Source: Candidatus Latescibacterota bacterium (GTDB lineage Bacteria; Latescibacterota; UBA2968). Taken from it: 64,000 bases of DNA. The position numbers and the translations under genes are program-made. Numbering within the stretch: the first letter of the stretch is position 1; every line of letters begins with the position of its first letter. The notes below the pieces were generated by a model. The model was not told where the DNA came from. It made no database searches and was given only the letters and a program-made list of their open reading frames with translations. Positions 1 through 64,000 of this stretch are shown piece by piece. The stretch covers positions 4,608,001 to 4,672,000 of the forward strand of contig OZ242195.1 in NCBI GenBank assembly GCA_965205975.1, written 5' to 3'.

Positions 1-2
1 AT

Positions 3-1112
3 CTGGTCAATCAAATCCGGGAGTTGGTCGAGCATTCGGTTGGGATTCCCGGAAGACATATTTTACTCAATGGGTCTCATTCCCATTCGGGGCCCTCTGT
101 GATGGCTTTCCGATGTATGGGCGACCGCGATGCAGCTTATGAAGATGTTCTGTGTCGCAAGATCGTTGGGGCTATTAAAATGGCGGCAGAAGGATTGATA
201 CCCGCATCGCTTTCGCACGGGCGAAAATCCGTGCGTATTGCACATAACCGCAGGGAGATGCGCGATGGACGCATTGTGCTGGGCCATCATCCCAAAGGTC
301 CCGAAGCGCCCTGGGTCGATGTGGTGCGCGTGGATACAGCAGGCGGTGTACCTGTGGCTGTTGTATTCGCGACTGCGGCGCATCCCGTGAATTTGAATGC
401 GCTATCGATCAGTGCAGAGTTTCCGGGATATGCCGCGCAGTTTGTGCGGGATAATTTGGCGATGCCTCTGTTTTTGCAGGGTTGTTGTGGAGATATTAAC
501 TGTTCTCCAAAGGATGGGAAATTTGAGGGATGCGAGTTGTTGGGCACGCGTCTGGGCGCGGTCACGGTGACGGCTGCGTTACATGCCGAGAGGCTGGAGG
601 GTGATGAGCTGAAGGTGAATAATCGAGTTGTCGAATTGCCTCTTATGGTACCCGATGTCGATGAAGCAGAGCGTGCACTTGCAGATGCCACAGCGAATTT
701 GCAACGCGTGCGAGGGGACAAAAATATAACGCCTTACCGACGGCGTCAACAATACGCAGGGATGGTCGGGTGGGCAAAGGATTATGTGCGGGCTGCGAAA
801 AGAGGCGGAAGTCCAACAGAGTCGTTTGAGATTCAGACCATGCATATTGGCAATTTGGCAGTGGTGGGATATCCAGGGGAGATGTTTGTCGATTACCAGT
901 TGTTTTTAGATGATGCTTCTCCTTTTGATAGAACTATCGCACTGGGATATACCAATGGGTGTATTGGGTATGTTCCGACTGCGGATGCCTATCCTGTTGG
1001 TGGATATGAAGTCGAACAAGCTTTTAAGTATTATGGAACATTAATGATGGGTGCGGAGTGTGAAGATATGATTAAAACGACGACGGTTGATATGCTGAGA
1101 GAGATGACATAA
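3..1112 (+). CDS. Neutral/alkaline ceramidase-like protein (5'-truncated by window edge)
   Basis: Frame open from nt 3; HSHSGP, HP, GxxGDIN and GYTNGCIGYVPT..GGYE motifs; paralog at 48507-49772. Confidence 0.75.
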   Translation: MVNQIRELVEHSVGIPGRHILLNGSHSHSGPSVMAFRCMGDRDAAYEDVLCRKIVGAIKMAAEGLIPASLSHGRKSVRIAHNRREMRDGRIVLGHHPKGPEAPWVDVVRVDTAGGVPVAVVFATAAHPVNLNALSISAEFPGYAAQFVRDNLAMPLFLQGCCGDINCSPKDGKFEGCELLGTRLGAVTVTAALHAERLEGDELKVNNRVVELPLMVPDVDEAERALADATANLQRVRGDKNITPYRRRQQYAGMVGWAKDYVRAAKRGGSPTESFEIQTMHIGNLAVVGYPGEMFVDYQLFLDDASPFDRTIALGYTNGCIGYVPTADAYPVGGYEVEQAFKYYGTLMMGAECEDMIKTTTVDMLREMT

Positions 1113-1334
1113 GGAAAAAAATGTCTATATATTGTATAATAAAGTATTTATACCACCTGAAATTGTAGAAATCGCTTGACAGGTAGCTTGTATATTCATA
1201 GATATATATTTTGTGAGAGTATTTATTTGGTGGTGGTTCTCTATAAGCGCGGGTTATATGTACGCCGAGATCCATCATATCTCATCAAGCCAGATCCCAA
1301 TAGCCGATTCATCGGCACTGTTGTGGGGGCTGCA

Positions 1335-2519
1335 ATGTATCGAAACGTTTTCTATATGATGCTGGTCGTGCTTTTTCCCCTTTCGGGATACGCGCAATCA
1401 GATATCGATATCGATTTTGACAATAACGGCGTCGTTGATGAGCAAGATCTCGCAGCTCTGACCGCAGCTTTTGGTACAAATCAGGCGCAGTATGATTTGC
1501 ACCCAGATGGCGTGATTAATTTTCAAGATCTTATTATTTTTGCTGGTGCTTACAACCAGAGAGATACCTCTGAAGTCGTGCCGATTACCAGAGATGTCGA
1601 GGAGCAAGTAGCTTCTGCTCAGGTCGAATTTTTTGAGCTTTCGACGAATAGCCGGCCAAATGATCTGGCGATAGACCCTCAAGGGTATATATGGTTTACA
1701 GAGGTGGGGGGCAATGCAATTGGCCGATTAGAGCCGCGCACAGATATGATTCTCAGATTTTCTTTGACCACGACGGGTGCGCAACCACACAGTATTGCCC
1801 TCGATAGTCAGGGGCACGTCTGGTTTACTGAAATTGCCGCCAATCGAATTGGTGTGCTGGCTCCTTTCTCTGGGGATATCCAGGAGTTTACTATTCCGAC
1901 TCCGGGCAGTCGGCCAATGAATTTGAAATTTGACGATCAAGGGAGGATCTGGTTTATCGAGAGTGCAGCCGATCGCATTGCCCGTTTGGACCCCGTCACT
2001 GAAACGATAGAAGAATTTTCAATTGGCGAACAAGATGTCGCGCTTGGTTCGCTTCAGATAGATGACAGTGGACAGGTCTGGTTTGTCGATCGCGAGCAAA
2101 GCCTGTTGGGTACGCTCGACCCCGATACCGAAGAGATTACAACCTTTTCGCTTCCAAGTGATAGTCTTGCAATTGGGCAAATGGGATTGGATTCAGTGGG
2201 GAAGGTGTGGTTTACGGATACGGATTCGACAAGGCTGGGCATGTTTGATTTTGTCTCCAGGCAAACGAGCTATTTCCGATTTCCCGAAAAGATGGAATCT
2301 CCTTATGCTTTGGAGGTCGATTCGAATGATCGCGTGTGGGTCGGTGGACAATCGTCGGGATGGCTGACCAGTTTTAGTTTGCAAGATACGACGTTTACAC
2401 TCTATGGGATTTCCGATGATGATGTTGAGGTCAAAAACTTGCGCGTTGATCCCAGAGGTGTTGTCTGGATTGTCGATTCAACCGGGAATCGAATTGGACG
2501 TATTGAAACGTCTGATTAA
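1335..2519 (+). CDS. Secreted Vgb (virginiamycin B lyase)-like beta-propeller protein with N-terminal dockerin/EF-hand-like domain
   Basis: Signal peptide after ATG 1335; DFDNNGVVD/DLHPDGVIN motifs; repeated PxxLAxDxxGxIWFTExxxNxIG blades. Confidence 0.8.
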   Translation: MYRNVFYMMLVVLFPLSGYAQSDIDIDFDNNGVVDEQDLAALTAAFGTNQAQYDLHPDGVINFQDLIIFAGAYNQRDTSEVVPITRDVEEQVASAQVEFFELSTNSRPNDLAIDPQGYIWFTEVGGNAIGRLEPRTDMILRFSLTTTGAQPHSIALDSQGHVWFTEIAANRIGVLAPFSGDIQEFTIPTPGSRPMNLKFDDQGRIWFIESAADRIARLDPVTETIEEFSIGEQDVALGSLQIDDSGQVWFVDREQSLLGTLDPDTEEITTFSLPSDSLAIGQMGLDSVGKVWFTDTDSTRLGMFDFVSRQTSYFRFPEKMESPYALEVDSNDRVWVGGQSSGWLTSFSLQDTTFTLYGISDDDVEVKNLRVDPRGVVWIVDSTGNRIGRIETSD

Positions 2520-2579
2520 CTGTTTGTCTAATCGCCAGAGGAACAGATTTTTAGGACAAGCAAGAGTAGGTCTGCAAGC

Positions 2580-2609
2580 AAAGCACTCTATATTTAGAGT
2601 GCTTTTTTT
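2580..2609 (+). terminator. Rho-independent terminator
   Basis: AAAGCACTCTA-TATT-TAGAGTGCTTT followed by T-run. Confidence 0.8.
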
Positions 2610-2622
2610 ATTTAAAAAGGCG

Positions 2623-2653
2623 TTGACACACCAGAAGGCACATACTATATACT
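2623..2653 (+). promoter_or_regulatory. Putative sigma70 promoter of the ABC/lyase operon
   Basis: TTGACA at 2623; TATATA/TATACT at 2646-2653. Confidence 0.5.
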
Positions 2654-2682
2654 TTTACGCTAAACATGAGGAGCCAACGGTT

Positions 2683-4086
2683 ATGAAATATTGCAATGCC
2701 ATTTTTTGTTTTGCTCTTATCGGATTGCTGGTTTTGCCCTGTGATGCCGATCAGTTGGTGCTGATGTCGCCACATTCAGATGAGATCCAAAATGAGTTTG
2801 AGTCAGCTTTTGTGGCTTTTTATCAAAAGACTACAGGACGAGATGTGCGGGTAGAATGGCTCGATATCGGTGCGGGTACGAGTGCGATTTTGCGTTATAT
2901 CAAATCGGAATTTGGGCGGTCGCCAGAAGGCATTGGCATCGATATCTTTTTTGGTGGGGGCACCACGCCTTATGTGGATTTGTCTGAGCGAGGGCTGTGT
3001 CAATCCTATCGGTTGTCCGATGCCGCGCTCAATCGATTACCCGCGCAGATTGGAGGGGTTCCGCTTTACGATTCGGCCTATCAATGGTATGGTGCAACGC
3101 TGTCTGGTTTTGGTATTGTGTATAATCGGCGCGTGCTTGAAATTTTGAATTTGCCTATCCCCCAAACCTGGGCGGATTTGGGGGCACCGGAATTGTTCTC
3201 GTGGGTTGGTTCGGGCGATCCGCGCAAGAGTGGCAGCGTGCATATGGCTTATGAATTAATTTTGCAGGCTTATGGCTGGGAAAGAGGATGGGAAGTGATT
3301 ACCACAATGGGGGCCAATGTGCGAAATTTTGGACAAGGTGGTTCTTATGCGCCCAGGGAAGTTGCTATGGGTGAGGTGGCTTATGGTTTGTCTATCGACT
3401 TTTATGCCTGGGCACAAGTCGCAGAAGTAGGCGATGAATACGTGGGCTTTGTGATGCCCGATAATTTGACTATTGTCAATCCCGATGGTATTGCCATATT
3501 AAAGGGTGCGCCAAACCTGGAGGTGGCACAGGTGTTTTTGGAGTTTGTGATGTCCGATGCGGGGCAAAAACTCTGGTTTTTAAAAAAGGGCGTACCGGGC
3601 GGTCCTGTCGTGAAGCAGTTGAATCGGTTTACCGTATTGCCCGATTTGTACACGCGCTATCAGAGTGATGCTGCGGTGACGTTAAATCCCTTTGAATGGC
3701 GTTCCGATTTGATATACGATGCTGAACTGGGCAGTGGGCGATGGCGCGTGTTGAACGATTTGATCGGCGTGATGGTTATTGACTCGCATCAGGCATTACA
3801 AGCTGCCTGGAAGGACGCGATGACAGATGGCGTGTCAGCGGAAGAACGCAAGACGCTGTCATCTGTTCCCATTTCAGAGGCTGAAGCACTGAAATGGGAG
3901 CGGTCATGGGGAGATGCCGAGATGCGCAATCGGACAATGGCTGGTTGGACGGATTTTGTGCGCGACAAATACGTTACTCGCGATGTACCTTTGTCTGTGC
4001 GTATCACCAATGCGATTACTCTGTTTTTTCCTATGGGTATTGCCGGCTGTGTAGTGGCTTATTTGTGGCGTTTGCGCAGAAATTAA
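2683..4086 (+). CDS. ABC transporter substrate-binding protein (Fe3+/thiamine/AfuA-like class) with C-terminal TM helix
   Basis: GAGGAG upstream of ATG 2683; signal peptide; DIFFGGG, PxTWxDL, DPxxSGS, AILKGAPN motifs; hydrophobic C-terminus followed by RLRRN. Confidence 0.85.
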   Translation: MKYCNAIFCFALIGLLVLPCDADQLVLMSPHSDEIQNEFESAFVAFYQKTTGRDVRVEWLDIGAGTSAILRYIKSEFGRSPEGIGIDIFFGGGTTPYVDLSERGLCQSYRLSDAALNRLPAQIGGVPLYDSAYQWYGATLSGFGIVYNRRVLEILNLPIPQTWADLGAPELFSWVGSGDPRKSGSVHMAYELILQAYGWERGWEVITTMGANVRNFGQGGSYAPREVAMGEVAYGLSIDFYAWAQVAEVGDEYVGFVMPDNLTIVNPDGIAILKGAPNLEVAQVFLEFVMSDAGQKLWFLKKGVPGGPVVKQLNRFTVLPDLYTRYQSDAAVTLNPFEWRSDLIYDAELGSGRWRVLNDLIGVMVIDSHQALQAAWKDAMTDGVSAEERKTLSSVPISEAEALKWERSWGDAEMRNRTMAGWTDFVRDKYVTRDVPLSVRITNAITLFFPMGIAGCVVAYLWRLRRN

Positions 4087-4098
4087 AAAGGGTGCGAC

Positions 4099-5190
4099 AT
4101 GTTCGGAATCAGGCTGGAAAATGTGACCAAGCGTTTTGACAATGTTCTGGCATTGGATCGCATCAATCTGGAAATTGACGCGGGGGAGTTCTTTTTTTTG
4201 TTGGGTCCCTCTGGTTGTGGGAAAACTACGTTGCTGCGTATTTTGGCGGGTTTTGAGCAGCCCGAGAGTGGTCGGGTGCTTTTTGATGAACGCGATGTGA
4301 CTGCTGTGCCTCCGCACGAGCGCAATACGGGCATGGTGTTTCAGAATTATGCCTTGTGGCCTCACATGACGGTTTGGAAAAATGTGGAATACGGCCTTAC
4401 GATGCGCAATATGCCACAGCACGAGCGCGACCAAAAAGTGAAGCGCGCTCTGGAAATGGTTCAGATGAGTGGTTATGCCAGGCGGTCGCCCAATCAGCTT
4501 TCGGGGGGGCAGCAACAGCGCGTGGCACTGGCGCGGGCACTGGTTATAGAACCGGATGTTGTGTTGTTGGACGAGCCGCTTTCCAATCTGGATGCGCGAT
4601 TGCGGTTGGAGATGCGCGAGCAGTTGCTGGATTTACAGCGGACTCTGGATGTTACGATGATTTATGTGACACACGATCAAAAAGAAGCGCTGGCTATGGG
4701 CGAGCGCATTGCGGTTATGCAGATGGGTAAGGTGGCGCAAATCGGTACACCACGCGATGTTTACAGGCAACCACTCACGCGCTTTGTCGCGGATTTTATT
4801 GGCGAGATCAATTTGATTTCTGGGGAGATAAAATCTGTGGAATCCGGGGTGGTTGCTGCAACAGATGTGGGGGATATTCTCGGGCAGGCGGGATATGAGG
4901 GTATTCAGGTTGGGGATCGGGTGTTGTGCGCGATTCGGCCCGAGGCGATAGGTTTTCTTTTAGATGAATCTGGGGCGGTAGATAATGTCATTTTTGGGCA
5001 TGTGCGGCGTGCAATTTATCTGGGCGAAGTCGAACAATTTTTTGTTGAATTGGCAAGTGGAGATCAGGTCAAATTAATTAAATACGACGCGACTATGCAG
5101 CACGTACAACCCGGCGATGAGGTACGACTGGGGTTTTCGCAAGTGGTCATGTTGCGCGATGAAGCGGAGGACCGCGATGAAGCGGTTTGA
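4099..5190 (+). CDS. ABC transporter ATP-binding protein (PotA/FbpC type)
   Basis: GPSGCGKT, LSGGQQQRVALAR, LLDEP, TOBE-like C-terminus. Confidence 0.95.
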   Translation: MFGIRLENVTKRFDNVLALDRINLEIDAGEFFFLLGPSGCGKTTLLRILAGFEQPESGRVLFDERDVTAVPPHERNTGMVFQNYALWPHMTVWKNVEYGLTMRNMPQHERDQKVKRALEMVQMSGYARRSPNQLSGGQQQRVALARALVIEPDVVLLDEPLSNLDARLRLEMREQLLDLQRTLDVTMIYVTHDQKEALAMGERIAVMQMGKVAQIGTPRDVYRQPLTRFVADFIGEINLISGEIKSVESGVVAATDVGDILGQAGYEGIQVGDRVLCAIRPEAIGFLLDESGAVDNVIFGHVRRAIYLGEVEQFFVELASGDQVKLIKYDATMQHVQPGDEVRLGFSQVVMLRDEAEDRDEAV

Positions 5191-6862
5191 TCTCAATTGG
5201 CCCACGCTCATTTTTCTGGTGGGGTTGATCGGCTTTTTTGTCTTGTTTTTGTTTTATCCTCTATGGTATGCTTTTGTGCAGTCGCTGGTGGTGGATGGCA
5301 GGTTCACGTTTGCGTTTTACGAATTAATGGTGACGAGTCCGGTTTATCAGGAATCTATTCTCAATAGTTTTCGGCTGGGGATGATTACGACCATTGCGAC
5401 TACGTTGCTCAGTTTGCCTCTGGCGTTTTTGCTGGTGCGATACGATTTTGCTGGCAAAGGATTTCTCAATGGTTTGATTCTGGTGCCTATGGTTTTGCCC
5501 CCGTTTGTAGGGGCGATTGGCATGAAGCAGATGTTTGCGCGTTTTGGTTCTATCAATTTGTTGCTTCTGGATTTGGGGCTTATCGATCAGCCCATAGATT
5601 GGTTTGGCGGCGGTGGCTTTGTGGGTGTGGTGATTTTAGAGGTGCTGCATCTCTACCCCATTATGTATCTCAATGTGGCCGCTGCGCTTGCCAATGTCGA
5701 TCCGAGTCTGGAAGAGGCGGCGCGCAATATGGGTAGCCGCGGGTTTCGCCTTTTTCGCACGGTGACATTTCCGCTGATGTTGCCGGGCTATTTTGCCGGG
5801 GCGATTATTGTTTTTATCTGGGCGTTTACCGATTTGGGGACGCCGCTTATTTTTAATTATCGCCAGGTTGTGGCGGTCGAGATTTTCAATTCTATTGAGG
5901 ATATTAACGAAAATCCGATGGCTTACGCGCTCGTTGTCTTTGTGTTGCTGTTGACGGTCTTTTTCTTTTATCTGTCAAAGGCGACGCTGGGCAATCGCCG
6001 CTATGAGATGATTGCGCGAGGGTATATCAGTTCGGGATCGCGCCCCGCTTCTCGCGGGATGACGGTGTTGATTTACGCCGCGATGCTGTCGCTTACGGGC
6101 ATTGCTCTGATTCCGCATATGAGTGTGTTTTTGACGTCTATTGCCGAACGCTGGTTTATGGCTGTGCTGCCCCAGGAGACGACCGGGCGATTTTATACGA
6201 TGGTTTTTGAACATCCGATGTCTCTGTCCAGTATTGAGATGAGTCTGATATTGAGTGTGTTGAGTACGACGCTGGATGTTGTTCTGGGTATTGCCATTGC
6301 CTATTTGTTGACGCGTACCCGCATCCCGTATAAGGGCGTTTTAGATGCGGTGGCGATGTTGCCTTTAGCCCTGCCCGGTCTGGTGCTGGCTTTTGGGTAT
6401 TTGGCGGGATATTCGGGCACTTTTTTAGATGCGCGGCACTATCCCGTGCCACTGCTGGTTATTGCCTATGCGGTGCGGCGGTTGCCCTATATGGTGCGCG
6501 CGGCGTATGCGGGATTTCAGCAGACGAGTGTGACGCTGGAAGAGGCGGCTCAGAATTTGGGGGCTTCCCGGTTGCGCACGCTTTTTCAAATTACATTTCC
6601 GCTGATTTTAGCCAATCTGGTGGCTGGCGGTATTTTGTGTTTTGCGTTTGCCATGCTCGAGGTGAGCGATAGTTTGATTTTGGCACTCAAGGACGAGTAC
6701 TATCCCATCACAAAAGCGATTTACGCGCTTATGGGGCGCATTGCAGATGGCGCGTATTTGGCCAGTGCGATGGGTGTTTTTGGTATGGTGTTGCTGATTG
6801 TGAGTTTGTTTTTGGCCGGGCGATTTTTGGGCAGGCGCATGGGCGAGTTGTTCCGCGCATGA
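5177..6862 (+). CDS. ABC transporter permease with duplicated TM domain (FbpB type)
   Basis: Two EAA motifs (LEEAARNMG, LEEAAQNLG); many TM segments; GGAGG before ATG 5177. Confidence 0.92.
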   Translation: MKRFDLNWPTLIFLVGLIGFFVLFLFYPLWYAFVQSLVVDGRFTFAFYELMVTSPVYQESILNSFRLGMITTIATTLLSLPLAFLLVRYDFAGKGFLNGLILVPMVLPPFVGAIGMKQMFARFGSINLLLLDLGLIDQPIDWFGGGGFVGVVILEVLHLYPIMYLNVAAALANVDPSLEEAARNMGSRGFRLFRTVTFPLMLPGYFAGAIIVFIWAFTDLGTPLIFNYRQVVAVEIFNSIEDINENPMAYALVVFVLLLTVFFFYLSKATLGNRRYEMIARGYISSGSRPASRGMTVLIYAAMLSLTGIALIPHMSVFLTSIAERWFMAVLPQETTGRFYTMVFEHPMSLSSIEMSLILSVLSTTLDVVLGIAIAYLLTRTRIPYKGVLDAVAMLPLALPGLVLAFGYLAGYSGTFLDARHYPVPLLVIAYAVRRLPYMVRAAYAGFQQTSVTLEEAAQNLGASRLRTLFQITFPLILANLVAGGILCFAFAMLEVSDSLILALKDEYYPITKAIYALMGRIADGAYLASAMGVFGMVLLIVSLFLAGRFLGRRMGELFRA

Positions 6863-6879
6863 TGAAAGTGCAAGAGGAT

Positions 6880-9800
6880 ATGATGAATTTACGGAGATGG
6901 ATAATTATTTTTGCAGGGGGTGTGATAGGCCTGGTCAATGCGGCGATGGCACAGAATACACCATGGCGCTATGATTTTGAGGCGTTGTCAGGGGCCTATC
7001 GAGCAGATGCAGGCAGTCAGGTTTCGCTTTCGACGAGGCGTTACAAATGGGGCGCGCAATCCCTGAAGTGGGAATGGCAGAATAATGGATGGCTTGTGTT
7101 CACGGATCCCGCGCCGGGACGTAGCGACGCTTTGACCGGGTTTCGAGCGTGGGTGTACAACGAGGAGGCACTCGATGAGAAGCTGATCTTTGCATTTGGC
7201 ACGGAATCCGAATTGGCGACAAACAATCCGCGCTATCAGTTCGAGTTTGGCTTGAATTTTACGGGCTGGCGGACGATGTGGATCCATTTCGAAGAGGATG
7301 CGCGGAACAGTGCTTATAGGGGTGCGGCAGATGGGCGTGTGACGGCGTTTGAGATCCGTGCGTCGAATAGTGGGACTGTGTATCTGGATTTGATGGAGTT
7401 GGTGGAGAGAATTCACCACAGGCGGTCTGCTGACGCACAGGTTCCCTTTGTCAATGCAAATATAGCAGATAGAACTCGCGAATATCGGTGGCGTAGAAAC
7501 AGATTGCCAGGTCCGCTTCTTTCTCGGATTACCAATGGTGAGAGGCTGGCTTTTGAGACGATTGCGGCGCGATATGAGGCATGGGTGTTCGGCAACAGGG
7601 TAAAGGATGATCAGCGGGAGCCCGTGAGGATTCGGCTCAATGAGCTTGAGGATTACATAAGGCGCGGGTATAGCAATCTGGCAGATTACGAGATTCGACG
7701 CGAGGATGACCGCATTATAGGAAACCCCCTGTTTGCGGCGCGGTCGCCCTATACCCCTTCTTTTCAGAGTGTTTTTCAGGGGGTTTTGTTGCGTCTGGTG
7801 CTGGATTATCGGTTGAATGGCAATGAGGAGGCCAAAGATCGCGTGATAGATCTCTTCGATTATCTACACGATCAGGGGTGGGCAGATGGCAGTGGTATTG
7901 GCGCGTTGCACCACGAGTTTTTGCGGATTGCTGGCTATGCTCATGCGGTGTATTTGATGCGTGATATTCTGGGGGATACACAGCGGCTGGAACGGGAGTT
8001 AGCGAGTTTGAAATGGTATAGTATGTTTGGCGAGTTGTATGAACAGACCTGGGATCCGGGCACGAATGCGGATTTTTTGCGTTCGGTGGCGATGTATCGG
8101 TTGTTGTGTATTTTGATGATGGACGATTCGCCCGAGAAGGTGGCGAATATGCGCCGCTATGTTGTATGGCTCAACAATGCGCTATCTATTGCGCCGGGGT
8201 GGTTGGATACGATTAAGCCAGATTTTGTGGGGTTTCACCATCGGGGTATCTATGCCAATGCGTATGCGCCACACGCTTTTCACGTGGCTTCTGTTCTGGT
8301 GTATTTGTTGCACGATACGCCTTTTGCAGTTGCAGATGATAAGCGCAATAATTTGAAGCAGGCGCTGTTGACGGCGAGGGTGATGGCGAATACGTATGAT
8401 ATTTCAACAGCTATCGGTGGTCGCTTTCCGCTCAATACGACGGTAACCGATGATCTTTTGCCAGCATATATGTATATGGCTTTGGGTTATCCTGCGGTGG
8501 ATGCGGAGTTGTCTGGTGCGTTTATGCAGCTTTGGAAGCCGAAGTCGCAGTTGTTGATCGAAGGTTTGTTCGAACAAGCATCTGCAGGAATCTTGTATTT
8601 GCATACGCCTGGTGCCGCGCAAATGATGGCGGATTTTGCAGAGGCAGGGCATCTTCCTGCTGCTCCGCCTTCGGGGCACTGGACGCTGCCTTATGGCGCG
8701 CTGTCCATTCATCGGCGTGGGGACTGGATGGTGAGTATGAAGGGGTGGAGCAAGTACGTGTGGGATTACGAGTCGTCAAATAGCGGGGAAAATCAACTCG
8801 GTCGTTATTTGAGCTATGGTTCGATGCTGATTTACAGCAGTGGCGATCCTGTTGGCCGCGAGGCGAGTGGGATTGTTCGGGATGGGTGGGATTGGAGTAT
8901 GTGGCCGGGTACGACGGTGATTCGCTTGAGTCATGCGCAGCTCAAGCACGAGGGACGGGATCGCAATTTTTCGGATGAGACTTTTGTGGGTGGGGTGAAT
9001 ATGGGAGGAAAAAATGGCGTGTTTGCGCTGAAGTTGCACGATACGAGGTTCAATACGAGTTTTCGGGCGGTTAAGACGGTGTTCTGTTTTGACGATGTGT
9101 TGGTCTGCTTGGGGTCTGGTATTGAGAATGATGATGGGGGGCCTGCGACGGTGACGCCGTTGTTTCAAGCGGCTATTTCTGAGGACCGTCCTACGGAGGT
9201 AAATGGGGAGCGTGTAGGTGCGATTCCATACATGTTTGCAGGGACCGCGGGACAGAGGACCTGGCTGATGGATTCAAGGGGGAATGGGTATGTGATTCCA
9301 GATGGGGGCGATTTGCGGGTGCAGCGTCAGGTGCAAGCTCCTGGAGATTTTGGTTATGATAGCGGTGGTACAGGAACTTTTGAATTGGCGTATCTGGATC
9401 ACGGCCCCATGCCTCGTGGTGCGTCATATCACTATGCCGTGCTGGTTCAGGGGTCGCCGGATAGGGTAAGCGCGTTTGCCAATGCACCCCAGTATGATGT
9501 GTGGCAGCAAGATCGTTATGCCCATATCGTGAATCATGTCGGGATGAAAATGACGGGCTATGCGTTGTTTGACAGGGGTGCAAGGCCAACAGGTGGTCCG
9601 ATTGTGTCTGTGTCTTTGCCGAGTTTGGTTATGACCCACGAGGTAGGTAATGGGTTATTGGTTTCGGTTGCGGACCCGGATTTTGGTTGGAGTTGGGAGA
9701 TCCAGACGCCGCATCGGCAAGATGGTTCGCTAATTGTCAATCAGGCGAGTGAGCCCCGGAAAGTAGAGGTGACAGTGCGCGGAAAATGGTGCTTGGACCA

Positions 9801-10146
9801 GTCCTATGACCTGGTAGAGATTGTAGAGGAAAGCGAGGATCAGACGGTTATGGCGTTTATCTGTCAGGATGGCAAGACCGTAGAAGTGAAACTGATTGGG
9901 GCAGATGTCAGTTTTAAAAGTCCGGATTTTGATGGAAATGGTGTGGTCGGGATCGCGGATTTTTTGCTATTTGTCAACCACTTTGGTCTGTCGGAGGGGG
10001 ATGCGGGTTTTGACGCAAAATACGATCTGGATGGCAATGGCATAGTGGGGATAAGCGATTTTCTGATTTTTGTAGAGGGATTTGGCAAGCCGGTGAGCGG
10101 AAAACCAGTGGCTCTCCGAAATGGGAGCGAAAAATTGGGGTCGTGA
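6880..10146 (+). CDS. Polysaccharide lyase family 8, chondroitinase ABC-like, with C-terminal dockerin/EF-hand-like domain
   Basis: Signal peptide; LNFTGWR, DQGWADGS, IKPDFxGFHHxxxYxxAY, NQLGRYLSYG, GWDW motifs; C-terminal DFDGNGVVGIADF repeats; start 6880 or 6883. Confidence 0.85.
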   Translation: MMNLRRWIIIFAGGVIGLVNAAMAQNTPWRYDFEALSGAYRADAGSQVSLSTRRYKWGAQSLKWEWQNNGWLVFTDPAPGRSDALTGFRAWVYNEEALDEKLIFAFGTESELATNNPRYQFEFGLNFTGWRTMWIHFEEDARNSAYRGAADGRVTAFEIRASNSGTVYLDLMELVERIHHRRSADAQVPFVNANIADRTREYRWRRNRLPGPLLSRITNGERLAFETIAARYEAWVFGNRVKDDQREPVRIRLNELEDYIRRGYSNLADYEIRREDDRIIGNPLFAARSPYTPSFQSVFQGVLLRLVLDYRLNGNEEAKDRVIDLFDYLHDQGWADGSGIGALHHEFLRIAGYAHAVYLMRDILGDTQRLERELASLKWYSMFGELYEQTWDPGTNADFLRSVAMYRLLCILMMDDSPEKVANMRRYVVWLNNALSIAPGWLDTIKPDFVGFHHRGIYANAYAPHAFHVASVLVYLLHDTPFAVADDKRNNLKQALLTARVMANTYDISTAIGGRFPLNTTVTDDLLPAYMYMALGYPAVDAELSGAFMQLWKPKSQLLIEGLFEQASAGILYLHTPGAAQMMADFAEAGHLPAAPPSGHWTLPYGALSIHRRGDWMVSMKGWSKYVWDYESSNSGENQLGRYLSYGSMLIYSSGDPVGREASGIVRDGWDWSMWPGTTVIRLSHAQLKHEGRDRNFSDETFVGGVNMGGKNGVFALKLHDTRFNTSFRAVKTVFCFDDVLVCLGSGIENDDGGPATVTPLFQAAISEDRPTEVNGERVGAIPYMFAGTAGQRTWLMDSRGNGYVIPDGGDLRVQRQVQAPGDFGYDSGGTGTFELAYLDHGPMPRGASYHYAVLVQGSPDRVSAFANAPQYDVWQQDRYAHIVNHVGMKMTGYALFDRGARPTGGPIVSVSLPSLVMTHEVGNGLLVSVADPDFGWSWEIQTPHRQDGSLIVNQASEPRKVEVTVRGKWCLDQSYDLVEIVEESEDQTVMAFICQDGKTVEVKLIGADVSFKSPDFDGNGVVGIADFLLFVNHFGLSEGDAGFDAKYDLDGNGIVGISDFLIFVEGFGKPVSGKPVALRNGSEKLGS

Positions 10147-10163
10147 TAGTTTGCTGGTATAAC

Positions 10164-10197
10164 AAAAAAGCCGCCACACAATGTGGCGGCTTTTTTT
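10164..10197. terminator. Bidirectional intrinsic terminator
   Basis: AAAAAAGCCGCCACA-CAA-TGTGGCGGCTTTTTTT between convergent genes. Confidence 0.9.
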
Positions 10198-10474
10198 ATT
10201 CCTTAGAATGCGATTTGTCCCAGATGGGTTTTACTTTTTCGATGACTTCAGCATCGGTCGGGCTGGATGCGACGATGTTCGTAAATTCTTCAGCTTCAAC
10301 TCCGAGTTCCTCCAGGAACTTTCTGTCAGCTGGTCACGGATAGACGTAGTCACCGATGCAGCCTCGCAATTTGGCGCGGGCTTTATCTGTAATGCGCGGG
10401 AGCCAGGGCATGTCGCCCATGTAAAGCTGACGGCTGCGCGGTCTAAAATCAACAGCGGAACTGAGTTTGTCCAT
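10196..10474 (-). CDS. DUF5069-like small protein with in-frame UGA at codon 47 (candidate selenoprotein, 92 aa)
   Basis: AAGGAGG RBS; MDKLSSAVDFRPRSRQLYMGDMPWLPRITDKARAKLRGCIGDYVYP-(TGA)-PADRKFLEELGVEAEEFTNIVASSPTDAEVIEKVKPIWDKSHSKE; TTGCTA-17-TATGTT promoter upstream. Confidence 0.75.
10305..10320 (-). promoter_or_regulatory. Candidate bacterial SECIS element
   Basis: AGUUCC-UGGA-GGAACU hairpin starting 13 nt after the UGA at 10336-10334. Confidence 0.65.
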
Positions 10475-10572
10475 TGATTCCTCCTTCAGGTATAATGGCT
10501 TTTACATGTCATAACATAGTGATTTTGCCAGTGAATAGCAAGTTAGAAAGTGGGGCCGCCGGTGGAATAAGA

Positions 10573-11652
10573 TCATATAAATTCTCGCAGATTGATTTGC
10601 TTCATACCCTCTTTAATATATTCTAAACTCTCACGATTTGATAAATCCAGTATGGGATGCTCAAAACCAATTTTCTCCGCCAAAATACTTGCTACTTCTT
10701 TAGTCCAGTGGGTCATACTCATTTGAACAATATTGCCATTTATGGCTTCAGCCATTTGGACAATACGACTGCGTTCACCAATTCTATCCACTAAAATAAT
10801 TGTCGACATGTAATGTGTCTGTCTGCCCAATTCTATCTCTCTTTCAAACCTCGATACTTTGTCCAAAGATATCTCTGTATTCCCCGGCCCAATAAAACCA
10901 ATGTCGAATCTTACACCAACGCCTGGTTCGTATAGAAGGGTGGCATCACTCTCTCGTTTTGTCCCTCGGTCAGATAACCAGAAAACTTTGTTGGTCTCAT
11001 CAGTATTTTGTCGATCAATTTTTCGAAAGCCCAATAATGAGAGAAGAGAACCCAATATAAGCTTTTCAAACAACTTGCCATACATTGATTTTTCGGAACC
11101 TCTAATTGCTAATGTTTGAGTGCCAATAGCAGCAAAAAGATAGAGAATGAATGGCCAATCCACCTTGCATTCCACGTCCTGGATTTTCAAAATACCTTCG
11201 AGTTCTCCATAGTCAATTTTACATTTATCCGTAGATTGTTTAAGTGACTCCTCAAGCGCGTTGAGGTAATTATCAAATTCATTATCCCTATTTCTCAATA
11301 CATTCTGGATACTTTTTCCTGTTAGACCGATACACCATTGCAAAAAAAGTTTTCTCTCATTTGGTATTTTTGATCTTAGTTCGGTTTTTACAATCTCCGG
11401 GATCTTATCGACAAAATTCTCAATATCCTGACCAGACCTGAGAAAAGTCACAAATAGTGCTGCATTTGAAAGCGTCAATCTTCTCCGGGTCAACCCCTCG
11501 GTTAAAGAACGGATATTCCCACCGCACAGGACAGAGGTCACAACTTCTACAACGATATCCTCACCAATCCTGTCAATTACTTCAACACCTCGATACCTTG
11601 CCAGAGATTCACCAATACGAGGGATATTTTGCGATATTGTCTCATAAAACAT
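10573..11652 (-). CDS. Type II restriction endonuclease, CfrBI-like
   Basis: GSEKSMYGKLFEK, RESDATL, RFDIGFIGxGNTEISLDKVSRF; directly downstream of an MTase; AT-rich. Confidence 0.75.
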   Translation of the reverse strand: MFYETISQNIPRIGESLARYRGVEVIDRIGEDIVVEVVTSVLCGGNIRSLTEGLTRRRLTLSNAALFVTFLRSGQDIENFVDKIPEIVKTELRSKIPNERKLFLQWCIGLTGKSIQNVLRNRDNEFDNYLNALEESLKQSTDKCKIDYGELEGILKIQDVECKVDWPFILYLFAAIGTQTLAIRGSEKSMYGKLFEKLILGSLLSLLGFRKIDRQNTDETNKVFWLSDRGTKRESDATLLYEPGVGVRFDIGFIGPGNTEISLDKVSRFEREIELGRQTHYMSTIILVDRIGERSRIVQMAEAINGNIVQMSMTHWTKEVASILAEKIGFEHPILDLSNRESLEYIKEGMKQINLREFI

Positions 11653-11666
11653 TGGTTTCTCCGGTT

Positions 11667-12857
11667 CTAAAATTCAATATAGTGTTTGATGGGTGCGACT
11701 GGTTCACAGTTTATCCAATTCACCTCTTCAACTTCCTGCCGCAACCAGCTCTCAATATTCTTCTTAATTTCATTAACATAGTCTTCATTGATTTCAAATA
11801 ACACAAATCTTCTATTGAGTTTGGAGGCAGCTTGCCCAACTGTGCCAATGCCCGCAAAGGGATCGAGAATGACATCATCCTTAAACGAATAGTACCGAAT
11901 CACTTTCTCAGCAAGCTCTAAGGGGAATATTGCTGGATGTTTTTTGCTGTGAGCAGGATGAATTTTCCAGATATTGGTTACTTCATACCCATCATCAATT
12001 CGAGATTCTTTAACTCGTTTTTGATCTGGATGTTTTCTGATATGCCAATCAATCAATTTATCCGTGCTCTTCCGATAGACCAAAATATATTCTGTTATAG
12101 GGACAGATTTGTATTGCAACGGATTCCTGTCAGCCGAAAATCTTCTGCCTCGTCCGGTTGCCCAACCAGCACCTTCCGGTTTCACCCATATTATATCATC
12201 GATAAACTCAAATCCTTCTTCAATAAAAATTCTATGAATATCAAAAGGCACTGCTATTCTCTTAGAAGATTCGTTTCGACTTGCTCTGCGAATCAACACA
12301 GGCGCTATGTTTATGACAAAAAACCGTCCTTCATTTAGAACCCGATGACACTGATGTATGATTTTTCTCATTTTGAGTAAGTATTCGTCGTATTGAATGT
12401 AATCCGAATATTCAGGCCGAGCATTATAGTAAGGAGGAGATGTGAAGACGAGATCAACCGATTCAGATGGTGTCTCCGAAAGTAGTTCTTCACTATCTCC
12501 CAAACCAACCGAATTCCTCAGATTTGAAATTTTAGGTACGCCAGCTTTCTTTCTTTTTTTCGTTTTACCGTTTGTGCGTCCGAGCAATCTTGCTTCTAAG
12601 ACCTCCTTTTGAGTTGTCTTTGGTTCTTGTATCAAACTCGTATATGCATCAATTACTATCTCACCTATCTTATTGTTATCTTTACCCTTTAAGGGCACTC
12701 GCCAGAGATGGTATCGGTCATCTACTTCTGGCAGTCCAAACTCTATTGCCTTGTTAAGATCGATATTTTGCAGATAATTAGTGGAAATTTGTTTCGCATC
12801 CTCAACATTTTTCACGCGATATTTCCGCTGATCGTAAACGGTTATTTTTTTCCCCAT
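11667..12857 (-). CDS. Site-specific DNA methyltransferase, beta class (N4-C/N6-A)
   Basis: FTSPPYY motif precedes HPAIFP and [16 protein letters not shown] before ATG 12857. Confidence 0.92.
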
Positions 12858-13033
12858 AACATCTCCAATCATTCTACGAGCACAAATTAAGGAATGTTTT
12901 TTAGATATAGTCAATTTACCGAGGAAAACAAGGATTTTTTGCACTTTGCTATACTTTGAACAAGCTGTGTACAACTTCTCAAGAAGTTCATTTGGAGGAG
13001 GTAATGGATCGCATTATTCAACTTTATGACAAT

Positions 13034-13603
13034 CTATTTTACGGTGTATGTACTCAGTGTTGTGTCGCCGTATTTTTTTTGTCGAGAGAGGGTGAAGTTG
13101 GAAAAGGGTTTGGGGAGTGTTGTTTGAGAGGCGTGTTGGACGAGGATGCGGGCGTTGGGCGCGAGTATCGGCGTTGTTGCGAGGCGGGTGAGTATGGCGC
13201 AGGACATGGGTTGTCCGTCTAATTGCTGGTTATAGGGGGGGTCGAGGTAGATGATGTCGAATAGGGCATTTGAATGTGCGAGTTGAGGCAGGAGTTTTTG
13301 CGCGGGTCGCGCATAAAGCTGGATGCGGTCGTTGAGATGCCAATTGTCTATAAGCTGTGCGATGAAGCGGTTGCAGCGGCGGTCGGGCTCATTGATGACC
13401 ACCTGCGCACCGCGGCTACAGGCTTCGAAGCCGATTTGACCAGAGCAGGAGAAGAGGTCGAGGAAATATTTGCCGCAGAGGATTTCGCCGAGGGAAGAGA
13501 ATACAGCTTTTTTGACAAAGTCGGATGTGACGCGGGCATTGCCGTATTTTTTGTTGTTAAAGGGGATGCGGCGACCCTTAAATTCGCCAGCGATGATGCG
13601 CAT
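13034..13603 (-). CDS. rsmD: 16S rRNA (guanine966-N2)-methyltransferase RsmD family
   Basis: MRIIAGEFKGR, LDLFSCSG, FDIIYLDPPY, KKYGDT. Confidence 0.85.
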   Translation of the reverse strand: MRIIAGEFKGRRIPFNNKKYGNARVTSDFVKKAVFSSLGEILCGKYFLDLFSCSGQIGFEACSRGAQVVINEPDRRCNRFIAQLIDNWHLNDRIQLYARPAQKLLPQLAHSNALFDIIYLDPPYNQQLDGQPMSCAILTRLATTPILAPNARILVQHASQTTLPKPFSNFTLSRQKKYGDTTLSTYTVK

Positions 13604-13614
13604 AAGAGCGTGTT

Positions 13615-16098
13615 TTAATTCCCATACCGGAAGCGCACTTCGCGTTCTATGCTCTTGCCACTGATCAGGTCGGTTACGATGATTTCGAGTGCGTTGACAC
13701 CGGGTCTGACTTTGTTGAGTACGATTTCGACGTATTCGCGCTCGTCGGCGTCGCGTCCGGTGCGTTCGTTGGTGATGGCCACCTGAGGTTTGCTGGTTCT
13801 AAAGATGGTGCGCAACCCCGTGGCTACAGCGCCAAATACGCCAACGGCAGGCATGGCACTGGAGCGAATGCGGTATTCGGTTTTGTAGCGGGTTTGTCCA
13901 AAGGTATCTTTGGTCAGATTGTAGATTTCAAAGTAGGCATAGACATTTTGCGTTGCGGCATAATTGCGCGTGGGAATGGGAATGATCCACACATCTTCTT
14001 TTTGGAATTTTGTCGCGCCTTCTTCCGCAATGTTCGAAGCCAGTTGAATTTCGCTAACTTGAAGCTCTGGGATCTGGTAGTCTCTGACTTCGAGTTCTTG
14101 CCGGTAGAGTCCGGTGCGTCCAGAGATGAGGTCTTTCATTTGTACTTGAAGTTCGTATTTGCCAGGCGGTACCTGTGTCTTGATGATTTCAGGCACAAAA
14201 GCACCCTGTTCAGTTGCGTTGGGTACTTGTGTGCCGCGATACGCGAACTCATCGGTTGTGCGATAGATGGATGTGTGACCTTCATTTGCCAGCGCAACGG
14301 CCAATTGCACGTGTATGAAACTCGAATCGGCTTCTTGCTCAATTTCGACCTGCTCGGGCGGAATGCCGTAATAAATCTCGAGATTGGTTTGGCCATCGGG
14401 TCCGCGGAAGTGCGCCAGGTCATAGTAAAAATTGAGTATATCGCCGGGAAGTCCAGGGCGATAAAAGTCGGGCGAAGTCGATACGGCTTGCTGGTAGATG
14501 ACTGCGGGTGTGTGTTCGGTCATGCGGGCGATATAAGCGATGGCTTCGGCATCTTCGGTCGTGGCGTCGGGCAGTGGGGCAAAGTCATAGCGTCCATTGC
14601 CCATTTCGTCGGTGAATGTAATCTCTATGCCCCCATTGAGCTGAATATAGGTCCAGGTTTCCCAGGGCACGGTATCAATTTCATTGCCAATGGTAATGGG
14701 TGCGTATCGGCCAAATTGTAAGCGGGTGTTGAGCTGTCCTGTTTGTTCATCGAGGACGCTTTCGATGGTGCCGTCGCGCTCAAATGGATTGCGCTCAAAA
14801 CCGAGTCTGAAATCCGCAGCTTCGCCGCCTTCGGCCTCGGGGAGTTCGGCCATACCTTCATCGGCAGCTTCGCCGGCTTCTTCGGATGTAAAATTCTCGT
14901 CAGCTGCTATGTCGGAAGGGGAGTCTGGAGTAAAGAGAGAGCCTGTTTCGCGGCTGGTGCGAATGGGAAAGACGGGACCTGTGAAGGTGAAGAAGGCTGC
15001 TTCAGGACCGTAGATGTCAACGGCCATCTGTGTGCGCACGCGCTCTACTTCGGCGGTTTGAACAAAATTGCGGTCATTGGAGCGCGAGCGGTAGTCGGGT
15101 TCGCCATATCGGATATAAACAGCCCCTCGCTCATCCCAAGGATAGACATTGGATGAAAAATAGGTGCGTGCATACCACGTGCGGCGGTAGTGTTCGATGA
15201 CGCGCTCGTTGAGTTTGGTGAGAATGTCGGGGTCGCGCCGTGCCCAGAATTGCTCGCGATATGCCTGTTGTTCGGGTCCCGGTGAGGCGGCGTGGTATTC
15301 CTGGAGTTCTGTATCTGAGGCAACGTAGGCAATATTGGTGTAATGTGCGCGTTCACTACCTTCGGTGTTGGCGAGATAGCGCTCGAAGAGTTCGAGGGCT
15401 TTTTGCGCTTCGTCGTTGTAAAAATAACCCTGTGCAACAATGGGCAAGAGTTGAACGACGTCGGGATTTGTCGTGAGATAGGGAGCAATGTGTTCGCGAA
15501 TTTTGTCAAATGCTTTGGCCTGTACACAGGCTAAACCGAAATAATAGAGGCCCTCGGGATTATCGGGTTCGAGTTCGACGTATTTCTGATAATACTGCAT
15601 GGCCTTGTTGTGGTCTTCTTGAAATCGCTCATAGACTTCGCCGAGCAAGCGATAGGCCGGGCCGTAGTTGGGATCGAGTTTGGTGGCGCGTTTGGCCTCG
15701 CTAATGGCTCTGCGGAAATTGTAATAAGATTGCATTCCCCGCGTGGGTGCTTCGGCATACGTAAGGCCAAGCCCGACATAGGCTTCGACGAGGCTTTTGT
15801 CGAATTTTTTGGCTGTTTTGAAGGCGTCTTCGGCTTCTTTGTATTCTTTCCGTTTGAGATAGATATAACCCAGTTGGGAATACACATGGGCGTCTTCGGG
15901 AAAGTTTTCTAAAATGCGTTGGAGGGTCGCCATGGCCTCGTTGATTTCACCCGCTTGAATCTGACGCTGACCCAGGGCAAACATCGTATTTCGATAGGCT
16001 TTGTCTTGTTGAGGTGTCTCATCTTCTTCTGCAAAAAGAGGCAGCGCAATGCAAGAAGCGCAGCAGACAGCCATCCAGAACCGCAATCCTATTTTCAT
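13615..16098 (-). CDS. Secreted TPR-repeat, GWxTD-domain protein
   Basis: Signal peptide; several TPR-like repeats; FWARRDPD and WDERGAVYIRYGEPD motifs. Confidence 0.85.
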   Translation of the reverse strand: MKIGLRFWMAVCCASCIALPLFAEEDETPQQDKAYRNTMFALGQRQIQAGEINEAMATLQRILENFPEDAHVYSQLGYIYLKRKEYKEAEDAFKTAKKFDKSLVEAYVGLGLTYAEAPTRGMQSYYNFRRAISEAKRATKLDPNYGPAYRLLGEVYERFQEDHNKAMQYYQKYVELEPDNPEGLYYFGLACVQAKAFDKIREHIAPYLTTNPDVVQLLPIVAQGYFYNDEAQKALELFERYLANTEGSERAHYTNIAYVASDTELQEYHAASPGPEQQAYREQFWARRDPDILTKLNERVIEHYRRTWYARTYFSSNVYPWDERGAVYIRYGEPDYRSRSNDRNFVQTAEVERVRTQMAVDIYGPEAAFFTFTGPVFPIRTSRETGSLFTPDSPSDIAADENFTSEEAGEAADEGMAELPEAEGGEAADFRLGFERNPFERDGTIESVLDEQTGQLNTRLQFGRYAPITIGNEIDTVPWETWTYIQLNGGIEITFTDEMGNGRYDFAPLPDATTEDAEAIAYIARMTEHTPAVIYQQAVSTSPDFYRPGLPGDILNFYYDLAHFRGPDGQTNLEIYYGIPPEQVEIEQEADSSFIHVQLAVALANEGHTSIYRTTDEFAYRGTQVPNATEQGAFVPEIIKTQVPPGKYELQVQMKDLISGRTGLYRQELEVRDYQIPELQVSEIQLASNIAEEGATKFQKEDVWIIPIPTRNYAATQNVYAYFEIYNLTKDTFGQTRYKTEYRIRSSAMPAVGVFGAVATGLRTIFRTSKPQVAITNERTGRDADEREYVEIVLNKVRPGVNALEIIVTDLISGKSIEREVRFRYGN

Positions 16099-16341
16099 GG
16101 TATTCTCCCGATGGAAAAGTCGGAGGACCAGATGTGTTTTAGTATTCGTTAAAATATTGTAAGAACAGGTCTTTGTCAATAGGTTCCAAATCAGTTAAAC
16201 ATCGTACATGAGACTATGTTGATAACGCCTGACTGATGGGGCGGTTCCGGTTTTTGTGATTCTGTACTTGACCCTCTGAAAAGAAGAGTCTTATGTTGAA
16301 GCAATGGACAAAAGAGGATCTAAACCATTTAGGGGGATTTA

Positions 16342-17661
16342 ATGCGGTATCGGTTTTGTTGGATTGTTGCGTTTTGGGGGCTGATTTTTGAAGGTGTTTC
16401 CGCAGATGCAATAGGAATTCCATGGGACTTGTCTGCGATACTGGGTTCTGTAACGGTTGAGCAGGAGCAGCGGCAACGCTATAATATACAGCCTCGCATA
16501 CGCATGGGGGACTTGTCTGCGGCTTTTGATCTGGAGATTTTTTTGGATCATGAGGGGCGCATTCGGGACAGTGGCTGGGATTTTTCGAGTCGCCGAAGAG
16601 GGGTGGAGAGTCTGTTGCGAAAAATTCACTACGTGCGCTATGGAGATATCGATGATCGCAATCGGCGATTGTCTCTGCACGTCGGTGCTTTGGAATGGGT
16701 GACATTGGGCACGGGGCTGGTGATGCGCAACTATCGCAATACGCACGGTTCGCCGGGGATAAAACGCGCGGGTTTGGACATGAGAATTCGCCATATTTTC
16801 AGGCGTTTGACAGTGCGCGCCGTGATCGGCAATTTGCTGGATTTAGAAAGCGGTGGACCCGTTCTGGGGGGGCGCGTCGAATTTCAACCAGTTCCGCTAT
16901 TGGATATGGGCGTCACGGCGGTTGTGGATGCGGATCAACTCAGCGGCTTGCCAGATTCAATTCGCGCAGGTCTGCCGCGCGATGCATTTGCAGTCGCGAG
17001 TGTTGATGTGGGCTATCCGTTTATCGATAGACGGCATCTAAGGGCGAGGCTGTATGCGGGCGCGGGGCGAATTTTGGATGAGGATAGTGGGACGGGTCTC
17101 GCTTTGCCCGGTGTGATGGTTGATGTGGGGCCAGCGCGATTGCAGGCGGAGTATCGCTGGGTCAACGGCAGGTTTCAGGCCGGGCATTTTGACGCGCTCT
17201 ACGATGTTAATCGCGCCCTTGTCGATTCGCGTACGGGGGCTATTACAACGCGGGAAGCTACGTTGCAGTCTGAGTCGATGCAAGGGGTGTTTGGCAGTGC
17301 TCTTGTGAGATTTTACGGCATTTTTGTGGCAAGTGGATCCTATCAGCACTTGCGCGGAGATGTCAGCGATGCACAAATTGTGGAAGGCCGCGCGGGTATG
17401 ATACCAGAATTTTTGAAACAGATGCCCAAATTAAAAAAAGTGACACGAGCAGAGGGGTATTTTGAGAAGCGCTTTCAGAACATCAGCCTGAGAAATTTAT
17501 TCGATGGCACGCCCAATACGCGGTTTGGATATGTGGTTGCGCTGGAACCCGTAAAGAATACAGTGGTGATAATGGAGGCCGAATTTACTTATTTGCCAGA
17601 TGGTTCCGGCGGGTTTCGGCGCGAACGGATTTTGAATATTCAGACAAAGATAACGCTTTGA
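16342..17661 (+). CDS. Hypothetical exported protein, probable outer-membrane beta-barrel
   Basis: Signal peptide; alternating amphipathic strands; YVRYG and TLGTGLVMRNY segments. Confidence 0.55.
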   Translation: MRYRFCWIVAFWGLIFEGVSADAIGIPWDLSAILGSVTVEQEQRQRYNIQPRIRMGDLSAAFDLEIFLDHEGRIRDSGWDFSSRRRGVESLLRKIHYVRYGDIDDRNRRLSLHVGALEWVTLGTGLVMRNYRNTHGSPGIKRAGLDMRIRHIFRRLTVRAVIGNLLDLESGGPVLGGRVEFQPVPLLDMGVTAVVDADQLSGLPDSIRAGLPRDAFAVASVDVGYPFIDRRHLRARLYAGAGRILDEDSGTGLALPGVMVDVGPARLQAEYRWVNGRFQAGHFDALYDVNRALVDSRTGAITTREATLQSESMQGVFGSALVRFYGIFVASGSYQHLRGDVSDAQIVEGRAGMIPEFLKQMPKLKKVTRAEGYFEKRFQNISLRNLFDGTPNTRFGYVVALEPVKNTVVIMEAEFTYLPDGSGGFRRERILNIQTKITL

Positions 17662-17666
17662 CTCGT

Positions 17667-20648
17667 TTAAAATCCCTCAAATTGGCTCAGGTCTGCAATG
17701 CCGTTGGGCAGGGCGGCGATGTGTTGGGCAAGGGCGAGGCGCGATTGCTTGAGGTCGGGATCATCGACCATGATGAGTACGTCTTCGAAGAAGCGGTTGA
17801 TGGGGTCGCGCAATTCGGCCATGACCTGGATCAGGGCGGCGAGTTTGTCGTCGGCTGCGTCCATTGTTTTGCGCGCGGCGAGATAGGCTTTGTTCAGTGT
17901 ACAGGAGGCTTCTTCGGGGTCGCGGCCGGGATTGAGATCGTAGTGTTCTGAGAGGTCGCGCACAATGCGTTTGCACCGCGCATGGGCATGGAGGATGTCG
18001 AGCCATTGATCGGAATGGATTTGCGCGGTAAATGCTCGGGCAATCCGCTGGATTTGATAGGGGTCATCCAAATGCGCTGCAATCGCAGCGGAAATTGCGT
18101 CGTGGCGCAGGCCCTCGTCGCGCAGGACTACTTCGAGGCGACGAATGATGTAGTCAAAGGCTTCGTCGAGGGCTTCTTGTTTGACTACAACGGGCAAGTG
18201 ATTGGCGGCTACATTGAGGCCATGGCGCAGGGGAAAATGCATTTTGTAACCGAGAAGATTTGAAAGCAAGCCCAGGGTGTCGCGCCTGAGACCGTAGGGG
18301 TCGGCATTTGATCGGGGTTTGATGCCCACGCCAAAAAGACCGGCGAGGCTGTCGAGGCGGTCGGCTATTGAGACGGCGAGGCCGGGTTGTGTTTGGGGCA
18401 GTGAGTCGCCCGGGAAGCGCGGATGGTAATGGTCTTCAATGGCGCGCGCAACGGTTTTCGTTTCGCCTGAAGACAGGGCATAATAGCGGCCCATGATGCC
18501 CTGCAGGGAGGTCATTTCGACGACCATGCTGGTCGCCAGGTCGGCTTTGCACAATACGGCTGCGCGCAGAGCCGCTTTTTTATTTTTTTCACGAAGTCCA
18601 AGCGCGGCAGATAAATCGTTGACGAGTTTTTCTATGCGGCGGGTTTTGTCGCGCATAGAGCCGAGTTTTTCTTGAAAAGTGAGGGTGTCCAGGCGCGATA
18701 GAAAGTCGCCGAGTTTTTTGTTTGTGTCGTCTTCGTAAAAGAATCTGGCGTCGGCATATCGGGCGCGTATGACGTTTTCATTGCCTTTGACGACGAGGTT
18801 GGGGTCGTCGGGTAGCCCATTGCACACGGTGATAAAGTTGGGTTTGAGGTTGCCTTTTTCGTCGAGTACCGGGAAATATCGCTGGTGTTTTTTCATGACG
18901 GCGATGAGCGTTTCGCGGGGTAGGGAAAGGTGCGCGCTTTCAAAGGTGCCACAAAGCGCGTGCGGGGCTTCGACGAGGTCGGTGACTTCGTCGATCAGGT
19001 TGGGGTCGTCGGGTACGTTGCCGTCGATTTGTTGGGCTACTGTTTCGACTTGTTGTTTGATGGTTTCGCGCCGTTTGTCGCGGTTGACTACGATGCCGTG
19101 TTTTTGCATTTGCGCGCGATAGTCAGAAGCAGAAGCGATTTCGATTTCTGGCGAGGCATTGGGGCGCAGTCCGCGGCTCGTGCGTCCCGCTGTTGCGCGC
19201 GCATAAGTGAATGGGATGATTTGATCGCCAAAGAGGGCGACAATCCAGCGGAGGGGACGCGGATATGCGATTCCTTCAGAATTCCAGCGCATGGTTTTGC
19301 CAAAGCTGAGTTTGGCGATAAGTTCGGGTAGCAGTTCAGAGAGGATTTCCTGGGTTTTGCGCCCGTAAATGGTGATGCCTGCCCAGACGTAGTCGTCGCG
19401 CTGTTCCACTTCTGATGGATCAATGCCCTGTCCGCGGGCAAATCCCTGAAGTGCTCGGGTGGAATTGCCGTCATTGTCATAGGCGATGCGGATGGCTGGT
19501 CCGCGCGCTTGTCTGATTTCATCGGGTTGCCGTCCCAGCAGATTTTTGACGATGGCATATTGTCTGCGCGGCGTGCCGCTAACTTCGATGCTGTCGTACG
19601 TGAGATTTGCTTCGCCGAGGTGTTCGGGCAGCAGTTTTTCAAGTTGTGCTATCGCGCTGACCACATCGGCAGGTGGCAGTTCTTCCGAGCCGATTTCGAA
19701 CAGGAGATCGGCGGCGTTTAATTCGGGCAGTTTTTCGGCTTCGGGTACCGGTGAGGGCTTGTCCTTTAATGGTTTTATGAGGGGATGTCCCTGGTCTTCG
19801 CGTTGTTTGAGATATGCTTCGGCTATTTGGCGCGATAGGTCGCGCATTTGGGCAAAAAAACGGGCGCGTTCGGTTACGCCAATGGCACCGCGCGTGTCGA
19901 GCAAATTAAAGGTGTGCGAGCAGCGAATGACGTAGTCGTGTGCGGGAATGACGAGGTCGCGGTCAAGAGCTGCCTGGGCTTCGGCTGTAAAGATGTCGTA
20001 CATGGATTTGAGGCGGTTGACGTCGGCCCAGTAGAATTCGTAGTTGCAGTATTCTATTTCTTGTTTTTTGAGGATGTCGCCATAAGTTACCGTGTCATTC
20101 CACTGTAGTTTCCAGACTTCATCGACGCCTTGAAGATACATGGCAATGCGTTCGAGACCGTAGGTGATTTCAACGGCAACGGGATCGAGTTGCATGCCAC
20201 CCGCTTGCTGGAAATAGGTAAATTGCGTGATTTCCATGCCGTCTAACCACACTTCCCATCCCAGGCCCCAGGCACCCAGAGCGGGGGATTCCCAGTTGTC
20301 TTCGACAAAGCGGATGTCGTGTGCTTTGCAATCGAGTCCCAGAGTTTCGAGGCTTTTGAGATACAGTTCCTGCGGGTTGCCGGGGTCGGGTTTGAGGATG
20401 ACCTGATACTGGGTGTGCATTTGCATGCGGTTGGGGTTTTCACCAAAGCGCCCATCGTCGGGGCGATAGGAGGGTTCGACATAGGCGACGTTCCAGGGTT
20501 CGGGTCCGAGTACGCGCAATACTGTGGCGGCGTTCATAGTGCCTGCGCCCACTTTTTCGCTGTAGGGTTGCCAGATTATACAGCCGTTGTCGGCCCAGAA
20601 GCGCTCGAGGCGCATGATCAGGTCTTGAAAATTCAGGTGGTTGCTCAC
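17667..20648 (-). CDS. glyQS: Glycine--tRNA ligase, fused alpha+beta subunits
   Basis: Alpha motifs [28 protein letters not shown] followed in frame by beta motifs [30 protein letters not shown] start 20648 with RBS. Confidence 0.95.
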
Positions 20649-20746
20649 GGTTGGTTCCTCGGTTGGTGGATCGTGGTCAAAGGTCAAATGATACCCTGAT
20701 TTTTAGTTTGTGTCAAATTGTGGTCGGTTTTAAGCGTTTTTTCCTC

Positions 20747-20775
20747 TTGCAAAAGTCCATTTTCTGGTCTATATT
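20747..20775 (+). promoter_or_regulatory. sigma70 promoter of the pyrB leader
   Basis: TTGCAA-17 bp-TATATT. Confidence 0.65.
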
Positions 20776-20783
20776 CTGGATAG

Positions 20784-20855
20784 ATGACGACTGGCAAAAT
20801 TAAATACAAACGCTCCCTCAATGGGGGCGTTTTTTTTATACGCGGAAGGAGGTAA
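20784..20855 (+). promoter_or_regulatory. pyrL-like leader ORF (23 aa) spanning an attenuator hairpin
   Basis: MTTGKIKYKRSLNGGVFFIRGRR*; hairpin AAACGCTCCC-TCAAT-GGGGGCGTTT with T8 inside the ORF; stop 3 nt before the pyrB ATG. Confidence 0.6.
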
Positions 20856-20858
20856 GAG

Positions 20859-21785
20859 ATGGACAGTCTGTTTCACATAATTGAGGCGCAGCAATTTAGT
20901 CGAGATATCATGGATGAGATTTTTGGTGTGACGCGAGAGATGGAGAATGTGGTCAGCCGTTATGGTTCGAATATTTTGAATCGGCGGATTATGGCGACTT
21001 TATTTTACGAACCGAGTACGCGCACGCGGTTGTCTTTTGAAGCGGCGATGTATCGCCTGGGTGGCGAGGTGATTACTACAGAGAGTGCGCGGGAGTTTTC
21101 ATCAGCGGCAAAGGGTGAGACGCTGGAGGATACGATCCGTATTGTAGAGGGGTATTCCGATGTGATTGTGTTGCGGCACTACGAGAGCGGTTCTGCACGG
21201 CGGGCGGCAGAGGTGGCGTCGATCCCCATTCTCAATGCGGGTGACGGACCGGGGCAGCATCCCACGCAGGCACTTTTGGATGTGTACACGATTCAGAAGG
21301 AGATCGGCAGGTTAGATGGTATTCATGTGGCATTGGTCGGCGATCTGGCAAATGGCCGGACAGCGCGGTCACTGGCTTATTTGTTGACAAAGTACGAAGA
21401 TGTGAAGTTGTATTTTGTGGCGCCAGATATGGTGCGTATGAGAGATGATATCAAGGGGTATCTGACAGAACACGGGGTGGCGTTTGAGGAAGAAGACGAT
21501 CTGATGAGCGTGATGTCGAAGGTGGATGTGGTGTATCAGACGCGGATTCAGCGAGAGCGATTTGGCGATCGGATACAAGATTACGAGCGGGCGCGGGGAA
21601 AGTATATTATCGATGTGGAGACGATGTCGGCGCTTTCGGAGAATGCGATTGTGATGCATCCCCTGCCCCGGGTTGATGAGATTGATCCGGCTGTTGATAC
21701 AGATCCCCGTGCTGCGTATTTTCGCCAGGCACATAACGGTGTTTTTATTCGCATGGCGCTGTTGCAGATGGTGTTGGACGTGTGA
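20859..21785 (+). CDS. pyrB: Aspartate carbamoyltransferase catalytic subunit
   Basis: FYEPSTRTRLSF, HPTQALLD, YQTRIQRER, MHPLPR. Confidence 0.97.
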   Translation: MDSLFHIIEAQQFSRDIMDEIFGVTREMENVVSRYGSNILNRRIMATLFYEPSTRTRLSFEAAMYRLGGEVITTESAREFSSAAKGETLEDTIRIVEGYSDVIVLRHYESGSARRAAEVASIPILNAGDGPGQHPTQALLDVYTIQKEIGRLDGIHVALVGDLANGRTARSLAYLLTKYEDVKLYFVAPDMVRMRDDIKGYLTEHGVAFEEEDDLMSVMSKVDVVYQTRIQRERFGDRIQDYERARGKYIIDVETMSALSENAIVMHPLPRVDEIDPAVDTDPRAAYFRQAHNGVFIRMALLQMVLDV

Positions 21786-21790
21786 AAGGT

Positions 21791-22216
21791 TTAAGATAGG
21801 TTCTCAAGGTCTCTTTTAAATACCAGGAGTACAATAGCCCCAGATAGCGATTCCGTTACGGCAATCCGACTTTGTTTGTCGTAGAAAAATCCCGAAAAAT
21901 TTCGTCCTGACGTGGAAAATGTGATTTCAAATTTTGAATTTACAGCGTAATTCCCATCTGTCTCCCAAACACTCCGATCCGGACTGCCAAAGTGCGCATA
22001 TAAGCGATATGTTCTGTCCGGGTTTAATTCAATAAATCCAGTGGGCGGATTTTTTTCCGCTTCGCGATTTCGATAGACCAGAGCGTGTCCGCGGCCCGAA
22101 TCAATTGTAACTGCCTGCAATGTGTAAATCCCTGCCACGGCCTGTGGCGATGTGGGTAACTCCGCGCCACAGGTACTCAAGAGCAATCCCAAAAAAATAA
22201 TCGCGATCCGTTTCAT
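21791..22216 (-). CDS. Hypothetical lipoprotein (possibly lipocalin-like)
   Basis: MKR + hydrophobic stretch + LSTC lipobox; beta-rich body. Confidence 0.55.
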   Translation of the reverse strand: MKRIAIIFLGLLLSTCGAELPTSPQAVAGIYTLQAVTIDSGRGHALVYRNREAEKNPPTGFIELNPDRTYRLYAHFGSPDRSVWETDGNYAVNSKFEITFSTSGRNFSGFFYDKQSRIAVTESLSGAIVLLVFKRDLENLS

Positions 22217-22344
22217 AACAACCTGTCTCCAGGTGCTCTTTGCCGCTCAAATCATAAGTGTTCTAAATTAATCCAACTGCTTCGTTTATGCGAGTATTTT
22301 CTATCACCTTGACGGATTAGCAGTTGTGCGAGTATATTGTGCTT

Positions 22345-23265
22345 ATGATTTCTGATGAGATGAGAAGACGCATCGCCGCGCTCAATCGCCGCGACTTGAA
22401 ACACGCAGATGAGGTTTCGGAAGCCGAGGGGCAAGTAGAGCCTGAAGTTCGGTCTGTCCGTGGAGAGAGGCGCGCGCCCGATCCCGGTGAGTTGCGCGTG
22501 ATGGCTACTGCGTCCGATGCGCGATTGCATCTCGCGCTGGACGAGGTGACACAGGGCGAGGTGATTCATACACCCGCAGGTACATTTCTGTTGATTGATC
22601 AGACTGTTCAAGAGTTTCTGAGCGGTGGCGGGCGGGCGTTTGGTGCGCGATACGAACGCGCGATAAGCGCGTTACATGCGGGTAATGTGCCACACGATCC
22701 GTATGATACGTTTCATACTTTGATTGATGCACGCGCCGAAGATGTGATTTACGTCGATATTGAGACGACGGGGTTGACGGCTGGTACGCCGCTGTTTTTG
22801 ATTGGCGTGTTGGGGCATTTTGATGGCGATTTGCGCGTTGTGCAGTTGCTGGCGCGAGATTATACGGAAGAGGCTGCGTCGTTGTCGCATTTCGTCACAA
22901 TGTTAGATGCTTCGAGGGTGATTGTGAGCTTTAATGGCAAGTCGTATGATTTGCCCTATATCCGCGACCGGTGTTTGTTTATGGGTGTGCCGTTTCGGCT
23001 GCGACAGGCGCATATCGATATGTTGCATGTGGGGCGTCGTATATGGGGCAGGCAGTTACCCAATTGCAAGTTGCAGACTTTGGAACAATATATTTGCCGC
23101 CGCACCCGGCAAGGCGATATTCCAGGTGCTGAGATTCCCAATGCGTATCACCGATTTGTTAAGTCGGGAAATGCCGTGCAGATGCGCGATATTTTGCATC
23201 ACAATGCGCTGGATCTGCTGACGACGACAGAGGTGTTGTTGCGTGTGCTGGAGGGGGAGAGGTGA
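22345..23265 (+). CDS. RNase H-like (YprB/RNase_H_2) DEDD exonuclease-domain protein
   Basis: YVDIETTGL, SFNGKSYDLP, HIDMLH, HNALD. Confidence 0.85.
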   Translation: MISDEMRRRIAALNRRDLKHADEVSEAEGQVEPEVRSVRGERRAPDPGELRVMATASDARLHLALDEVTQGEVIHTPAGTFLLIDQTVQEFLSGGGRAFGARYERAISALHAGNVPHDPYDTFHTLIDARAEDVIYVDIETTGLTAGTPLFLIGVLGHFDGDLRVVQLLARDYTEEAASLSHFVTMLDASRVIVSFNGKSYDLPYIRDRCLFMGVPFRLRQAHIDMLHVGRRIWGRQLPNCKLQTLEQYICRRTRQGDIPGAEIPNAYHRFVKSGNAVQMRDILHHNALDLLTTTEVLLRVLEGER

Positions 23266-23275
23266 AGGGTGCCTT

Positions 23276-25683
<2,408 letters not shown>

Positions 25684-25735
25684 AATTGTAGCTGATTATA
25701 TTGTTTGGGATTATCACGAGAGGAGGAGGCGAGAT

Positions 25736-26395
25736 ATGAATATGCGGTGGATCATTGGTTTGTTTTTTGTCGGGTGTGTTATAGTACAACAGGTCTGGGC
25801 GGAGACGTCATTGGGGTTGCCGGTTGAGGGTGTGCAGACGATTGTGTTGCGCAATGAGGTGGGTAAGAATCAGATTCGGTTTGTGAGTTCGGCACCGCTG
25901 GAGGAGATCCACGGTACAGCGGCGGAGATTTCGGGCGAGTTGATACTGGATCCGACAAATTTGGAGGGTATGGCCGGGAAGATTGAGGTGCAGGTTGCGA
26001 GTATGGAGACGGGTATCGAGAAGCGTGACGCGCATTTGCATAGCGCGGATTGGTTGGATGAAAAACAGTTTCCGGTGATTGTGTTTGAGATTGCAGGGTT
26101 GAAGGATGTGTCTGTGGAGGGAGGAAAAGATAGGGCTGTGATTAAGGGTTTGGCAATGGGGACGTTTTCACTGCACGGCGTGGCGAAGGAGATGGAGATT
26201 CCTTTTGAGGCGACGTATTTGCTGGCGTCGGAGCAGACAAAGAAGCGCGCGCCAGGAGATTTTTTTGTGGTGAAGGGCGAGTTTCAGATTGCGTTGAAGG
26301 ATTTTGATATTGCAGGTGCGCGCGGGCTGGTGGGTAATCGGGTTGGGAAGAAGATCGATTTGAAGACAAATTTTTTTGGTTCTACAAGGCGGTGA
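25736..26395 (+). CDS. YceI family protein
   Basis: AGGAGG RBS; signal peptide; TGIEKRDAHLHSADW, LHGVAKE, DFDI. Confidence 0.9.
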   Translation: MNMRWIIGLFFVGCVIVQQVWAETSLGLPVEGVQTIVLRNEVGKNQIRFVSSAPLEEIHGTAAEISGELILDPTNLEGMAGKIEVQVASMETGIEKRDAHLHSADWLDEKQFPVIVFEIAGLKDVSVEGGKDRAVIKGLAMGTFSLHGVAKEMEIPFEATYLLASEQTKKRAPGDFFVVKGEFQIALKDFDIAGARGLVGNRVGKKIDLKTNFFGSTRR

Positions 26396-26425
26396 GACTG
26401 GAGACGTAAGACGGGAGAAACAACC

Positions 26426-26516
26426 GTAGGGGCGAGGCCTGCCTCGCCCGTCATTGTGGCCCCGTATAGAATCATTACGGGGCAGGCTATGGTTTTAGCT
26501 GCGATCCAGTGTTTGC
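26426..26516. repeat. GTAG-type REP abutting a GTCAT element that carries an inserted hairpin
   Basis: GTAGGGGCGAGGC-CT-GCCTCGCCC, then GTCAT..CCCCGTATAGAATCATTACGGGG..GCGATCCAGTGTTTGC. Confidence 0.65.
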
Positions 26517-26593
26517 GAACTGTGGATGGGAAAACTTGATATCCCAATCACAGTTTTTTTATAAAAATGCACTAATTCTGAAAAAAATGAAAA

Positions 26594-26631
26594 AATAAGA
26601 GATATTCGGAAGGAATAAGAGATATGCGGAA
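26594..26631 (+). promoter_or_regulatory. 18-bp direct repeat with 20-bp period, candidate regulator site
   Basis: AATAAGAGATATTCGGAA / AATAAGAGATATGCGGAA just upstream of TTGAAC..TATTAT. Confidence 0.5.
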
Positions 26632-26785
26632 TCTTTTTGGGTTGAACTTATAGACGCGATGGTATTATCATAAAAAAGCCGCTGGCAAGACTCGGCTAAG
26701 TCAACTGTCAGCGGCAGCAAATATCTCAAGCTGATAACTTGAGAAGGTTAAACAAAGGTAGCGACCTGAAGCGCGATTGTCAATG

Positions 26786-26831
26786 TGAATATAATGTTCA
26801 ATCGAAAATAGAAAAGTGAACGATGTGTTCA
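26786..26831 (+). promoter_or_regulatory. Tandem TGAAY-N5-GTTCA palindromes, candidate enhancer (UAS)
   Basis: TGAAT-ATAAT-GTTCA at 26786 and TGAAC-GATGT-GTTCA at 26817, 31 bp apart. Confidence 0.55.
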
Positions 26832-26929
26832 CTTCTCAATTCGATAGTCAGCTTGAACTTTATTCTACGATAATCTCTATATGGAATAAAAATAACGCCT
26901 TAAAAAAATTATCATTTGAACAATTCATA

Positions 26930-26946
26930 TTGGCATACATGTTGCA
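26930..26946 (+). promoter_or_regulatory. sigma54 (-24/-12) promoter
   Basis: TTGGCATACATGTTGCA = GG-N10-GC consensus, ~100 bp upstream of ATG 27048. Confidence 0.7.
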
Positions 26947-27047
26947 TGTATCTGTTTAAGCAGTAAAAAATCTGTTTTAAATCGTGTGGAAAGTCAGGCT
27001 CTAAGCCTCAAATATTTAGACAGCGTTTTATCGCACAGGAGAAAAAT

Positions 27048-27854
27048 ATGAACAAACAGAAAATACTGATTATAGATCACGATCCCGGCATTCTATCGAC
27101 CCTTGTCGGATTTCTGAGCGATGAACCTTATGATGTATGCACAGCGAGCAATGGGAAAGAAGGGCTTGAAATTTTGAGACGAGAGAAGATCGATCTCGCT
27201 ATCGCTGAAATGTATATGGGAGGTCTTGATGGGGTCGCGCTTTTGAAGTGCGTTGCAATAGAGAAAATTCAGACAAACGTCCTGATCATGGAAAGTGTTG
27301 TGCCCATGGAAGTAGCCGAAAAAATACTCAAGGCCGGTACTGCAGGCGTATTGGACAAACCGACCAATAAGGACAGATTTTTGGCAAAGATCAAAAACTG
27401 TATCCCACTAACTGAAGTGGAATACACCGGGGCGCGGGTCCGTCAAACATCTCGTTTACTGCCCAGATCCCTTCAACAGCCATTGAACGCTGGTCGAGAG
27501 AAGGTTTCACCAGAGGCGTTGGAATCATTTTTGGAGGAGCGTTACAGAGATCCAGGCCTGAAATTTGAAGACCTCACGCGCTGTTTTGATATCTCGCTAT
27601 CGCGTGGTCACGCGCTGTTCAGAAAATATTTTGACAGGACCTTCCGTGAAAAACTGAGGGAGGTCAGAATAGCGCAGGCAGAGCATTTTTTAACACACTC
27701 ATCACTGTTGATATATGAAATTGCACGCCTATGTGGGTTTCGCGGATCAAATCGTTTCTCCGAGGATTTCAAGAGGATACATGGCTTTTCTCCTACCCAG
27801 TATCGTAAAAAATTTATGCGCGGAGCAATTCAGTCGTTTTCGGAAGATGTTTGA
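27048..27854 (+). CDS. Atypical receiver domain + AraC-family HTH regulator
   Basis: KILIIDHD..DLAIAEMYM..DG..KP receiver fold with Asp replaced by Glu; C-terminal IYEIARLCGF..F...FKRIHGFSPTQYR. Confidence 0.85.
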   Translation: MNKQKILIIDHDPGILSTLVGFLSDEPYDVCTASNGKEGLEILRREKIDLAIAEMYMGGLDGVALLKCVAIEKIQTNVLIMESVVPMEVAEKILKAGTAGVLDKPTNKDRFLAKIKNCIPLTEVEYTGARVRQTSRLLPRSLQQPLNAGREKVSPEALESFLEERYRDPGLKFEDLTRCFDISLSRGHALFRKYFDRTFREKLREVRIAQAEHFLTHSSLLIYEIARLCGFRGSNRFSEDFKRIHGFSPTQYRKKFMRGAIQSFSEDV

Positions 27855-27909
27855 GTTGTATGTTCATTTGGTCGGTCTAATTCACTTTTAACAGTGGGCT
27901 GGATGAGTT

Positions 27910-29190
27910 ATGGCACAGAGTGAAAAGATTGTAAGGTTCAATGGCTATCCCCAAAAAGAGGTGTCTTTTGAAAACACAGAGGCGCGAGAGGCCCTCTCAA
28001 CTTCAGGAATTGGTTTCCGGTTTGTGCGCTATTTCTTGCTCACCATTTTGTGCGTGGTGGGTAGCATGGCCGCGCTGATTGGTCTTTTGGGCTGGCATCT
28101 GGGCATGGAAATCACGGTTGCAGGGCAAGGTCGCTTGCAGCCCACTGCGCGTTATGAAGTGAAAGCACAACGATCGGGCTTGATCCAGACTGTTCATGTG
28201 CAACACGGACAAGAGATTGCACAGGATGATTTGATGCTGACTTTGGATGATACCGATTTGCGTACGGAATTGGAACAACTCGAACATGAATTAGCGATGA
28301 ATCAGAGTCGGCGTGTGGCTCTGGTTGCAGAATTGCAACGCGAGCGTGCCGTTTTGGAGACAGAGATTGCAGGATCTGAAGTGGCGTATGAGACAGCGAG
28401 GTTGCAATTGGAACAGGTCCGGCAAGAATACCAGATCTACCGCAAATACGCGCCTTATCGCGAGGATGGGAGTGTGCGGCCGCCTGTTGATACCTTGATT
28501 CCCATTCGGGTACACCAGACGCGGGTACAGCGTACAAAAGTGGAGATTGAGCGGGCAAAACGGCGGCTGGTCGCTCTGGACAATCGCAAGCAGGAACACG
28601 AGATGCTAAAACAAACATACAAAAAATTACAGGTCAGCCATCGCCTTGTCAAAACTCGTATGGAACAAATGAAGATCTATGCCCCTGTTTCTGGAACTGT
28701 GTTGACGCGCGATTTGGATAAACGCGAGGGCGACCGCATAGAGGCGGGTGAAGCCGTGATTGAATTGGCCGAACTGCACAGTTGGCAAGCTGAGGTGATG
28801 ATTCAAGAAGTGGATATTCCAAAGGTGAAAGAGGGGCATAAGGTGCGGATATATGTGAATGCATTTCCCCATATGGAATACAAGATTTTTGAGGGAAGGG
28901 TGACAGATGTTCCGAGAAAACCCGAGCCTATCACACCTATGGGCGCCGGTCTCGTACCGGGCGGTATGAGTACTGTTTATCCGGTGAAGATTAGTGTGAT
29001 AGATCCACATTTATCTGACGGAGAATGTCCGCTTGCTTATGGCATGGGTGTGGAAGCTAAGATCGTGACAGAGCGCGGTCCTATCGTTGACTTGCTGTGG
29101 AAGAAGTTTCTGAAAACCGTAGGCAAAATCGGTCGCCCTGAGATTTATCGGTTGGAAGAATCTCCTGAAACTGCACAGATCAGGAACTGA
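27910..29190 (+). CDS. HlyD family membrane-fusion protein
   Basis: N-terminal TM, lipoyl-like half motifs, long coiled coil, IYAPVSGTV, GMGVEAKI. Confidence 0.92.
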   Translation: MAQSEKIVRFNGYPQKEVSFENTEAREALSTSGIGFRFVRYFLLTILCVVGSMAALIGLLGWHLGMEITVAGQGRLQPTARYEVKAQRSGLIQTVHVQHGQEIAQDDLMLTLDDTDLRTELEQLEHELAMNQSRRVALVAELQRERAVLETEIAGSEVAYETARLQLEQVRQEYQIYRKYAPYREDGSVRPPVDTLIPIRVHQTRVQRTKVEIERAKRRLVALDNRKQEHEMLKQTYKKLQVSHRLVKTRMEQMKIYAPVSGTVLTRDLDKREGDRIEAGEAVIELAELHSWQAEVMIQEVDIPKVKEGHKVRIYVNAFPHMEYKIFEGRVTDVPRKPEPITPMGAGLVPGGMSTVYPVKISVIDPHLSDGECPLAYGMGVEAKIVTERGPIVDLLWKKFLKTVGKIGRPEIYRLEESPETAQIRN

Positions 29191-29192
29191 AC

Positions 29193-30908
29193 GTGCGCCA
29201 AATACTCAAAATCATCAAAATGCTCCGTCCTTACTGGCGGTTTATCTTCCAGTCCCTCCTCGTGGGCATCATGGTTATGTTCTTACGAATCCCAGGACCG
29301 TATATCACTAAGGTTTTGATTGACGACGTGTATCCCCACAAAGATTACACGCTCCTGACCTTCATTCTGGTTATAGGTGCTGTGATTTCGACGGGATTGG
29401 GATTTACAAATTTGTTGAGCACTTATTTTAGTCGTTATGTGGGTGTCAACATGGGACTGGATTTCAAATCTCGATTTTATTCCCATGTGCAATCGCAGGA
29501 CTTCAGCTTTTTCGACAATCGGCAGACGGGAGAAATCCTGTCTCGATTCAGGGATATGGACAGATCTATTGGCAGTACCATTGGAATGGTGAACAGCCTG
29601 ATTATGAACACGCTTCAGTTGCTCATTTTCCCGCCCATTTTGCTCTACATCAATTGGAAACTCGCCTTACTCAGTCTGGCAGTGCTGCCTTTTGATACGG
29701 TATTGATTATCGTGTCAAAAAAATACCTCAGCAGGGTTTCAAAAAAATTGACCGAAGCCTCTGCCGAATTATCTGCCAAGTCCTATGAATCGCTTTCGGG
29801 CATTCGCACTGTGCAAGCACTGGGACTGGAAGCCGCATTTTATCACAAGCTCAGAGACATCTTTCTCAATGTTGCAAAATTGCGAATTCGATCAACCCAT
29901 TTAAGTGGTGGATTTGGGTTTATAGGATCGTTGGTGAAAACAGCGGGTACGTTGGCGTATGGTTGGTACGGTTGGACGCAAGTTCTATCGGGCAATCTCT
30001 CTCTGGGTAGTTATATGGCCTTTTCAGGTTATGTGGGGTATCTCTACGGTCCAATCGGCAATCTCATCGGTCTCGTGGGGCAGGTTGAAATGGCTCTGGT
30101 TCGCATCAATCGTTTTTTTGAAGTTTATGACTTGAGACCCGAAATTCAGGATCGTCCTGATATGCCCGCCTTGCCACAGGCCAGGGGCGAGATCGGTTTT
30201 CACGATGTGAGTTTTTCGTATCAGGAAGATCAACCCGTTTTGCACCACATCAACCTTCACATCCCTGCCCAGGCCACCATTGCACTGGTCGGCAAGAGTG
30301 GGTCTGGCAAATCAACACTTGCCAAATTGATCCCGAGATTTTATGATCCGCAAGAGGGATATGTGTCTATTGATGGGTACGATATTCGAAACTATCGCTT
30401 GAAATCCATCCGGCAGCAGGTTGGATTTGCGATGCAAGGCAGCACCTTGTTTCAAGGTAGTATTTTGGATAACCTGACCTTTGGACACGATATACCCCTG
30501 CGAGACGTCCAGGATGCGACACAGGCTGCGTACATCCACGACTTTATCGCATCATTGCCCGAAGGATATGAAACACTGGTAGGAGAACAGGGGGCGCAGA
30601 TGTCGGAAGGGCAGAAACAGCGCATTGCCCTATCGCGTGTGCTGTTGATGGACACGCCCATTTTGATTTTGGATGAGCCTACAGCCGCGCTGGATATGGA
30701 ATCCGAATATCACATCCAGGAGGCATTGAAAACCGTGCGACAAGGAAGGACAACAATCATCATCGCACATCGGCTTTCAACGATTCAAAATGCAGATGAG
30801 ATTGTGGTATTGGATGAGGGACAGATCGCAGAGCAGGGCACGCATGAATGGTTAGCCATGCAAGATGGGGCTTATGCCCGTTTATATGAAAAAACAGCGA
30901 GTATATGA
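29193..30908 (+). CDS. ABC exporter permease/ATPase without C39 peptidase domain
   Basis: GTG start; 6-TM domain; GKSGSGKS, MSEGQKQRIAL, LDEPT, IAHRLST. Confidence 0.93.
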   Translation: MRQILKIIKMLRPYWRFIFQSLLVGIMVMFLRIPGPYITKVLIDDVYPHKDYTLLTFILVIGAVISTGLGFTNLLSTYFSRYVGVNMGLDFKSRFYSHVQSQDFSFFDNRQTGEILSRFRDMDRSIGSTIGMVNSLIMNTLQLLIFPPILLYINWKLALLSLAVLPFDTVLIIVSKKYLSRVSKKLTEASAELSAKSYESLSGIRTVQALGLEAAFYHKLRDIFLNVAKLRIRSTHLSGGFGFIGSLVKTAGTLAYGWYGWTQVLSGNLSLGSYMAFSGYVGYLYGPIGNLIGLVGQVEMALVRINRFFEVYDLRPEIQDRPDMPALPQARGEIGFHDVSFSYQEDQPVLHHINLHIPAQATIALVGKSGSGKSTLAKLIPRFYDPQEGYVSIDGYDIRNYRLKSIRQQVGFAMQGSTLFQGSILDNLTFGHDIPLRDVQDATQAAYIHDFIASLPEGYETLVGEQGAQMSEGQKQRIALSRVLLMDTPILILDEPTAALDMESEYHIQEALKTVRQGRTTIIIAHRLSTIQNADEIVVLDEGQIAEQGTHEWLAMQDGAYARLYEKTASI

Positions 30909-31038
30909 TATGCAATGGTGTACAAAACGTCATTCCTGTCATCCCGTAGTGATGTAATATGGGATACAATACTGTTCCTGCTTGGGACAAGCGGGGGGCA
31001 GTTCATTAGGTCGTTGGGTCTTTATTTTTTAAAAGGAA

Positions 31039-31788
31039 ATGAAAATGCAAGATAGCAAAATAGATGTAGGTGATGATTTGGAATTTGATGATACTCAGCA
31101 ACTCCCTTGGTCAATTAAAAAATTAGTCCTGTGGTTGGTTTTATACTTGGTAATTAGTGTTGGTAGTGGTGCTCCCTTTGGCTTCTTAATGGCACATTTT
31201 AATCATGTCAATAAATGGGGTTTAACGGTTCAAGATATTGTACTTATCGGGCAAACATATCTCAATCTGGTTTTTATACTTGCCTTTCTTGCCTTTCTTA
31301 TATGGCGATGCAAGAAAGTGGATTTATCGCTCAGGACAATTTGGGGGAGCTATGCTCCTCAAGTTCAATATATCATTTTTGCCTTAACTTACGGGGTTTT
31401 AATGTCCCTTTTATGGAACTGGAAAGTCGTAAATTTTGACACTCCTCCCCCCAAATATCCTGATGCGATATTTTATGGCTACGTGATAGTTGCAGGTCTT
31501 TTCGGTCCCTTTATAGAAGAATTATACTTTCGCGGCCTGCTGTATAGAACCTTGTGCAAACGTTATGTGGAACGAAATGCTATTTTGATTTCAGCCGTCA
31601 TTTTTGCAGCGTACCATTTTCAATACTGGTTAGAGATTACGAATCTCCTCTTCGTATTTTTGTTTGGTGTTGTGACAGCATTTTTGGTAAGACGTACAAA
31701 TTCACTTACTGCCAGCTTTTTGCTTCACTCTATTGCAAATTTGATCCATGTGGTGGTTTTTCAGTATAGAGAATTTTTTTTGCTGTAA
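31039..31788 (+). CDS. CPBP/CAAX (Abi) family intramembrane glutamic endopeptidase
   Basis: PFIEELYFRG, FAAYH, HSIAN motifs; multi-TM; AT-rich. Confidence 0.9.
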   Translation: MKMQDSKIDVGDDLEFDDTQQLPWSIKKLVLWLVLYLVISVGSGAPFGFLMAHFNHVNKWGLTVQDIVLIGQTYLNLVFILAFLAFLIWRCKKVDLSLRTIWGSYAPQVQYIIFALTYGVLMSLLWNWKVVNFDTPPPKYPDAIFYGYVIVAGLFGPFIEELYFRGLLYRTLCKRYVERNAILISAVIFAAYHFQYWLEITNLLFVFLFGVVTAFLVRRTNSLTASFLLHSIANLIHVVVFQYREFFLL

Positions 31789-31826
31789 TAAGAGGTCATC
31801 ATCACTTTTCAAGAAAGGAGCAAACC

Positions 31827-32249
31827 ATGAGATTTCTCAAAAAAATCTCGCTATCTCCGTATGCAGATAGCATTCACAATGTTATAGCATATTCAGGAGA
31901 AGAAGAAGATTATAGAGACGACCTTGACCTTTGGGCGCAAGGAGATGCAGAAACTCAAGCAGGCCGAGATGAGGCAATTGCTGGTTTTCAGGCAGCGGTA
32001 GCTGAGAGAGAGGCTGAGAGAGAGGCTGAGAGAGAGCTTGCCCAGTCTCTCGAATATTATCAGCGTCAACTGTGTATCCAAGAGGCACATGAAGATGCCG
32101 CAGATATAGTTGCAGTAAGCGCGGCAGGTGGTGTTATTCTAGGTGGGGGAACAGGAGCACTAATTGGTGGGGGTGTGGCGGCATACGCAGGCTGCTATAA
32201 AAGTTGCCATGATCAAAGTCCTCCATCGGGATGTAACGATGGTGGTTAG
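31827..32249 (+). CDS. Putative bacteriocin/RiPP precursor (acidic N-region, Gly-zipper and Cys-containing C-region)
   Basis: AAAGGAG RBS; 140 aa; AAGGVILGGGTGALIGGGVAAYAGCYKSC; lies between exporter/Abi genes and the enzyme genes. Confidence 0.6.
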   Translation: MRFLKKISLSPYADSIHNVIAYSGEEEDYRDDLDLWAQGDAETQAGRDEAIAGFQAAVAEREAEREAERELAQSLEYYQRQLCIQEAHEDAADIVAVSAAGGVILGGGTGALIGGGVAAYAGCYKSCHDQSPPSGCNDGG

Positions 32250-32315
32250 ATCAAATCTGAGATTTGATCGCTGACAGCCGATCCGAAAAACTAAAATAGA
32301 TGGCCTCTGAACATC

Positions 32316-32364
32316 GGGTGTTCAATGCTTACCGAATTGTCAAACAGGTAAGTGTTGAACACTC
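32316..32364 (+). other. 18-bp RNA stem-loop downstream of the precursor gene
   Basis: GGGTGTTCAATGCTTACC pairs with GGTAAGTGTTGAACACTC using G-U pairs; no U-tract; smaller hairpin at 32249-32269. Confidence 0.65.
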
Positions 32365-32449
32365 ATAATAAATTTCTCGATGATTGTGAAAACCAATCCC
32401 TTAGCCGCTAACTTCGTTATGTCAATAGTGATTCAGGGGATAGACAAGT

Positions 32450-33172
32450 ATGTACAACATTATTCGCCTTCAACCTGATGAGGCAGAAAATTTTGCAGCG
32501 TTTCTCAATGATCTCTATACCCATCATTGGTCGCTCACCTCTTATGCTTATCAAAGAGAGCCAGTTTCAAAACTCATACATTTTGAAACATTGATTGAGG
32601 AACTTAATGAGCATAAGCATGTCTCCATTTTTCTACTAAAAAAATATGATCGCATCATTTCATCCATAAAAATAACTCAAAAGGAATCTGAGTCCGATGT
32701 GCTCATTTTTTCTCATGTAGAAACCCATCCCGACTTTCAAAAACGCGGGATTTTTGGGCTTACACTGGCAGATACGTGTTTAAGAACCGCCTGTGAATCT
32801 GATTGTAAACGCATTGAAATTACGACCTGGTCGTTCAATCGAAAAGGGATTCCACTTTATAAACGCTATGGATTTCGTGCGATACCAGGCACCAATCTTT
32901 TGATGGAAAATTATCTGCCAGCTATTGTGAAGCATGTAGATGCACAACCCTATTTTGCTCGCCATGATTATATTCGCACACTCTATAACAAACGCAGTTA
33001 TGGTTATGATGCTGTTGAAATGAATGGCTTAAGTGTCTTTGAGTATCGCTGGAAGCCAAGAAGGGCTGATGACACATTGCGCGTGTTGGTCGATTGGAAA
33101 AAAAAGGAAATCATTGATGTGGAATGCAAGGTCGTGGATTCATCACCATTAGTTAGAGAATGTCATGCGTAA
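32450..33172 (+). CDS. GNAT family N-acyltransferase
   Basis: VETHPDFQKRGI, NRKGIPLYKRYGF; C-terminal extension. Confidence 0.88.
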   Translation: MYNIIRLQPDEAENFAAFLNDLYTHHWSLTSYAYQREPVSKLIHFETLIEELNEHKHVSIFLLKKYDRIISSIKITQKESESDVLIFSHVETHPDFQKRGIFGLTLADTCLRTACESDCKRIEITTWSFNRKGIPLYKRYGFRAIPGTNLLMENYLPAIVKHVDAQPYFARHDYIRTLYNKRSYGYDAVEMNGLSVFEYRWKPRRADDTLRVLVDWKKKEIIDVECKVVDSSPLVRECHA

Positions 33173-35066
33173 AGAAAATCCCTCTCAAATCCGGATTGCC
33201 ATTGTCGATAGCGGCATAGACGCCTCGCATTCTGGTGTGCGTGATGTTGCAGGTGGTGTTCATATTCAGATTGGTAAAGACAGTAAGACTGTGTTTTTGG
33301 ATGATCACGCCGATTGTGCAGGACATGGTACAGCGTGTGCCGGGATTATTCGGAAGAAGGCTCCTGATGCAGCACTATATAGCGTGCGGATTTTTGATGC
33401 GTCTTTGATGGCGGATGGGCGGGCGTTGATTGCCGCGATTCAGTGGTGCATTGACAATGAGATAGGTGTGGTGAATTTGAGCCTGGGCACGACGGATGTG
33501 ACGTTTAAGGAGGGTCTCCAAAAGGTGTGCCGCAAAGCGGTTGACGCTGGCGTGATTCTCGTAGCTGCCGAGAGTAATGACGGGCGTGAGAGTTATCCTG
33601 CGATATTTTCCGAAGTAATTGGTGTGACTGGTGGTGCGATTTATGAACCAGACGGATTTTATTACCGCAAAGATCATCGCATCGAATGTGTGGCGCGAGG
33701 GGATGAACAGCGCGTGTGCTGGTTAAACGGAAAATATATTATGACTGGGGGTAATAGCTTTGCTGCGCCCCATATTACAGGCATTATCGCACGCCTGTTG
33801 GAACAGCATCCAAAATGTTCGGTTCAAGATATTCGGTTATTATTAAAAGAAAAAGCATTAAACGAAATATCTCAAGATCGAAATAAGTCCAAATCTGATC
33901 CTCAGATAATCCGAAAAGACTTTCAAGAGGACTATGCCTATATCAAAAAAGCCGTGTTGTATCCGTATAACAAAGAGATGCACAGCATGGTGCGCTATCG
34001 CGATTTGCTCGCGTTTGAGATTGTCGGGATCGCCGATCCCATTGGCAAGGGCATGGTGGGCAAAGATGCAGGCAAGGTGATTGGGGAACCGCAGGCAAAT
34101 CTGCGGATCAGTCCGAATATACGCCGCGCAATGGCAGATGCGGATACGCTCATTCTCGGCTATGTGGATCAACTATCTCGCATCCGCAAGCGCGATTTGC
34201 TCAGAGAATATGTGCAATTAGCTCTTGATGAGGGATGCCATGTGTTCAGTTTTCAGGCACTTGATCCAAACCTTTACGGCGACCTGTATGACATAGCGGA
34301 CAAAAAGGGACTGCGCCTTGCCTATCCCCATATTCATAGAGAAGAACTTGCACAGGCAATTCAAAATTTCAACGCGCTCCCACCTGTGGATGTGCCTGTA
34401 CTTTCAGTGATGGGGACGAGTTCTCAACAGGGCAAGTTCACTTTGCAACTCGCGCTCAGGCGCAGGCTCATCCAAAAGGGCTATAAAGTAGGGCAGATCG
34501 GCACTGAGCATCACGCTCGGTTATTTGGCATGGATGCTGCGTTTCCAATGGGCTACGCTTCGCCGCTCAAACTGCCATTTCAACATTACATACCGTATTT
34601 GGATTACAAAATGCGAGAAATTTGCCAGCGCACACAACCCGATATTATTCTGAATGGCTCTCAATCGGGGACCATTCCCTATCATGTCCAGGAACACAGT
34701 ACACATTGCTTGTCTTCACTGGCGTTTTTATTGGGGGTAAAACCCGATGCCTGCATTTTGGTGGTCAACAGCATTGATGCTGAAGAGTATATCCGCGATA
34801 CAATTGATGGCATACGTGCCGTGTGCAAAGCACCGACTATCTTGCTGGCGATGGGCGACCACGAAAAACACATCCGAACAGCTTATGGACGCAGTATGAT
34901 CACGCCCAAAAAGATGGCACAATCTCAAATTGATCAGCACTTAAAAAAACTACAAGATACGTTTTGTGTGCCTGCGATTGAGATTCTTTCAGAGACGGGT
35001 CAACGGTGTCTTGTGGAAACTGTGATTCAATATTTTTCAAAGGGTGATACATCAACTATCGCATAG
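33165..35066 (+). CDS. Cytoplasmic S8 serine peptidase fused to a DUF1611-like (Rossmann + P-loop) domain
   Basis: IVDSG / HGTACAG / GNSFAAP triad; no signal peptide; C-half VMGTSSQQGKFT, GQIGTE, GSQSG, LLGVKPDA. Confidence 0.8.
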   Translation: MRKENPSQIRIAIVDSGIDASHSGVRDVAGGVHIQIGKDSKTVFLDDHADCAGHGTACAGIIRKKAPDAALYSVRIFDASLMADGRALIAAIQWCIDNEIGVVNLSLGTTDVTFKEGLQKVCRKAVDAGVILVAAESNDGRESYPAIFSEVIGVTGGAIYEPDGFYYRKDHRIECVARGDEQRVCWLNGKYIMTGGNSFAAPHITGIIARLLEQHPKCSVQDIRLLLKEKALNEISQDRNKSKSDPQIIRKDFQEDYAYIKKAVLYPYNKEMHSMVRYRDLLAFEIVGIADPIGKGMVGKDAGKVIGEPQANLRISPNIRRAMADADTLILGYVDQLSRIRKRDLLREYVQLALDEGCHVFSFQALDPNLYGDLYDIADKKGLRLAYPHIHREELAQAIQNFNALPPVDVPVLSVMGTSSQQGKFTLQLALRRRLIQKGYKVGQIGTEHHARLFGMDAAFPMGYASPLKLPFQHYIPYLDYKMREICQRTQPDIILNGSQSGTIPYHVQEHSTHCLSSLAFLLGVKPDACILVVNSIDAEEYIRDTIDGIRAVCKAPTILLAMGDHEKHIRTAYGRSMITPKKMAQSQIDQHLKKLQDTFCVPAIEILSETGQRCLVETVIQYFSKGDTSTIA

Positions 35067-35074
35067 GAGGGGTT

Positions 35075-35353
35075 ATGTCTATTGAACATCGGGTTAAACA
35101 GGTGATCATTCGCACTTTGTCTCTTGAAGTTGACGCAGACGAAATTGACGATGAAGACGAGCTTTTTGGAGGTGGCCTGGGGATTAATTCGATGGCGACG
35201 ATTGAGATCATTGTGGGTCTGGAAGAGGAGTTTGACATTGAGGTGCCAGATGAAGATTTGCGCGTGGAAATATTTGATAGCGTGCAAACCATGGCCGACT
35301 ATGTTCGCGCAGTGTTACAGAAGGTACCTGAGGTCGCCGGACAGATAGAATAG
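35075..35353 (+). CDS. Acyl carrier protein
   Basis: Acidic 92 aa; LGINSMATIEIIVGLEEEFDIEV retains the phosphopantetheine Ser; AGGAGG RBS. Confidence 0.9.
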   Translation: MSIEHRVKQVIIRTLSLEVDADEIDDEDELFGGGLGINSMATIEIIVGLEEEFDIEVPDEDLRVEIFDSVQTMADYVRAVLQKVPEVAGQIE

Positions 35354-35397
35354 ATTTTTCGCTCGCACTTAGATGATACAGATTTTGAGATAGATCC

Positions 35398-36417
35398 ATG
35401 AAAAAATCGCTTCCCATAGAGGTATCCCCACCCATCCACGGCTATCCCCGCCATGGCTATCGGCTTTCGATTATGTCGCTTCAGGATGATTATATTCCCT
35501 GGTTCTTCTGCAATTATATCCAACTATTCGCCGTTGACCTGTTGCATGAGAGCAAACACAATATCCGATTCAACTTCTATTTTCAGGGTCCGTACTCCCC
35601 GCCGTGGCTGTCTATCTACACCGTTCCGAGGCGATCAATTGTCAGAGTCTATCATCAGATTGTGCCGTTTATTCGCGATCAAATTGATGAGGGCTTCTAT
35701 GTCCAGTTGATAGCTGATGAGTATTTTCTGCCGCATACGCCGTTTTATGAGAAAATACACAATCCACATACTATCCTGGTATTCGGATACGATGATCAAA
35801 TGGAAACGCTTGAGACTCTGGGATTCAATAGAGCGGGGGATTACTCTGTTTCAAGGGTTGGGTATTCAGAATTTGAAGCGGCGTTTTGCTGGATTGATCC
35901 CGAGAAACGCAGATCGTACCGGATAGACCTGTTTGAGTATAACGAGGACGGTGTCTATGAGTTTGACATTGACGCTGTCAGAGATCAGTTGCGAGCGTAC
36001 ATCCATTCTGAGAATCCGTCTATCCACTACCGGACGTTGCGTAAGCCAGTTGAAGGCGTCTTTGGGATGGCGACGTATAAGCTCTTGCGAGATTATTTTA
36101 CGCATTTGTTTGTCCATCCCCGGCTGTGGGATCGGCGGCATCTGTTCACGCTTTGGGAGCACAAGCGTTGTATGTTAAACAGGCTTGCTTATCTGGAAGA
36201 GCACGGGTATTTGCGTCCGTCTGACCAGTATCATCAGGCGTATAAGGAGGTTGAACACAAGGCGCATCAGGTTCATCTGATGATGCTCAAATTGCGAGCG
36301 TTGGTGAAGGTCAAGAGAGCGTGGGATGTGGATCGTATTCTGAAGATTATCACCTCGTTAGATGATATTTCTCAAAGGGAAGAGCGCATTCTGAAGAATG
36401 TTTTGAAGGCTCTTTGA
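35398..36417 (+). CDS. BtrH-like (papain/C39-like fold) protein, possible ACP-dependent acyltransferase
   Basis: WFFCNYIQL and DEYFLP..FY...HNPHTILVFGYDD pattern; helical C-terminus; adjacent to ACP. Confidence 0.5.
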   Translation: MKKSLPIEVSPPIHGYPRHGYRLSIMSLQDDYIPWFFCNYIQLFAVDLLHESKHNIRFNFYFQGPYSPPWLSIYTVPRRSIVRVYHQIVPFIRDQIDEGFYVQLIADEYFLPHTPFYEKIHNPHTILVFGYDDQMETLETLGFNRAGDYSVSRVGYSEFEAAFCWIDPEKRRSYRIDLFEYNEDGVYEFDIDAVRDQLRAYIHSENPSIHYRTLRKPVEGVFGMATYKLLRDYFTHLFVHPRLWDRRHLFTLWEHKRCMLNRLAYLEEHGYLRPSDQYHQAYKEVEHKAHQVHLMMLKLRALVKVKRAWDVDRILKIITSLDDISQREERILKNVLKAL

Positions 36418-36439
36418 GGCGCGTACACGATAGCACATA

Positions 36440-36484
36440 AAATCCCCTATTGCGCGTTATTGCGATGGGGGATTGGTTTTTTTT
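36440..36484. terminator. Imperfect terminator closing the cluster
   Basis: AATCCCCTATTGCG..TTGCGATGGGGGATT followed by T-run, between convergent genes. Confidence 0.55.
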
Positions 36485-37373
36485 ACATCAATTTTTTGCG
36501 TTTGGCGAGGTAGTTGAAGAGGGCGGTGTCAAAGGGTTCTGAGGTTTCGAGGAGGACGTAGTCGATCAGGGCTTCGCGGCATTCGCGGCGAAAGCGGTTG
36601 ATGAGGGTTTCCATGTGGTCGCGGTACTCGGGTGCGAGGTGCCAGGGTTCTGTGGCGATTTGGGTGCCGGATTCGAGATCGACAAAGCGCATTTCGCGGT
36701 TGAAGTCGAGGTCGCGCTCTCGGGGGTCCAGGATGTGGAAGACGATGACTTCGTGGTTGCGATGGCGAAAGTGTTTGAGGCCGTTGAGCAGGCGATCTGG
36801 ATCGTCGAAGAGGTCGGAGATGACGATGACGAGGCCGCGGCGCACAATGCGTTCGGCCAGTTCGTGAAAGGCGGCGGCGAGGTCGGTGTCGCCGCCTTCG
36901 GGGCTGGTGTTTTGGAGCGTGGTCAGGAGGGTGTGCAAATGACTGGTGACTGAGCGGGGCGGCAGATATGTGCGTATGCGGTCGTCAAAGGCGATTAATC
37001 CGACGGCGTCGCGCTGGCGCAACATGAGGTGGGATAGGGCGGCTGCGGTATAAGATGCGTATTGGAATTTGGTGATGGAATCCGAGCCATAAGCCATTGA
37101 GGCACTGGCGTCTATGAGGAGATGGGCTTTGAGGTTGGTTTCTTCTTCGTATTGTTTGACGTAGAGGCGGTCGGTTTTGCCAAATACTTTCCAGTCCAGG
37201 TCGCGCAGTGAGTCCCCCGGCATGTATTGTCGGTATTCGGAGAATTCGACGGAGAATCCGTGGTAGGGGCTTTGATGCAGGCCGGTGATAAATCCCTCAA
37301 CGACCATGCGGGCGATCAGGTCCAGGCGCGCGAGCCGGGAGACGACTTCGGGTTTGAGATATTCCTGGTTCAT
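36483..37373 (-). CDS. DUF58 domain (vWA-like, MoxR-associated) protein
   Basis: GFSVEFSEYRQYMPGD..DWK, VKQYEEE, IDASASM, VISD. Confidence 0.92.
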   Translation of the reverse strand: MNQEYLKPEVVSRLARLDLIARMVVEGFITGLHQSPYHGFSVEFSEYRQYMPGDSLRDLDWKVFGKTDRLYVKQYEEETNLKAHLLIDASASMAYGSDSITKFQYASYTAAALSHLMLRQRDAVGLIAFDDRIRTYLPPRSVTSHLHTLLTTLQNTSPEGGDTDLAAAFHELAERIVRRGLVIVISDLFDDPDRLLNGLKHFRHRNHEVIVFHILDPRERDLDFNREMRFVDLESGTQIATEPWHLAPEYRDHMETLINRFRRECREALIDYVLLETSEPFDTALFNYLAKRKKLM

Positions 37374-37375
37374 CC

Positions 37376-38542
37376 CTAAAAGCCCGCGGCGAGGATGATC
37401 CAACCCGCAACGGCTCCGCCGACGACCAGCCATACTGCGCCGACTCCGCGCCACAATATCAGAATGGATGCGATGCCTGCGATTGCCATTTTGGGTATTG
37501 AATCCAGGGTTAGGTAGCCCAGTTCTATTGTTACAGCGGCCATCAATCCCACGGCACAGACGTTTACGGCGTCGAGGAATGACGCTACCCATTCAGATTC
37601 TCGCAGCCGGGGCAAGAGGGGATTCAGGGCAGCGACAAATACAAAGGAAGGTAGGAAGATCGCGCCAGCAGCGACGAGGGCTCCGGATAATTTGCCGCCG
37701 GTGACGAGATAGCCGATGAAGGCTGCGGTCGATAATACGGGTCCGGGTGTGAACTGACCGATGGCAATGGCTTCCAGCAATTGTTCCTGGGTCAGCCAGG
37801 CATATCCGAGCACGAGTTCTTCTTCGAGAAATGCAATGAGTAAGTATCCGCTGCCGTAGAGGATTGCGCCAATTTTTAGGAAGAATAGGCCCAGTGCCCA
37901 CAGAGTTGGTCCTGCGGATACTGCGCCTTGACTTGCCAGTATTGTAAATCCTGTGCCTGCTATAGGCGCAATTATAGCTGCGTGTTCGCGATCTCTGGAG
38001 CGGGTCATTCTCAGCCAGAACATTCCGATGATTCCACCGCCGATCAGTGCGAGTACACCGCTGAATTGGGTGAGGGCCACCAGCATTACAGCCAGGCCCA
38101 GAAAGCTCAATCGCCAGCCTTTTACAGCTTTTTGACCGAGTCGCCACAGTGCGCCCAGAATGACGGCGAGGACCGCTGGTTTGATGCCATAAAGCAGGTC
38201 GGCAACCTCTGGGATAGCGCCATACGTCATGTAGGCCCAGGCGAGGATTGTGGTCAATGTGACGGCGGGAAATATAAAACACAGGCCAGCGAGCAATAGA
38301 CCGGGCCAACCGCCGCGCAAGAATCCCAGGTGTATCGCCATTTCCGTCGAGTTTGGTCCGGGGATAATGCTGGTTACGCCGACGAGGTCCAAGAATCGCT
38401 CGCGCGATAGCCACGCGCGCTTTTCAACGACTTCGTCTTCCATCAGGGCGATGTGCGCTGCGGGTCCACCAAAACCTATGACGCCGAGTTTGAAGAATAA
38501 TGCCGCTACTTCGCGCAGTCGTCCGCGTTTTTCGTTTTCCAT
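37376..38542 (-). CDS. chrA: Chromate ion transporter (long-chain CHR)
   Basis: FGGP, IPGPNSTE, YGSGY, GQFTPGP. Confidence 0.92.
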   Translation of the reverse strand: MENEKRGRLREVAALFFKLGVIGFGGPAAHIALMEDEVVEKRAWLSRERFLDLVGVTSIIPGPNSTEMAIHLGFLRGGWPGLLLAGLCFIFPAVTLTTILAWAYMTYGAIPEVADLLYGIKPAVLAVILGALWRLGQKAVKGWRLSFLGLAVMLVALTQFSGVLALIGGGIIGMFWLRMTRSRDREHAAIIAPIAGTGFTILASQGAVSAGPTLWALGLFFLKIGAILYGSGYLLIAFLEEELVLGYAWLTQEQLLEAIAIGQFTPGPVLSTAAFIGYLVTGGKLSGALVAAGAIFLPSFVFVAALNPLLPRLRESEWVASFLDAVNVCAVGLMAAVTIELGYLTLDSIPKMAIAGIASILILWRGVGAVWLVVGGAVAGWIILAAGF

Positions 38543-38547
38543 ATAAT

Positions 38548-39915
38548 TTACCTCTGTATATCATCAACAACTTCACCAAGTATCTGTAAGCCATCTTCAA
38601 GCGCGTCTTGTTCAATGGTCAATGGCGGAGAGATTTTTACGGTTTGTCCCCACGCGCCCACAGGGGCAAAGAATAGCAGTCCTTTGTGAAAACATCGCAG
38701 TACAATTTCGTGCGCCAGGTCCGGGTCGGGTTCTTTTTGTCCGGCTTTTACCATTTGTACACCGCCTACGAGTCCTTTGCAGGTTACGTGCCCGACCACG
38801 TCGGGATGTGCGGCCTGGATTTTTTTGATTCCGTTCGCTAATACGGGTTCGAGTCGCGCTGCATTGCCGGTTAGGTCATCGTTTACGATTTTTTTCAGGC
38901 TGGCGAGTGCCGCTGCACAACAGACGGGGTTGCCCGTGTGGGTGCTGGTCATTGATCCGGGAGGGTATGAGTCCATGACTTCGGTTCTGCCGATTACGCC
39001 CGATAGGGGCAAGGAACTGCTTACGCCTTTGCCAAAGCATATCAGGTCGGGGGTTACGCCGTAGTGCTCAAATCCCCACATTTTACCTGTGCGACCAAAT
39101 CCCGCCTGTACTTCATCAAAGATTAAGAGGGCATTGTGCGCTTTGCACCATTCAGATAGTGCCTGTACGTACGCTACGGGCGCGAAATCGGGTCCCACGC
39201 CCTGATATGTTTCGAGCATGACGCCGCATACATCGTCTGCATTTAGTCCTTTGTCTTTGATTGTAGAGCAGAAAAAATCGAAATCCACGTTTTCTGTCCA
39301 ATATCCGTCGGGAAAGGGCACCTGTACGATGGCGGGGTCTTCGTTGCCGATCCAATCTTTTTGCCCGGGCATTCCGCCGACTTGCTGGGCGCCCATTGTG
39401 CGTCCGTGAAATCCGCGTTCAAATCCCACAAAGCCGATTTTCTTTTTTCCTCCGGTTGTAATGCCATGCGTTCGCGCGAGTTTTAAGGCGTTTTCTGTGC
39501 TTTCAGATCCGGTTGTTAAAAGAAAAACTTTGTCTAACCCTTCTGGTGCCAGGTCCGCCAGAAATTCGACGAGTTGCGCCCGTTCCTCGCTCGGGAATAC
39601 GTAGTTGTGTAGTAGTCCGGTGCCTACCTGATCTACGATTGCACGCCGGACTTCGGGCATGCCGTGGCCGGCATTGGTGACGAGTACGCCAGAGCTCCAG
39701 TCGAGCCACATGTTGCCGTATTTGTCATAGACCTGACAGTCTTCTGCGCGATCCCATACTATGGGCGGTTGTCCGCGCATGGAGATGGGTTCTACCCGGT
39801 GCAGGGTTTCCAAAGTTGCTACCGAGTCTGGGTGGGGCACAGGCGTCACGATGCGGCGATATTTTGTATCGACTTTTGGTACGTTGGCAGGGGTGATGTC
39901 AAATTCTTTTCCCAT
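38548..39915 (-). CDS. Class III PLP-dependent aminotransferase
   Basis: TGSES, FHGRT, FDEVQAGFGRTG, FGKG, THTGNP. Confidence 0.93.
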   Translation of the reverse strand: MGKEFDITPANVPKVDTKYRRIVTPVPHPDSVATLETLHRVEPISMRGQPPIVWDRAEDCQVYDKYGNMWLDWSSGVLVTNAGHGMPEVRRAIVDQVGTGLLHNYVFPSEERAQLVEFLADLAPEGLDKVFLLTTGSESTENALKLARTHGITTGGKKKIGFVGFERGFHGRTMGAQQVGGMPGQKDWIGNEDPAIVQVPFPDGYWTENVDFDFFCSTIKDKGLNADDVCGVMLETYQGVGPDFAPVAYVQALSEWCKAHNALLIFDEVQAGFGRTGKMWGFEHYGVTPDLICFGKGVSSSLPLSGVIGRTEVMDSYPPGSMTSTHTGNPVCCAAALASLKKIVNDDLTGNAARLEPVLANGIKKIQAAHPDVVGHVTCKGLVGGVQMVKAGQKEPDPDLAHEIVLRCFHKGLLFFAPVGAWGQTVKISPPLTIEQDALEDGLQILGEVVDDIQR

Positions 39916-41210
39916 TACACTGGCCTATCGTATATTTTTTCAAATAATGCGTCGGGTCCGTCAGATGCGCGGTTGGGATCGACGATGGTGATGCCGTCTG
40001 CGCCGAATTGCGCTGTGACTGTGGCGCCTTTGCCTTCGCGCATGTATTCAAAATTGCGGTCGCAGACGATGCGCGCGGCATCTACGATTGCCGTGGTGAT
40101 TCGGCCGTCTTCAGCGGTGGGATAGATTTCTTTTACGTCTGATAGGGTTTCGCCCAGGAATTCGACGCGACATATTGCGACGAGTGCCACGATGATGCTG
40201 TCTGTGCCATAGCCCACATAGACTTCTGAGCCGTCGGGGCGTTTGACGTTGCGCGTGAAGTGGTTGTTTGAACTCTGGCTGCCGCCGTCTGCGTACCAGA
40301 ATCGAAATCCGCGATATTGCTGGTCGGATTCCACTTTGCCGTCGGTGCCGACTATTTCGTGTCCCTGATTGACGGGTCCTTCAAAATCGTCGGGGGTGAT
40401 CCAGTTGTTGTGGAAGTAAATGCTCATGCCGTTGTCGAAATCCACGCGTACCTGGACGGCGTCATAAGCGTCAATTCCGTCGCGTATGAGGCGTTTTTTT
40501 TGCCCTACGGCTGTGAGGGATACGGGTTTGCTGCGGTAGTAGTTGTAAAACAGATCGACCCAGTGGGGTCCCACGTAGGAAAAGGGGTCGCTTTCTTCTG
40601 CCCACTTAAATGTGGTGGTGGATACTTCGAGGGGTTCTTCCAACATGGCCAGTCCGTAAATGGGGTCGCCGATGCGATTGGCGATGTCGTGTTCGATGCG
40701 CATGTGATCCGGGTCGTAGCGCTTGTGCATATCGACCGCACATACCAGTCCTTTTTCATTGGCGAGTTCGATCATTTCGTCGGCTTCGTGAACCGATAAG
40801 CACATCGGTTTTTCGGTGATGACATGGGTGCCGTTGTTCAGTGCTGCGAGGACCACGGGCGTGTGCAGGTTGTCGGGTGTGGCGACGGCCATGACGTCGA
40901 GGTCCGGAAAGTCGCGCAATACATCTTCCCAGGGTGTTTCGCCCCAGTAGGGTGCGGGCGCGTGTCCGGTCCATTGCTCAAAATTGGCTTTTGCGCGCTG
41001 GGCGGAGGCTTCGCTGCGCGTGGCTATTGCAACGAGATCAAATTCGATGTCTGCAAGGTCGCGCGCCCAGGCGTCGAGTCCCACTCGTCCCATCAGGCCG
41101 CTGATGCCGTTGCGTTGCAGATCCGCAAATGCCCGGGCGTGAACATCGCCGCCAAACATCCCGGCGCCTATCAATGCTATTGTTACTTTTCTTGCCATTA
41201 AATACTCCAT
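39915..41210 (-). CDS. Gfo/Idh/MocA family oxidoreductase
   Basis: LIGAGMFG, VATPDNLH, TEKPM, HKRYDP. Confidence 0.88.
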   Translation of the reverse strand: MEYLMARKVTIALIGAGMFGGDVHARAFADLQRNGISGLMGRVGLDAWARDLADIEFDLVAIATRSEASAQRAKANFEQWTGHAPAPYWGETPWEDVLRDFPDLDVMAVATPDNLHTPVVLAALNNGTHVITEKPMCLSVHEADEMIELANEKGLVCAVDMHKRYDPDHMRIEHDIANRIGDPIYGLAMLEEPLEVSTTTFKWAEESDPFSYVGPHWVDLFYNYYRSKPVSLTAVGQKKRLIRDGIDAYDAVQVRVDFDNGMSIYFHNNWITPDDFEGPVNQGHEIVGTDGKVESDQQYRGFRFWYADGGSQSSNNHFTRNVKRPDGSEVYVGYGTDSIIVALVAICRVEFLGETLSDVKEIYPTAEDGRITTAIVDAARIVCDRNFEYMREGKGATVTAQFGADGITIVDPNRASDGPDALFEKIYDRPV

Positions 41211-41996
41211 TCAAGGTTGGGATTTACTACGTAAAAACGATAGGTCGGCCTTTGCCGCTGTCCAGAGGTCGTCCATGTTTTCTCCGGGTTCGCGGGTCCC
41301 TTTGGAAAATTCGACGGTGATGGAGCCAGAGAATTTGTATTCTGCCATCAGGTCCAGTGCTGTCTGGGCGCGTTCGGGATAGTCATTGAGCAAATGGACA
41401 TTGCTGTTTTCATCGCGCAATTGGGTGTGGGCGTGCGTGACTTTGGGACCAAAGAGGTCAAACCATTGCTTCAGGACATCCATTTCGGGGATGAAGCAGT
41501 GTACGATGATTTCCCAGCCTTCGATGCTTAGATCGTCGAAGAATGCTCTGGCGTCATCGGGGTCTTCTACTATTGTGCCGGGGTGGCATTCGCAGAGCAA
41601 TGTACAGGTTTGCGGGACTTGTTCGCGCCAGGCGCGCAGGTTGTTCAAATAGGTGTCGCGCAGGGCGGGGTCTTTGCCGACGTTGAATTTTACACCGGTT
41701 GAGCCGAACAGGCCGATCATTTCTGCCGCGTTTTGGCGCGCATTGGCATCGTTGTCGTCAAAGTCGCAATAGGTATTATAAATTGTTGCGGGAAAATTAG
41801 AGGATAGCAGTTTTTCGCGCTCGGCGTCTGAACACAGTGTGGCGTGATATTCCCACAGTTCCATTCCGTCAAATCCGGCTTCTCGAAATCGGTTAGTCCA
41901 GTCGCTTACTTCGTAGGTCGGTGTTTTGGGATCGCCCCAGCGGTTGAGGTCCAATAATATGGAGCCGATTAAAATTTGTCCATTGCGATTTGACAT
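41211..41996 (-). CDS. Sugar phosphate isomerase/epimerase family TIM barrel
   Basis: GFDGMELW, ECHPGT, HAH, TVEF. Confidence 0.75.
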   Translation of the reverse strand: MSNRNGQILIGSILLDLNRWGDPKTPTYEVSDWTNRFREAGFDGMELWEYHATLCSDAEREKLLSSNFPATIYNTYCDFDDNDANARQNAAEMIGLFGSTGVKFNVGKDPALRDTYLNNLRAWREQVPQTCTLLCECHPGTIVEDPDDARAFFDDLSIEGWEIIVHCFIPEMDVLKQWFDLFGPKVTHAHTQLRDENSNVHLLNDYPERAQTALDLMAEYKFSGSITVEFSKGTREPGENMDDLWTAAKADLSFLRSKSQP

Positions 41997-42120
41997 GTTA
42001 TATCTCCATTAGAATAAAAAGCGCGAATCAACGAATCAACGGAACGGGGTACAACTGGTCGTTTCCCAGACCAGTTCATCAACGACGGAGTTCGCACTGA
42101 CTTTGGGTGGTTGGGCGGGG

Positions 42121-42148
42121 TTCGTCTATTCGTCTATTCGTCTATTCG
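42121..42148. repeat. 8-bp tandem repeat (TTCGTCTA)x3.5
   Basis: Seen directly; related CGAATCAA repeat at 42024-42041. Confidence 0.8.
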
Positions 42149-42165
42149 CAGATTTCCCTGCCTAT

Positions 42166-43032
42166 TTAAGGACTCCAATTTCTCATCAGCTTGCGCCAGA
42201 CTTTTATTATCTCGTTCTTTTCTCGAATGGCATCCTCCCAGATGTCGGGAAAACAGGCGAGCGCGTATCCAGATCCCTGGGGACCCAGTTCGGGTACGAT
42301 ATGGAGTATTTTGCCCGGTTTCGCGCCCTGTAACCACGCATTGAGGGCGGGTTCCAGATAATTGGTCAGCCAGATTTTGAAATCGCGATCCAGTCGCCCT
42401 TTGTCATTTGTTACCGGGGTCTGGCAATGGCTGCCGGTAAAAGGGCGAAAGTGGATGAGTTCGTGCATTTGCAAGAGGTCGGTGCGTTCAGATAATCGCT
42501 CCCAGTATTCGTGCGGGCGGAGTTGTTTGATGATTGCCGGGTGCGAGTGGTCGAAGTTCATGCGCAGTTTCTTTTTATATTTTTTTTGGTACGCATCGGC
42601 GAGTGCAAAGGCTTTTTCCGGCGTTTCTGTGCAGGTGTCGCGATGGATCTCGATTGCGGGTTTGACTTTGTACTTTTTTCCGGCTTTGACGACTGCTCGC
42701 GCGACTTTTACCGCAGCTTTTGTTTTTGTGTCGTGATCGCACAATTGCACGTTGATGTGAACCACGCCTATGTCGGCAAATGCTTTCATTTTTGCGTCGG
42801 CTTCTTTTTTGCTGCCCACATCTACCCCACCGACCATTTCCAATCCTTGTTTGTGCAGTTCTGCGGCTAACTCGGCGTCGGCGCCAGACGACATGCCGTG
42901 AAATCCCGCTTCTTTGACTTTTCTCACTTTGGTCTGGATAGTCCAGGGATTTCTTGCAGACGGGTAATCTCTCAATGACCAGTCTGCTGCCATGATTTTA
43001 ATTTTTGGTTTTTGAACTGTTTTTTTCGCCAT
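42166..43032 (-). CDS. Xylose isomerase-like TIM barrel protein
   Basis: EAGFHG, EIHRDT, DHSH, H.R, PELGP. Confidence 0.75.
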   Translation of the reverse strand: MAKKTVQKPKIKIMAADWSLRDYPSARNPWTIQTKVRKVKEAGFHGMSSGADAELAAELHKQGLEMVGGVDVGSKKEADAKMKAFADIGVVHINVQLCDHDTKTKAAVKVARAVVKAGKKYKVKPAIEIHRDTCTETPEKAFALADAYQKKYKKKLRMNFDHSHPAIIKQLRPHEYWERLSERTDLLQMHELIHFRPFTGSHCQTPVTNDKGRLDRDFKIWLTNYLEPALNAWLQGAKPGKILHIVPELGPQGSGYALACFPDIWEDAIREKNEIIKVWRKLMRNWSP

Positions 43033-43070
43033 GTAATACCTCCGCGACTATGAATACAAATTCTGGTTTT

Positions 43071-44528
43071 TTACATCGGTCCAATGCGTTCTGGACCTCT
43101 GTCCATTGCGAGCATTGACGCATCAAAGCTGCGTTGCATTAAGTCGAGTTTTATGTCTGCATGGTCGGGATTGTCCCACAGATTGTCAAATTCGTCTGGA
43201 TCCTCCTGTAAGTCGTAAAGTTCGCCCAGGTCGTGTCCGTGATAGACCACAAGTTTGTACCGCCTGTTGCGATACATTGTGGCAAATGTTCCGTCGGCTT
43301 GATCGAGTGCATCGTAATATTCACAACGCACAAAATCGCGGTGTTCGTCGGAGGGTTGATCACCGCTGAGCATGGGTGATAGCGAATGCGGTTGCATTCG
43401 CTCGGGTATTTCTATACCAGCGAGTTCCAATAAGAGGGGGGCAATGTCGCGCAATTCGACGAGTGCGTCGCTTTTTTGTTCCGGTTTTACGTGACCCGGC
43501 CATGAGAAAATGAGTGGTACGCGCACCAGTCCTTCGTAAAAACGACATCCCTTTTGAATCAGTCCATGGTCTCCGAGAGTTTCGCCGTGGTCGCTGGTGA
43601 AGATAATCAATGTGTTGTTGCGCTGTCCAGTTTCTTCCAGTGCGGCAATTATGCGCCCGAGTTGATCGTCGATCAATTTGATCATGGCGTAATAGGCGGC
43701 GATGAGTGTTTTTGCATCGCGTTTTCCGGCTGACTCAGATTCGTGCAATCCGCGCGTCGGTGTCCTGGGGATCACGGGACTTCGTATATCCAGTTCATCG
43801 GGATGCCGCCCTTTGGACTGGAAGTCGATGGCTTGCAGTTTTTCCTGTTGCGCGAGATCGCTTTCTCGAAATAGGGGACCGTTTACCTGTGCGGAGTCGA
43901 ACATATCGCGGTACGTTTTGGGGGGATTAAATGGCGGATGCGGGTCGTAGATGTTCACAGAGGCCAACCAGGGGCCATCGCGTTGCTCGCTCAAAAATTC
44001 AATGGTTTTTTCCGCACACCATGTGGTCTGGTGCAGTTCTGCGGGTACACCATCGGGACTTTTGATGAGTTCGCCCAATATTTCGCCTTTTGATCGCACC
44101 CAGTCGGCATAATCGTGTCCGGTTTCCCAATCGTCCCGGGGTGCGTGACTGTATTGCCAGTAGCGGTATCCGTCATCTGTTCTTTTTTCTATGCGCCCAT
44201 GCGCGCTTGATAAGTGCAATTTGCCGATTAGTCCGCAGTCGTATCCATTGTCTGCGAGTATTTTGGTGACCAGGGGGGGCGCGTCTGGGAAATGCGAATT
44301 GCCATTGCCATTTACGTGTACGGCACTGGCGTATTGTCCGGTCAAAAAACTCGTCCGACTCGGTGTGCAGATCGGACTCTGGCAATACGCATGGGTAAAT
44401 GCAAATCCTTCGGCGATTAGTCGGTCGATATTGGGGGTATCCACATGGGGATTGCCCAATGCGCCAATGGTGTCATATCGCTGCTGGTCTGTACAGATCC
44501 ACAAGATGTTTGGTCTTGTTCCTTTCAT
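43071..44528 (-). CDS. Sulfatase (formylglycine-dependent)
   Basis: PNILWICTDQQR, CTPSR (CxPxR), GKLH, PHPP, TSDHG. Confidence 0.95.
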   Translation of the reverse strand: MKGTRPNILWICTDQQRYDTIGALGNPHVDTPNIDRLIAEGFAFTHAYCQSPICTPSRTSFLTGQYASAVHVNGNGNSHFPDAPPLVTKILADNGYDCGLIGKLHLSSAHGRIEKRTDDGYRYWQYSHAPRDDWETGHDYADWVRSKGEILGELIKSPDGVPAELHQTTWCAEKTIEFLSEQRDGPWLASVNIYDPHPPFNPPKTYRDMFDSAQVNGPLFRESDLAQQEKLQAIDFQSKGRHPDELDIRSPVIPRTPTRGLHESESAGKRDAKTLIAAYYAMIKLIDDQLGRIIAALEETGQRNNTLIIFTSDHGETLGDHGLIQKGCRFYEGLVRVPLIFSWPGHVKPEQKSDALVELRDIAPLLLELAGIEIPERMQPHSLSPMLSGDQPSDEHRDFVRCEYYDALDQADGTFATMYRNRRYKLVVYHGHDLGELYDLQEDPDEFDNLWDNPDHADIKLDLMQRSFDASMLAMDRGPERIGPM

Positions 44529-44547
44529 GAATGCTCCTTGATCTAAC

Positions 44548-44574
44548 GGGCGGGCACAGGGGCACCGCCCCTAC
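44548..44574 (-). repeat. GTAG-type REP overlapping the nitrilase-family stop codon
   Basis: Minus strand GTAGGGGCGGTGCCCCTGTGCCCGCCC; similar to 26426-26449. Confidence 0.6.
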
Positions 44575-45422
44575 TCCTGATGAGACGCACAATCTACTAA
44601 CTTCACACCGTCTTTCATCCATTCGCTCAGGCGCGTTGTGTCATTCACGGCTCGCAATGCGATGTTTCGCGATGCCTGATGGAGGTCTAATTTGCGGATT
44701 ATGATTTCGTCGGTGAATATGCCGGCTTCGGCTATGACGTTGCCATTTGGGTGGATGATTTTTGATTCGCCGTGGGAAGATCCCGCGCGGTTGATGTCCA
44801 GGGGGTCGGCAGGGGCGTTTGCCATGACGACGTAAATGTCATTTTCGGTTGCGCGGCTGATGGGCATGGCGCGATAGGCCGACAATTTGTGCTCTGAGGT
44901 GACAGAGCTTTCACAACTGGAGAAGAAGCAGATTTTTGCACCGGCTGCTGCGGGCAATCTCACGAGTTCGGGATATCGAATGTCGTGGCAGATTAAAAAA
45001 CAACAGGGTACGCCGCACAGGTGGTAAATGGGCAGGTGTTGCGCGGGTTCACACCATTTTTCACCCGCCAGATGTATTTTGCCATAGCGTCCCTGTATTG
45101 TGCCGTCTCGGTCTATGACGAGCAGGCTGTTGTAGCGTTGTCCGTTTTCGAGATGGGTTGAGCCGACGATTGCGGCCATGCCTTTTTCACGGCATACGTG
45201 AATAATTTGTCGTTCGGCTTTTTCAATGCGTGTTTGATCAAGGGTTGACCAGAAGTCGGGACAGTTGGAATAGCCGTATAAAACGCCTTCGTGAAATGCG
45301 GCTATTTCCACTTTTTCACGCGCACAGGTGTTCAGGCGGTCGATTACTCCATATGTATTCTTTTCGATGTTCTCATTGGCATGCATCTGACATGCGGCAA
45401 CGCGCAACCATTTTTTGGACAT
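44571..45422 (-). CDS. Carbon-nitrogen hydrolase (nitrilase family)
   Basis: E (FHEG), K (YGKIHL), C (ICHDIRYPE) triad; GESKIIHPNG. Confidence 0.92.
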   Translation of the reverse strand: MSKKWLRVAACQMHANENIEKNTYGVIDRLNTCAREKVEIAAFHEGVLYGYSNCPDFWSTLDQTRIEKAERQIIHVCREKGMAAIVGSTHLENGQRYNSLLVIDRDGTIQGRYGKIHLAGEKWCEPAQHLPIYHLCGVPCCFLICHDIRYPELVRLPAAAGAKICFFSSCESSVTSEHKLSAYRAMPISRATENDIYVVMANAPADPLDINRAGSSHGESKIIHPNGNVIAEAGIFTDEIIIRKLDLHQASRNIALRAVNDTTRLSEWMKDGVKLVDCASHQE

Positions 45423-45560
45423 GTTTTCCTCCGATCGATGGCCAGACGCGAAATATAATCACTATTTTTTAAAAATGAAGGAATTTTTGGGCGCGGAGTA
45501 ATATTTGGTTTGGCGTGTTTTGTGTGATATATTGTGCGAGGTGAGACGTTAAAGGCACTC

Positions 45561-45618
45561 GTCATCGCGGCTGGTCCCCGTATAGAAGCACTACGGGGCA
45601 TGCTTGAGCCGCGATCCA
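45561..45618. repeat. GTCAT...ATCCA element with nested CCCCGTA..TACGGGG hairpin
   Basis: GTCATCGCGGC-tggt-CCCCGTATAGAAGCACTACGGGG-CATGCTTGA-GCCGCGATCCA. Confidence 0.7.
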
Positions 45619-45661
45619 GGAGGTTTTTGCTGACTGCTGACAATTGAGAGGAGTTCATTAT

Positions 45662-47242
45662 ATGACCGGAATAAATTTGGAGCGATACAATATTACCAGG
45701 CCGCTTATTTTGCGCAATGCTTCGCCAGCGGTGCTTTACGAAGAGGCGCTGACCCACGAGACCGGATCGACTATTACGAGTACTGGGGCGCTTATTGTGC
45801 GTTCGGGAGAAAAAACTGGGCGCAGTCCAGAGGATAAACGCATTGTGCATCATCCCGATAGTGCGGACGATATCTGGTGGGGTGAGGTCAATATCAAACT
45901 CGATGAGCGCACGTTTCTGATTAATAGAGAGCGGGCTATCGATTATCTCAATGTTTGCGATCGCATTTATGTGGTTGATGGGTACGCGGGCTGGGATCCC
46001 AAGTATCGCATTAAGGTGCGGGTTGTTTGCGCCCGTGCCTACCATGCCCTGTTTATGCACAATATGCTTATGCGTCCCTCGCGTACAGAGCTTGAAAATT
46101 TTGGCGAGCCGGATTATGTTATTTTTAATGCTGGCAGATTTCCCGCGAACCGATATACGGCTGAGATGACCTCGACGACGAGTGTGGATGTGAGTTTTGA
46201 AATGCGAGAGATGGTTATTTTGGGGACGGAATATGCGGGAGAGATGAAAAAGGGTATTTTCACAGTTCTCAATTATATTTTGCCCAAGCAGGATATTTTT
46301 TCGATGCACTGTTCGGCCAATGTGGGTGCAGCGGGCGATACGGCGCTCTTTTTTGGTTTGTCTGGTACGGGAAAGACCACGCTTTCAGCCGAGCCTCAGC
46401 GTCGTTTGATCGGCGATGATGAACACGGGTGGAGTGATCGCGGCATTTTCAATTTTGAGGGTGGTTGTTACGCCAAGTGCATTGGTCTTTCGCAAGCACG
46501 CGAGCCGGAGATTTACAATGCGATCCGTTTTGGGACGGTGCTCGAAAATGTCGTTTTCGACGAGCATACGCGCGTGGTTAATTACGATGATGATTCTATT
46601 ACGGAAAATACGCGCGCGGCATATCCCATCGAATATATTCCCAATGCACAAATTCCATGTGTGAGTAGTCATCCCAGGAATGTGATTTTTTTGACTTGCG
46701 ATGCATTTGGAGTTTTGCCTCCGGTGAGCAAGCTCACGCCTGCACAGGCGATGTACCATTTTATCAGCGGTTATACGGCTAAGGTCGCGGGTACAGAGAT
46801 GGGAGTTACCGAACCACAGGCTTCTTTTTCGGCCTGTTTTGGCGCGCCTTTTCTCGTGTGGCATCCGGGGAAATATGCCGAGCAATTGGCAGAAAAAATC
46901 CAGCAACACAATTCGGATGTGTGGCTGGTCAATACGGGCTGGTCGGGCGGTGGTTACGGCGTTGGTAAGCGCATTACACTGACGAATACCCGCTCAATTA
47001 TTCGGGCGATACACAATGGTGCTTTGACAGATGTGGCGTGCGAGATAGATCCGCGCTTTGGTTTTGAGATTCCCAAAACCTGTCCAGATGTTACGGGTAG
47101 TATTTTGTCTCCGCGTGCGACGTGGTCTAATCCGTCTGAATACGATGCGAGGGCTACGCATCTGGCGCGGTTGTTTAAGGAGAATTTCAGGCAATTTGAA
47201 GATGGGGTTAGCGATGAGATTATAGAGGCGGGTCCCGCTTGA
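45662..47242 (+). CDS. pckA: Phosphoenolpyruvate carboxykinase (ATP)
   Basis: [35 protein letters not shown]. Confidence 0.97.
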
Positions 47243-47247
47243 GGAGA

Positions 47248-48504
47248 TTACAGGTAGGGGATGACCAGTGGGCCATCGGGCAAGACGGCTACGCGATTAT
47301 CCCGGGATTTTAGGTGCTCGTGTATTGCTTTATTGAGGTCGGGTATGACCTGTAGTTTGCAGGCTCGGACCTCGTCCTTATTCATTTCGGTATAGACTTT
47401 TACATTTACGCGGTCTAAGATGCCCGATAGAATTTGCGCCTGCCACTGGTCGAGGATGGGTTCGCGTGCATAGACCGATTCTATTACGTCTGCAGGGGTA
47501 TGGCCTTCGCGCATCAATGCCGCAAAATTGCCGTGGTCGGGTACGCCATCGCTGCACGCACTGGCCACCAGAATTGTTCCGCCATCGGTTACGATACGCG
47601 CTGCGGCTGAGATGCCTTTTACGGTTTGATACAAGTTTTGATCCAGTGGAAAGCCGCTATTGGATGTGACGACCAGCGGGAAGGGTGTTTCGACAGGGAC
47701 CATTGCCGAGGCTTTTACATCGGCGCACCCCTTTGCATGGGCTTGGGAGAGATCGCCCGCGTAATATCCCGATATTTTCTTTTCTGCGTTGAGTGTCACG
47801 TTGAGCAAAAAGTCCGGAGGACATAGCGCGACGCATTCGCGGATTTCCCGGTGTAGTGGGTTTTCGTGGAGTACGCCCCAGGTGCTGTTTGGGTCGGCGA
47901 TTAGTTCGGCGCGATGCAGTCTGAAAATGGTTTCAATGCTCGCCACACCGGGCGCGACGGCTTTTGGTCCGCCCGAGAAGCCCGCAAAGAAGTGCGGTTC
48001 GATAAATCCGAGGGCGATGCGCACATCTGCGTTGAGGTATTCTTTGTTCAAAAATACGGTTGTTCCATCCGCAGTTTTGCCCACCCGTTCGTTTTGCGTT
48101 TCGTCGAAGGCGTCGTGGTTGACAATGCGTACACGACGAACCAGGTCTTTGCCAAACATTTCGACAATTTCGCGCTTTGTGTTTGGTCTGTGCGTGCCGG
48201 TGCCGATCAATACGGTTACCTGGTCGGGGGATACGGGCAGTTCTTCGAGTAGATAGGGGATCAGTTGTTTGTTGGGCACGGGACGGGTGCCGTCGGATGT
48301 TGCGATTACGACGCGGTCTGAAGGTTTGACTATTTCTTTGAGCGGTTTTGTGCCGAGAGGGTGGCGCACGGCTTTGTGAAATAGCTGTTTGGGGTCTTCC
48401 AGTGCGGGTTCAAATGAGGGGCGTATTACGTCCCAGTGCGCCAGTTTGGGGTCTGTTTGAACAGATACGGCTCCCCGGCCATAAGGTATGTCGATTTGTT
48501 TCAT
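47248..48504 (-). CDS. Nickel-pincer-dependent lactate racemase (LarA) family protein
   Basis: DGTRP, GTHR, HFFAGFSGGPK, LDQNLYQTVK, DQW. Confidence 0.9.
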   Translation of the reverse strand: MKQIDIPYGRGAVSVQTDPKLAHWDVIRPSFEPALEDPKQLFHKAVRHPLGTKPLKEIVKPSDRVVIATSDGTRPVPNKQLIPYLLEELPVSPDQVTVLIGTGTHRPNTKREIVEMFGKDLVRRVRIVNHDAFDETQNERVGKTADGTTVFLNKEYLNADVRIALGFIEPHFFAGFSGGPKAVAPGVASIETIFRLHRAELIADPNSTWGVLHENPLHREIRECVALCPPDFLLNVTLNAEKKISGYYAGDLSQAHAKGCADVKASAMVPVETPFPLVVTSNSGFPLDQNLYQTVKGISAAARIVTDGGTILVASACSDGVPDHGNFAALMREGHTPADVIESVYAREPILDQWQAQILSGILDRVNVKVYTEMNKDEVRACKLQVIPDLNKAIHEHLKSRDNRVAVLPDGPLVIPYL

Positions 48505-48506
48505 TT

Positions 48507-49772
48507 TTAACCCCTTGCTAAGGCGTCTGCTGTTTGCAGGATGATTTCTTCTTCGCCCTGATATGGCGCGGGTTCCCCGTAATACGGATAGGCGTTGGGT
48601 TCGTAACCGCCTTCTTCGTATTGCCGCTCTGTACACAAATATCCCACTTCGTCATTGGCATAGCCCACAGGCCACAGGTCCTCGCTGATATCCCGCAGTC
48701 TTTTTTCCATTGCATGCCCAATTTCCTGTACGGGTTCGCCCGGTATGGTGATCAGTGCTATTGGTCCCACCTGCATCAGTTGCATTTCGGTGGGTTTTTC
48801 AGATGGGACGGTGCCTGATGCCATCATTTCCAGGACCTTTCTTGCCCAGGAACCTGTCAACAATTGTCCGCGGTCGCTTTCGTCTGTTGCCATTTTTTGC
48901 AGTTCTTCTTCGGGCATGAGGTCGCCATAAGATATTGCAATGTCGGTGCGGCGGGCAGATATGCCTTGTGCGGGTTGGGTATTCAGTCCGGTAGCTACGC
49001 GGCATACTTCATCGCCGAGTTCGTGACCGCACGCGTCCAATTGTTCTCTGGTGGCGGATGCGAATCCCCCGGTTTCGCTCAGGATGGCGGGGCGGATGTT
49101 GCCAAAGCATCCGGGTAAGAAGAGTGCTTTGCCGCCGAGGGTTTGTTCAATTCGGTTGCGGGCTATGCCGGGGTAATCGGGTGATATGATGCCGTTGGAT
49201 CCGCTGAGTGTGGTCGGGTGACAGGCGTAGTGGAATAATGTGGCGAGGGGGGTGTCGGTTTCTCCTGTTACGTGTAAGACTCTTACGCGGCGATCGACGA
49301 TTCCGCCGTAGTTCAAGGTCATGCTTGAAGCTCCAGGGAGTGGGCGGCGGTTGATGTTGAAATGCGCGGATCCGCATCCGAGACCGAGGGTTACGGGCTG
49401 GAGATTTGCGGCTGCTTCGGCTATGCACGCGGCGGTGGTTTCGACTATGCGATCCATATATTCGGGGTCGGGGGTCATGCCCAAACACGGCAATGTGGGG
49501 AGGGCGCAGTGCGTGTGGCTGCACGCTACCATTACGTTATCTCCCGGAATGATATTTGCCACTTTCGCCCGGATTCGGTCAGTGGTGGCTTTAGTTAGGC
49601 CGATGACGTCGAGTGTGGCAATGGCTATTTGTACATCTTCTTCGGCAAATACGACCGCTCGCACTTCAAGGGGGTATAGTACGGAATGCGATGGGTTGGT
49701 GTTCCAATGCCCCTGAAGCACTGGGCCGGGTTCTGGCGTGATGTCTCCGCTTGCAACGCCGCTTCGGATCAT
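48507..49772 (-). CDS. Neutral/alkaline ceramidase-like protein
   Basis: DITP, SHTH, NRR, ACHPT, PDYPG, GYAND.GY..GGYE. Confidence 0.78.
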   Translation of the reverse strand: MIRSGVASGDITPEPGPVLQGHWNTNPSHSVLYPLEVRAVVFAEEDVQIAIATLDVIGLTKATTDRIRAKVANIIPGDNVMVACSHTHCALPTLPCLGMTPDPEYMDRIVETTAACIAEAAANLQPVTLGLGCGSAHFNINRRPLPGASSMTLNYGGIVDRRVRVLHVTGETDTPLATLFHYACHPTTLSGSNGIISPDYPGIARNRIEQTLGGKALFLPGCFGNIRPAILSETGGFASATREQLDACGHELGDEVCRVATGLNTQPAQGISARRTDIAISYGDLMPEEELQKMATDESDRGQLLTGSWARKVLEMMASGTVPSEKPTEMQLMQVGPIALITIPGEPVQEIGHAMEKRLRDISEDLWPVGYANDEVGYLCTERQYEEGGYEPNAYPYYGEPAPYQGEEEIILQTADALARG

Positions 49773-50141
49773 GGTATGTCTCCTGAATTTGTACGTTCGG
49801 AATTTAATTTTTCAAATGTATCTCAGAATTGCCTTTCGCGCAATCTTCTTTGTAGGGGACAATGATTTCAACTCTTAAATTGGTAATGAATCAATATGTT
49901 CACTATTGCGTGCGCGGCGCGTTTTGATTTGTATTTGTTTTTTGAGGTGGTACTTAAATTCGGGTTGTGGATGCGAGCGCAATACCGCATATTTTAAGCA
50001 AAATGGGATGTTTGAGCTTCTTTTTTCCAATATAGGGCTCAATTTTTGAGATAGTGGCGTTTTCTGGCGCGCTATTTGCTAAAGGTCTGAGTGTTATGTG
50101 TCGTCTAAAACACATCCACCCTCAGATCCAAGGCAGTTAGC

Positions 50142-51077
50142 ATGGGAAAATACGATACCATCTCCAAACGTCTCATCCAGACCTATCCACAGGATTTTAT
50201 ACGCTTCACGCTCCAACGGGACGATGTCGAATTTCTCGCGCTCCTCGATACAGAGCAACCCACCGTTGACGCACACCGCGCGGATAGCTTTATCCGTGCG
50301 CGAATCGGCGATGAAGACATAGTGATTCACTATGAGTTTCAAACCACCGATAGCACCGATACACCCATGCCCCGTCGCATGGCGGGGTATATCGGTCGTG
50401 CGATTGAGCTTTATGATTTGCCTATCCATTCCGCTGTTATTTACTTGCGTCCCGATGCGGGGCAAAACGATCCGGGATACCATATCCAAGCGCGTCTTGG
50501 CTGTCAGTTCATTATCCGATACAAGGTGATCAGACTGGTCGAAGTAGAAGGTCAGCACGTCCTCGATGCGGGACATACCGGCTTGCTTCCGTTTGCCTCA
50601 TTGATGAAGCCACCTGAAGGGATGGGTTCTGAGGCGTGGATGCGTGCGTGTGTTGATACGGCGGCAGACCTGCCGCTGGATGAGTCTGCTCGGGGCGATT
50701 TTCTCGCTGGACTGTCGGTTTTGGGTGGGTTGGTGCATGATCGAGAAATGATTGCGAACCTTATATCAAAGGAGGGGTTGATGGATCTCATCCGTGAATC
50801 ATCATTTGCCCAATATCTGCTTGAGCAAGAGATAGAGGAAAACAAAGAACAATGGCTCAAGCAGGGCATTGAGCAAGGGATTGAGCAAGGGGAAAAACGA
50901 AGTACACTCGCAGATATCCTTGAGGTGTTGCAGATTCGCTTTGGTCTGAGCGAGATGCACCCCCTATCTGACCGCATTGCCGATATTGACGATTTGCAAC
51001 GCCTCAAGCAGTTGCTCCGTGCGGCTATTCAGGCCACCAATCTCGAAGCATTTGAACGTATGTTAGATGATGTGTGA
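50142..51077 (+). CDS. Rpn family recombination-promoting nuclease/putative transposase
   Basis: YDTISKRL, RADSF..HYEFQT PD-(D/E)xK-like motif, RMAGY, EQG repeats, helical C-terminal domain. Confidence 0.85.
   Translation: MGKYDTISKRLIQTYPQDFIRFTLQRDDVEFLALLDTEQPTVDAHRADSFIRARIGDEDIVIHYEFQTTDSTDTPMPRRMAGYIGRAIELYDLPIHSAVIYLRPDAGQNDPGYHIQARLGCQFIIRYKVIRLVEVEGQHVLDAGHTGLLPFASLMKPPEGMGSEAWMRACVDTAADLPLDESARGDFLAGLSVLGGLVHDREMIANLISKEGLMDLIRESSFAQYLLEQEIEENKEQWLKQGIEQGIEQGEKRSTLADILEVLQIRFGLSEMHPLSDRIADIDDLQRLKQLLRAAIQATNLEAFERMLDDV
50781..51077 (+). CDS. Putative intragenic RpnS (internally translated C-terminal domain, 98 aa)
   Basis: In-frame ATG preceded by AAAGGAGG inside the rpn gene. Confidence 0.6.
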   Translation: MDLIRESSFAQYLLEQEIEENKEQWLKQGIEQGIEQGEKRSTLADILEVLQIRFGLSEMHPLSDRIADIDDLQRLKQLLRAAIQATNLEAFERMLDDV

Positions 51078-51149
51078 CGTAGTTTCTGAGATCATGAAGC
51101 GGAATCAAGAAATCAATCTTACGAATCAATCAACCCTATCAATCAGGCC

Positions 51150-51267
51150 GTCATTGCGGCAGGCTTTTGGGCCGCCACGCGCAAGCACAACACCAGTAAT
51201 CCAGTGGTTTTGGTGGTCATAGGGGCACGGTTTTGACCGCTATTCGCAGCACAACACCAGTAATCCA
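51150..51267. repeat. Two degenerate GTCAT...ATCCA elements in tandem
   Basis: 51150-51203 and 51216-51267 share GCACAACACCAGTAATCCA. Confidence 0.6.
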
Positions 51268-51291
51268 TATCTGTCCACTTATAGGACAGGA

Positions 51292-52407
51292 TCAGGATGC
51301 AGCGATCAGCAGACCAGCGTTTTGCCGGAAGGACAGGGCTACGCTGTCAATATGCGGCTTGTTCTTGTAGTAGAACAGATCATCGTGGGTAAGCCCGGTG
51401 ATGTCCAGAGCCAGATTCAACATATGGGGTTGGAGGTATTTGTTCAGGTACATTCCCATTCCGGCTCCAGCTACCGTACCGGCTATGCCGCCGATCAGGT
51501 TGCCAATTCCCGGTACAAATGAGCCTGCGGCAGATCCGCCAAAACCACCGACTGTTGAAAGGACAGTTGAGATGCCGAATCGGGACATTGTAGTGAGGGC
51601 TTGCACGACTTGCATCTTGTTTTTGGTAGTGCGATCAGCAGTGCTGAATTCCTTCTCGGTTTTAATGACAGTGTATATCAGACGAGCACCCATAATAATC
51701 GCGCCTGCGTAAGGGACTATCTCTCCGATACTGTCGGGCAGATCAAAGCCCTGATTGGCACTGAGAGTTTCGAGACCATCCTCTATCCCCTCCACCAGTT
51801 CGTAGTCGTATCCTATATCGGTCATTTGGTCAATGAGTTCCGGACTACGCTCAGCAATTCTGTCGTAGATTTCAGTGCCAACAGCATAGTGTACGTCCGG
51901 ATTATCGGCCATTAGCTGTTGGACTTCACCTGCACGGTCTGCCAATCCAGTTTTGACTTGGAACAGCACCTCCTGTCCGTCCGAAGAGATAGCACTGATG
52001 TCCCAGACAGGCTGGGTAGGATCTGCAGCAATTTCTATGTTGGTAAACCCTCCTGTCTCGAGATCTTCTGCAAAGTTGAGTTCAGCCACTTTGCCTTTCA
52101 GTGTACTGAAAAATCCTGTCATGGATTCGTTGCTGCCCTCTGCTATCTCCTGCCAGTGTTCGTGAAATGATCCTTCGTAATTCCCGAAGGCCATTTCGTG
52201 GGCTTGGGCCAGTTTGTCATCTACGTTGATGGTATCAAAAATACCCCACATAGCGAACGAGGTCGCCGCTGTTGCTTCTGCCGCATAAAGCCCTCGATCC
52301 ATACTCCGCAGATCGGTGATCATATCTTGAAAGGATTTACGCTGGCCAGATTCTGGACCAGGGAGTTCCCGTAACTCCGGCAATAAGTTTAACGATTGCA
52401 TCGCCAT
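51292..52407 (-). CDS. Hypothetical protein with PD-(D/E)xK-like motif and C-terminal Gly-zipper membrane segment
   Basis: KGKVAE..PVWD..FQVKTG; GGFGGSAAGSFVPGIGNLIGGIAG. Confidence 0.6.
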   Translation of the reverse strand: MAMQSLNLLPELRELPGPESGQRKSFQDMITDLRSMDRGLYAAEATAATSFAMWGIFDTINVDDKLAQAHEMAFGNYEGSFHEHWQEIAEGSNESMTGFFSTLKGKVAELNFAEDLETGGFTNIEIAADPTQPVWDISAISSDGQEVLFQVKTGLADRAGEVQQLMADNPDVHYAVGTEIYDRIAERSPELIDQMTDIGYDYELVEGIEDGLETLSANQGFDLPDSIGEIVPYAGAIIMGARLIYTVIKTEKEFSTADRTTKNKMQVVQALTTMSRFGISTVLSTVGGFGGSAAGSFVPGIGNLIGGIAGTVAGAGMGMYLNKYLQPHMLNLALDITGLTHDDLFYYKNKPHIDSVALSFRQNAGLLIAAS

Positions 52408-52419
52408 GGTATCTGTCTC

Positions 52420-53553
52420 CTAAGTGAGAAACGCGACGATTAGCGCGGTTATTGCGATGATAGCACTGCCAACAGATATGGCGGTAAGCCGGTTTTGGGT
52501 CTGACGTGCCTCTTGGCGTAGATTCTTCACTTGCTCAGACAGGGTCTTTTGAGTGATTTGTTCATGGGTTTCGTTTAGCTGTTTTTGAGCAGTATTCAGG
52601 GCTAATTCATACTGTTGAGCTTGCTCAGATAGAGCCTTTTGCATGGTGTCGCTGAGTATTTGCTGCAAGTTGTCGTGTTCGGCTATGTGCTGGGTTAGCA
52701 GTTCATTCTGACGAATGACTCGTGGAATTAGCTCCTGGTTGATGCGGTCCTGTTCCTCCCAAAAGCGGACTTTTTCTACAATACTCGGCCTTTCCGTATT
52801 TCCATCTTGACTATCTGTTTCCTCATCTAATATGGTTTGCTCAAGTCCGACCAATCCTATTTTCACGTTGTCTGGACCTTCAAAAAAGCCCCAACACCAC
52901 CCATGTTCATTGACTTCTTCGAGATCGACATCCACGTCTGTGGCCTCAAGTTTCTGGACGGTGTTATATAAGTTGTCCACTTCAAAGTCTATTCTGTCGA
53001 AGCCCTCAGACTCAAACCATCCGGTCGATAAGAGTACTATGATTATATTCCCTGCTTGTAAACCAACATAGTCTTCATTGTCCTCATAGGAGAAGCCTTC
53101 TATTTCTTTTAACCCCAGGACCTGGGTATAGAATTGTATCGAGTCTTCTACATCGTCCGTTTTCAGGACGAATCGATAAATCCGAATTTCTGTTTCCTCG
53201 CCGCCAGACGTATCAAGTAGATCTGCTGTTGCCAATCCTATTGTCACATTCTCAGGACCCTCAAAATGGGCTACCCGCGTCCCGTCATCATAGTTTTTGA
53301 GTCTGACATCTACATCCGCATCCTCAAGTTTCTGAACGATGCTGTCTAAGTTTTCCACTGTGAAGGATATGTGATCTAATCCTTCATCCACGTCCGCGTC
53401 CTTTAGGAGTAATAAAAAGCCACTTATATCTTTCCCCTGCAAAGCCACTATGTCAGATTCACGCTCTATTTCCTTCAGCCCCAGGGTCTGGGCGTAGAAG
53501 TTGGCCGAGTCTTCTAAATTGTCCGTTACTAAATGGATTCCTCTCAAATGCAC
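52420..53553 (-). CDS. Tandem VOC/glyoxalase domains + coiled coil + C-terminal TM
   Basis: Two FYxQxLGLKEIE..HI/RIxF.V..FEGP.N repeats; Q/E-rich helix; hydrophobic end; GTG start with GGAGG. Confidence 0.75.
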   Translation of the reverse strand: MHLRGIHLVTDNLEDSANFYAQTLGLKEIERESDIVALQGKDISGFLLLLKDADVDEGLDHISFTVENLDSIVQKLEDADVDVRLKNYDDGTRVAHFEGPENVTIGLATADLLDTSGGEETEIRIYRFVLKTDDVEDSIQFYTQVLGLKEIEGFSYEDNEDYVGLQAGNIIIVLLSTGWFESEGFDRIDFEVDNLYNTVQKLEATDVDVDLEEVNEHGWCWGFFEGPDNVKIGLVGLEQTILDEETDSQDGNTERPSIVEKVRFWEEQDRINQELIPRVIRQNELLTQHIAEHDNLQQILSDTMQKALSEQAQQYELALNTAQKQLNETHEQITQKTLSEQVKNLRQEARQTQNRLTAISVGSAIIAITALIVAFLT

Positions 53554-53994
53554 TTTTGTTCCTCCATCTTATAAATGAAATACTTGACACTTTCCAACCG
53601 CGTCCCATAATAGCTACTGAACTGTGTGAACACAATTAAAAATCAAGTTGAGAATGACTCTCTTCAACTGGCGTTCTCCGATGGCATTGACAACCAGTTA
53701 TCTCGTTTATGATTGGAGTGCGTCAGTAATGCAGGATTCGTCGGGTTGGATGGTGTTGAACCAGTATTTATTGCACATAAGTTCTTCATCAGCGATAATC
53801 TGGATACCTTTGCGCGCAAAGGAAGCGACACTACCCGGAAGTTGGAACATCACTTGTTCTGCTGGTGCCTCATCTCTATGTAAGTTCGTGTCTCAGGTCG
53901 CAGGCGACTCATCACTTCTGCCCACTGGACTGGCGCGTTGTGCTTGAGCTTCTTTTTGTACAATATGTGGCTCAATTTTTGGATGATGGCGTTG

Positions 53995-54045
53995 TTTGGG
54001 CGGGTTGGTGCATGATCGGGAAATGATTGCTGACCTTATTTCAAA
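53995..54045 (+). pseudogene. Remnant of an rpn paralog
   Basis: 46/51 nt match (counted by eye) to 50720-50770. Confidence 0.65.
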
Positions 54046-54137
54046 TTCGAGACACGCCATTGACTTTTGTAGTACAACACAGTAATTTTGAAATATCAAT
54101 CTATGACTGTTTGAAATACGTACCAGTGGAGAGGACA

Positions 54138-54344
54138 ATGGAAACCACGCTTGATGTGGCAGGATTGCCTGAAGATCGAATACAATATCTCAAAAATCTC
54201 GTTGCGATTTGGAAAGCGCGAGGTGAGAATAGTGGTGGACTACAGCCCATTATCAAGCGAAAAGTAGCTCCGTCGGAATTTATCGTGAAGGATTCGGATG
54301 TTGTTGGCGGTGAAGTGACCCGAGCAATGGCGTATGATGAATAA
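54138..54344 (+). CDS. Putative antitoxin
   Basis: GGAGAGG RBS; 68 aa; overlaps the start of the PIN gene. Confidence 0.65.
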   Translation: METTLDVAGLPEDRIQYLKNLVAIWKARGENSGGLQPIIKRKVAPSEFIVKDSDVVGGEVTRAMAYDE

Positions 54345-54858
54345 TTTTGGTGATCTCTCATACCTTGATTCCAATATTCTGGTCTATGCTCAACAACGGA
54401 AATCCCCTCGACACGTAGTTGCCAAATCTCTGAGAGATCAGTGCCTTAATGGCGAGGTTGCTGCCTGCATTAGTCCTCAAGTTCTCAGCGAATTTTTCGT
54501 TACGGTTACTCGAACCGATGGTCGGGCTGTAGATGAACCGCTGTCTCCAGCAGAGGCTACAAATGAGGTAAGACGGTACTGTGAGTCTGATCAACTGGTT
54601 GTTATCCATCCCGGTCCGCGCATTATGGAACGGATGCTCGGGCTTCTCCAGCGGTATCCAGTTCAAGGTCTTCGTCTCCACGATTTAAGACATGTGGCGA
54701 CTATGCTGGAAAATAATGTGACCAGAGTATATACCTTCAATACCAGACATTTTTCCACTTTTTCTGAGATTGAAACTCTGAATCCCGAAGCGATTGACGT
54801 GCCAGAAAGCCAGGAGCACAAAGAAGACGTGGAGCCAAAGAAAAATGATATAGCCTGA
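54334..54858 (+). CDS. vapC: PIN-domain (VapC) toxin
   Basis: YLDSNILVY, QVLSEF, LHDLRHVATM, TFNTRHF. Confidence 0.88.
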   Translation: MMNNFGDLSYLDSNILVYAQQRKSPRHVVAKSLRDQCLNGEVAACISPQVLSEFFVTVTRTDGRAVDEPLSPAEATNEVRRYCESDQLVVIHPGPRIMERMLGLLQRYPVQGLRLHDLRHVATMLENNVTRVYTFNTRHFSTFSEIETLNPEAIDVPESQEHKEDVEPKKNDIA

Positions 54859-55203
54859 ATGGTCGGAATAGCCGGTCTGGGGTGATATGAATTTTTCCAC
54901 CTCTTGGGTAACGTCTCAGTTTGAAATAATTTGAAATAGTTAGTCCGAAATCGATGAGAGTGTCTCAGTTTGAAATTAGTTGTAACAGGCGAGGCACTCA
55001 AGAGGACAAAGCAAAGTGAGACACTAAAAAAATTTGAGTTTGGTTGTGTATCCAAACCACAAAAAAAGTCACAAAGTCCCGTGATGCTCCAGGGGCATTT
55101 TGAATGCCGGTGGCATTCACACCATAGCCAGTTGTTGAGGACATGGAAAACTACATGGACGTATTGATTTGGAGGATGGGAGGGTGCTTGTAATCACAAA
55201 AGA

Positions 55204-55410
55204 TCAGCTTGTGTGGCAGGCAGGCGAGCAGTGAGCGCATCCATTTACCTGTCTGTAATGGTTGCGTGCTTCCCTAACCGCAGGAAAGCACGAAGAAAAA
55301 TTGCCGAGATAGATACGGTTTGAAGGGCTTGGCAACCAATAGCATCCTTCTCTATGAACCTCGTGATCTCCATTTGGTTGTGCATTTCTGTTCACGTAGT
55401 AACTTGCCAT
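55204..55410 (-). CDS. Small conserved Cys/His-rich protein
   Basis: AAGGAG RBS; NAQPNGDHEVH..GC..YLG..C..NGCxxC..CH. Confidence 0.8.
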   Translation of the reverse strand: MASYYVNRNAQPNGDHEVHREGCYWLPSPSNRIYLGNFSSCFPAVREARNHYRQVNGCAHCSPACHTS

Positions 55411-55520
55411 TTAGTATTTCTCCTTCTTGTTAAGGATTAAATTTCTTTTTGCTTGCCCACGTCCGGAAGCGGTTGTATGTTGTTATCTATATTTGTTGTT
55501 TTTCCTCCTTCGGGAGTTTT

Positions 55521-55558
55521 GGCGGATTTGAGCGGCCTACTCAAATCCGCCTGTTTTT
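55521..55558. terminator. Stem-loop/terminator
   Basis: GGCGGATTTGAG-N7-CTCAAATCCGCC. Confidence 0.6.
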
Positions 55559-55820
55559 ATTCTTTACCGTGCTCTATACCTACATGCCGCATAATAACGC
55601 AGTGCTTAAAATGCAGTGTAGCACCTTGATGACCTAATGTTGTTGTATAAGTACACACACTATATTGATCGACACAATAGCCCTGCAAGGCTTTTTCCTC
55701 AATTAACTGTTCAAGCTCGCCTAAATCTTCGCTCTCTACACAAACATACATTCGAGTATTTGCGTCGATTTTAATTCGGTACTGCGAACCCGGAACAGCA
55801 GGTAGCAAAGTTGCAGACAT
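55557..55820 (-). CDS. Hypothetical protein
   Basis: GAGGAGGTGAGG RBS; 87 aa; followed by a hairpin. Confidence 0.5.
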   Translation of the reverse strand: MSATLLPAVPGSQYRIKIDANTRMYVCVESEDLGELEQLIEEKALQGYCVDQYSVCTYTTTLGHQGATLHFKHCVIMRHVGIEHGKE

Positions 55821-56027
55821 ACCGCCTCACCTCCTCTCTGTTTGAAAATTTTTCCAAAATCCAAAGAAAATAGACAGCTTATTGTTATCTGTCAACCCTG
55901 CAGCGTCTTTTTTCTACAACAATTTTACAAACTTTTACAGAACAAACCTTTGTGCCTCTTTTTGTAACACTTTTGCCACATTTTCTTGACATCAGGCTTA
56001 GGTACAGTATTTTTTTACCAAGGAGGA

Positions 56028-56426
56028 ATGATGGCAGACAAAGATATGATAACCGAAGAGGAATATGCAGAGTGGCAGAAAAGGCAAGAACGTCGATTTT
56101 GGATAATCATTAAGACTATCGTCTGGATAGTCGTTCTTTCGCCCGGTATTTGGTTGCTTTTGACTCACTACCAACACGGCGATCTTGAAATTTACCTTGA
56201 CCACGACGCATATACAAAATACGAAGACGAAAAATACACGCGCATTTATGCGACCAGATATACTTGGTGGGGGTTAGGAAAAGACAAAATCTATCAAATC
56301 AAAGCAATAAATGGCAAGTGGCATATACGCGAAAGCGGCAAGCCCAATGCAAAGTGGACACTCATGTATTTTGACGATCTTGGAATGGACATCGACTATG
56401 TGCCCGAACCACCTTACCCAAGATGA
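56028..56426 (+). CDS. Hypothetical single-TM protein
   Basis: AGGAGG RBS; one hydrophobic segment; terminator-like hairpin near 56566-56599. Confidence 0.65.
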   Translation: MMADKDMITEEEYAEWQKRQERRFWIIIKTIVWIVVLSPGIWLLLTHYQHGDLEIYLDHDAYTKYEDEKYTRIYATRYTWWGLGKDKIYQIKAINGKWHIRESGKPNAKWTLMYFDDLGMDIDYVPEPPYPR

Positions 56427-56910
56427 AACCAAACCCCAACGGCACAACAAGATGGGCTTTAGGCGTACTGGTAGAGAAGATCAAAAAGCGATTAAAGAAC
56501 CCTTCTACCGGCCACTAAAACGGGTCAAGTCCACCACCTCTTGCAACCAAAATTCATCCAAATGACACCCCTGAAGAGATTATCTCTCCAGGGGTTTTTA
56601 AATTTTTCAATATAGTACATCAATATACCGTGCATAAGATTGCGTAAAACTGCAACATTTGCTATAATTTATTGTCTCCATGCCATCTTTAAAGGATTTT
56701 AGCCATGAATAATAGGTATGTGGCCTGTTGAATTTTACCAAAGTGAAAATGGTCAAGTGTTATGCTTCAGATAGAAATGGACTTTTGTGGTGCATTGATA
56801 AGCTATAAATTGGGCTGTCCCCAAGGAGGAGTCTGTTATGCTTCAGATAGAAATGGACTTTTGTGGTGCATTGATAAGCTATAAATTGGGCTGTCCCCAA
56901 GGAGGAGTCC

Positions 56911-57219
56911 ATGTCGAAGAAGCGTAAGCAATATTCTCCCGAAGAGAAGGTGTCGATTTTGCGTCGTCATCTGTTAGATGGCGTGCCCGTGTCAGATTTG
57001 TGTGATGCACACGGGATTCACCCGACGATGTTCTACCAGTGGCAGAAGGTGTTTTTCGAGCAAGGTACCTCAGCCTTTGCGCCAAAGCAGAGTGTGCATG
57101 AGAAACAGCAGGCGAGAAAGATTGCTGTCTTAGAGGCCAAATTGGCAACAAAGAACGAAGTGTTGTCAGAACTGATGGAAGAGCACATTTTTCTAAAAAA
57201 AAGTCTTGGGGAGACCTGA
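56911..57219 (+). CDS. IS3 transposase OrfA (HTH)
   Basis: RKQYSPEEK..FYQW; A8G slippery site at 57195-57203. Confidence 0.9.
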   Translation: MSKKRKQYSPEEKVSILRRHLLDGVPVSDLCDAHGIHPTMFYQWQKVFFEQGTSAFAPKQSVHEKQQARKIAVLEAKLATKNEVLSELMEEHIFLKKSLGET

Positions 57220-57254
57220 GTCAACGTCCGATTTCGAGGGTCATTCGCGATGCG

Positions 57255-58187
57255 GTGATTGATTTTGTGGTCCATTGGCACAAGCAAACCGGTATCTTTA
57301 TCGGTCAGTTTTTATCCTTATTAGGGTTATCTACAAGCACATATTATGACTGGAAAGCCCGGTATGGTGCGCCCAATGGCACTTATGGGTCACTGCCCAA
57401 GAGTTCCTGGCTCTTGGACTGGGAGAAGCAAGCCATTATCACTTATGCCATAGCGCACCCCGACCAGGGGTATCGTCGTTTGGCGTATCAGATGATAGAT
57501 GAAGATGTTGTAGCTGTTTCACCCAGTAGCGTGTATCGCGTGCTCAAAGGCGCCGATCTGCTTAGTCGAACTTTAAAAAAGGTCTCAAAGAAGGGGACAG
57601 GATTTGACCAGCCAACACGGGCACACCAGCACTGGCATGTGGATGTATCCTATTTGAATATCTGCGGGACCTTCTACTACTTATGTGCCCTTTTAGATGG
57701 CTATAGTCGCTTTCTCGTCCATTTTGAGATTCGAGAAGCGATGCGAGAAGCAGATGTCGAGATCATTATTCAAAGAGGCAGAGAAAAGTTCCCCAACGTC
57801 AGGCCGCGTATCATCTCGGACAATGGTCCACAGTTTATTGCCCTTGCCTTCAAGTCCTTTATCAGACACTGCGGGATGACCCATGTGCGCACTTCGCCGT
57901 TTTATCCGCAATCCAATGGCAAGATCGAGCGGTGGCACCAGTCGCTCAAGCGCGAGTGTATTCGTCCCAAAACACCGACGAATTTGGAGGAGGCGCGAGA
58001 AGTGGTTGCCAGATTTGTCGCGCATTACAACCACAAGAGATACCACGCCAGCATCGGGTATATCGCGCCTGTTGATAAACTGTGTGGTCGAGCACCACTT
58101 ATTTTTCGAGAACGAAAACGCAAGTTGGCGCAAGCAAAATGCTTGCGTGCCCAACTCAGAGCCGTCAAACCCGTTGCCCATTTGTAG
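57255..58187 (+). CDS. IS3 transposase OrfB (DDE), probably joined to OrfA by -1 frameshift
   Basis: WHVD, SDNGPQF, PQSNGKIER, YNHKRYH. Confidence 0.92.
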   Translation: MIDFVVHWHKQTGIFIGQFLSLLGLSTSTYYDWKARYGAPNGTYGSLPKSSWLLDWEKQAIITYAIAHPDQGYRRLAYQMIDEDVVAVSPSSVYRVLKGADLLSRTLKKVSKKGTGFDQPTRAHQHWHVDVSYLNICGTFYYLCALLDGYSRFLVHFEIREAMREADVEIIIQRGREKFPNVRPRIISDNGPQFIALAFKSFIRHCGMTHVRTSPFYPQSNGKIERWHQSLKRECIRPKTPTNLEEAREVVARFVAHYNHKRYHASIGYIAPVDKLCGRAPLIFRERKRKLAQAKCLRAQLRAVKPVAHL

Positions 58188-58631
58188 CTTAACTACAACA
58201 CCCAAAATTCCAATTTACTTTGAACCATTACATGCCCAACTCAGAGCCGTCAAACCCGTTGCCCATTTGTAGCTTAACTACAACACCCAAAATTCCAATT
58301 TACTTTGAACCATTACACAAGAGCCTGTCAGAGACTTTTTGCTCTCACTTCAACCAAAGCTGAGAGCAAAGATCTTGCAGGTGATTCAAATTCTTTCAGA
58401 GTTTGGTATTGATCTCCCCTTTCCTTATTCCAGTCAAGTTGAGGGAAGGTTGAGAGAACTGCGAGCGCGTTATGGGAAAAATCAATATCGCGTTTTGTAC
58501 TACGGTGATGCGAATCGAATTTTTGTCCTGTTGCACGCCTTTGAAAAGCGAAGTCAGAAACTGCCGCAACGAGAAATTCGGATTGCAATGGAACGCATGA
58601 ACGCTGATCGAGAGCGAAAAGAGGGATAAAG

Positions 58632-58943
58632 ATGACCAGTGAAAAGACAAGTGTGCGGATATTTCTCGAAGAACAGTTGAAAGATCGAGAAGTCGCGGAA
58701 TCATTCTACCAGGGCCTTGATGAACTGAGGCTTGCAGTTAAAATTGCCCAACTGCGCAAGCAACGCGGATTGACGCAAGCGCAATTGGCAGCGAAATTGG
58801 ATACCAGTACACCGGTCATTAGCCGATTGGAAAACCGGGGAAACTGTACCATCAGCACCTTAAAAAAAGTCGCCGCAGCCCTGGATGCAGTTGTGCAAAT
58901 TGACATCGTGTCTAAAGAAGAGAGCGCAATTCAAAAAACGTGA
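58632..58943 (+). CDS. HigA-like XRE HTH antitoxin
   Basis: LRKQRGLTQAQLA..ISRLE..TLKKVAAAL, directly downstream of the toxin. Confidence 0.9.
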   Translation: MTSEKTSVRIFLEEQLKDREVAESFYQGLDELRLAVKIAQLRKQRGLTQAQLAAKLDTSTPVISRLENRGNCTISTLKKVAAALDAVVQIDIVSKEESAIQKT

Positions 58944-58986
58944 ATCTTTTCCTCCCAAATTCCAATTTAAGTGCAACAGGAAAAAG

Positions 58987-59021
58987 AAAACGCCCCAGCA
59001 TTGTTGTGCCGGGGCGTTTTT
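58987..59021. terminator. Intrinsic terminator
   Basis: AAAACGCCCCAGCA..TGCCGGGGCGTTTTT. Confidence 0.75.
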
Positions 59022-59159
59022 GTGTATCAAGTAAACCAATTCCCAAAGGATTTTTCTGTTTATTGGCTCAATTTTATGTGACGTTGTGCTGCGGATCGCG
59101 GATGGGGCATTGCCTATGTCATTTGTTAAATCTTTATTTGCTTCAGATCACTCAGTATA

Positions 59160-59876
59160 TCAAAAAGCCTCTTGGTGCGCCTTTACGAGATCGGCCATGC
59201 TATTGAATTGAAAATTGTAGTTTGGCATTTCGTCCGGGTCTCTGGTCGCGCCGAAGCCTTCTTCATTGGAGCGCCTGTATATCCAACAGGTGGCGAGTCC
59301 GTTTTTGTTCGCGGGTATGTGATCGTGGAATAGGCTTTCTGCGGTGTGTAGTATTTCCGATTTTTCAATGTCGAGCGACTTGAGGTGTTCCAGCATGTAT
59401 TTGAAGTTTCTATCCGCAGGTTTGTACGATCCTATGTCTTCCGCCGTGTATATTGCGTCAAATTCAACACCGAGACGGTCGTTGCTGTATTTAAAGCTGT
59501 TGTTATCGACGTTGGACAGGATTACGAGTTTGTAGTGCTTTTTGAGATATTGTAGCGCGTCGGGAGAATCGGAAAACGCCGGCCATTGTTTTATCGATTG
59601 ACCATAAACGGTGCACTCATCGGGTGTGACGGCGATGCCCCATTCTTCGGCGAGGCGTTTATATACGATGGCGAGGAGTTCGGAATAGCGCATGCCCGGC
59701 GTCCAGGCTTGTTGTGTTGATTCGTGTCGCGCGTGTGTTTGAAGAATTTCATTGCGCGACAATTTTCGTTCGACCTTTGATAAAAGCGGCTCCAGTCCTT
59801 TGATCATCCCGGTTTCCCAGTCGATAAGCGTGCCATAGCAATCGAATGTCAGGACTTTGAAATCGGTGAGTTTCAT
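59160..59876 (-). CDS. Haloacid dehalogenase type II
   Basis: FDCYGTLIDWE, LSN, YKP, HTAESLFHD. Confidence 0.9.
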   Translation of the reverse strand: MKLTDFKVLTFDCYGTLIDWETGMIKGLEPLLSKVERKLSRNEILQTHARHESTQQAWTPGMRYSELLAIVYKRLAEEWGIAVTPDECTVYGQSIKQWPAFSDSPDALQYLKKHYKLVILSNVDNNSFKYSNDRLGVEFDAIYTAEDIGSYKPADRNFKYMLEHLKSLDIEKSEILHTAESLFHDHIPANKNGLATCWIYRRSNEEGFGATRDPDEMPNYNFQFNSMADLVKAHQEAF

Positions 59877-59881
59877 GTTTT

Positions 59882-60589
59882 TCAATAACACCCCAGTTGA
59901 TCGGCGAGGTCGTGAAAGTCATGGGCTATGATGTCGAAGTCCAAATCGGGGGGTAAGTCTTTTTTGGCGTTGAGACCCCGTTCGCAGGGTCGGAATACAT
60001 AAGCCGTTTTCATGCCGACGCGCGCTGCGTGGTGCAGGTCGCCCTGATGGGCGGCGACCATCATGACTTCTTGGGGTTCACAACTGAGCAGTTCGATGGC
60101 TTTCAAATAGGTCTCGGCGTCGGGTTTGTAATGTCCGGCCAATTCGGCGGATAAGATGCAATCCCAGGGCAGTCCGCCGTATTTCGCCATGTTGGCGAGT
60201 AGCGATACGTTGCCGTTTGATAGTGTGGCGATCAGGTACCGCGATTTTAACCGCCATAAGCCGCCTGGGGCGTCGGGCCAGGGGTCGAGGCGATGCCAGA
60301 CGCGATTGAAGTCCGCGATTTCTTCTTCGGATAATCCCGAGATGCCGAATTTTTTCAGGAGTTCGTCCAGGATCATGCGGTGCAGGTCGTCGATTTTTGT
60401 CCAGGGCAATTCGCCCGTGCGCACGCGGTTCATCGATGGACCATAGCCCCCGCGCCACGCATCGGCAAATGCAGTCCAATCTATGTCCAATCCCTTGCGC
60501 TCGCCTAATCGCTCGCCGTCTCGGATGACGGAACTGCGCCAATCAACTACTGTGCCGAATACGTCAAATGTCAATGCTTTGATTGTCAT
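59882..60589 (-). CDS. Haloacid dehalogenase type II
   Basis: FDVFGTVVDW, LSNG, YKP, MVAAH.GD. Confidence 0.9.
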   Translation of the reverse strand: MTIKALTFDVFGTVVDWRSSVIRDGERLGERKGLDIDWTAFADAWRGGYGPSMNRVRTGELPWTKIDDLHRMILDELLKKFGISGLSEEEIADFNRVWHRLDPWPDAPGGLWRLKSRYLIATLSNGNVSLLANMAKYGGLPWDCILSAELAGHYKPDAETYLKAIELLSCEPQEVMMVAAHQGDLHHAARVGMKTAYVFRPCERGLNAKKDLPPDLDFDIIAHDFHDLADQLGCY

Positions 60590-61687
60590 CTAAGGTACCG
60601 CGCCCACTGCTTTGTTCAAAGCTGGCATTAGTTCACGGGCGAATAATTCCATGCTGTATATCCAACTATCTTTGTCGTCCCAGTCGTAGCCCATGAGTAC
60701 CAGAGTGCCAAAGGGTCCGGTTTCCTCGAACAGAGCCAGCAAGCGACGCAGTGCTTCATCGACGTCGCCCGCAATGATCTGTTCGGTCATCAAATAGTCC
60801 AGATTGCACTCGGAGTCGGGCATGTCCAGATCGCGCTTGTACACCTGGCGCCCCAGGCCCTTGTCGAATAGACGTCCGATGTATTCGTAATTTTTTGCCA
60901 GAGAATTGTTCCGCGCCTTTTTTACAGCCTCGGCCGTGGTGTCGGCCAGAAAGATTGAACGGGCGATTTTCCAGTCGGTTCGCTGCGGTTGCCGTCCCGC
61001 CTGCAGGGCACTCTGCTCATAGATCTGCCAGTTGTCGGCCACCACATTGCCCGCTATCAGGCAGGCGGAAAAGGGCTGGAAGCCGCGCTCGCCAGCTGTT
61101 TGCATGCTGTGTGAGTTGCGGCTCATTCCCGGCATAGAAATGGGCGGGTGGGGCTGTTGAAAGGGTTTGTGGATGAAGCCGATCTGGGTTTCTTCGTCAA
61201 TATTGTCTTTGAGCTGGAATTGCCAGTATTTCCCCCGGTGCTCATAGGGTGGATCCGATGTCCATAGGTTGAGGATGGCGTCAATGGCTTCCCCGGTCAT
61301 TGCGCCGCCCGATTTGGGATCCAGGCCGTACAGTTCCTGGTCTGAGGTGACACTGCCCGGGCCAAAGCACAGATTGAGCCGACCTTTGGCCAGGTGATCC
61401 AAAAAAGACAGGCGACTGGCGACATAGGCGGGATGGTGCAGGTTCAAACAGACCGGTGCCGGTCCCAGGCGGATGCGCTGGGTTTCGCCCAGGGCGCGTC
61501 CGATGAAAATTTCGGGCGTGACAATGGTCTCGTATTTCATGGTGTGGTGTTCGCCGATCCAGAATTCATCAAAGCCCAGTTCCTCGGCTTTGACAACGAG
61601 TTCCAAATCCTCGTCAAATCCCTGACTCAACGGTTTGTCCGGGGCGTGGAAGGGCATGATGAACATACCGTATTTGATTGGTTCCAT
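60590..61687 (-). CDS. LLM-class flavin-dependent oxidoreductase
   Basis: AEELGFDEFWIGEHH, LDHLAKGR, PFQQPHPP. Confidence 0.92.
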   Translation of the reverse strand: MEPIKYGMFIMPFHAPDKPLSQGFDEDLELVVKAEELGFDEFWIGEHHTMKYETIVTPEIFIGRALGETQRIRLGPAPVCLNLHHPAYVASRLSFLDHLAKGRLNLCFGPGSVTSDQELYGLDPKSGGAMTGEAIDAILNLWTSDPPYEHRGKYWQFQLKDNIDEETQIGFIHKPFQQPHPPISMPGMSRNSHSMQTAGERGFQPFSACLIAGNVVADNWQIYEQSALQAGRQPQRTDWKIARSIFLADTTAEAVKKARNNSLAKNYEYIGRLFDKGLGRQVYKRDLDMPDSECNLDYLMTEQIIAGDVDEALRRLLALFEETGPFGTLVLMGYDWDDKDSWIYSMELFARELMPALNKAVGAVP

Positions 61688-61767
61688 GGAGGTGCTCCTT
61701 CCTGCGGATTTTTTTATCCTGAAAATCCTTTCATCACTAGATAAAACCCTTCCCGTGCAGGCTCTTA

Positions 61768-62475
61768 TCATCCTGATCCGTATTTGTTCACGATTACCAG
61801 ATCAGCGGTCTCGGGGTGGATGAATTTTACGAGTAGCGAGACGCGATTGTCTTCGTCTAACAGGTTCCAGAATACATCGGCGGTTTGCTGTATGTCGTCG
61901 AATAATTCGACGGCATAAGGCTCCCCTTTGAATGAGGGCAGGGGATTGCCGTCGTCTGTGTATGTTGTGATACAGTGGCCCGTGCCGGGGATCGCGGTTT
62001 CATAGTCGAAGAATTGGCGCGAACAATAGCGCGCATCGCCGCCAACGGTTTTTAAGACTGATAGCCGATAGGCCTGAGAATCGCCCAGGTCGGTAAGGCC
62101 AGAGATGCGCGGTGTAAAATTGGGGATGTCGGGTTCATAAGTGCGCGTTTTCAGGGCTGATTCAAACGAGCCACCGTTTTGCAGGGTATGGACAATGGTG
62201 TCGGTTTGATCGCCATTTGTGACGATATGCGCGTTGCCCAGTACGCGGATGGGATAGTACATGGTCAGCGGATCGATGTCATGGGATTTATCTACGGTGT
62301 CGGTTTTTACCGCGTCGCCTTCTCGCACAAATACGCGGTTGCGGCTGCTGGGACTGCGTCCCATGATCCAGTAGATTTGAACCATACATGTGCCATCGGG
62401 CGTTTGTCCTATTACAATACCACGACCGGGATAGGTGGCGTTTTTTAAGCGATTCATGTCGGCATCTATGGTCAT
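61768..62475 (-). CDS. IMP cyclohydrolase-like protein (PurO-related)
   Basis: YPGRGI, IMGRSPSSRNR, TNGDQTD, EPD.PNFTPRISG. Confidence 0.8.
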   Translation of the reverse strand: MTIDADMNRLKNATYPGRGIVIGQTPDGTCMVQIYWIMGRSPSSRNRVFVREGDAVKTDTVDKSHDIDPLTMYYPIRVLGNAHIVTNGDQTDTIVHTLQNGGSFESALKTRTYEPDIPNFTPRISGLTDLGDSQAYRLSVLKTVGGDARYCSRQFFDYETAIPGTGHCITTYTDDGNPLPSFKGEPYAVELFDDIQQTADVFWNLLDEDNRVSLLVKFIHPETADLVIVNKYGSG

Positions 62476-63998
62476 TTTGCCGTCACCCCTTCTTCTGGCA
62501 ATAGGACGAATCGCGCGTAGTTTTCCAGATTGAAATATTGCTGTGTCGCTTTTTGTACGTGTTCTGCTGTGAGTTTTTTGATGACTTCGTCTTCATACGT
62601 CAACCACGCCATCAAGTCCATCTCATTCTGGTAATACGTACTCAGCGTATTGCGCCAGTAACCGTTTTCTTTTTTGTTGGTTTCCCGCCCCCGCAGATCC
62701 ATTTCGGTCACTTTGTCGATGTAGGATTGTTCGACGGGCTTTTGTTTCATGCTGTCGATTTGGGCAAAGACGAGTTGCGTCAATTCTTCCAACCGTTCGG
62801 GATCGCATCCAAAGCTGATTGAGATGCTGTATCGGCCTTCGGGCCAACGCGAGCGAGATGTGCGCACGCCAACGCCGTACGTGCCGCCCTCGTCTTCTCG
62901 GAGTACTTCCCGTAGTTTTATCTGCAAGACATCGCCCATTGAGCCATAGACATATCGCTTAAAGCGGTCGTTGTAATCAAAAGGTCCGGTGAAAATCAAA
63001 CGCGTCTGACTTTTGGGTTCTTGTCCCCGTTTCACGGTTTTTTCAATGACGCCTTTTGGTGCTCTGACGCCTGTGTCGCGCCAGGTTTCTCCGCGGTTGA
63101 GTGCGGGTAATCCGCCGAGATAGGTTTCTATTAGCGGTTTTATTTTTTCTGGTTCAAAATTGCCGACAAATACGAATGTGAAGTCACTGGCATCGGCAAA
63201 TCGGTCTTTGTAAAATGCCAGCGATTTTTGCAGGTCCATTTCCCCCAGTATTTTGTTTGAGAGCGGGCGCGATCTGATATGGTATTGAGACATGGTAACT
63301 TGTATCGTATCGGAATAAGCTGTCGTTGGTCTCATATCCCGGTTTTGCAATATGCCTCGATAGCGGTCCAGGAGTGCTTGAAATGCCAGTGAGTCTGCAC
63401 GCGGTTCCGTGAAGATGAGATAGATGAGTTGAAACATGGTTTCTATGTCTTCGGGAGACGCGCTGCCCGATACGCCTTCGCTGAGGCTGCTGATGCGGGG
63501 CGACACGCGCACGACTTTGCCAGCGAGTTTTTTATTGAGTTCAATTTGATTGAATTTGCCCAGCCCGCTTTCCATTATGGCCGATGTCGCTGTGGATGCC
63601 GCCATGTAGTTTTCGTCACTTGATAGAGAATGACCGCCCGGGCTGAAGGATGTGAACAGGATTTCGTCGTTTTTGAAGTCCGTGGGTTTCATGACGACTT
63701 TTACCCCATTGCTCAATGTCCATTCTGTGACGCCAAAGGTGTCGATTGATGTTTCGCGTACGACCTTGCCCGGCGTTGGCATATTCGCGATGAGGGGGTC
63801 GTCGGATACATCTTCTTGATATGGTTCAACCTCTTTTTGCTGGACTTCGTTGATTATGGTTAGCAGGTCAGCTTCGGAAGGTACAGGTAGGCCATCTTTT
63901 TCGGGTGCGCTGACGACAATGACGCGGTTTATGTCGGTGATCCATTCGCCGACGAGGCGGTTGATTTCTTCGACTTGAATGCCGGGGAGTAATTCACG
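62472..63998 (-). CDS. M16 (insulinase/PqqL-like) zinc peptidase, C-terminal part; 5' end beyond window
   Basis: Frame open to the edge; LSNGVKVVMKPTDFKNDEI, FTFVFVGN, LRE.EGGTY. Confidence 0.88.
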   Translation of the reverse strand, partial: RELLPGIQVEEINRLVGEWITDINRVIVVSAPEKDGLPVPSEADLLTIINEVQQKEVEPYQEDVSDDPLIANMPTPGKVVRETSIDTFGVTEWTLSNGVKVVMKPTDFKNDEILFTSFSPGGHSLSSDENYMAASTATSAIMESGLGKFNQIELNKKLAGKVVRVSPRISSLSEGVSGSASPEDIETMFQLIYLIFTEPRADSLAFQALLDRYRGILQNRDMRPTTAYSDTIQVTMSQYHIRSRPLSNKILGEMDLQKSLAFYKDRFADASDFTFVFVGNFEPEKIKPLIETYLGGLPALNRGETWRDTGVRAPKGVIEKTVKRGQEPKSQTRLIFTGPFDYNDRFKRYVYGSMGDVLQIKLREVLREDEGGTYGVGVRTSRSRWPEGRYSISISFGCDPERLEELTQLVFAQIDSMKQKPVEQSYIDKVTEMDLRGRETNKKENGYWRNTLSTYYQNEMDLMAWLTYEDEVIKKLTAEHVQKATQQYFNLENYARFVLLPEEGVTAK

Positions 63999-64000
63999 AA

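Follow-up and report, generated by a model that had tools for sequence, protein, structure and literature searches.

Bacterial selenoprotein families and the DUF5069 domain

Decoding of UGA as selenocysteine (Sec) by SelB at a hairpin lying within the open reading frame (ORF) is established bacterial biology, and it is the basis of the decoding that we propose here for short proteins with the DUF5069 domain (Pfam: PF16798). The only solved relative of these proteins is PDB 3OMD from Leptospirillum rubarum, which is annotated as 'unknown function'. Among described selenoproteins, the closest parallels are the DUF523, DUF1858, DUF3179, DUF166 and DUF1573 families of PMC13188914, which, like the family presented here, were predicted from the pairing of Sec with Cys together with a SECIS-like hairpin and are of unknown function; they are Pfam families other than PF16798. 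By the criteria in that paper, bacterial SECIS (bSECIS) elements have a stem of 4-16 bp, a loop of 3-9 nt with G at position 1 or 2, a spacing of 16-37 nt and a free energy no higher than -7.5 kcal/mol. Predictions of new selenoprotein families appear regularly, nine of them in the deep-Sep paper, and BSepDB, as far as the covered part of its description goes, searches only already reported families.

The locus described below resembles bacterial genes with in-ORF bSECIS elements decoded by SelB in having a UGA where homologues have Cys, a small G-containing loop 19 nt downstream and a genome with selA, selB, selC and selD. It differs from them in that its product lacks CxxU and UxxC motifs and has a predicted fold that appears mainly helical rather than thioredoxin-like. 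It likewise resembles PF16798 and 3OMD in passing the Pfam cut-off, in sharing the predicted fold and in placing residue 47 opposite the 3OMD Cys; it differs in being a short form, with a UGA and a hairpin instead of a Cys codon. The sequence-only reading of this DNA had left its novelty to a comparison with catalogues, and there neither Table 1 of PMC13188914 (a 2026 inventory of 119 families and subfamilies) nor NCBIfam (no family for the readthrough protein at E up to 1) holds DUF5069/PF16798. Term searches of the covered portions of the deep-Sep paper and its four supplements did not find DUF5069, and the covered SelCysML text does not contain 'DUF'. Among the papers open to full-text search, none was found that names the family, whether as DUF5069, PF16798 or 3OMD, and within the literature portion searched for selenoproteins in Latescibacterota or Poribacteria only a hydrogenase paper matched. 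We consider it probable that the DUF5069 short forms constitute a hitherto unreported selenoprotein family, one whose small helical fold would be new to selenoenzymes.

An intact, stand-alone DUF5069 gene

The gene lies on the minus strand at positions 10196-10474 of the window (the whole 64,000-nucleotide stretch of Candidatus Latescibacterota DNA that was analysed) and is supported by its Pfam match and its orthologues. It runs from an ATG (10474-10472) through 46 codons to a TGA (10336-10334), and then through 45 sense codons to a TAA (10198-10196), giving a short-form protein of 92 residues on readthrough with a predicted Sec at residue 47 (Sec47). A Shine-Dalgarno sequence, AAGGAGG (10480-10486, minus strand), stands 5 nt ahead of the ATG, and motifs of the AGGAG/GGAG type also precede the start codons in the relatives listed. 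The TAA overlaps the A-run of an intrinsic, likely bidirectional terminator (10164-10196; 15 pairs, z -6.4), which the gene shares with a convergent gene for a polysaccharide lyase, whose end is at 10146; GC-rich hairpins of a similar kind follow the stop codon in the relatives listed. The sequence-only reading had proposed precisely this layout, with the ribosome-binding site at its head and the TAA inside the terminator, and every coordinate of it was recovered. The promoter that it had also proposed survives in part: a consensus promoter scan reported no site upstream, the sequence TTGCTA-17-TATGTT (10513-10541, minus strand) scoring only 8/12 and thus under the scan threshold, while the layout TTGCNA-17-TANNTT is seen upstream in 20/20 same-genus loci listed, as would suit a likely sigma-70-type promoter. 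The DUF5069 gene is intact and stand-alone; in this lineage it lacks a fixed partner and is flanked by a promoter-like motif and a terminator of its own. The convergent gene (6859-10146, plus strand) codes for a 1095-aa polysaccharide lyase with Lyase_N, Lyase_catalyt and Lyase_8 domains and a weak dockerin-like C-terminus.

As had been pointed out earlier, the DUF5069 gene is missing from the ORF list, which at this locus holds only an antisense frame of 98 codons and an out-of-frame one of 73 codons. The former (10181-10477, plus strand, 98 aa), being open over the same bases, could in principle be the conserved feature, with the DUF5069 frame as its shadow; against this, the ribosome-binding site, the promoter-like motif and the Pfam match are all on the minus strand, and differences between strains fall where the DUF5069 frame tolerates them. 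The latter come from RNA data, in which 18 runs contain 0.20-0.33 of the words and four runs from four studies were compared. Contigs of related strains cover the gene in 4/4 runs and bridge the TGA in three of the four, those of two studies ending at 10202. Among 40 listed of 49 strain differences none touches the TGA, and the 15 listed within the gene all change the third base of a minus-strand codon, which would be the first base of a codon in the antisense frame; we regard the antisense frame as a vanishingly improbable source of the conservation. The same contigs give only a weak hint of transcription, since they were picked by this stretch, are unstranded and come without a DNA control.

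Conservation of the in-frame UGA and its hairpin

With the UGA read through, the protein matches PF16798 over residues 12-85, across the TGA, with E 1.5e-16 and a score of 61.2 bits against a gathering cut-off of 27, which confirms the DUF5069 membership first proposed from motifs; the match covers only profile positions 4-77 of 133, hence a short form and not the full length. The in-frame UGA (10334-10336, minus strand), the predicted Sec codon, occupies the site of the family's conserved Cys (YxYP-U). Among the 150 best library representatives, Cys is found at the aligned position in 110/172 domain rows, namely in 104/132 single-domain rows versus 6/40 rows of tandem proteins, so that tandem multi-domain relatives mostly lack it, and Sec47 also aligns with the Cys of 3OMD. 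The Cys that had been expected opposite the UGA is thus present in homologues, and the objection that they might lack it falls away. In this genome, a paralogue with two DUF5069-like repeats (G000:C1:598716-599603, plus strand) keeps the Cys in its second repeat and lacks it in the first; relatives show comparable matches, in open frames about 290-480 codons long.

We collected 160 loci from genome and metagenome collections (the best 80 of 300 and the best 80 of 120), with some genomes overlapping those of the separate search for relatives, and counted 159 after one locus (L118) could not be parsed. The codon at the site among these 159 best-matching loci is TGA in 119, TGC in 27 and TGT in 13, with neither TGG nor any other codon in a single one. 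The 119 TGA loci listed are labelled as Latescibacterota (39), Poribacteria (11) and Gemmatimonadota (6), or come from metagenomes (60) or without a label (3); all seven Chloroflexota loci and the single Opitutales locus among those listed have Cys. A search of 140 genomes of the phylum recovered 105 matching at E 1e-15 or better, all in the same class; a TGA lies within the match in 92 of these, whereas in the remaining 13 the match contains no stop at all; a private mutation or a sequencing error, either of which had been named as a way for the prediction to fail, does not account for such a distribution. The frame past the TGA is open for 39-52 codons in 118/119 TGA loci listed and for 25 codons in the remaining one, and the proteins of these loci diverge down to about 45-50% identity.

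The segment after the TGA is under purifying selection: over codons +12 to +42, pN/pS is 0.09 among 18 same-genus TGA genes and 0.35 among all 28, as against 0.03 (within the genus) and 0.24 (over the 28 genes) before the TGA. That the UGA is a true stop, whether in a pseudogene, through a sequencing error or at the end of a functional peptide of 46 residues, would find some backing in the intact two-domain DUF5069 paralogue elsewhere in the genome and in public catalogues, whose entries include proteins stopping at this codon. Among the 150 best library representatives, 11 terminate exactly at YxYP, just ahead of the site. Such endings are, however, the mark of genes cut at the UGA, shortened entries being the expected product of stop-based gene calling, and termination is hard to square with a TGA common to the 119 divergent loci listed, with the open frame beyond it or with pN/pS of 0.09-0.35 in that segment; we hold it to be exceedingly unlikely. 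Public proteins with Trp at the site or cut just before it are P0003-P0006, P0012; P0032, P0049, P0052, P0054, P0057, P0060, P0069, P0072, P0074, P0087 and P0099.

Downstream of the UGA lies a SECIS-like upper hairpin with a 6-bp stem (10305-10320, minus strand), comprising AGUUCC (10320-10315), a UGGA loop (10314-10311) and GGAACU (10310-10305). The loop is 19 nt past the UGA, exactly as had been noted from the sequence and inside the 16-37 nt range. Its 4-nt loop, 6 bp and 19-nt spacing conform to bSECIS geometry; the -7.5 kcal/mol limit is reached only with the lower stem, as the upper hairpin alone has -5.8 kcal/mol and the predicted extended stem beneath it (10291-10332, minus strand) -12.7 kcal/mol, the latter being poorly conserved, with lower pairs variable in relatives. 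On its own the hairpin is within chance (z -1.79; 11/200 shuffles fold equally well), and a comparable one is found in 358/22,802 readthrough-like TGA frames of this genome; it is raised above chance because it is conserved together with the TGA. Among the loci listed, the best hairpin has at least 5 bp and its loop at +19 in 117/119 TGA loci versus 3/40 Cys loci. The loop is UGGA in 90/92 distinct TGA sequences, and 90-92 of them preserve the inner four pairs; one stem pair is G-C in 74 and C-G in 15 of the 92, a compensatory change, and the pair adjacent to it is A-U, G-U, U-A or G-C in 85/92.

The choice among synonymous codons in the stem is likewise fixed: TTC for Phe in 90/92 TGA sequences versus 15/22 Cys forms, CTG for Leu in 90/92 versus 23/36, GAA for Glu in 83/86 versus 8/18, and GAG in 90/90 TGA sequences. 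An Asp codon close to the stem but not part of it is variable, with GAC in 74/92 TGA sequences. Two same-genus genomes, G011 (locus L034) and G018 (locus L036), have TGC for TGA and retain selA and selB, and in each of these Cys forms a stem pair is disrupted by a single synonymous substitution. On a tree built with the site masked there are eight state changes and four well-supported independent pairs, about three going as expected and none the opposite way (median p 0.25); the association of TGA with the hairpin is without phylogenetic significance because the independent pairs are too few.

The genome, searched as a single contig of 5.56 Mb, codes for the complete Sec machinery, and the objection that this might be lacking is thereby removed: selA (582 bits), selB (388) and selD (371) all score above their cut-offs, and tRNA-Sec(UCA), the selC product, is encoded immediately downstream of selD. 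The selD gene carries a UGA of its own, with a hairpin at the identical 19-nt spacing. Over the 49 of 80 genome loci covered, selA is found in 26/28 TGA genomes and 18/20 Cys genomes, so that its presence does not separate the two forms; the two TGA genomes without a selA match are drafts. Two further TGAs in the genome (G000:C1 4439674, plus strand, and 4358871, minus strand) each have a hairpin 19-20 nt downstream and, judged by their motifs, likely belong to two more selenoproteins, one a CxxU protein resembling SelW/Rdx and the other containing UGSC; Table 1 of PMC13188914 has both names. At about 21,300-25,400 of G000:C1, six rows of the TGA scan show a repeated palindromic unit with differing flanks, which suggests a CRISPR array.

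The presence of Trp at the site in 5/32 database homologues would fit decoding of the UGA as another residue (Trp, Gly or Cys), whether an altered genetic code or leaky readthrough independent of SelB were the cause. Yet among the stops that close long open frames in this genome TGA ranks first (690/1,748), the sole tRNA with a UCA anticodon at default settings is tRNA-Sec, and a changed code would not predict a hairpin fixed at +19. As TGG stands at the site in 0/159 loci listed, the Trp entries most likely reflect gene-caller readings with table 4, and decoding as one of these other residues is in our view very improbable. Decoding as Sec, by contrast with both the stop and the other residues, is very likely, given the DUF5069 match across the TGA, the Sec machinery, the pairing of TGA with Cys, the conservation of the hairpin and the purifying selection; we thus predict a 92-residue DUF5069 selenoprotein, and the Sec-containing product first surmised from the bare letters is supported by the pairing, the conserved hairpin and the machinery. 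SelB carrying Sec-tRNA would dock on the G-containing loop, 19 nt past the UGA, to deliver Sec; in the absence of selenium, translation would halt at residue 46.

Fold, gene neighbourhoods and the predicted role of Sec47

An AlphaFold model of the protein from 29 sequences (pLDDT 78.5) is mainly helical and places residue 47 just ahead of a helix (residues 48-57), with invariant Arg, Asp, Lys and Tyr residues beside it. The model matches 3OMD with Z 11.2 (rmsd 2.2 Å over 79 aligned residues; the next match has Z 4.8), and Foldseek agrees (TM 0.74 by query). These fold searches returned nothing beyond 3OMD, and hence no functional homologue; no thioredoxin-fold row is among the matches listed, an absence that argues against no family. 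The predicted protein sequence is without a CxxU, UxxC or UxxS/T motif, and a conserved resolving Cys sought among 98 Sec forms was not found, 49 of the 98 being devoid of any other Cys. In the Latescibacterota Sec forms, 30/35 have exactly one other Cys, at -8 (11) or +24 (19) and never at both, corresponding to residues 39 and 71 of the protein; those of Poribacteria have no other Cys. A Cys at residue 39 or 71 is possibly a lineage-specific resolving Cys. Among 24 scanned proteins of the Cys relatives, fusions were found to cupin (3/24) and DUF2249 (1/24) domains.

Across the 159 loci listed there is no shared gene partner, and neighbours vary by lineage: an rsmD-like gene is upstream in 47/159 and pheA downstream in 26/159. 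In 40/159 (L101, L109, L114, L177, L206 and 35 more), spanning several phyla and both Sec and Cys forms, the gene directly upstream codes for an unnamed, roughly 350-aa protein whose kinase-like matches are weak (E 0.005-0.02 with the Bud32 model, falling well short of the cut-off); its homologue in the present genome (G000:C1:2675425-2676351) is unlinked, about 1.9 Mb away. A fusion of glutaredoxin with thioredoxin reductase is encoded upstream in 6/159 (one Poribacteria clade) and a flavin reductase-like protein downstream in 10/159; these redox neighbours, a minority, lend faint support to a redox role. Between the rsmD-like gene and the DUF5069 gene of the window stand genes for a DNA methyltransferase (N6_N4_Mtase; 12974-11667) and a CfrBI-like restriction endonuclease (11652-10573), both on the minus strand; the place looks like an insertion site, since the rsmD-like gene is directly adjacent in 14/17 close loci.

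If the protein is a selenoprotein, the chances are about even that Sec47 acts as a single reactive selenol, probably in redox chemistry. This view draws on the general role of Sec (PMC13188914, in the covered portion of its section 7), on the position of residue 47 at a helix start beside invariant residues in the model, and on the lack of a fixed second Cys. Sec47 would then serve as a lone, exposed nucleophile, which a substrate oxidises or modifies, and, as there is no conserved resolving Cys, we propose that its oxidised form would be re-reduced by an outside thiol system. The main alternative, that Sec47 is a metal ligand, is possible if rather doubtful, and some other role seems unlikely.

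The decoding mechanism itself is ordinary; what it would reveal concerns the organisms and the family. Were the prediction to hold, the selenoproteome would be extended into Latescibacterota and Poribacteria by a family that is near-universal in one Latescibacterota class and shared with Poribacteria, and in which Sec and Cys have switched repeatedly, even where genomes keep the Sec machinery. Annotation would be corrected as well: public catalogues overlook these genes, truncate them at the UGA or show Trp at the site. As a rule, bacteria bear the cost of Sec only where the residue is catalytic or binds metal, and for that reason the Sec form would mark the reactive position of DUF5069. A single Sec in this setting may represent a novel type of catalyst, in which one residue carries out redox chemistry or handles metal. 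For an uncharacterised family with one solved structure, the Sec position would point to the active site of DUF5069 proteins as a whole, a reactive position that makes a direct test possible.

Follow-up and report, generated by a model that had tools for sequence, protein, structure and literature searches.

A predicted leader-cutting and N-acylating S8-DUF1611/ACP module beside a putative Gly-zipper protein export cassette in Candidatus Latescibacterota

Results

Here, we describe a nine-gene block in a 64,000-nucleotide stretch of a Candidatus Latescibacterota genome (the window) which, judged from related loci, is made up of two separable modules. The first, a predicted export cassette, comprises a regulator, an HlyD-type adaptor, a peptidase-less ABC exporter, a CPBP membrane protein and a precursor. 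The second, a predicted maturation module, comprises an S8-DUF1611 fusion and a Ser-bearing ACP, with a GNAT and a BtrH-like protein as optional members. We propose that the cassette would serve a Gly-zipper protein, hypervariable and likely antibacterial, whose cognate CPBP would likely protect the producer. The S8 domain would remove a 22-residue leader after Tyr22, and the DUF1611 domain would acylate the freed N-terminal Ser with an acyl group taken from the ACP, which would receive it in trans. The ABC/HlyD pair, together with a TolC-type channel encoded elsewhere, would export the cargo via a signal outside the leader; TolC-type proteins are encoded in the genome. Taken as a whole, this combination of Gly-zipper export with a cognate CPBP and portable S8-DUF1611/ACP leader cutting and N-acylation is a reading that we hold to be evenly poised, and its export step is probable.

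The block spans positions 27048-36417. An ORF check placed all nine genes on the + strand in the order first described, with intergenic gaps of 55, 2, 130, 38, 200, -8, 8 and 44 nt. It is flanked by yceI upstream (25676-26395, +) and by a DUF58 gene on the - strand downstream, and is closed by an intrinsic terminator-like hairpin with a 14-pair stem and a T run (36441..36484, +). Since yceI and DUF58 lie at most 1 kb apart in 6 of 21 same-genus genomes, where the site is empty, and 6-15 kb apart in 10 (the two could not be joined in the other 5), the block is an insertion at this site. Its GC content is 45.3% versus 50.9% for the genome, and its nearest relatives are found in Ca. Latescibacterota MAGs. 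A promoter scan stayed at chance level (15 found, 19 expected). No RNA data set was listed as containing the block. Contigs from two runs cover it and show rearranged variants; they are silent on expression. Pfam backs every gene label except the 140-aa ORF, which has no family, and BtrH_N, which is below cut-off. Pfam and TIGRFAM profiles also bear out the absences reported in the preliminary description, with no LanM, YcaO, radical SAM, NRPS/PKS or acyl ligase among the domain and family matches of the nine proteins.

The cassette begins with a REC-AraC response regulator (27048..27854, +; Pfam Response_reg and HTH_18), followed by the HlyD-type adaptor (27910..29190, +; HlyD_3/HlyD_D23), which has a 92% identical paralog at 1.82 Mb in genome G000. 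The 571-aa ABC exporter (29193..30908, +) matches ABC_membrane and ABC_tran, with no C39 peptidase domain among its Pfam matches, and precedes a CPBP/Abi intramembrane protease (31039..31788, +; Rce1-like). The 140-aa precursor ORF (31827..32249, +), for which a protein atlas search gave sub-0.9 matches only, can be divided by its leader family and the family alignment into a basic 22-aa leader ending VIAY (31827..31892, +), with the predicted S8 cut after Tyr22, and an acidic 118-aa core of 12.25 kDa beginning SGEEED (31893..32249, +). The core has four Cys and one Lys and carries a Gly-zipper (32118-32189, +) and a C-x3-C-H..PP motif (32193-32210, +). A 16-bp inverted repeat 3' of the precursor (32318..32362, +) is a possible transcript hairpin.

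The block had been proposed to be one integrated nine-gene system, and the related loci argue otherwise. Some cassettes consist of five genes, with a leaderless precursor and without the maturation module, and one of these occupies the same yceI-DUF58 site. Such cassettes suggest that the predicted N-terminal cap is dispensable. Within the core family of the window, the four leader-bearing members (the window, L007, L015 and L016) all sit in cassettes with S8-DUF1611 and ACP, and the four leaderless ones (L021, L204, L200 and L203) all sit in cassettes lacking both, a split among loci that are kin and so not independent. One leaderless member comes from a 98% complete genome (G057) without any match to the S8-DUF1611 family. 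Leaderless copies could be decaying genes. Genomes G000 and G088 carry S8-DUF1611 elsewhere. An ACP lies at most 1.5 kb away from S8-DUF1611 in 43 of 52 loci, and its pairwise identity follows that of the fusion (rho 0.73, against 0.14 for the BtrH-like protein and 0.16 for the ABC exporter), a correlation that again comes from kin loci and may reflect adjacency. The S8-DUF1611 family is found in 86 of 168 Latescibacterota genomes, with up to 7 matches each, and in 728 protein clusters at E<=1e-30, where the taxonomy of distant homologs is based on plasmid records and appearance. Radical SAM genes occur in 4 of the 52 sampled Latescibacterota loci. A radical SAM gene of this genome, near the paralog at 3.08 Mb, was considered as a fixed partner and rejected, two of the four loci of that clade (L081 and L093) having none within 20 kb.

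Comparative evidence backs the earlier suggestion that the gene of the 140-aa ORF is of the precursor type. A motif-score search recovered 34 leaders ending V/I-x-A/G-Y ahead of 22 core families; A or G stands at -2 in 33 of them and Y at -1 in all, the Y/F ending having been a search filter. A leader was detected in 26 of 52 loci, and that of the window resembles those of clostridial CLI_3235. With a held-out two-block score, for which 12 leaders of other genomes served as the training set and which was applied to 65,950 own-genome N-termini, rank 1 went to a peptide encoded 8 kb away from a paralog of S8-DUF1611, and the window precursor ranked 10th (14.7), level with the annotated C. pasteurianum CLI_3235 leader (14.8); leaders of the xYGY type ranked 117-118. 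The window precursor was missed by a held-out version of the test that used a local HMM. Leader subtype follows enzyme clade, with xYGY in all four loci of one clade. The leader was also considered as an export signal, and this was rejected, as exporters with 92% identity also accompany leaderless cargo.

The fusion gene (33165-35066, +) opens with a QhpE-like S8 domain (33165..33875, +; NF049966, 157.6 bits, cut-off 165) whose triad, D15/H54/S198, is invariant in 40 of 40 homologs. As it starts at residue 8, neither a signal peptide nor a propeptide would fit ahead of it. Comparative evidence supports S8 as the likely leader peptidase, as first thought, and cleavage after xxAY is very probable. 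The second domain (33936..35066, +; P-loop GTSSQQGKFT) matches PF07755 (33.2 bits, cut-off 25) and, over its full length, TIGR04066 (129 bits, cut-off 200), a model that scores above cut-off in none of the 168 Latescibacterota genomes. Its structure model (pLDDT 87.8) aligns with 2G0T at Z 29.4 and with the N-acetyltransferase DgcN (7XRJ) at Z 25.2 over 305 residues (rmsd 3.7, identity 18%); structures similar to the P-loop domain also include ATPases and ligases, among them BioD and CTP synthase (Z 13-15). The donor of DgcN is acetyl-CoA. The stand-alone ACP (35075..35353, +; PP-binding, 42.7 bits) scores 17.3 bits against TIGR04069 (cut-off 70) and is instead a canonical carrier with attachment Ser39 (GINS). 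These scores agree with the resemblance to TIGR04066 and TIGR04069 noted in the preliminary description; among the profiles that it named, DUF1611 was found, and BtrH_N, TIGR04066 and TIGR04069 fell below cut-off. Ser stands in this column in 23 of 23 aligned Latescibacterota ACPs. The genome encodes a PPTase, and a complex prediction for the DUF1611 domain and ACP (score 0.02) weighs neither way.

It is possible that the module only cuts: S8 would remove the leader, the DUF1611 domain would be a nucleotide-binding, substrate-holding or regulatory domain, the ACP would be a non-covalent partner, and the cargo would stay unacylated. Consistent with this, all 40 homologs keep the P-loop Lys, the Ser is missing from the two clostridial TIGR04069-type carriers examined although they still adjoin TIGR04066, a scan of recurrent neighbours (46 and 23 proteins) turned up no acyl-loading enzyme, and leaderless cassettes do without the module. 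We nevertheless consider it unlikely, since the ACP Ser is also kept in 32 of 33 ACPs of distant metagenome loci, the DUF1611 domain matches DgcN over its full length, and there would be little gain in a leader and protease whose product a leaderless gene gives as well. N-acylation by the DUF1611 domain from an ACP loaded in trans is, in our judgment, an even call.

Exchange of a hypervariable cargo together with a matching membrane-protein gene is the pattern of toxin-immunity pairs. The cores are hypervariable and are swapped in this way at one chromosomal site. CPBP and core families are for the most part paired, the CPBP family of the window adjoining the window's core family in all six loci; core family 2, with an adjacent CPBP in one of five, is an exception. 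The small Gly-zipper cargo adjoins ABC and HlyD in the window, as in Cdz-like bacteriocin systems. From such comparisons, an antibacterial cargo with CPBP immunity is somewhat favored. The cargo might instead be a signal or metal-binding peptide, with the CPBP as a second cognate protease freeing the Gly-zipper/C-x2-3-C-H part and REC-AraC sensing the product. The CPBP catalytic motifs (EELYFR, FAAYH and HSIAN), the response regulator as first gene, and the invariance of His88, Cys123, Cys127 and His128 (as well as Pro132 and Pro133) in all eight core-family members speak for this possibility, which is improbable given the toxin-immunity pattern of swapping, a block with no kinase gene, and the same arrangement of Gly-zipper cargo, type I export and membrane immunity protein in Cdz (PMC5380434).

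The two remaining genes encode the GNAT (32450..33172, +; Acetyltransf_1; 8 of 52 loci) and the BtrH-like protein (35398..36417, +; 25 of 52 loci). The latter scores 25.9 bits against BtrH_N (cut-off 29.7) and gave no matches in PDB sequence searches. Its BtrH/CtaG/CcbD fold rests on Foldseek and VIA matches and on alignments, the model (pLDDT 74) reaching Z 16.9 with CcbD, 15.4 with CtaG and 15.0 with AziU. Residues 1-34 of the window protein contain no Cys, with no conserved Cys column there in 20 homologs, and by hand alignment the Cys of four canonical neighbours is unmatched (hhalign left that part unaligned). The preliminary description named three acyltransferase candidates, and an equal standing of the three is not supported: helix 1 of the BtrH-like protein begins without a conserved Cys, the protein swaps independently of S8-DUF1611 and ACP, and the GNAT is sporadic. 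Its idea that one of these two proteins moves the acyl group from the ACP within a single nine-gene pathway fits the shared fold with carrier-dependent ligases, His124 (18 of 20 homologs), a residue 38 that is Cys or Ser in 18 of 20 and may provide an alternative nucleophile, the recurrence of BtrH-like proteins on Bacillus plasmids and in metagenome loci, and a GNAT gene overlapping the S8 start codon, but is improbable given that the Cys-His-Asp triad required by CtaG, BtrH and AsbE (PMC12865890) has no evident Cys counterpart here, that BtrH-like types of ~90% and ~38% identity alternate beside near-identical S8-DUF1611/ACP, that the GNAT is seldom present, and that the core has a single Lys. 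We regard both proteins as optional accessories, with the BtrH-like one likely non-catalytic or non-Cys. Because the BtrH-like protein appears to lack a catalytic Cys and the GNAT is rare, the DUF1611 domain is the likely acylating enzyme.

Discussion

Our tentative view is that S8-DUF1611 and ACP constitute an undescribed cut-and-cap enzyme class, which would turn any cargo bearing a 20-residue xxAY tag into an N-acylated ribosomal peptide or small lipoprotein and, across phyla, would plug into cassettes of the radical-SAM, DUF692 and unmodified Gly-zipper toxin kinds. If true, it would account for orphan TIGR04066/TIGR04069 genes and for the blocked N-terminus of SacP23, and leader-directed, cargo-tolerant N-terminal acylation would open a new way of making ribosomal lipopeptides and might serve as a tool for protein lipidation. 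The S8-DUF1611 family is abundant in uncultured Latescibacterota. TIGR04066 and TIGR04069 are catalogued next to radical-SAM peptide genes. The present locus has no radical SAM enzyme; therefore, the module stands isolated and its reaction is testable with three small genes. Our literature search, thin on subscription journals and covering main texts only, found no published reaction for TIGR04066/DUF1611 in peptide maturation; one published product study, in its accessible text, labels TIGR04066 a possible immunity protein.

The preliminary description was right about the nine genes, their order and flanks but overstated their novelty, because a CLI_3235/TIGR04066/TIGR04069 system had been described, of which the locus is a variant. 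Sequence comparison makes it a large-cargo form, without radical SAM, of the TIGR04065/66/68/69 (SacP23-type) system, with predicted chemistry. It shares with CLI_3235/CcpM (TIGR04065, TIGR04066, TIGR04068 and TIGR04069 with S8 and ABC) and with SacP23 a basic leader ending xxA(Y/F), a TIGR04066-like domain, a carrier-like protein, a subtilase and an ABC exporter. Unlike these, it lacks radical SAM, has S8 fused to the TIGR04066 domain, keeps the ACP Ser, adds HlyD and a cognate CPBP, and encodes a 118-aa acidic core rather than a short Cys-rich peptide. The CLI_3235/CcpM family models are all below cut-off on the window proteins, and 12 precursors of the window type gave no TIGR04065 match at E<=5. 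SacP23 of Paenibacillus polymyxa, whose cluster includes TIGR04066, TIGR04069 and S8, has an N-terminus blocked to Edman degradation, for which its authors give other reasons (PMC10731318). Since both examined clostridial carriers lack the Ser, that blocked end need not stem from the carrier.

Among acylated products, RTX-type acylation was considered and rejected: the nine proteins include no HlyC and no RTX cargo, and the ABC exporter scores 376 bits against an HlyB cut-off of 726. The predicted acylated ribosomal product recalls the selidamides (PMC8784127, PMC13647313) and the lipoavitides, RiPP/fatty acid hybrids (bioRxiv 10.1101/2023.10.25.564083). Unlike our proposal, the selidamide GNAT KspN acylates Lys/Orn side chains from acyl-CoA (PMC8784127, PMC13647313), and the accessible text of PMC13647313 mentions neither "ACP" nor "DUF". 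The DUF1611 domain shares its whole two-domain fold, Rossmann-like with a P-loop, with DgcN and its relatives (7XRJ, 2G0T and 2OBN; Z 25-29), from which it differs in being fused to a protease beside an ACP, at 14-19% identity; DgcN itself functions in free D-glutamate catabolism (PMC12363236). The BtrH-like protein has the papain-like N-domain and helical C-domain of the CtaG/CcbD/BtrH ligases and AziU2/U3; unlike those ligases, it has no evident nucleophile Cys and is not co-inherited with the ACP. Finally, the cassette resembles Cdz of Caulobacter in its small Gly-zipper cargo, type I-like exporter and adjoining membrane protein (PMC5380434). It differs in having one cargo gene and a CPBP as its membrane protein and, unlike Cdz, whose proteins are described in the accessible text as likely unmodified (PMC5380434), it can carry a maturation module.

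Results

The nine-gene feature is real. All nine co-oriented ORFs of the preliminary description were found in the order it gave, with short gaps, on the + strand at window positions 27048-36417, and a terminator-like hairpin (36441-36474) follows them. Searches of Pfam and NCBIfam confirmed the labels REC-AraC, HlyD, C39-less ABC exporter, CPBP, GNAT, S8-DUF1611/TIGR04066 and ACP. Among the profile matches foreseen earlier, that to DUF1611 held; BtrH_N scored slightly below its cut-off in the last gene's protein, the TIGR04066 match of the S8-DUF1611 fusion reached 129 bits, under the cut-off of 200, and the 140-aa precursor ORF matched no Pfam or NCBIfam family. The nearest relatives are for the most part recorded as Ca. 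Latescibacterota MAGs. The block is an insertion between yceI and DUF58: of 21 genomes from the same genus, 6 have these two genes ≤1 kb apart and 10 have them separated by 6-15 kb (unjoinable in 5). The cargo genes differ among filled sites. Elsewhere in the window, a low-GC stretch (38-44%) at 10573-12872 holds two ORFs on the - strand (359 and 401 aa).

In loci with the same enzyme, the precursor's slot holds ORFs whose basic N-terminus ends in V/I-x-A/G-Y and whose acidic cores are unrelated to one another. Scoring by motif detected 34 such leaders, spread over 26 of 52 loci (55 chosen minus three duplicates; kin, so not independent), preceding 22 core families of 41-138 aa, and 11 of the 34 cores contain no Cys. 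When a held-out leader score, built from 12 leaders of other genomes, was used to rank 65,950 N-termini of the window's own genome, first place went to a peptide encoded 8 kb away from an S8-DUF1611 paralog and tenth to the window precursor, with which an annotated C. pasteurianum CLI_3235 precursor scored level; two leaders of the xYGY type came no higher than 117-118, and a local-HMM variant of the test did not recover the window precursor. The SacP23 precursor leader, as given in PMC10731318, has the same shape and ends in IEAF. The window leader is predicted to be cut after Tyr22, giving a 118-aa core with SGEEED at its start and a Gly-zipper and C-x3-C-H..PP at its end. A C-x2/3-C-H motif is invariant in this core family (window 32193-32210; L204:1060-1455 and L200:1108-1458 in related loci, with L066:13608-13991 also listed), and the canonical CxxCH form occurs in some members and one unrelated core; its role may lie in a disulfide or in the binding of metal or heme.

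We identified eight members of the core family to which the window precursor belongs. The four with a leader (window, L007, L015, L016) all have S8-DUF1611 and ACP in their cassettes, whereas the four without (L021, L204, L200, L203) belong to export cassettes made up of HlyD, ABC and CPBP genes, in which maturation genes are absent. One leaderless cassette occupies the same yceI-DUF58 site in another genome, G088, and the S8-DUF1611 family was not found in G057, host of one leaderless copy. This split argues that the leader belongs to the maturation module and that export likely needs no leader; the caveats are that the eight loci are related, that G088 and the window's own genome carry the enzymes in trans, and that the leaderless copies are possibly decayed forms. 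In L021 (L021:8886-14224; C1 ~1,820,900-1,826,200 in the window's own genome), a paralogous five-gene cassette of regulator, HlyD, CPBP, leaderless precursor and ABC, the exporter is 92% identical to the window's, and residual leader-coding DNA, identified by eye in a different reading frame at the precursor start, suggests that the leader was lost by deletion. The window's CPBP family adjoins its core family in 6/6 loci examined, and the remaining core families mostly have a CPBP family each, with exceptions, a pairing that would be expected for cognate immunity or cognate processing. Two other cassettes (L024:2094-11947, L025:5081-12813) combine ~1000-aa ABC exporters, HlyD and CPBP with several double-Gly-type small peptides near glycosyltransferase-like genes.

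The S8-DUF1611 + ACP module is widespread. A TIGR04066-like domain occurs in 86 of 168 phylum genomes, mostly in ~640-aa open frames and in none above the cut-off, and a profile search gave 728 clusters (50% identity) at E≤1e-30. ACP lies ≤1.5 kb from S8-DUF1611 in 43 of the 52 loci and ≤9 kb in 47; other neighbours, labelled by BLAST, which distant members may escape, are ABC (45), HlyD (26), window-type BtrH-like (25), GNAT (8) and radical SAM (4). Among distant metagenome loci (the 42 of 80 with ≥9.5 kb), 33 carry ACP, with Ser kept in 32, and 33 carry radical SAM as counted from gene maps. A Bacillus mycoides plasmid (NZ_CP036025.1; L100:3056-9966) encodes ABC, ACP, two 44-aa precursors, a fusion of 31% identity, DUF692, a hypothetical protein and BtrH-like; its host can be cultured, so the module could be tested there. 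The window's own genome has two further paralogs: one with BtrH-like, three glycosyltransferases and Cys/Trp-rich peptides with a VLAY leader (L022:8691-16353; C1 ~2.157-2.172 Mb), possibly a glycosylated variant, and one with IYGY-leader peptides (L023:4213-16446; C1 ~3.074-3.086 Mb), adjoining a SPASM radical SAM that has its own 58-aa candidate precursor. The module thus fits into varied tailoring contexts, the window block being the version with GNAT as the sole other tailoring enzyme.

Discussion

Three candidate acyltransferases had been put forward; our comparisons do not support them as equals. The S8 domain is QhpE-like, with its triad invariant (40/40 aligned). The DUF1611 model (pLDDT 87.8) matches 2G0T (Z 29.4), 2OBN (Z 28.3) and the N-acetyltransferase DgcN (7XRJ, Z 25.2), the next matches, among them BioD and CTP synthase, having Z ≤15.3. 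Pairwise identities of ACP follow those of S8-DUF1611 (rho 0.73, 40 loci), to which adjacency may contribute; no such relation is seen for BtrH-like (0.14, 19 loci) or ABC (0.16, 32 loci). Structural matches of the BtrH-like model are CcbD, CtaG and AziU; PMC12865890 describes a Cys-His-Asp triad in CtaG, BtrH and AsbE, of which window-clade proteins keep only His, and hand alignment placed no Cys where helix 1 begins. Cys-bearing canonical BtrH_N + DUF4872 proteins occur downstream of ACP in L061, L062, L070, L072 and L076, preceded in four of these five loci by an unknown 207-211-aa ORF. GNAT is rare (8/52 loci), and the window core has one Lys. Given the DgcN-like fold, the co-tracking of ACP, the apparent lack of the catalytic Cys in the BtrH-like protein and the rarity of GNAT, DUF1611 is the best acyltransferase candidate in the block. 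Against acylation count the failure to find an acyl-loading enzyme among recurrent neighbours, two clostridial carrier homologs without Ser, and a DUF1611 domain only 18% identical to DgcN. In L058 (6495-9209), L067 and L075, a PP-binding + Condensation domain protein immediately 3' of ACP is a possible alternative transfer route.

With DUF1611 as the candidate enzyme, S8 would cleave the precursor after Tyr22, and the fused domain would move an acyl group from ACP, itself charged in trans, onto the Ser exposed at the N-terminus by the cut. Export of the product would fall to ABC and HlyD; the product would likely be membrane-active via its Gly-zipper, and the cognate CPBP would protect the producer. 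The genome encodes PPTase and TolC-type genes.

The export half resembles Cdz, the Gly-zipper bacteriocin system of Caulobacter, as presented in PMC5380434. The block resembles the CLI_3235/CcpM (SacP23-type) system in its leader, its protease, its carrier and its TIGR04066 domain. It differs from that system in having neither the radical SAM nor the short Cys-rich core and in falling below every model cut-off. No reaction assigned to TIGR04066 was found in the literature covered (main texts, mostly outside subscription journals). We regard the window block as a variant of the known, chemically unexplained CLI_3235/CcpM-type system. New here are a radical-SAM-free, large-cargo form and a natural split between leader-plus-module and leaderless cassettes, which together make the module's reaction directly testable.
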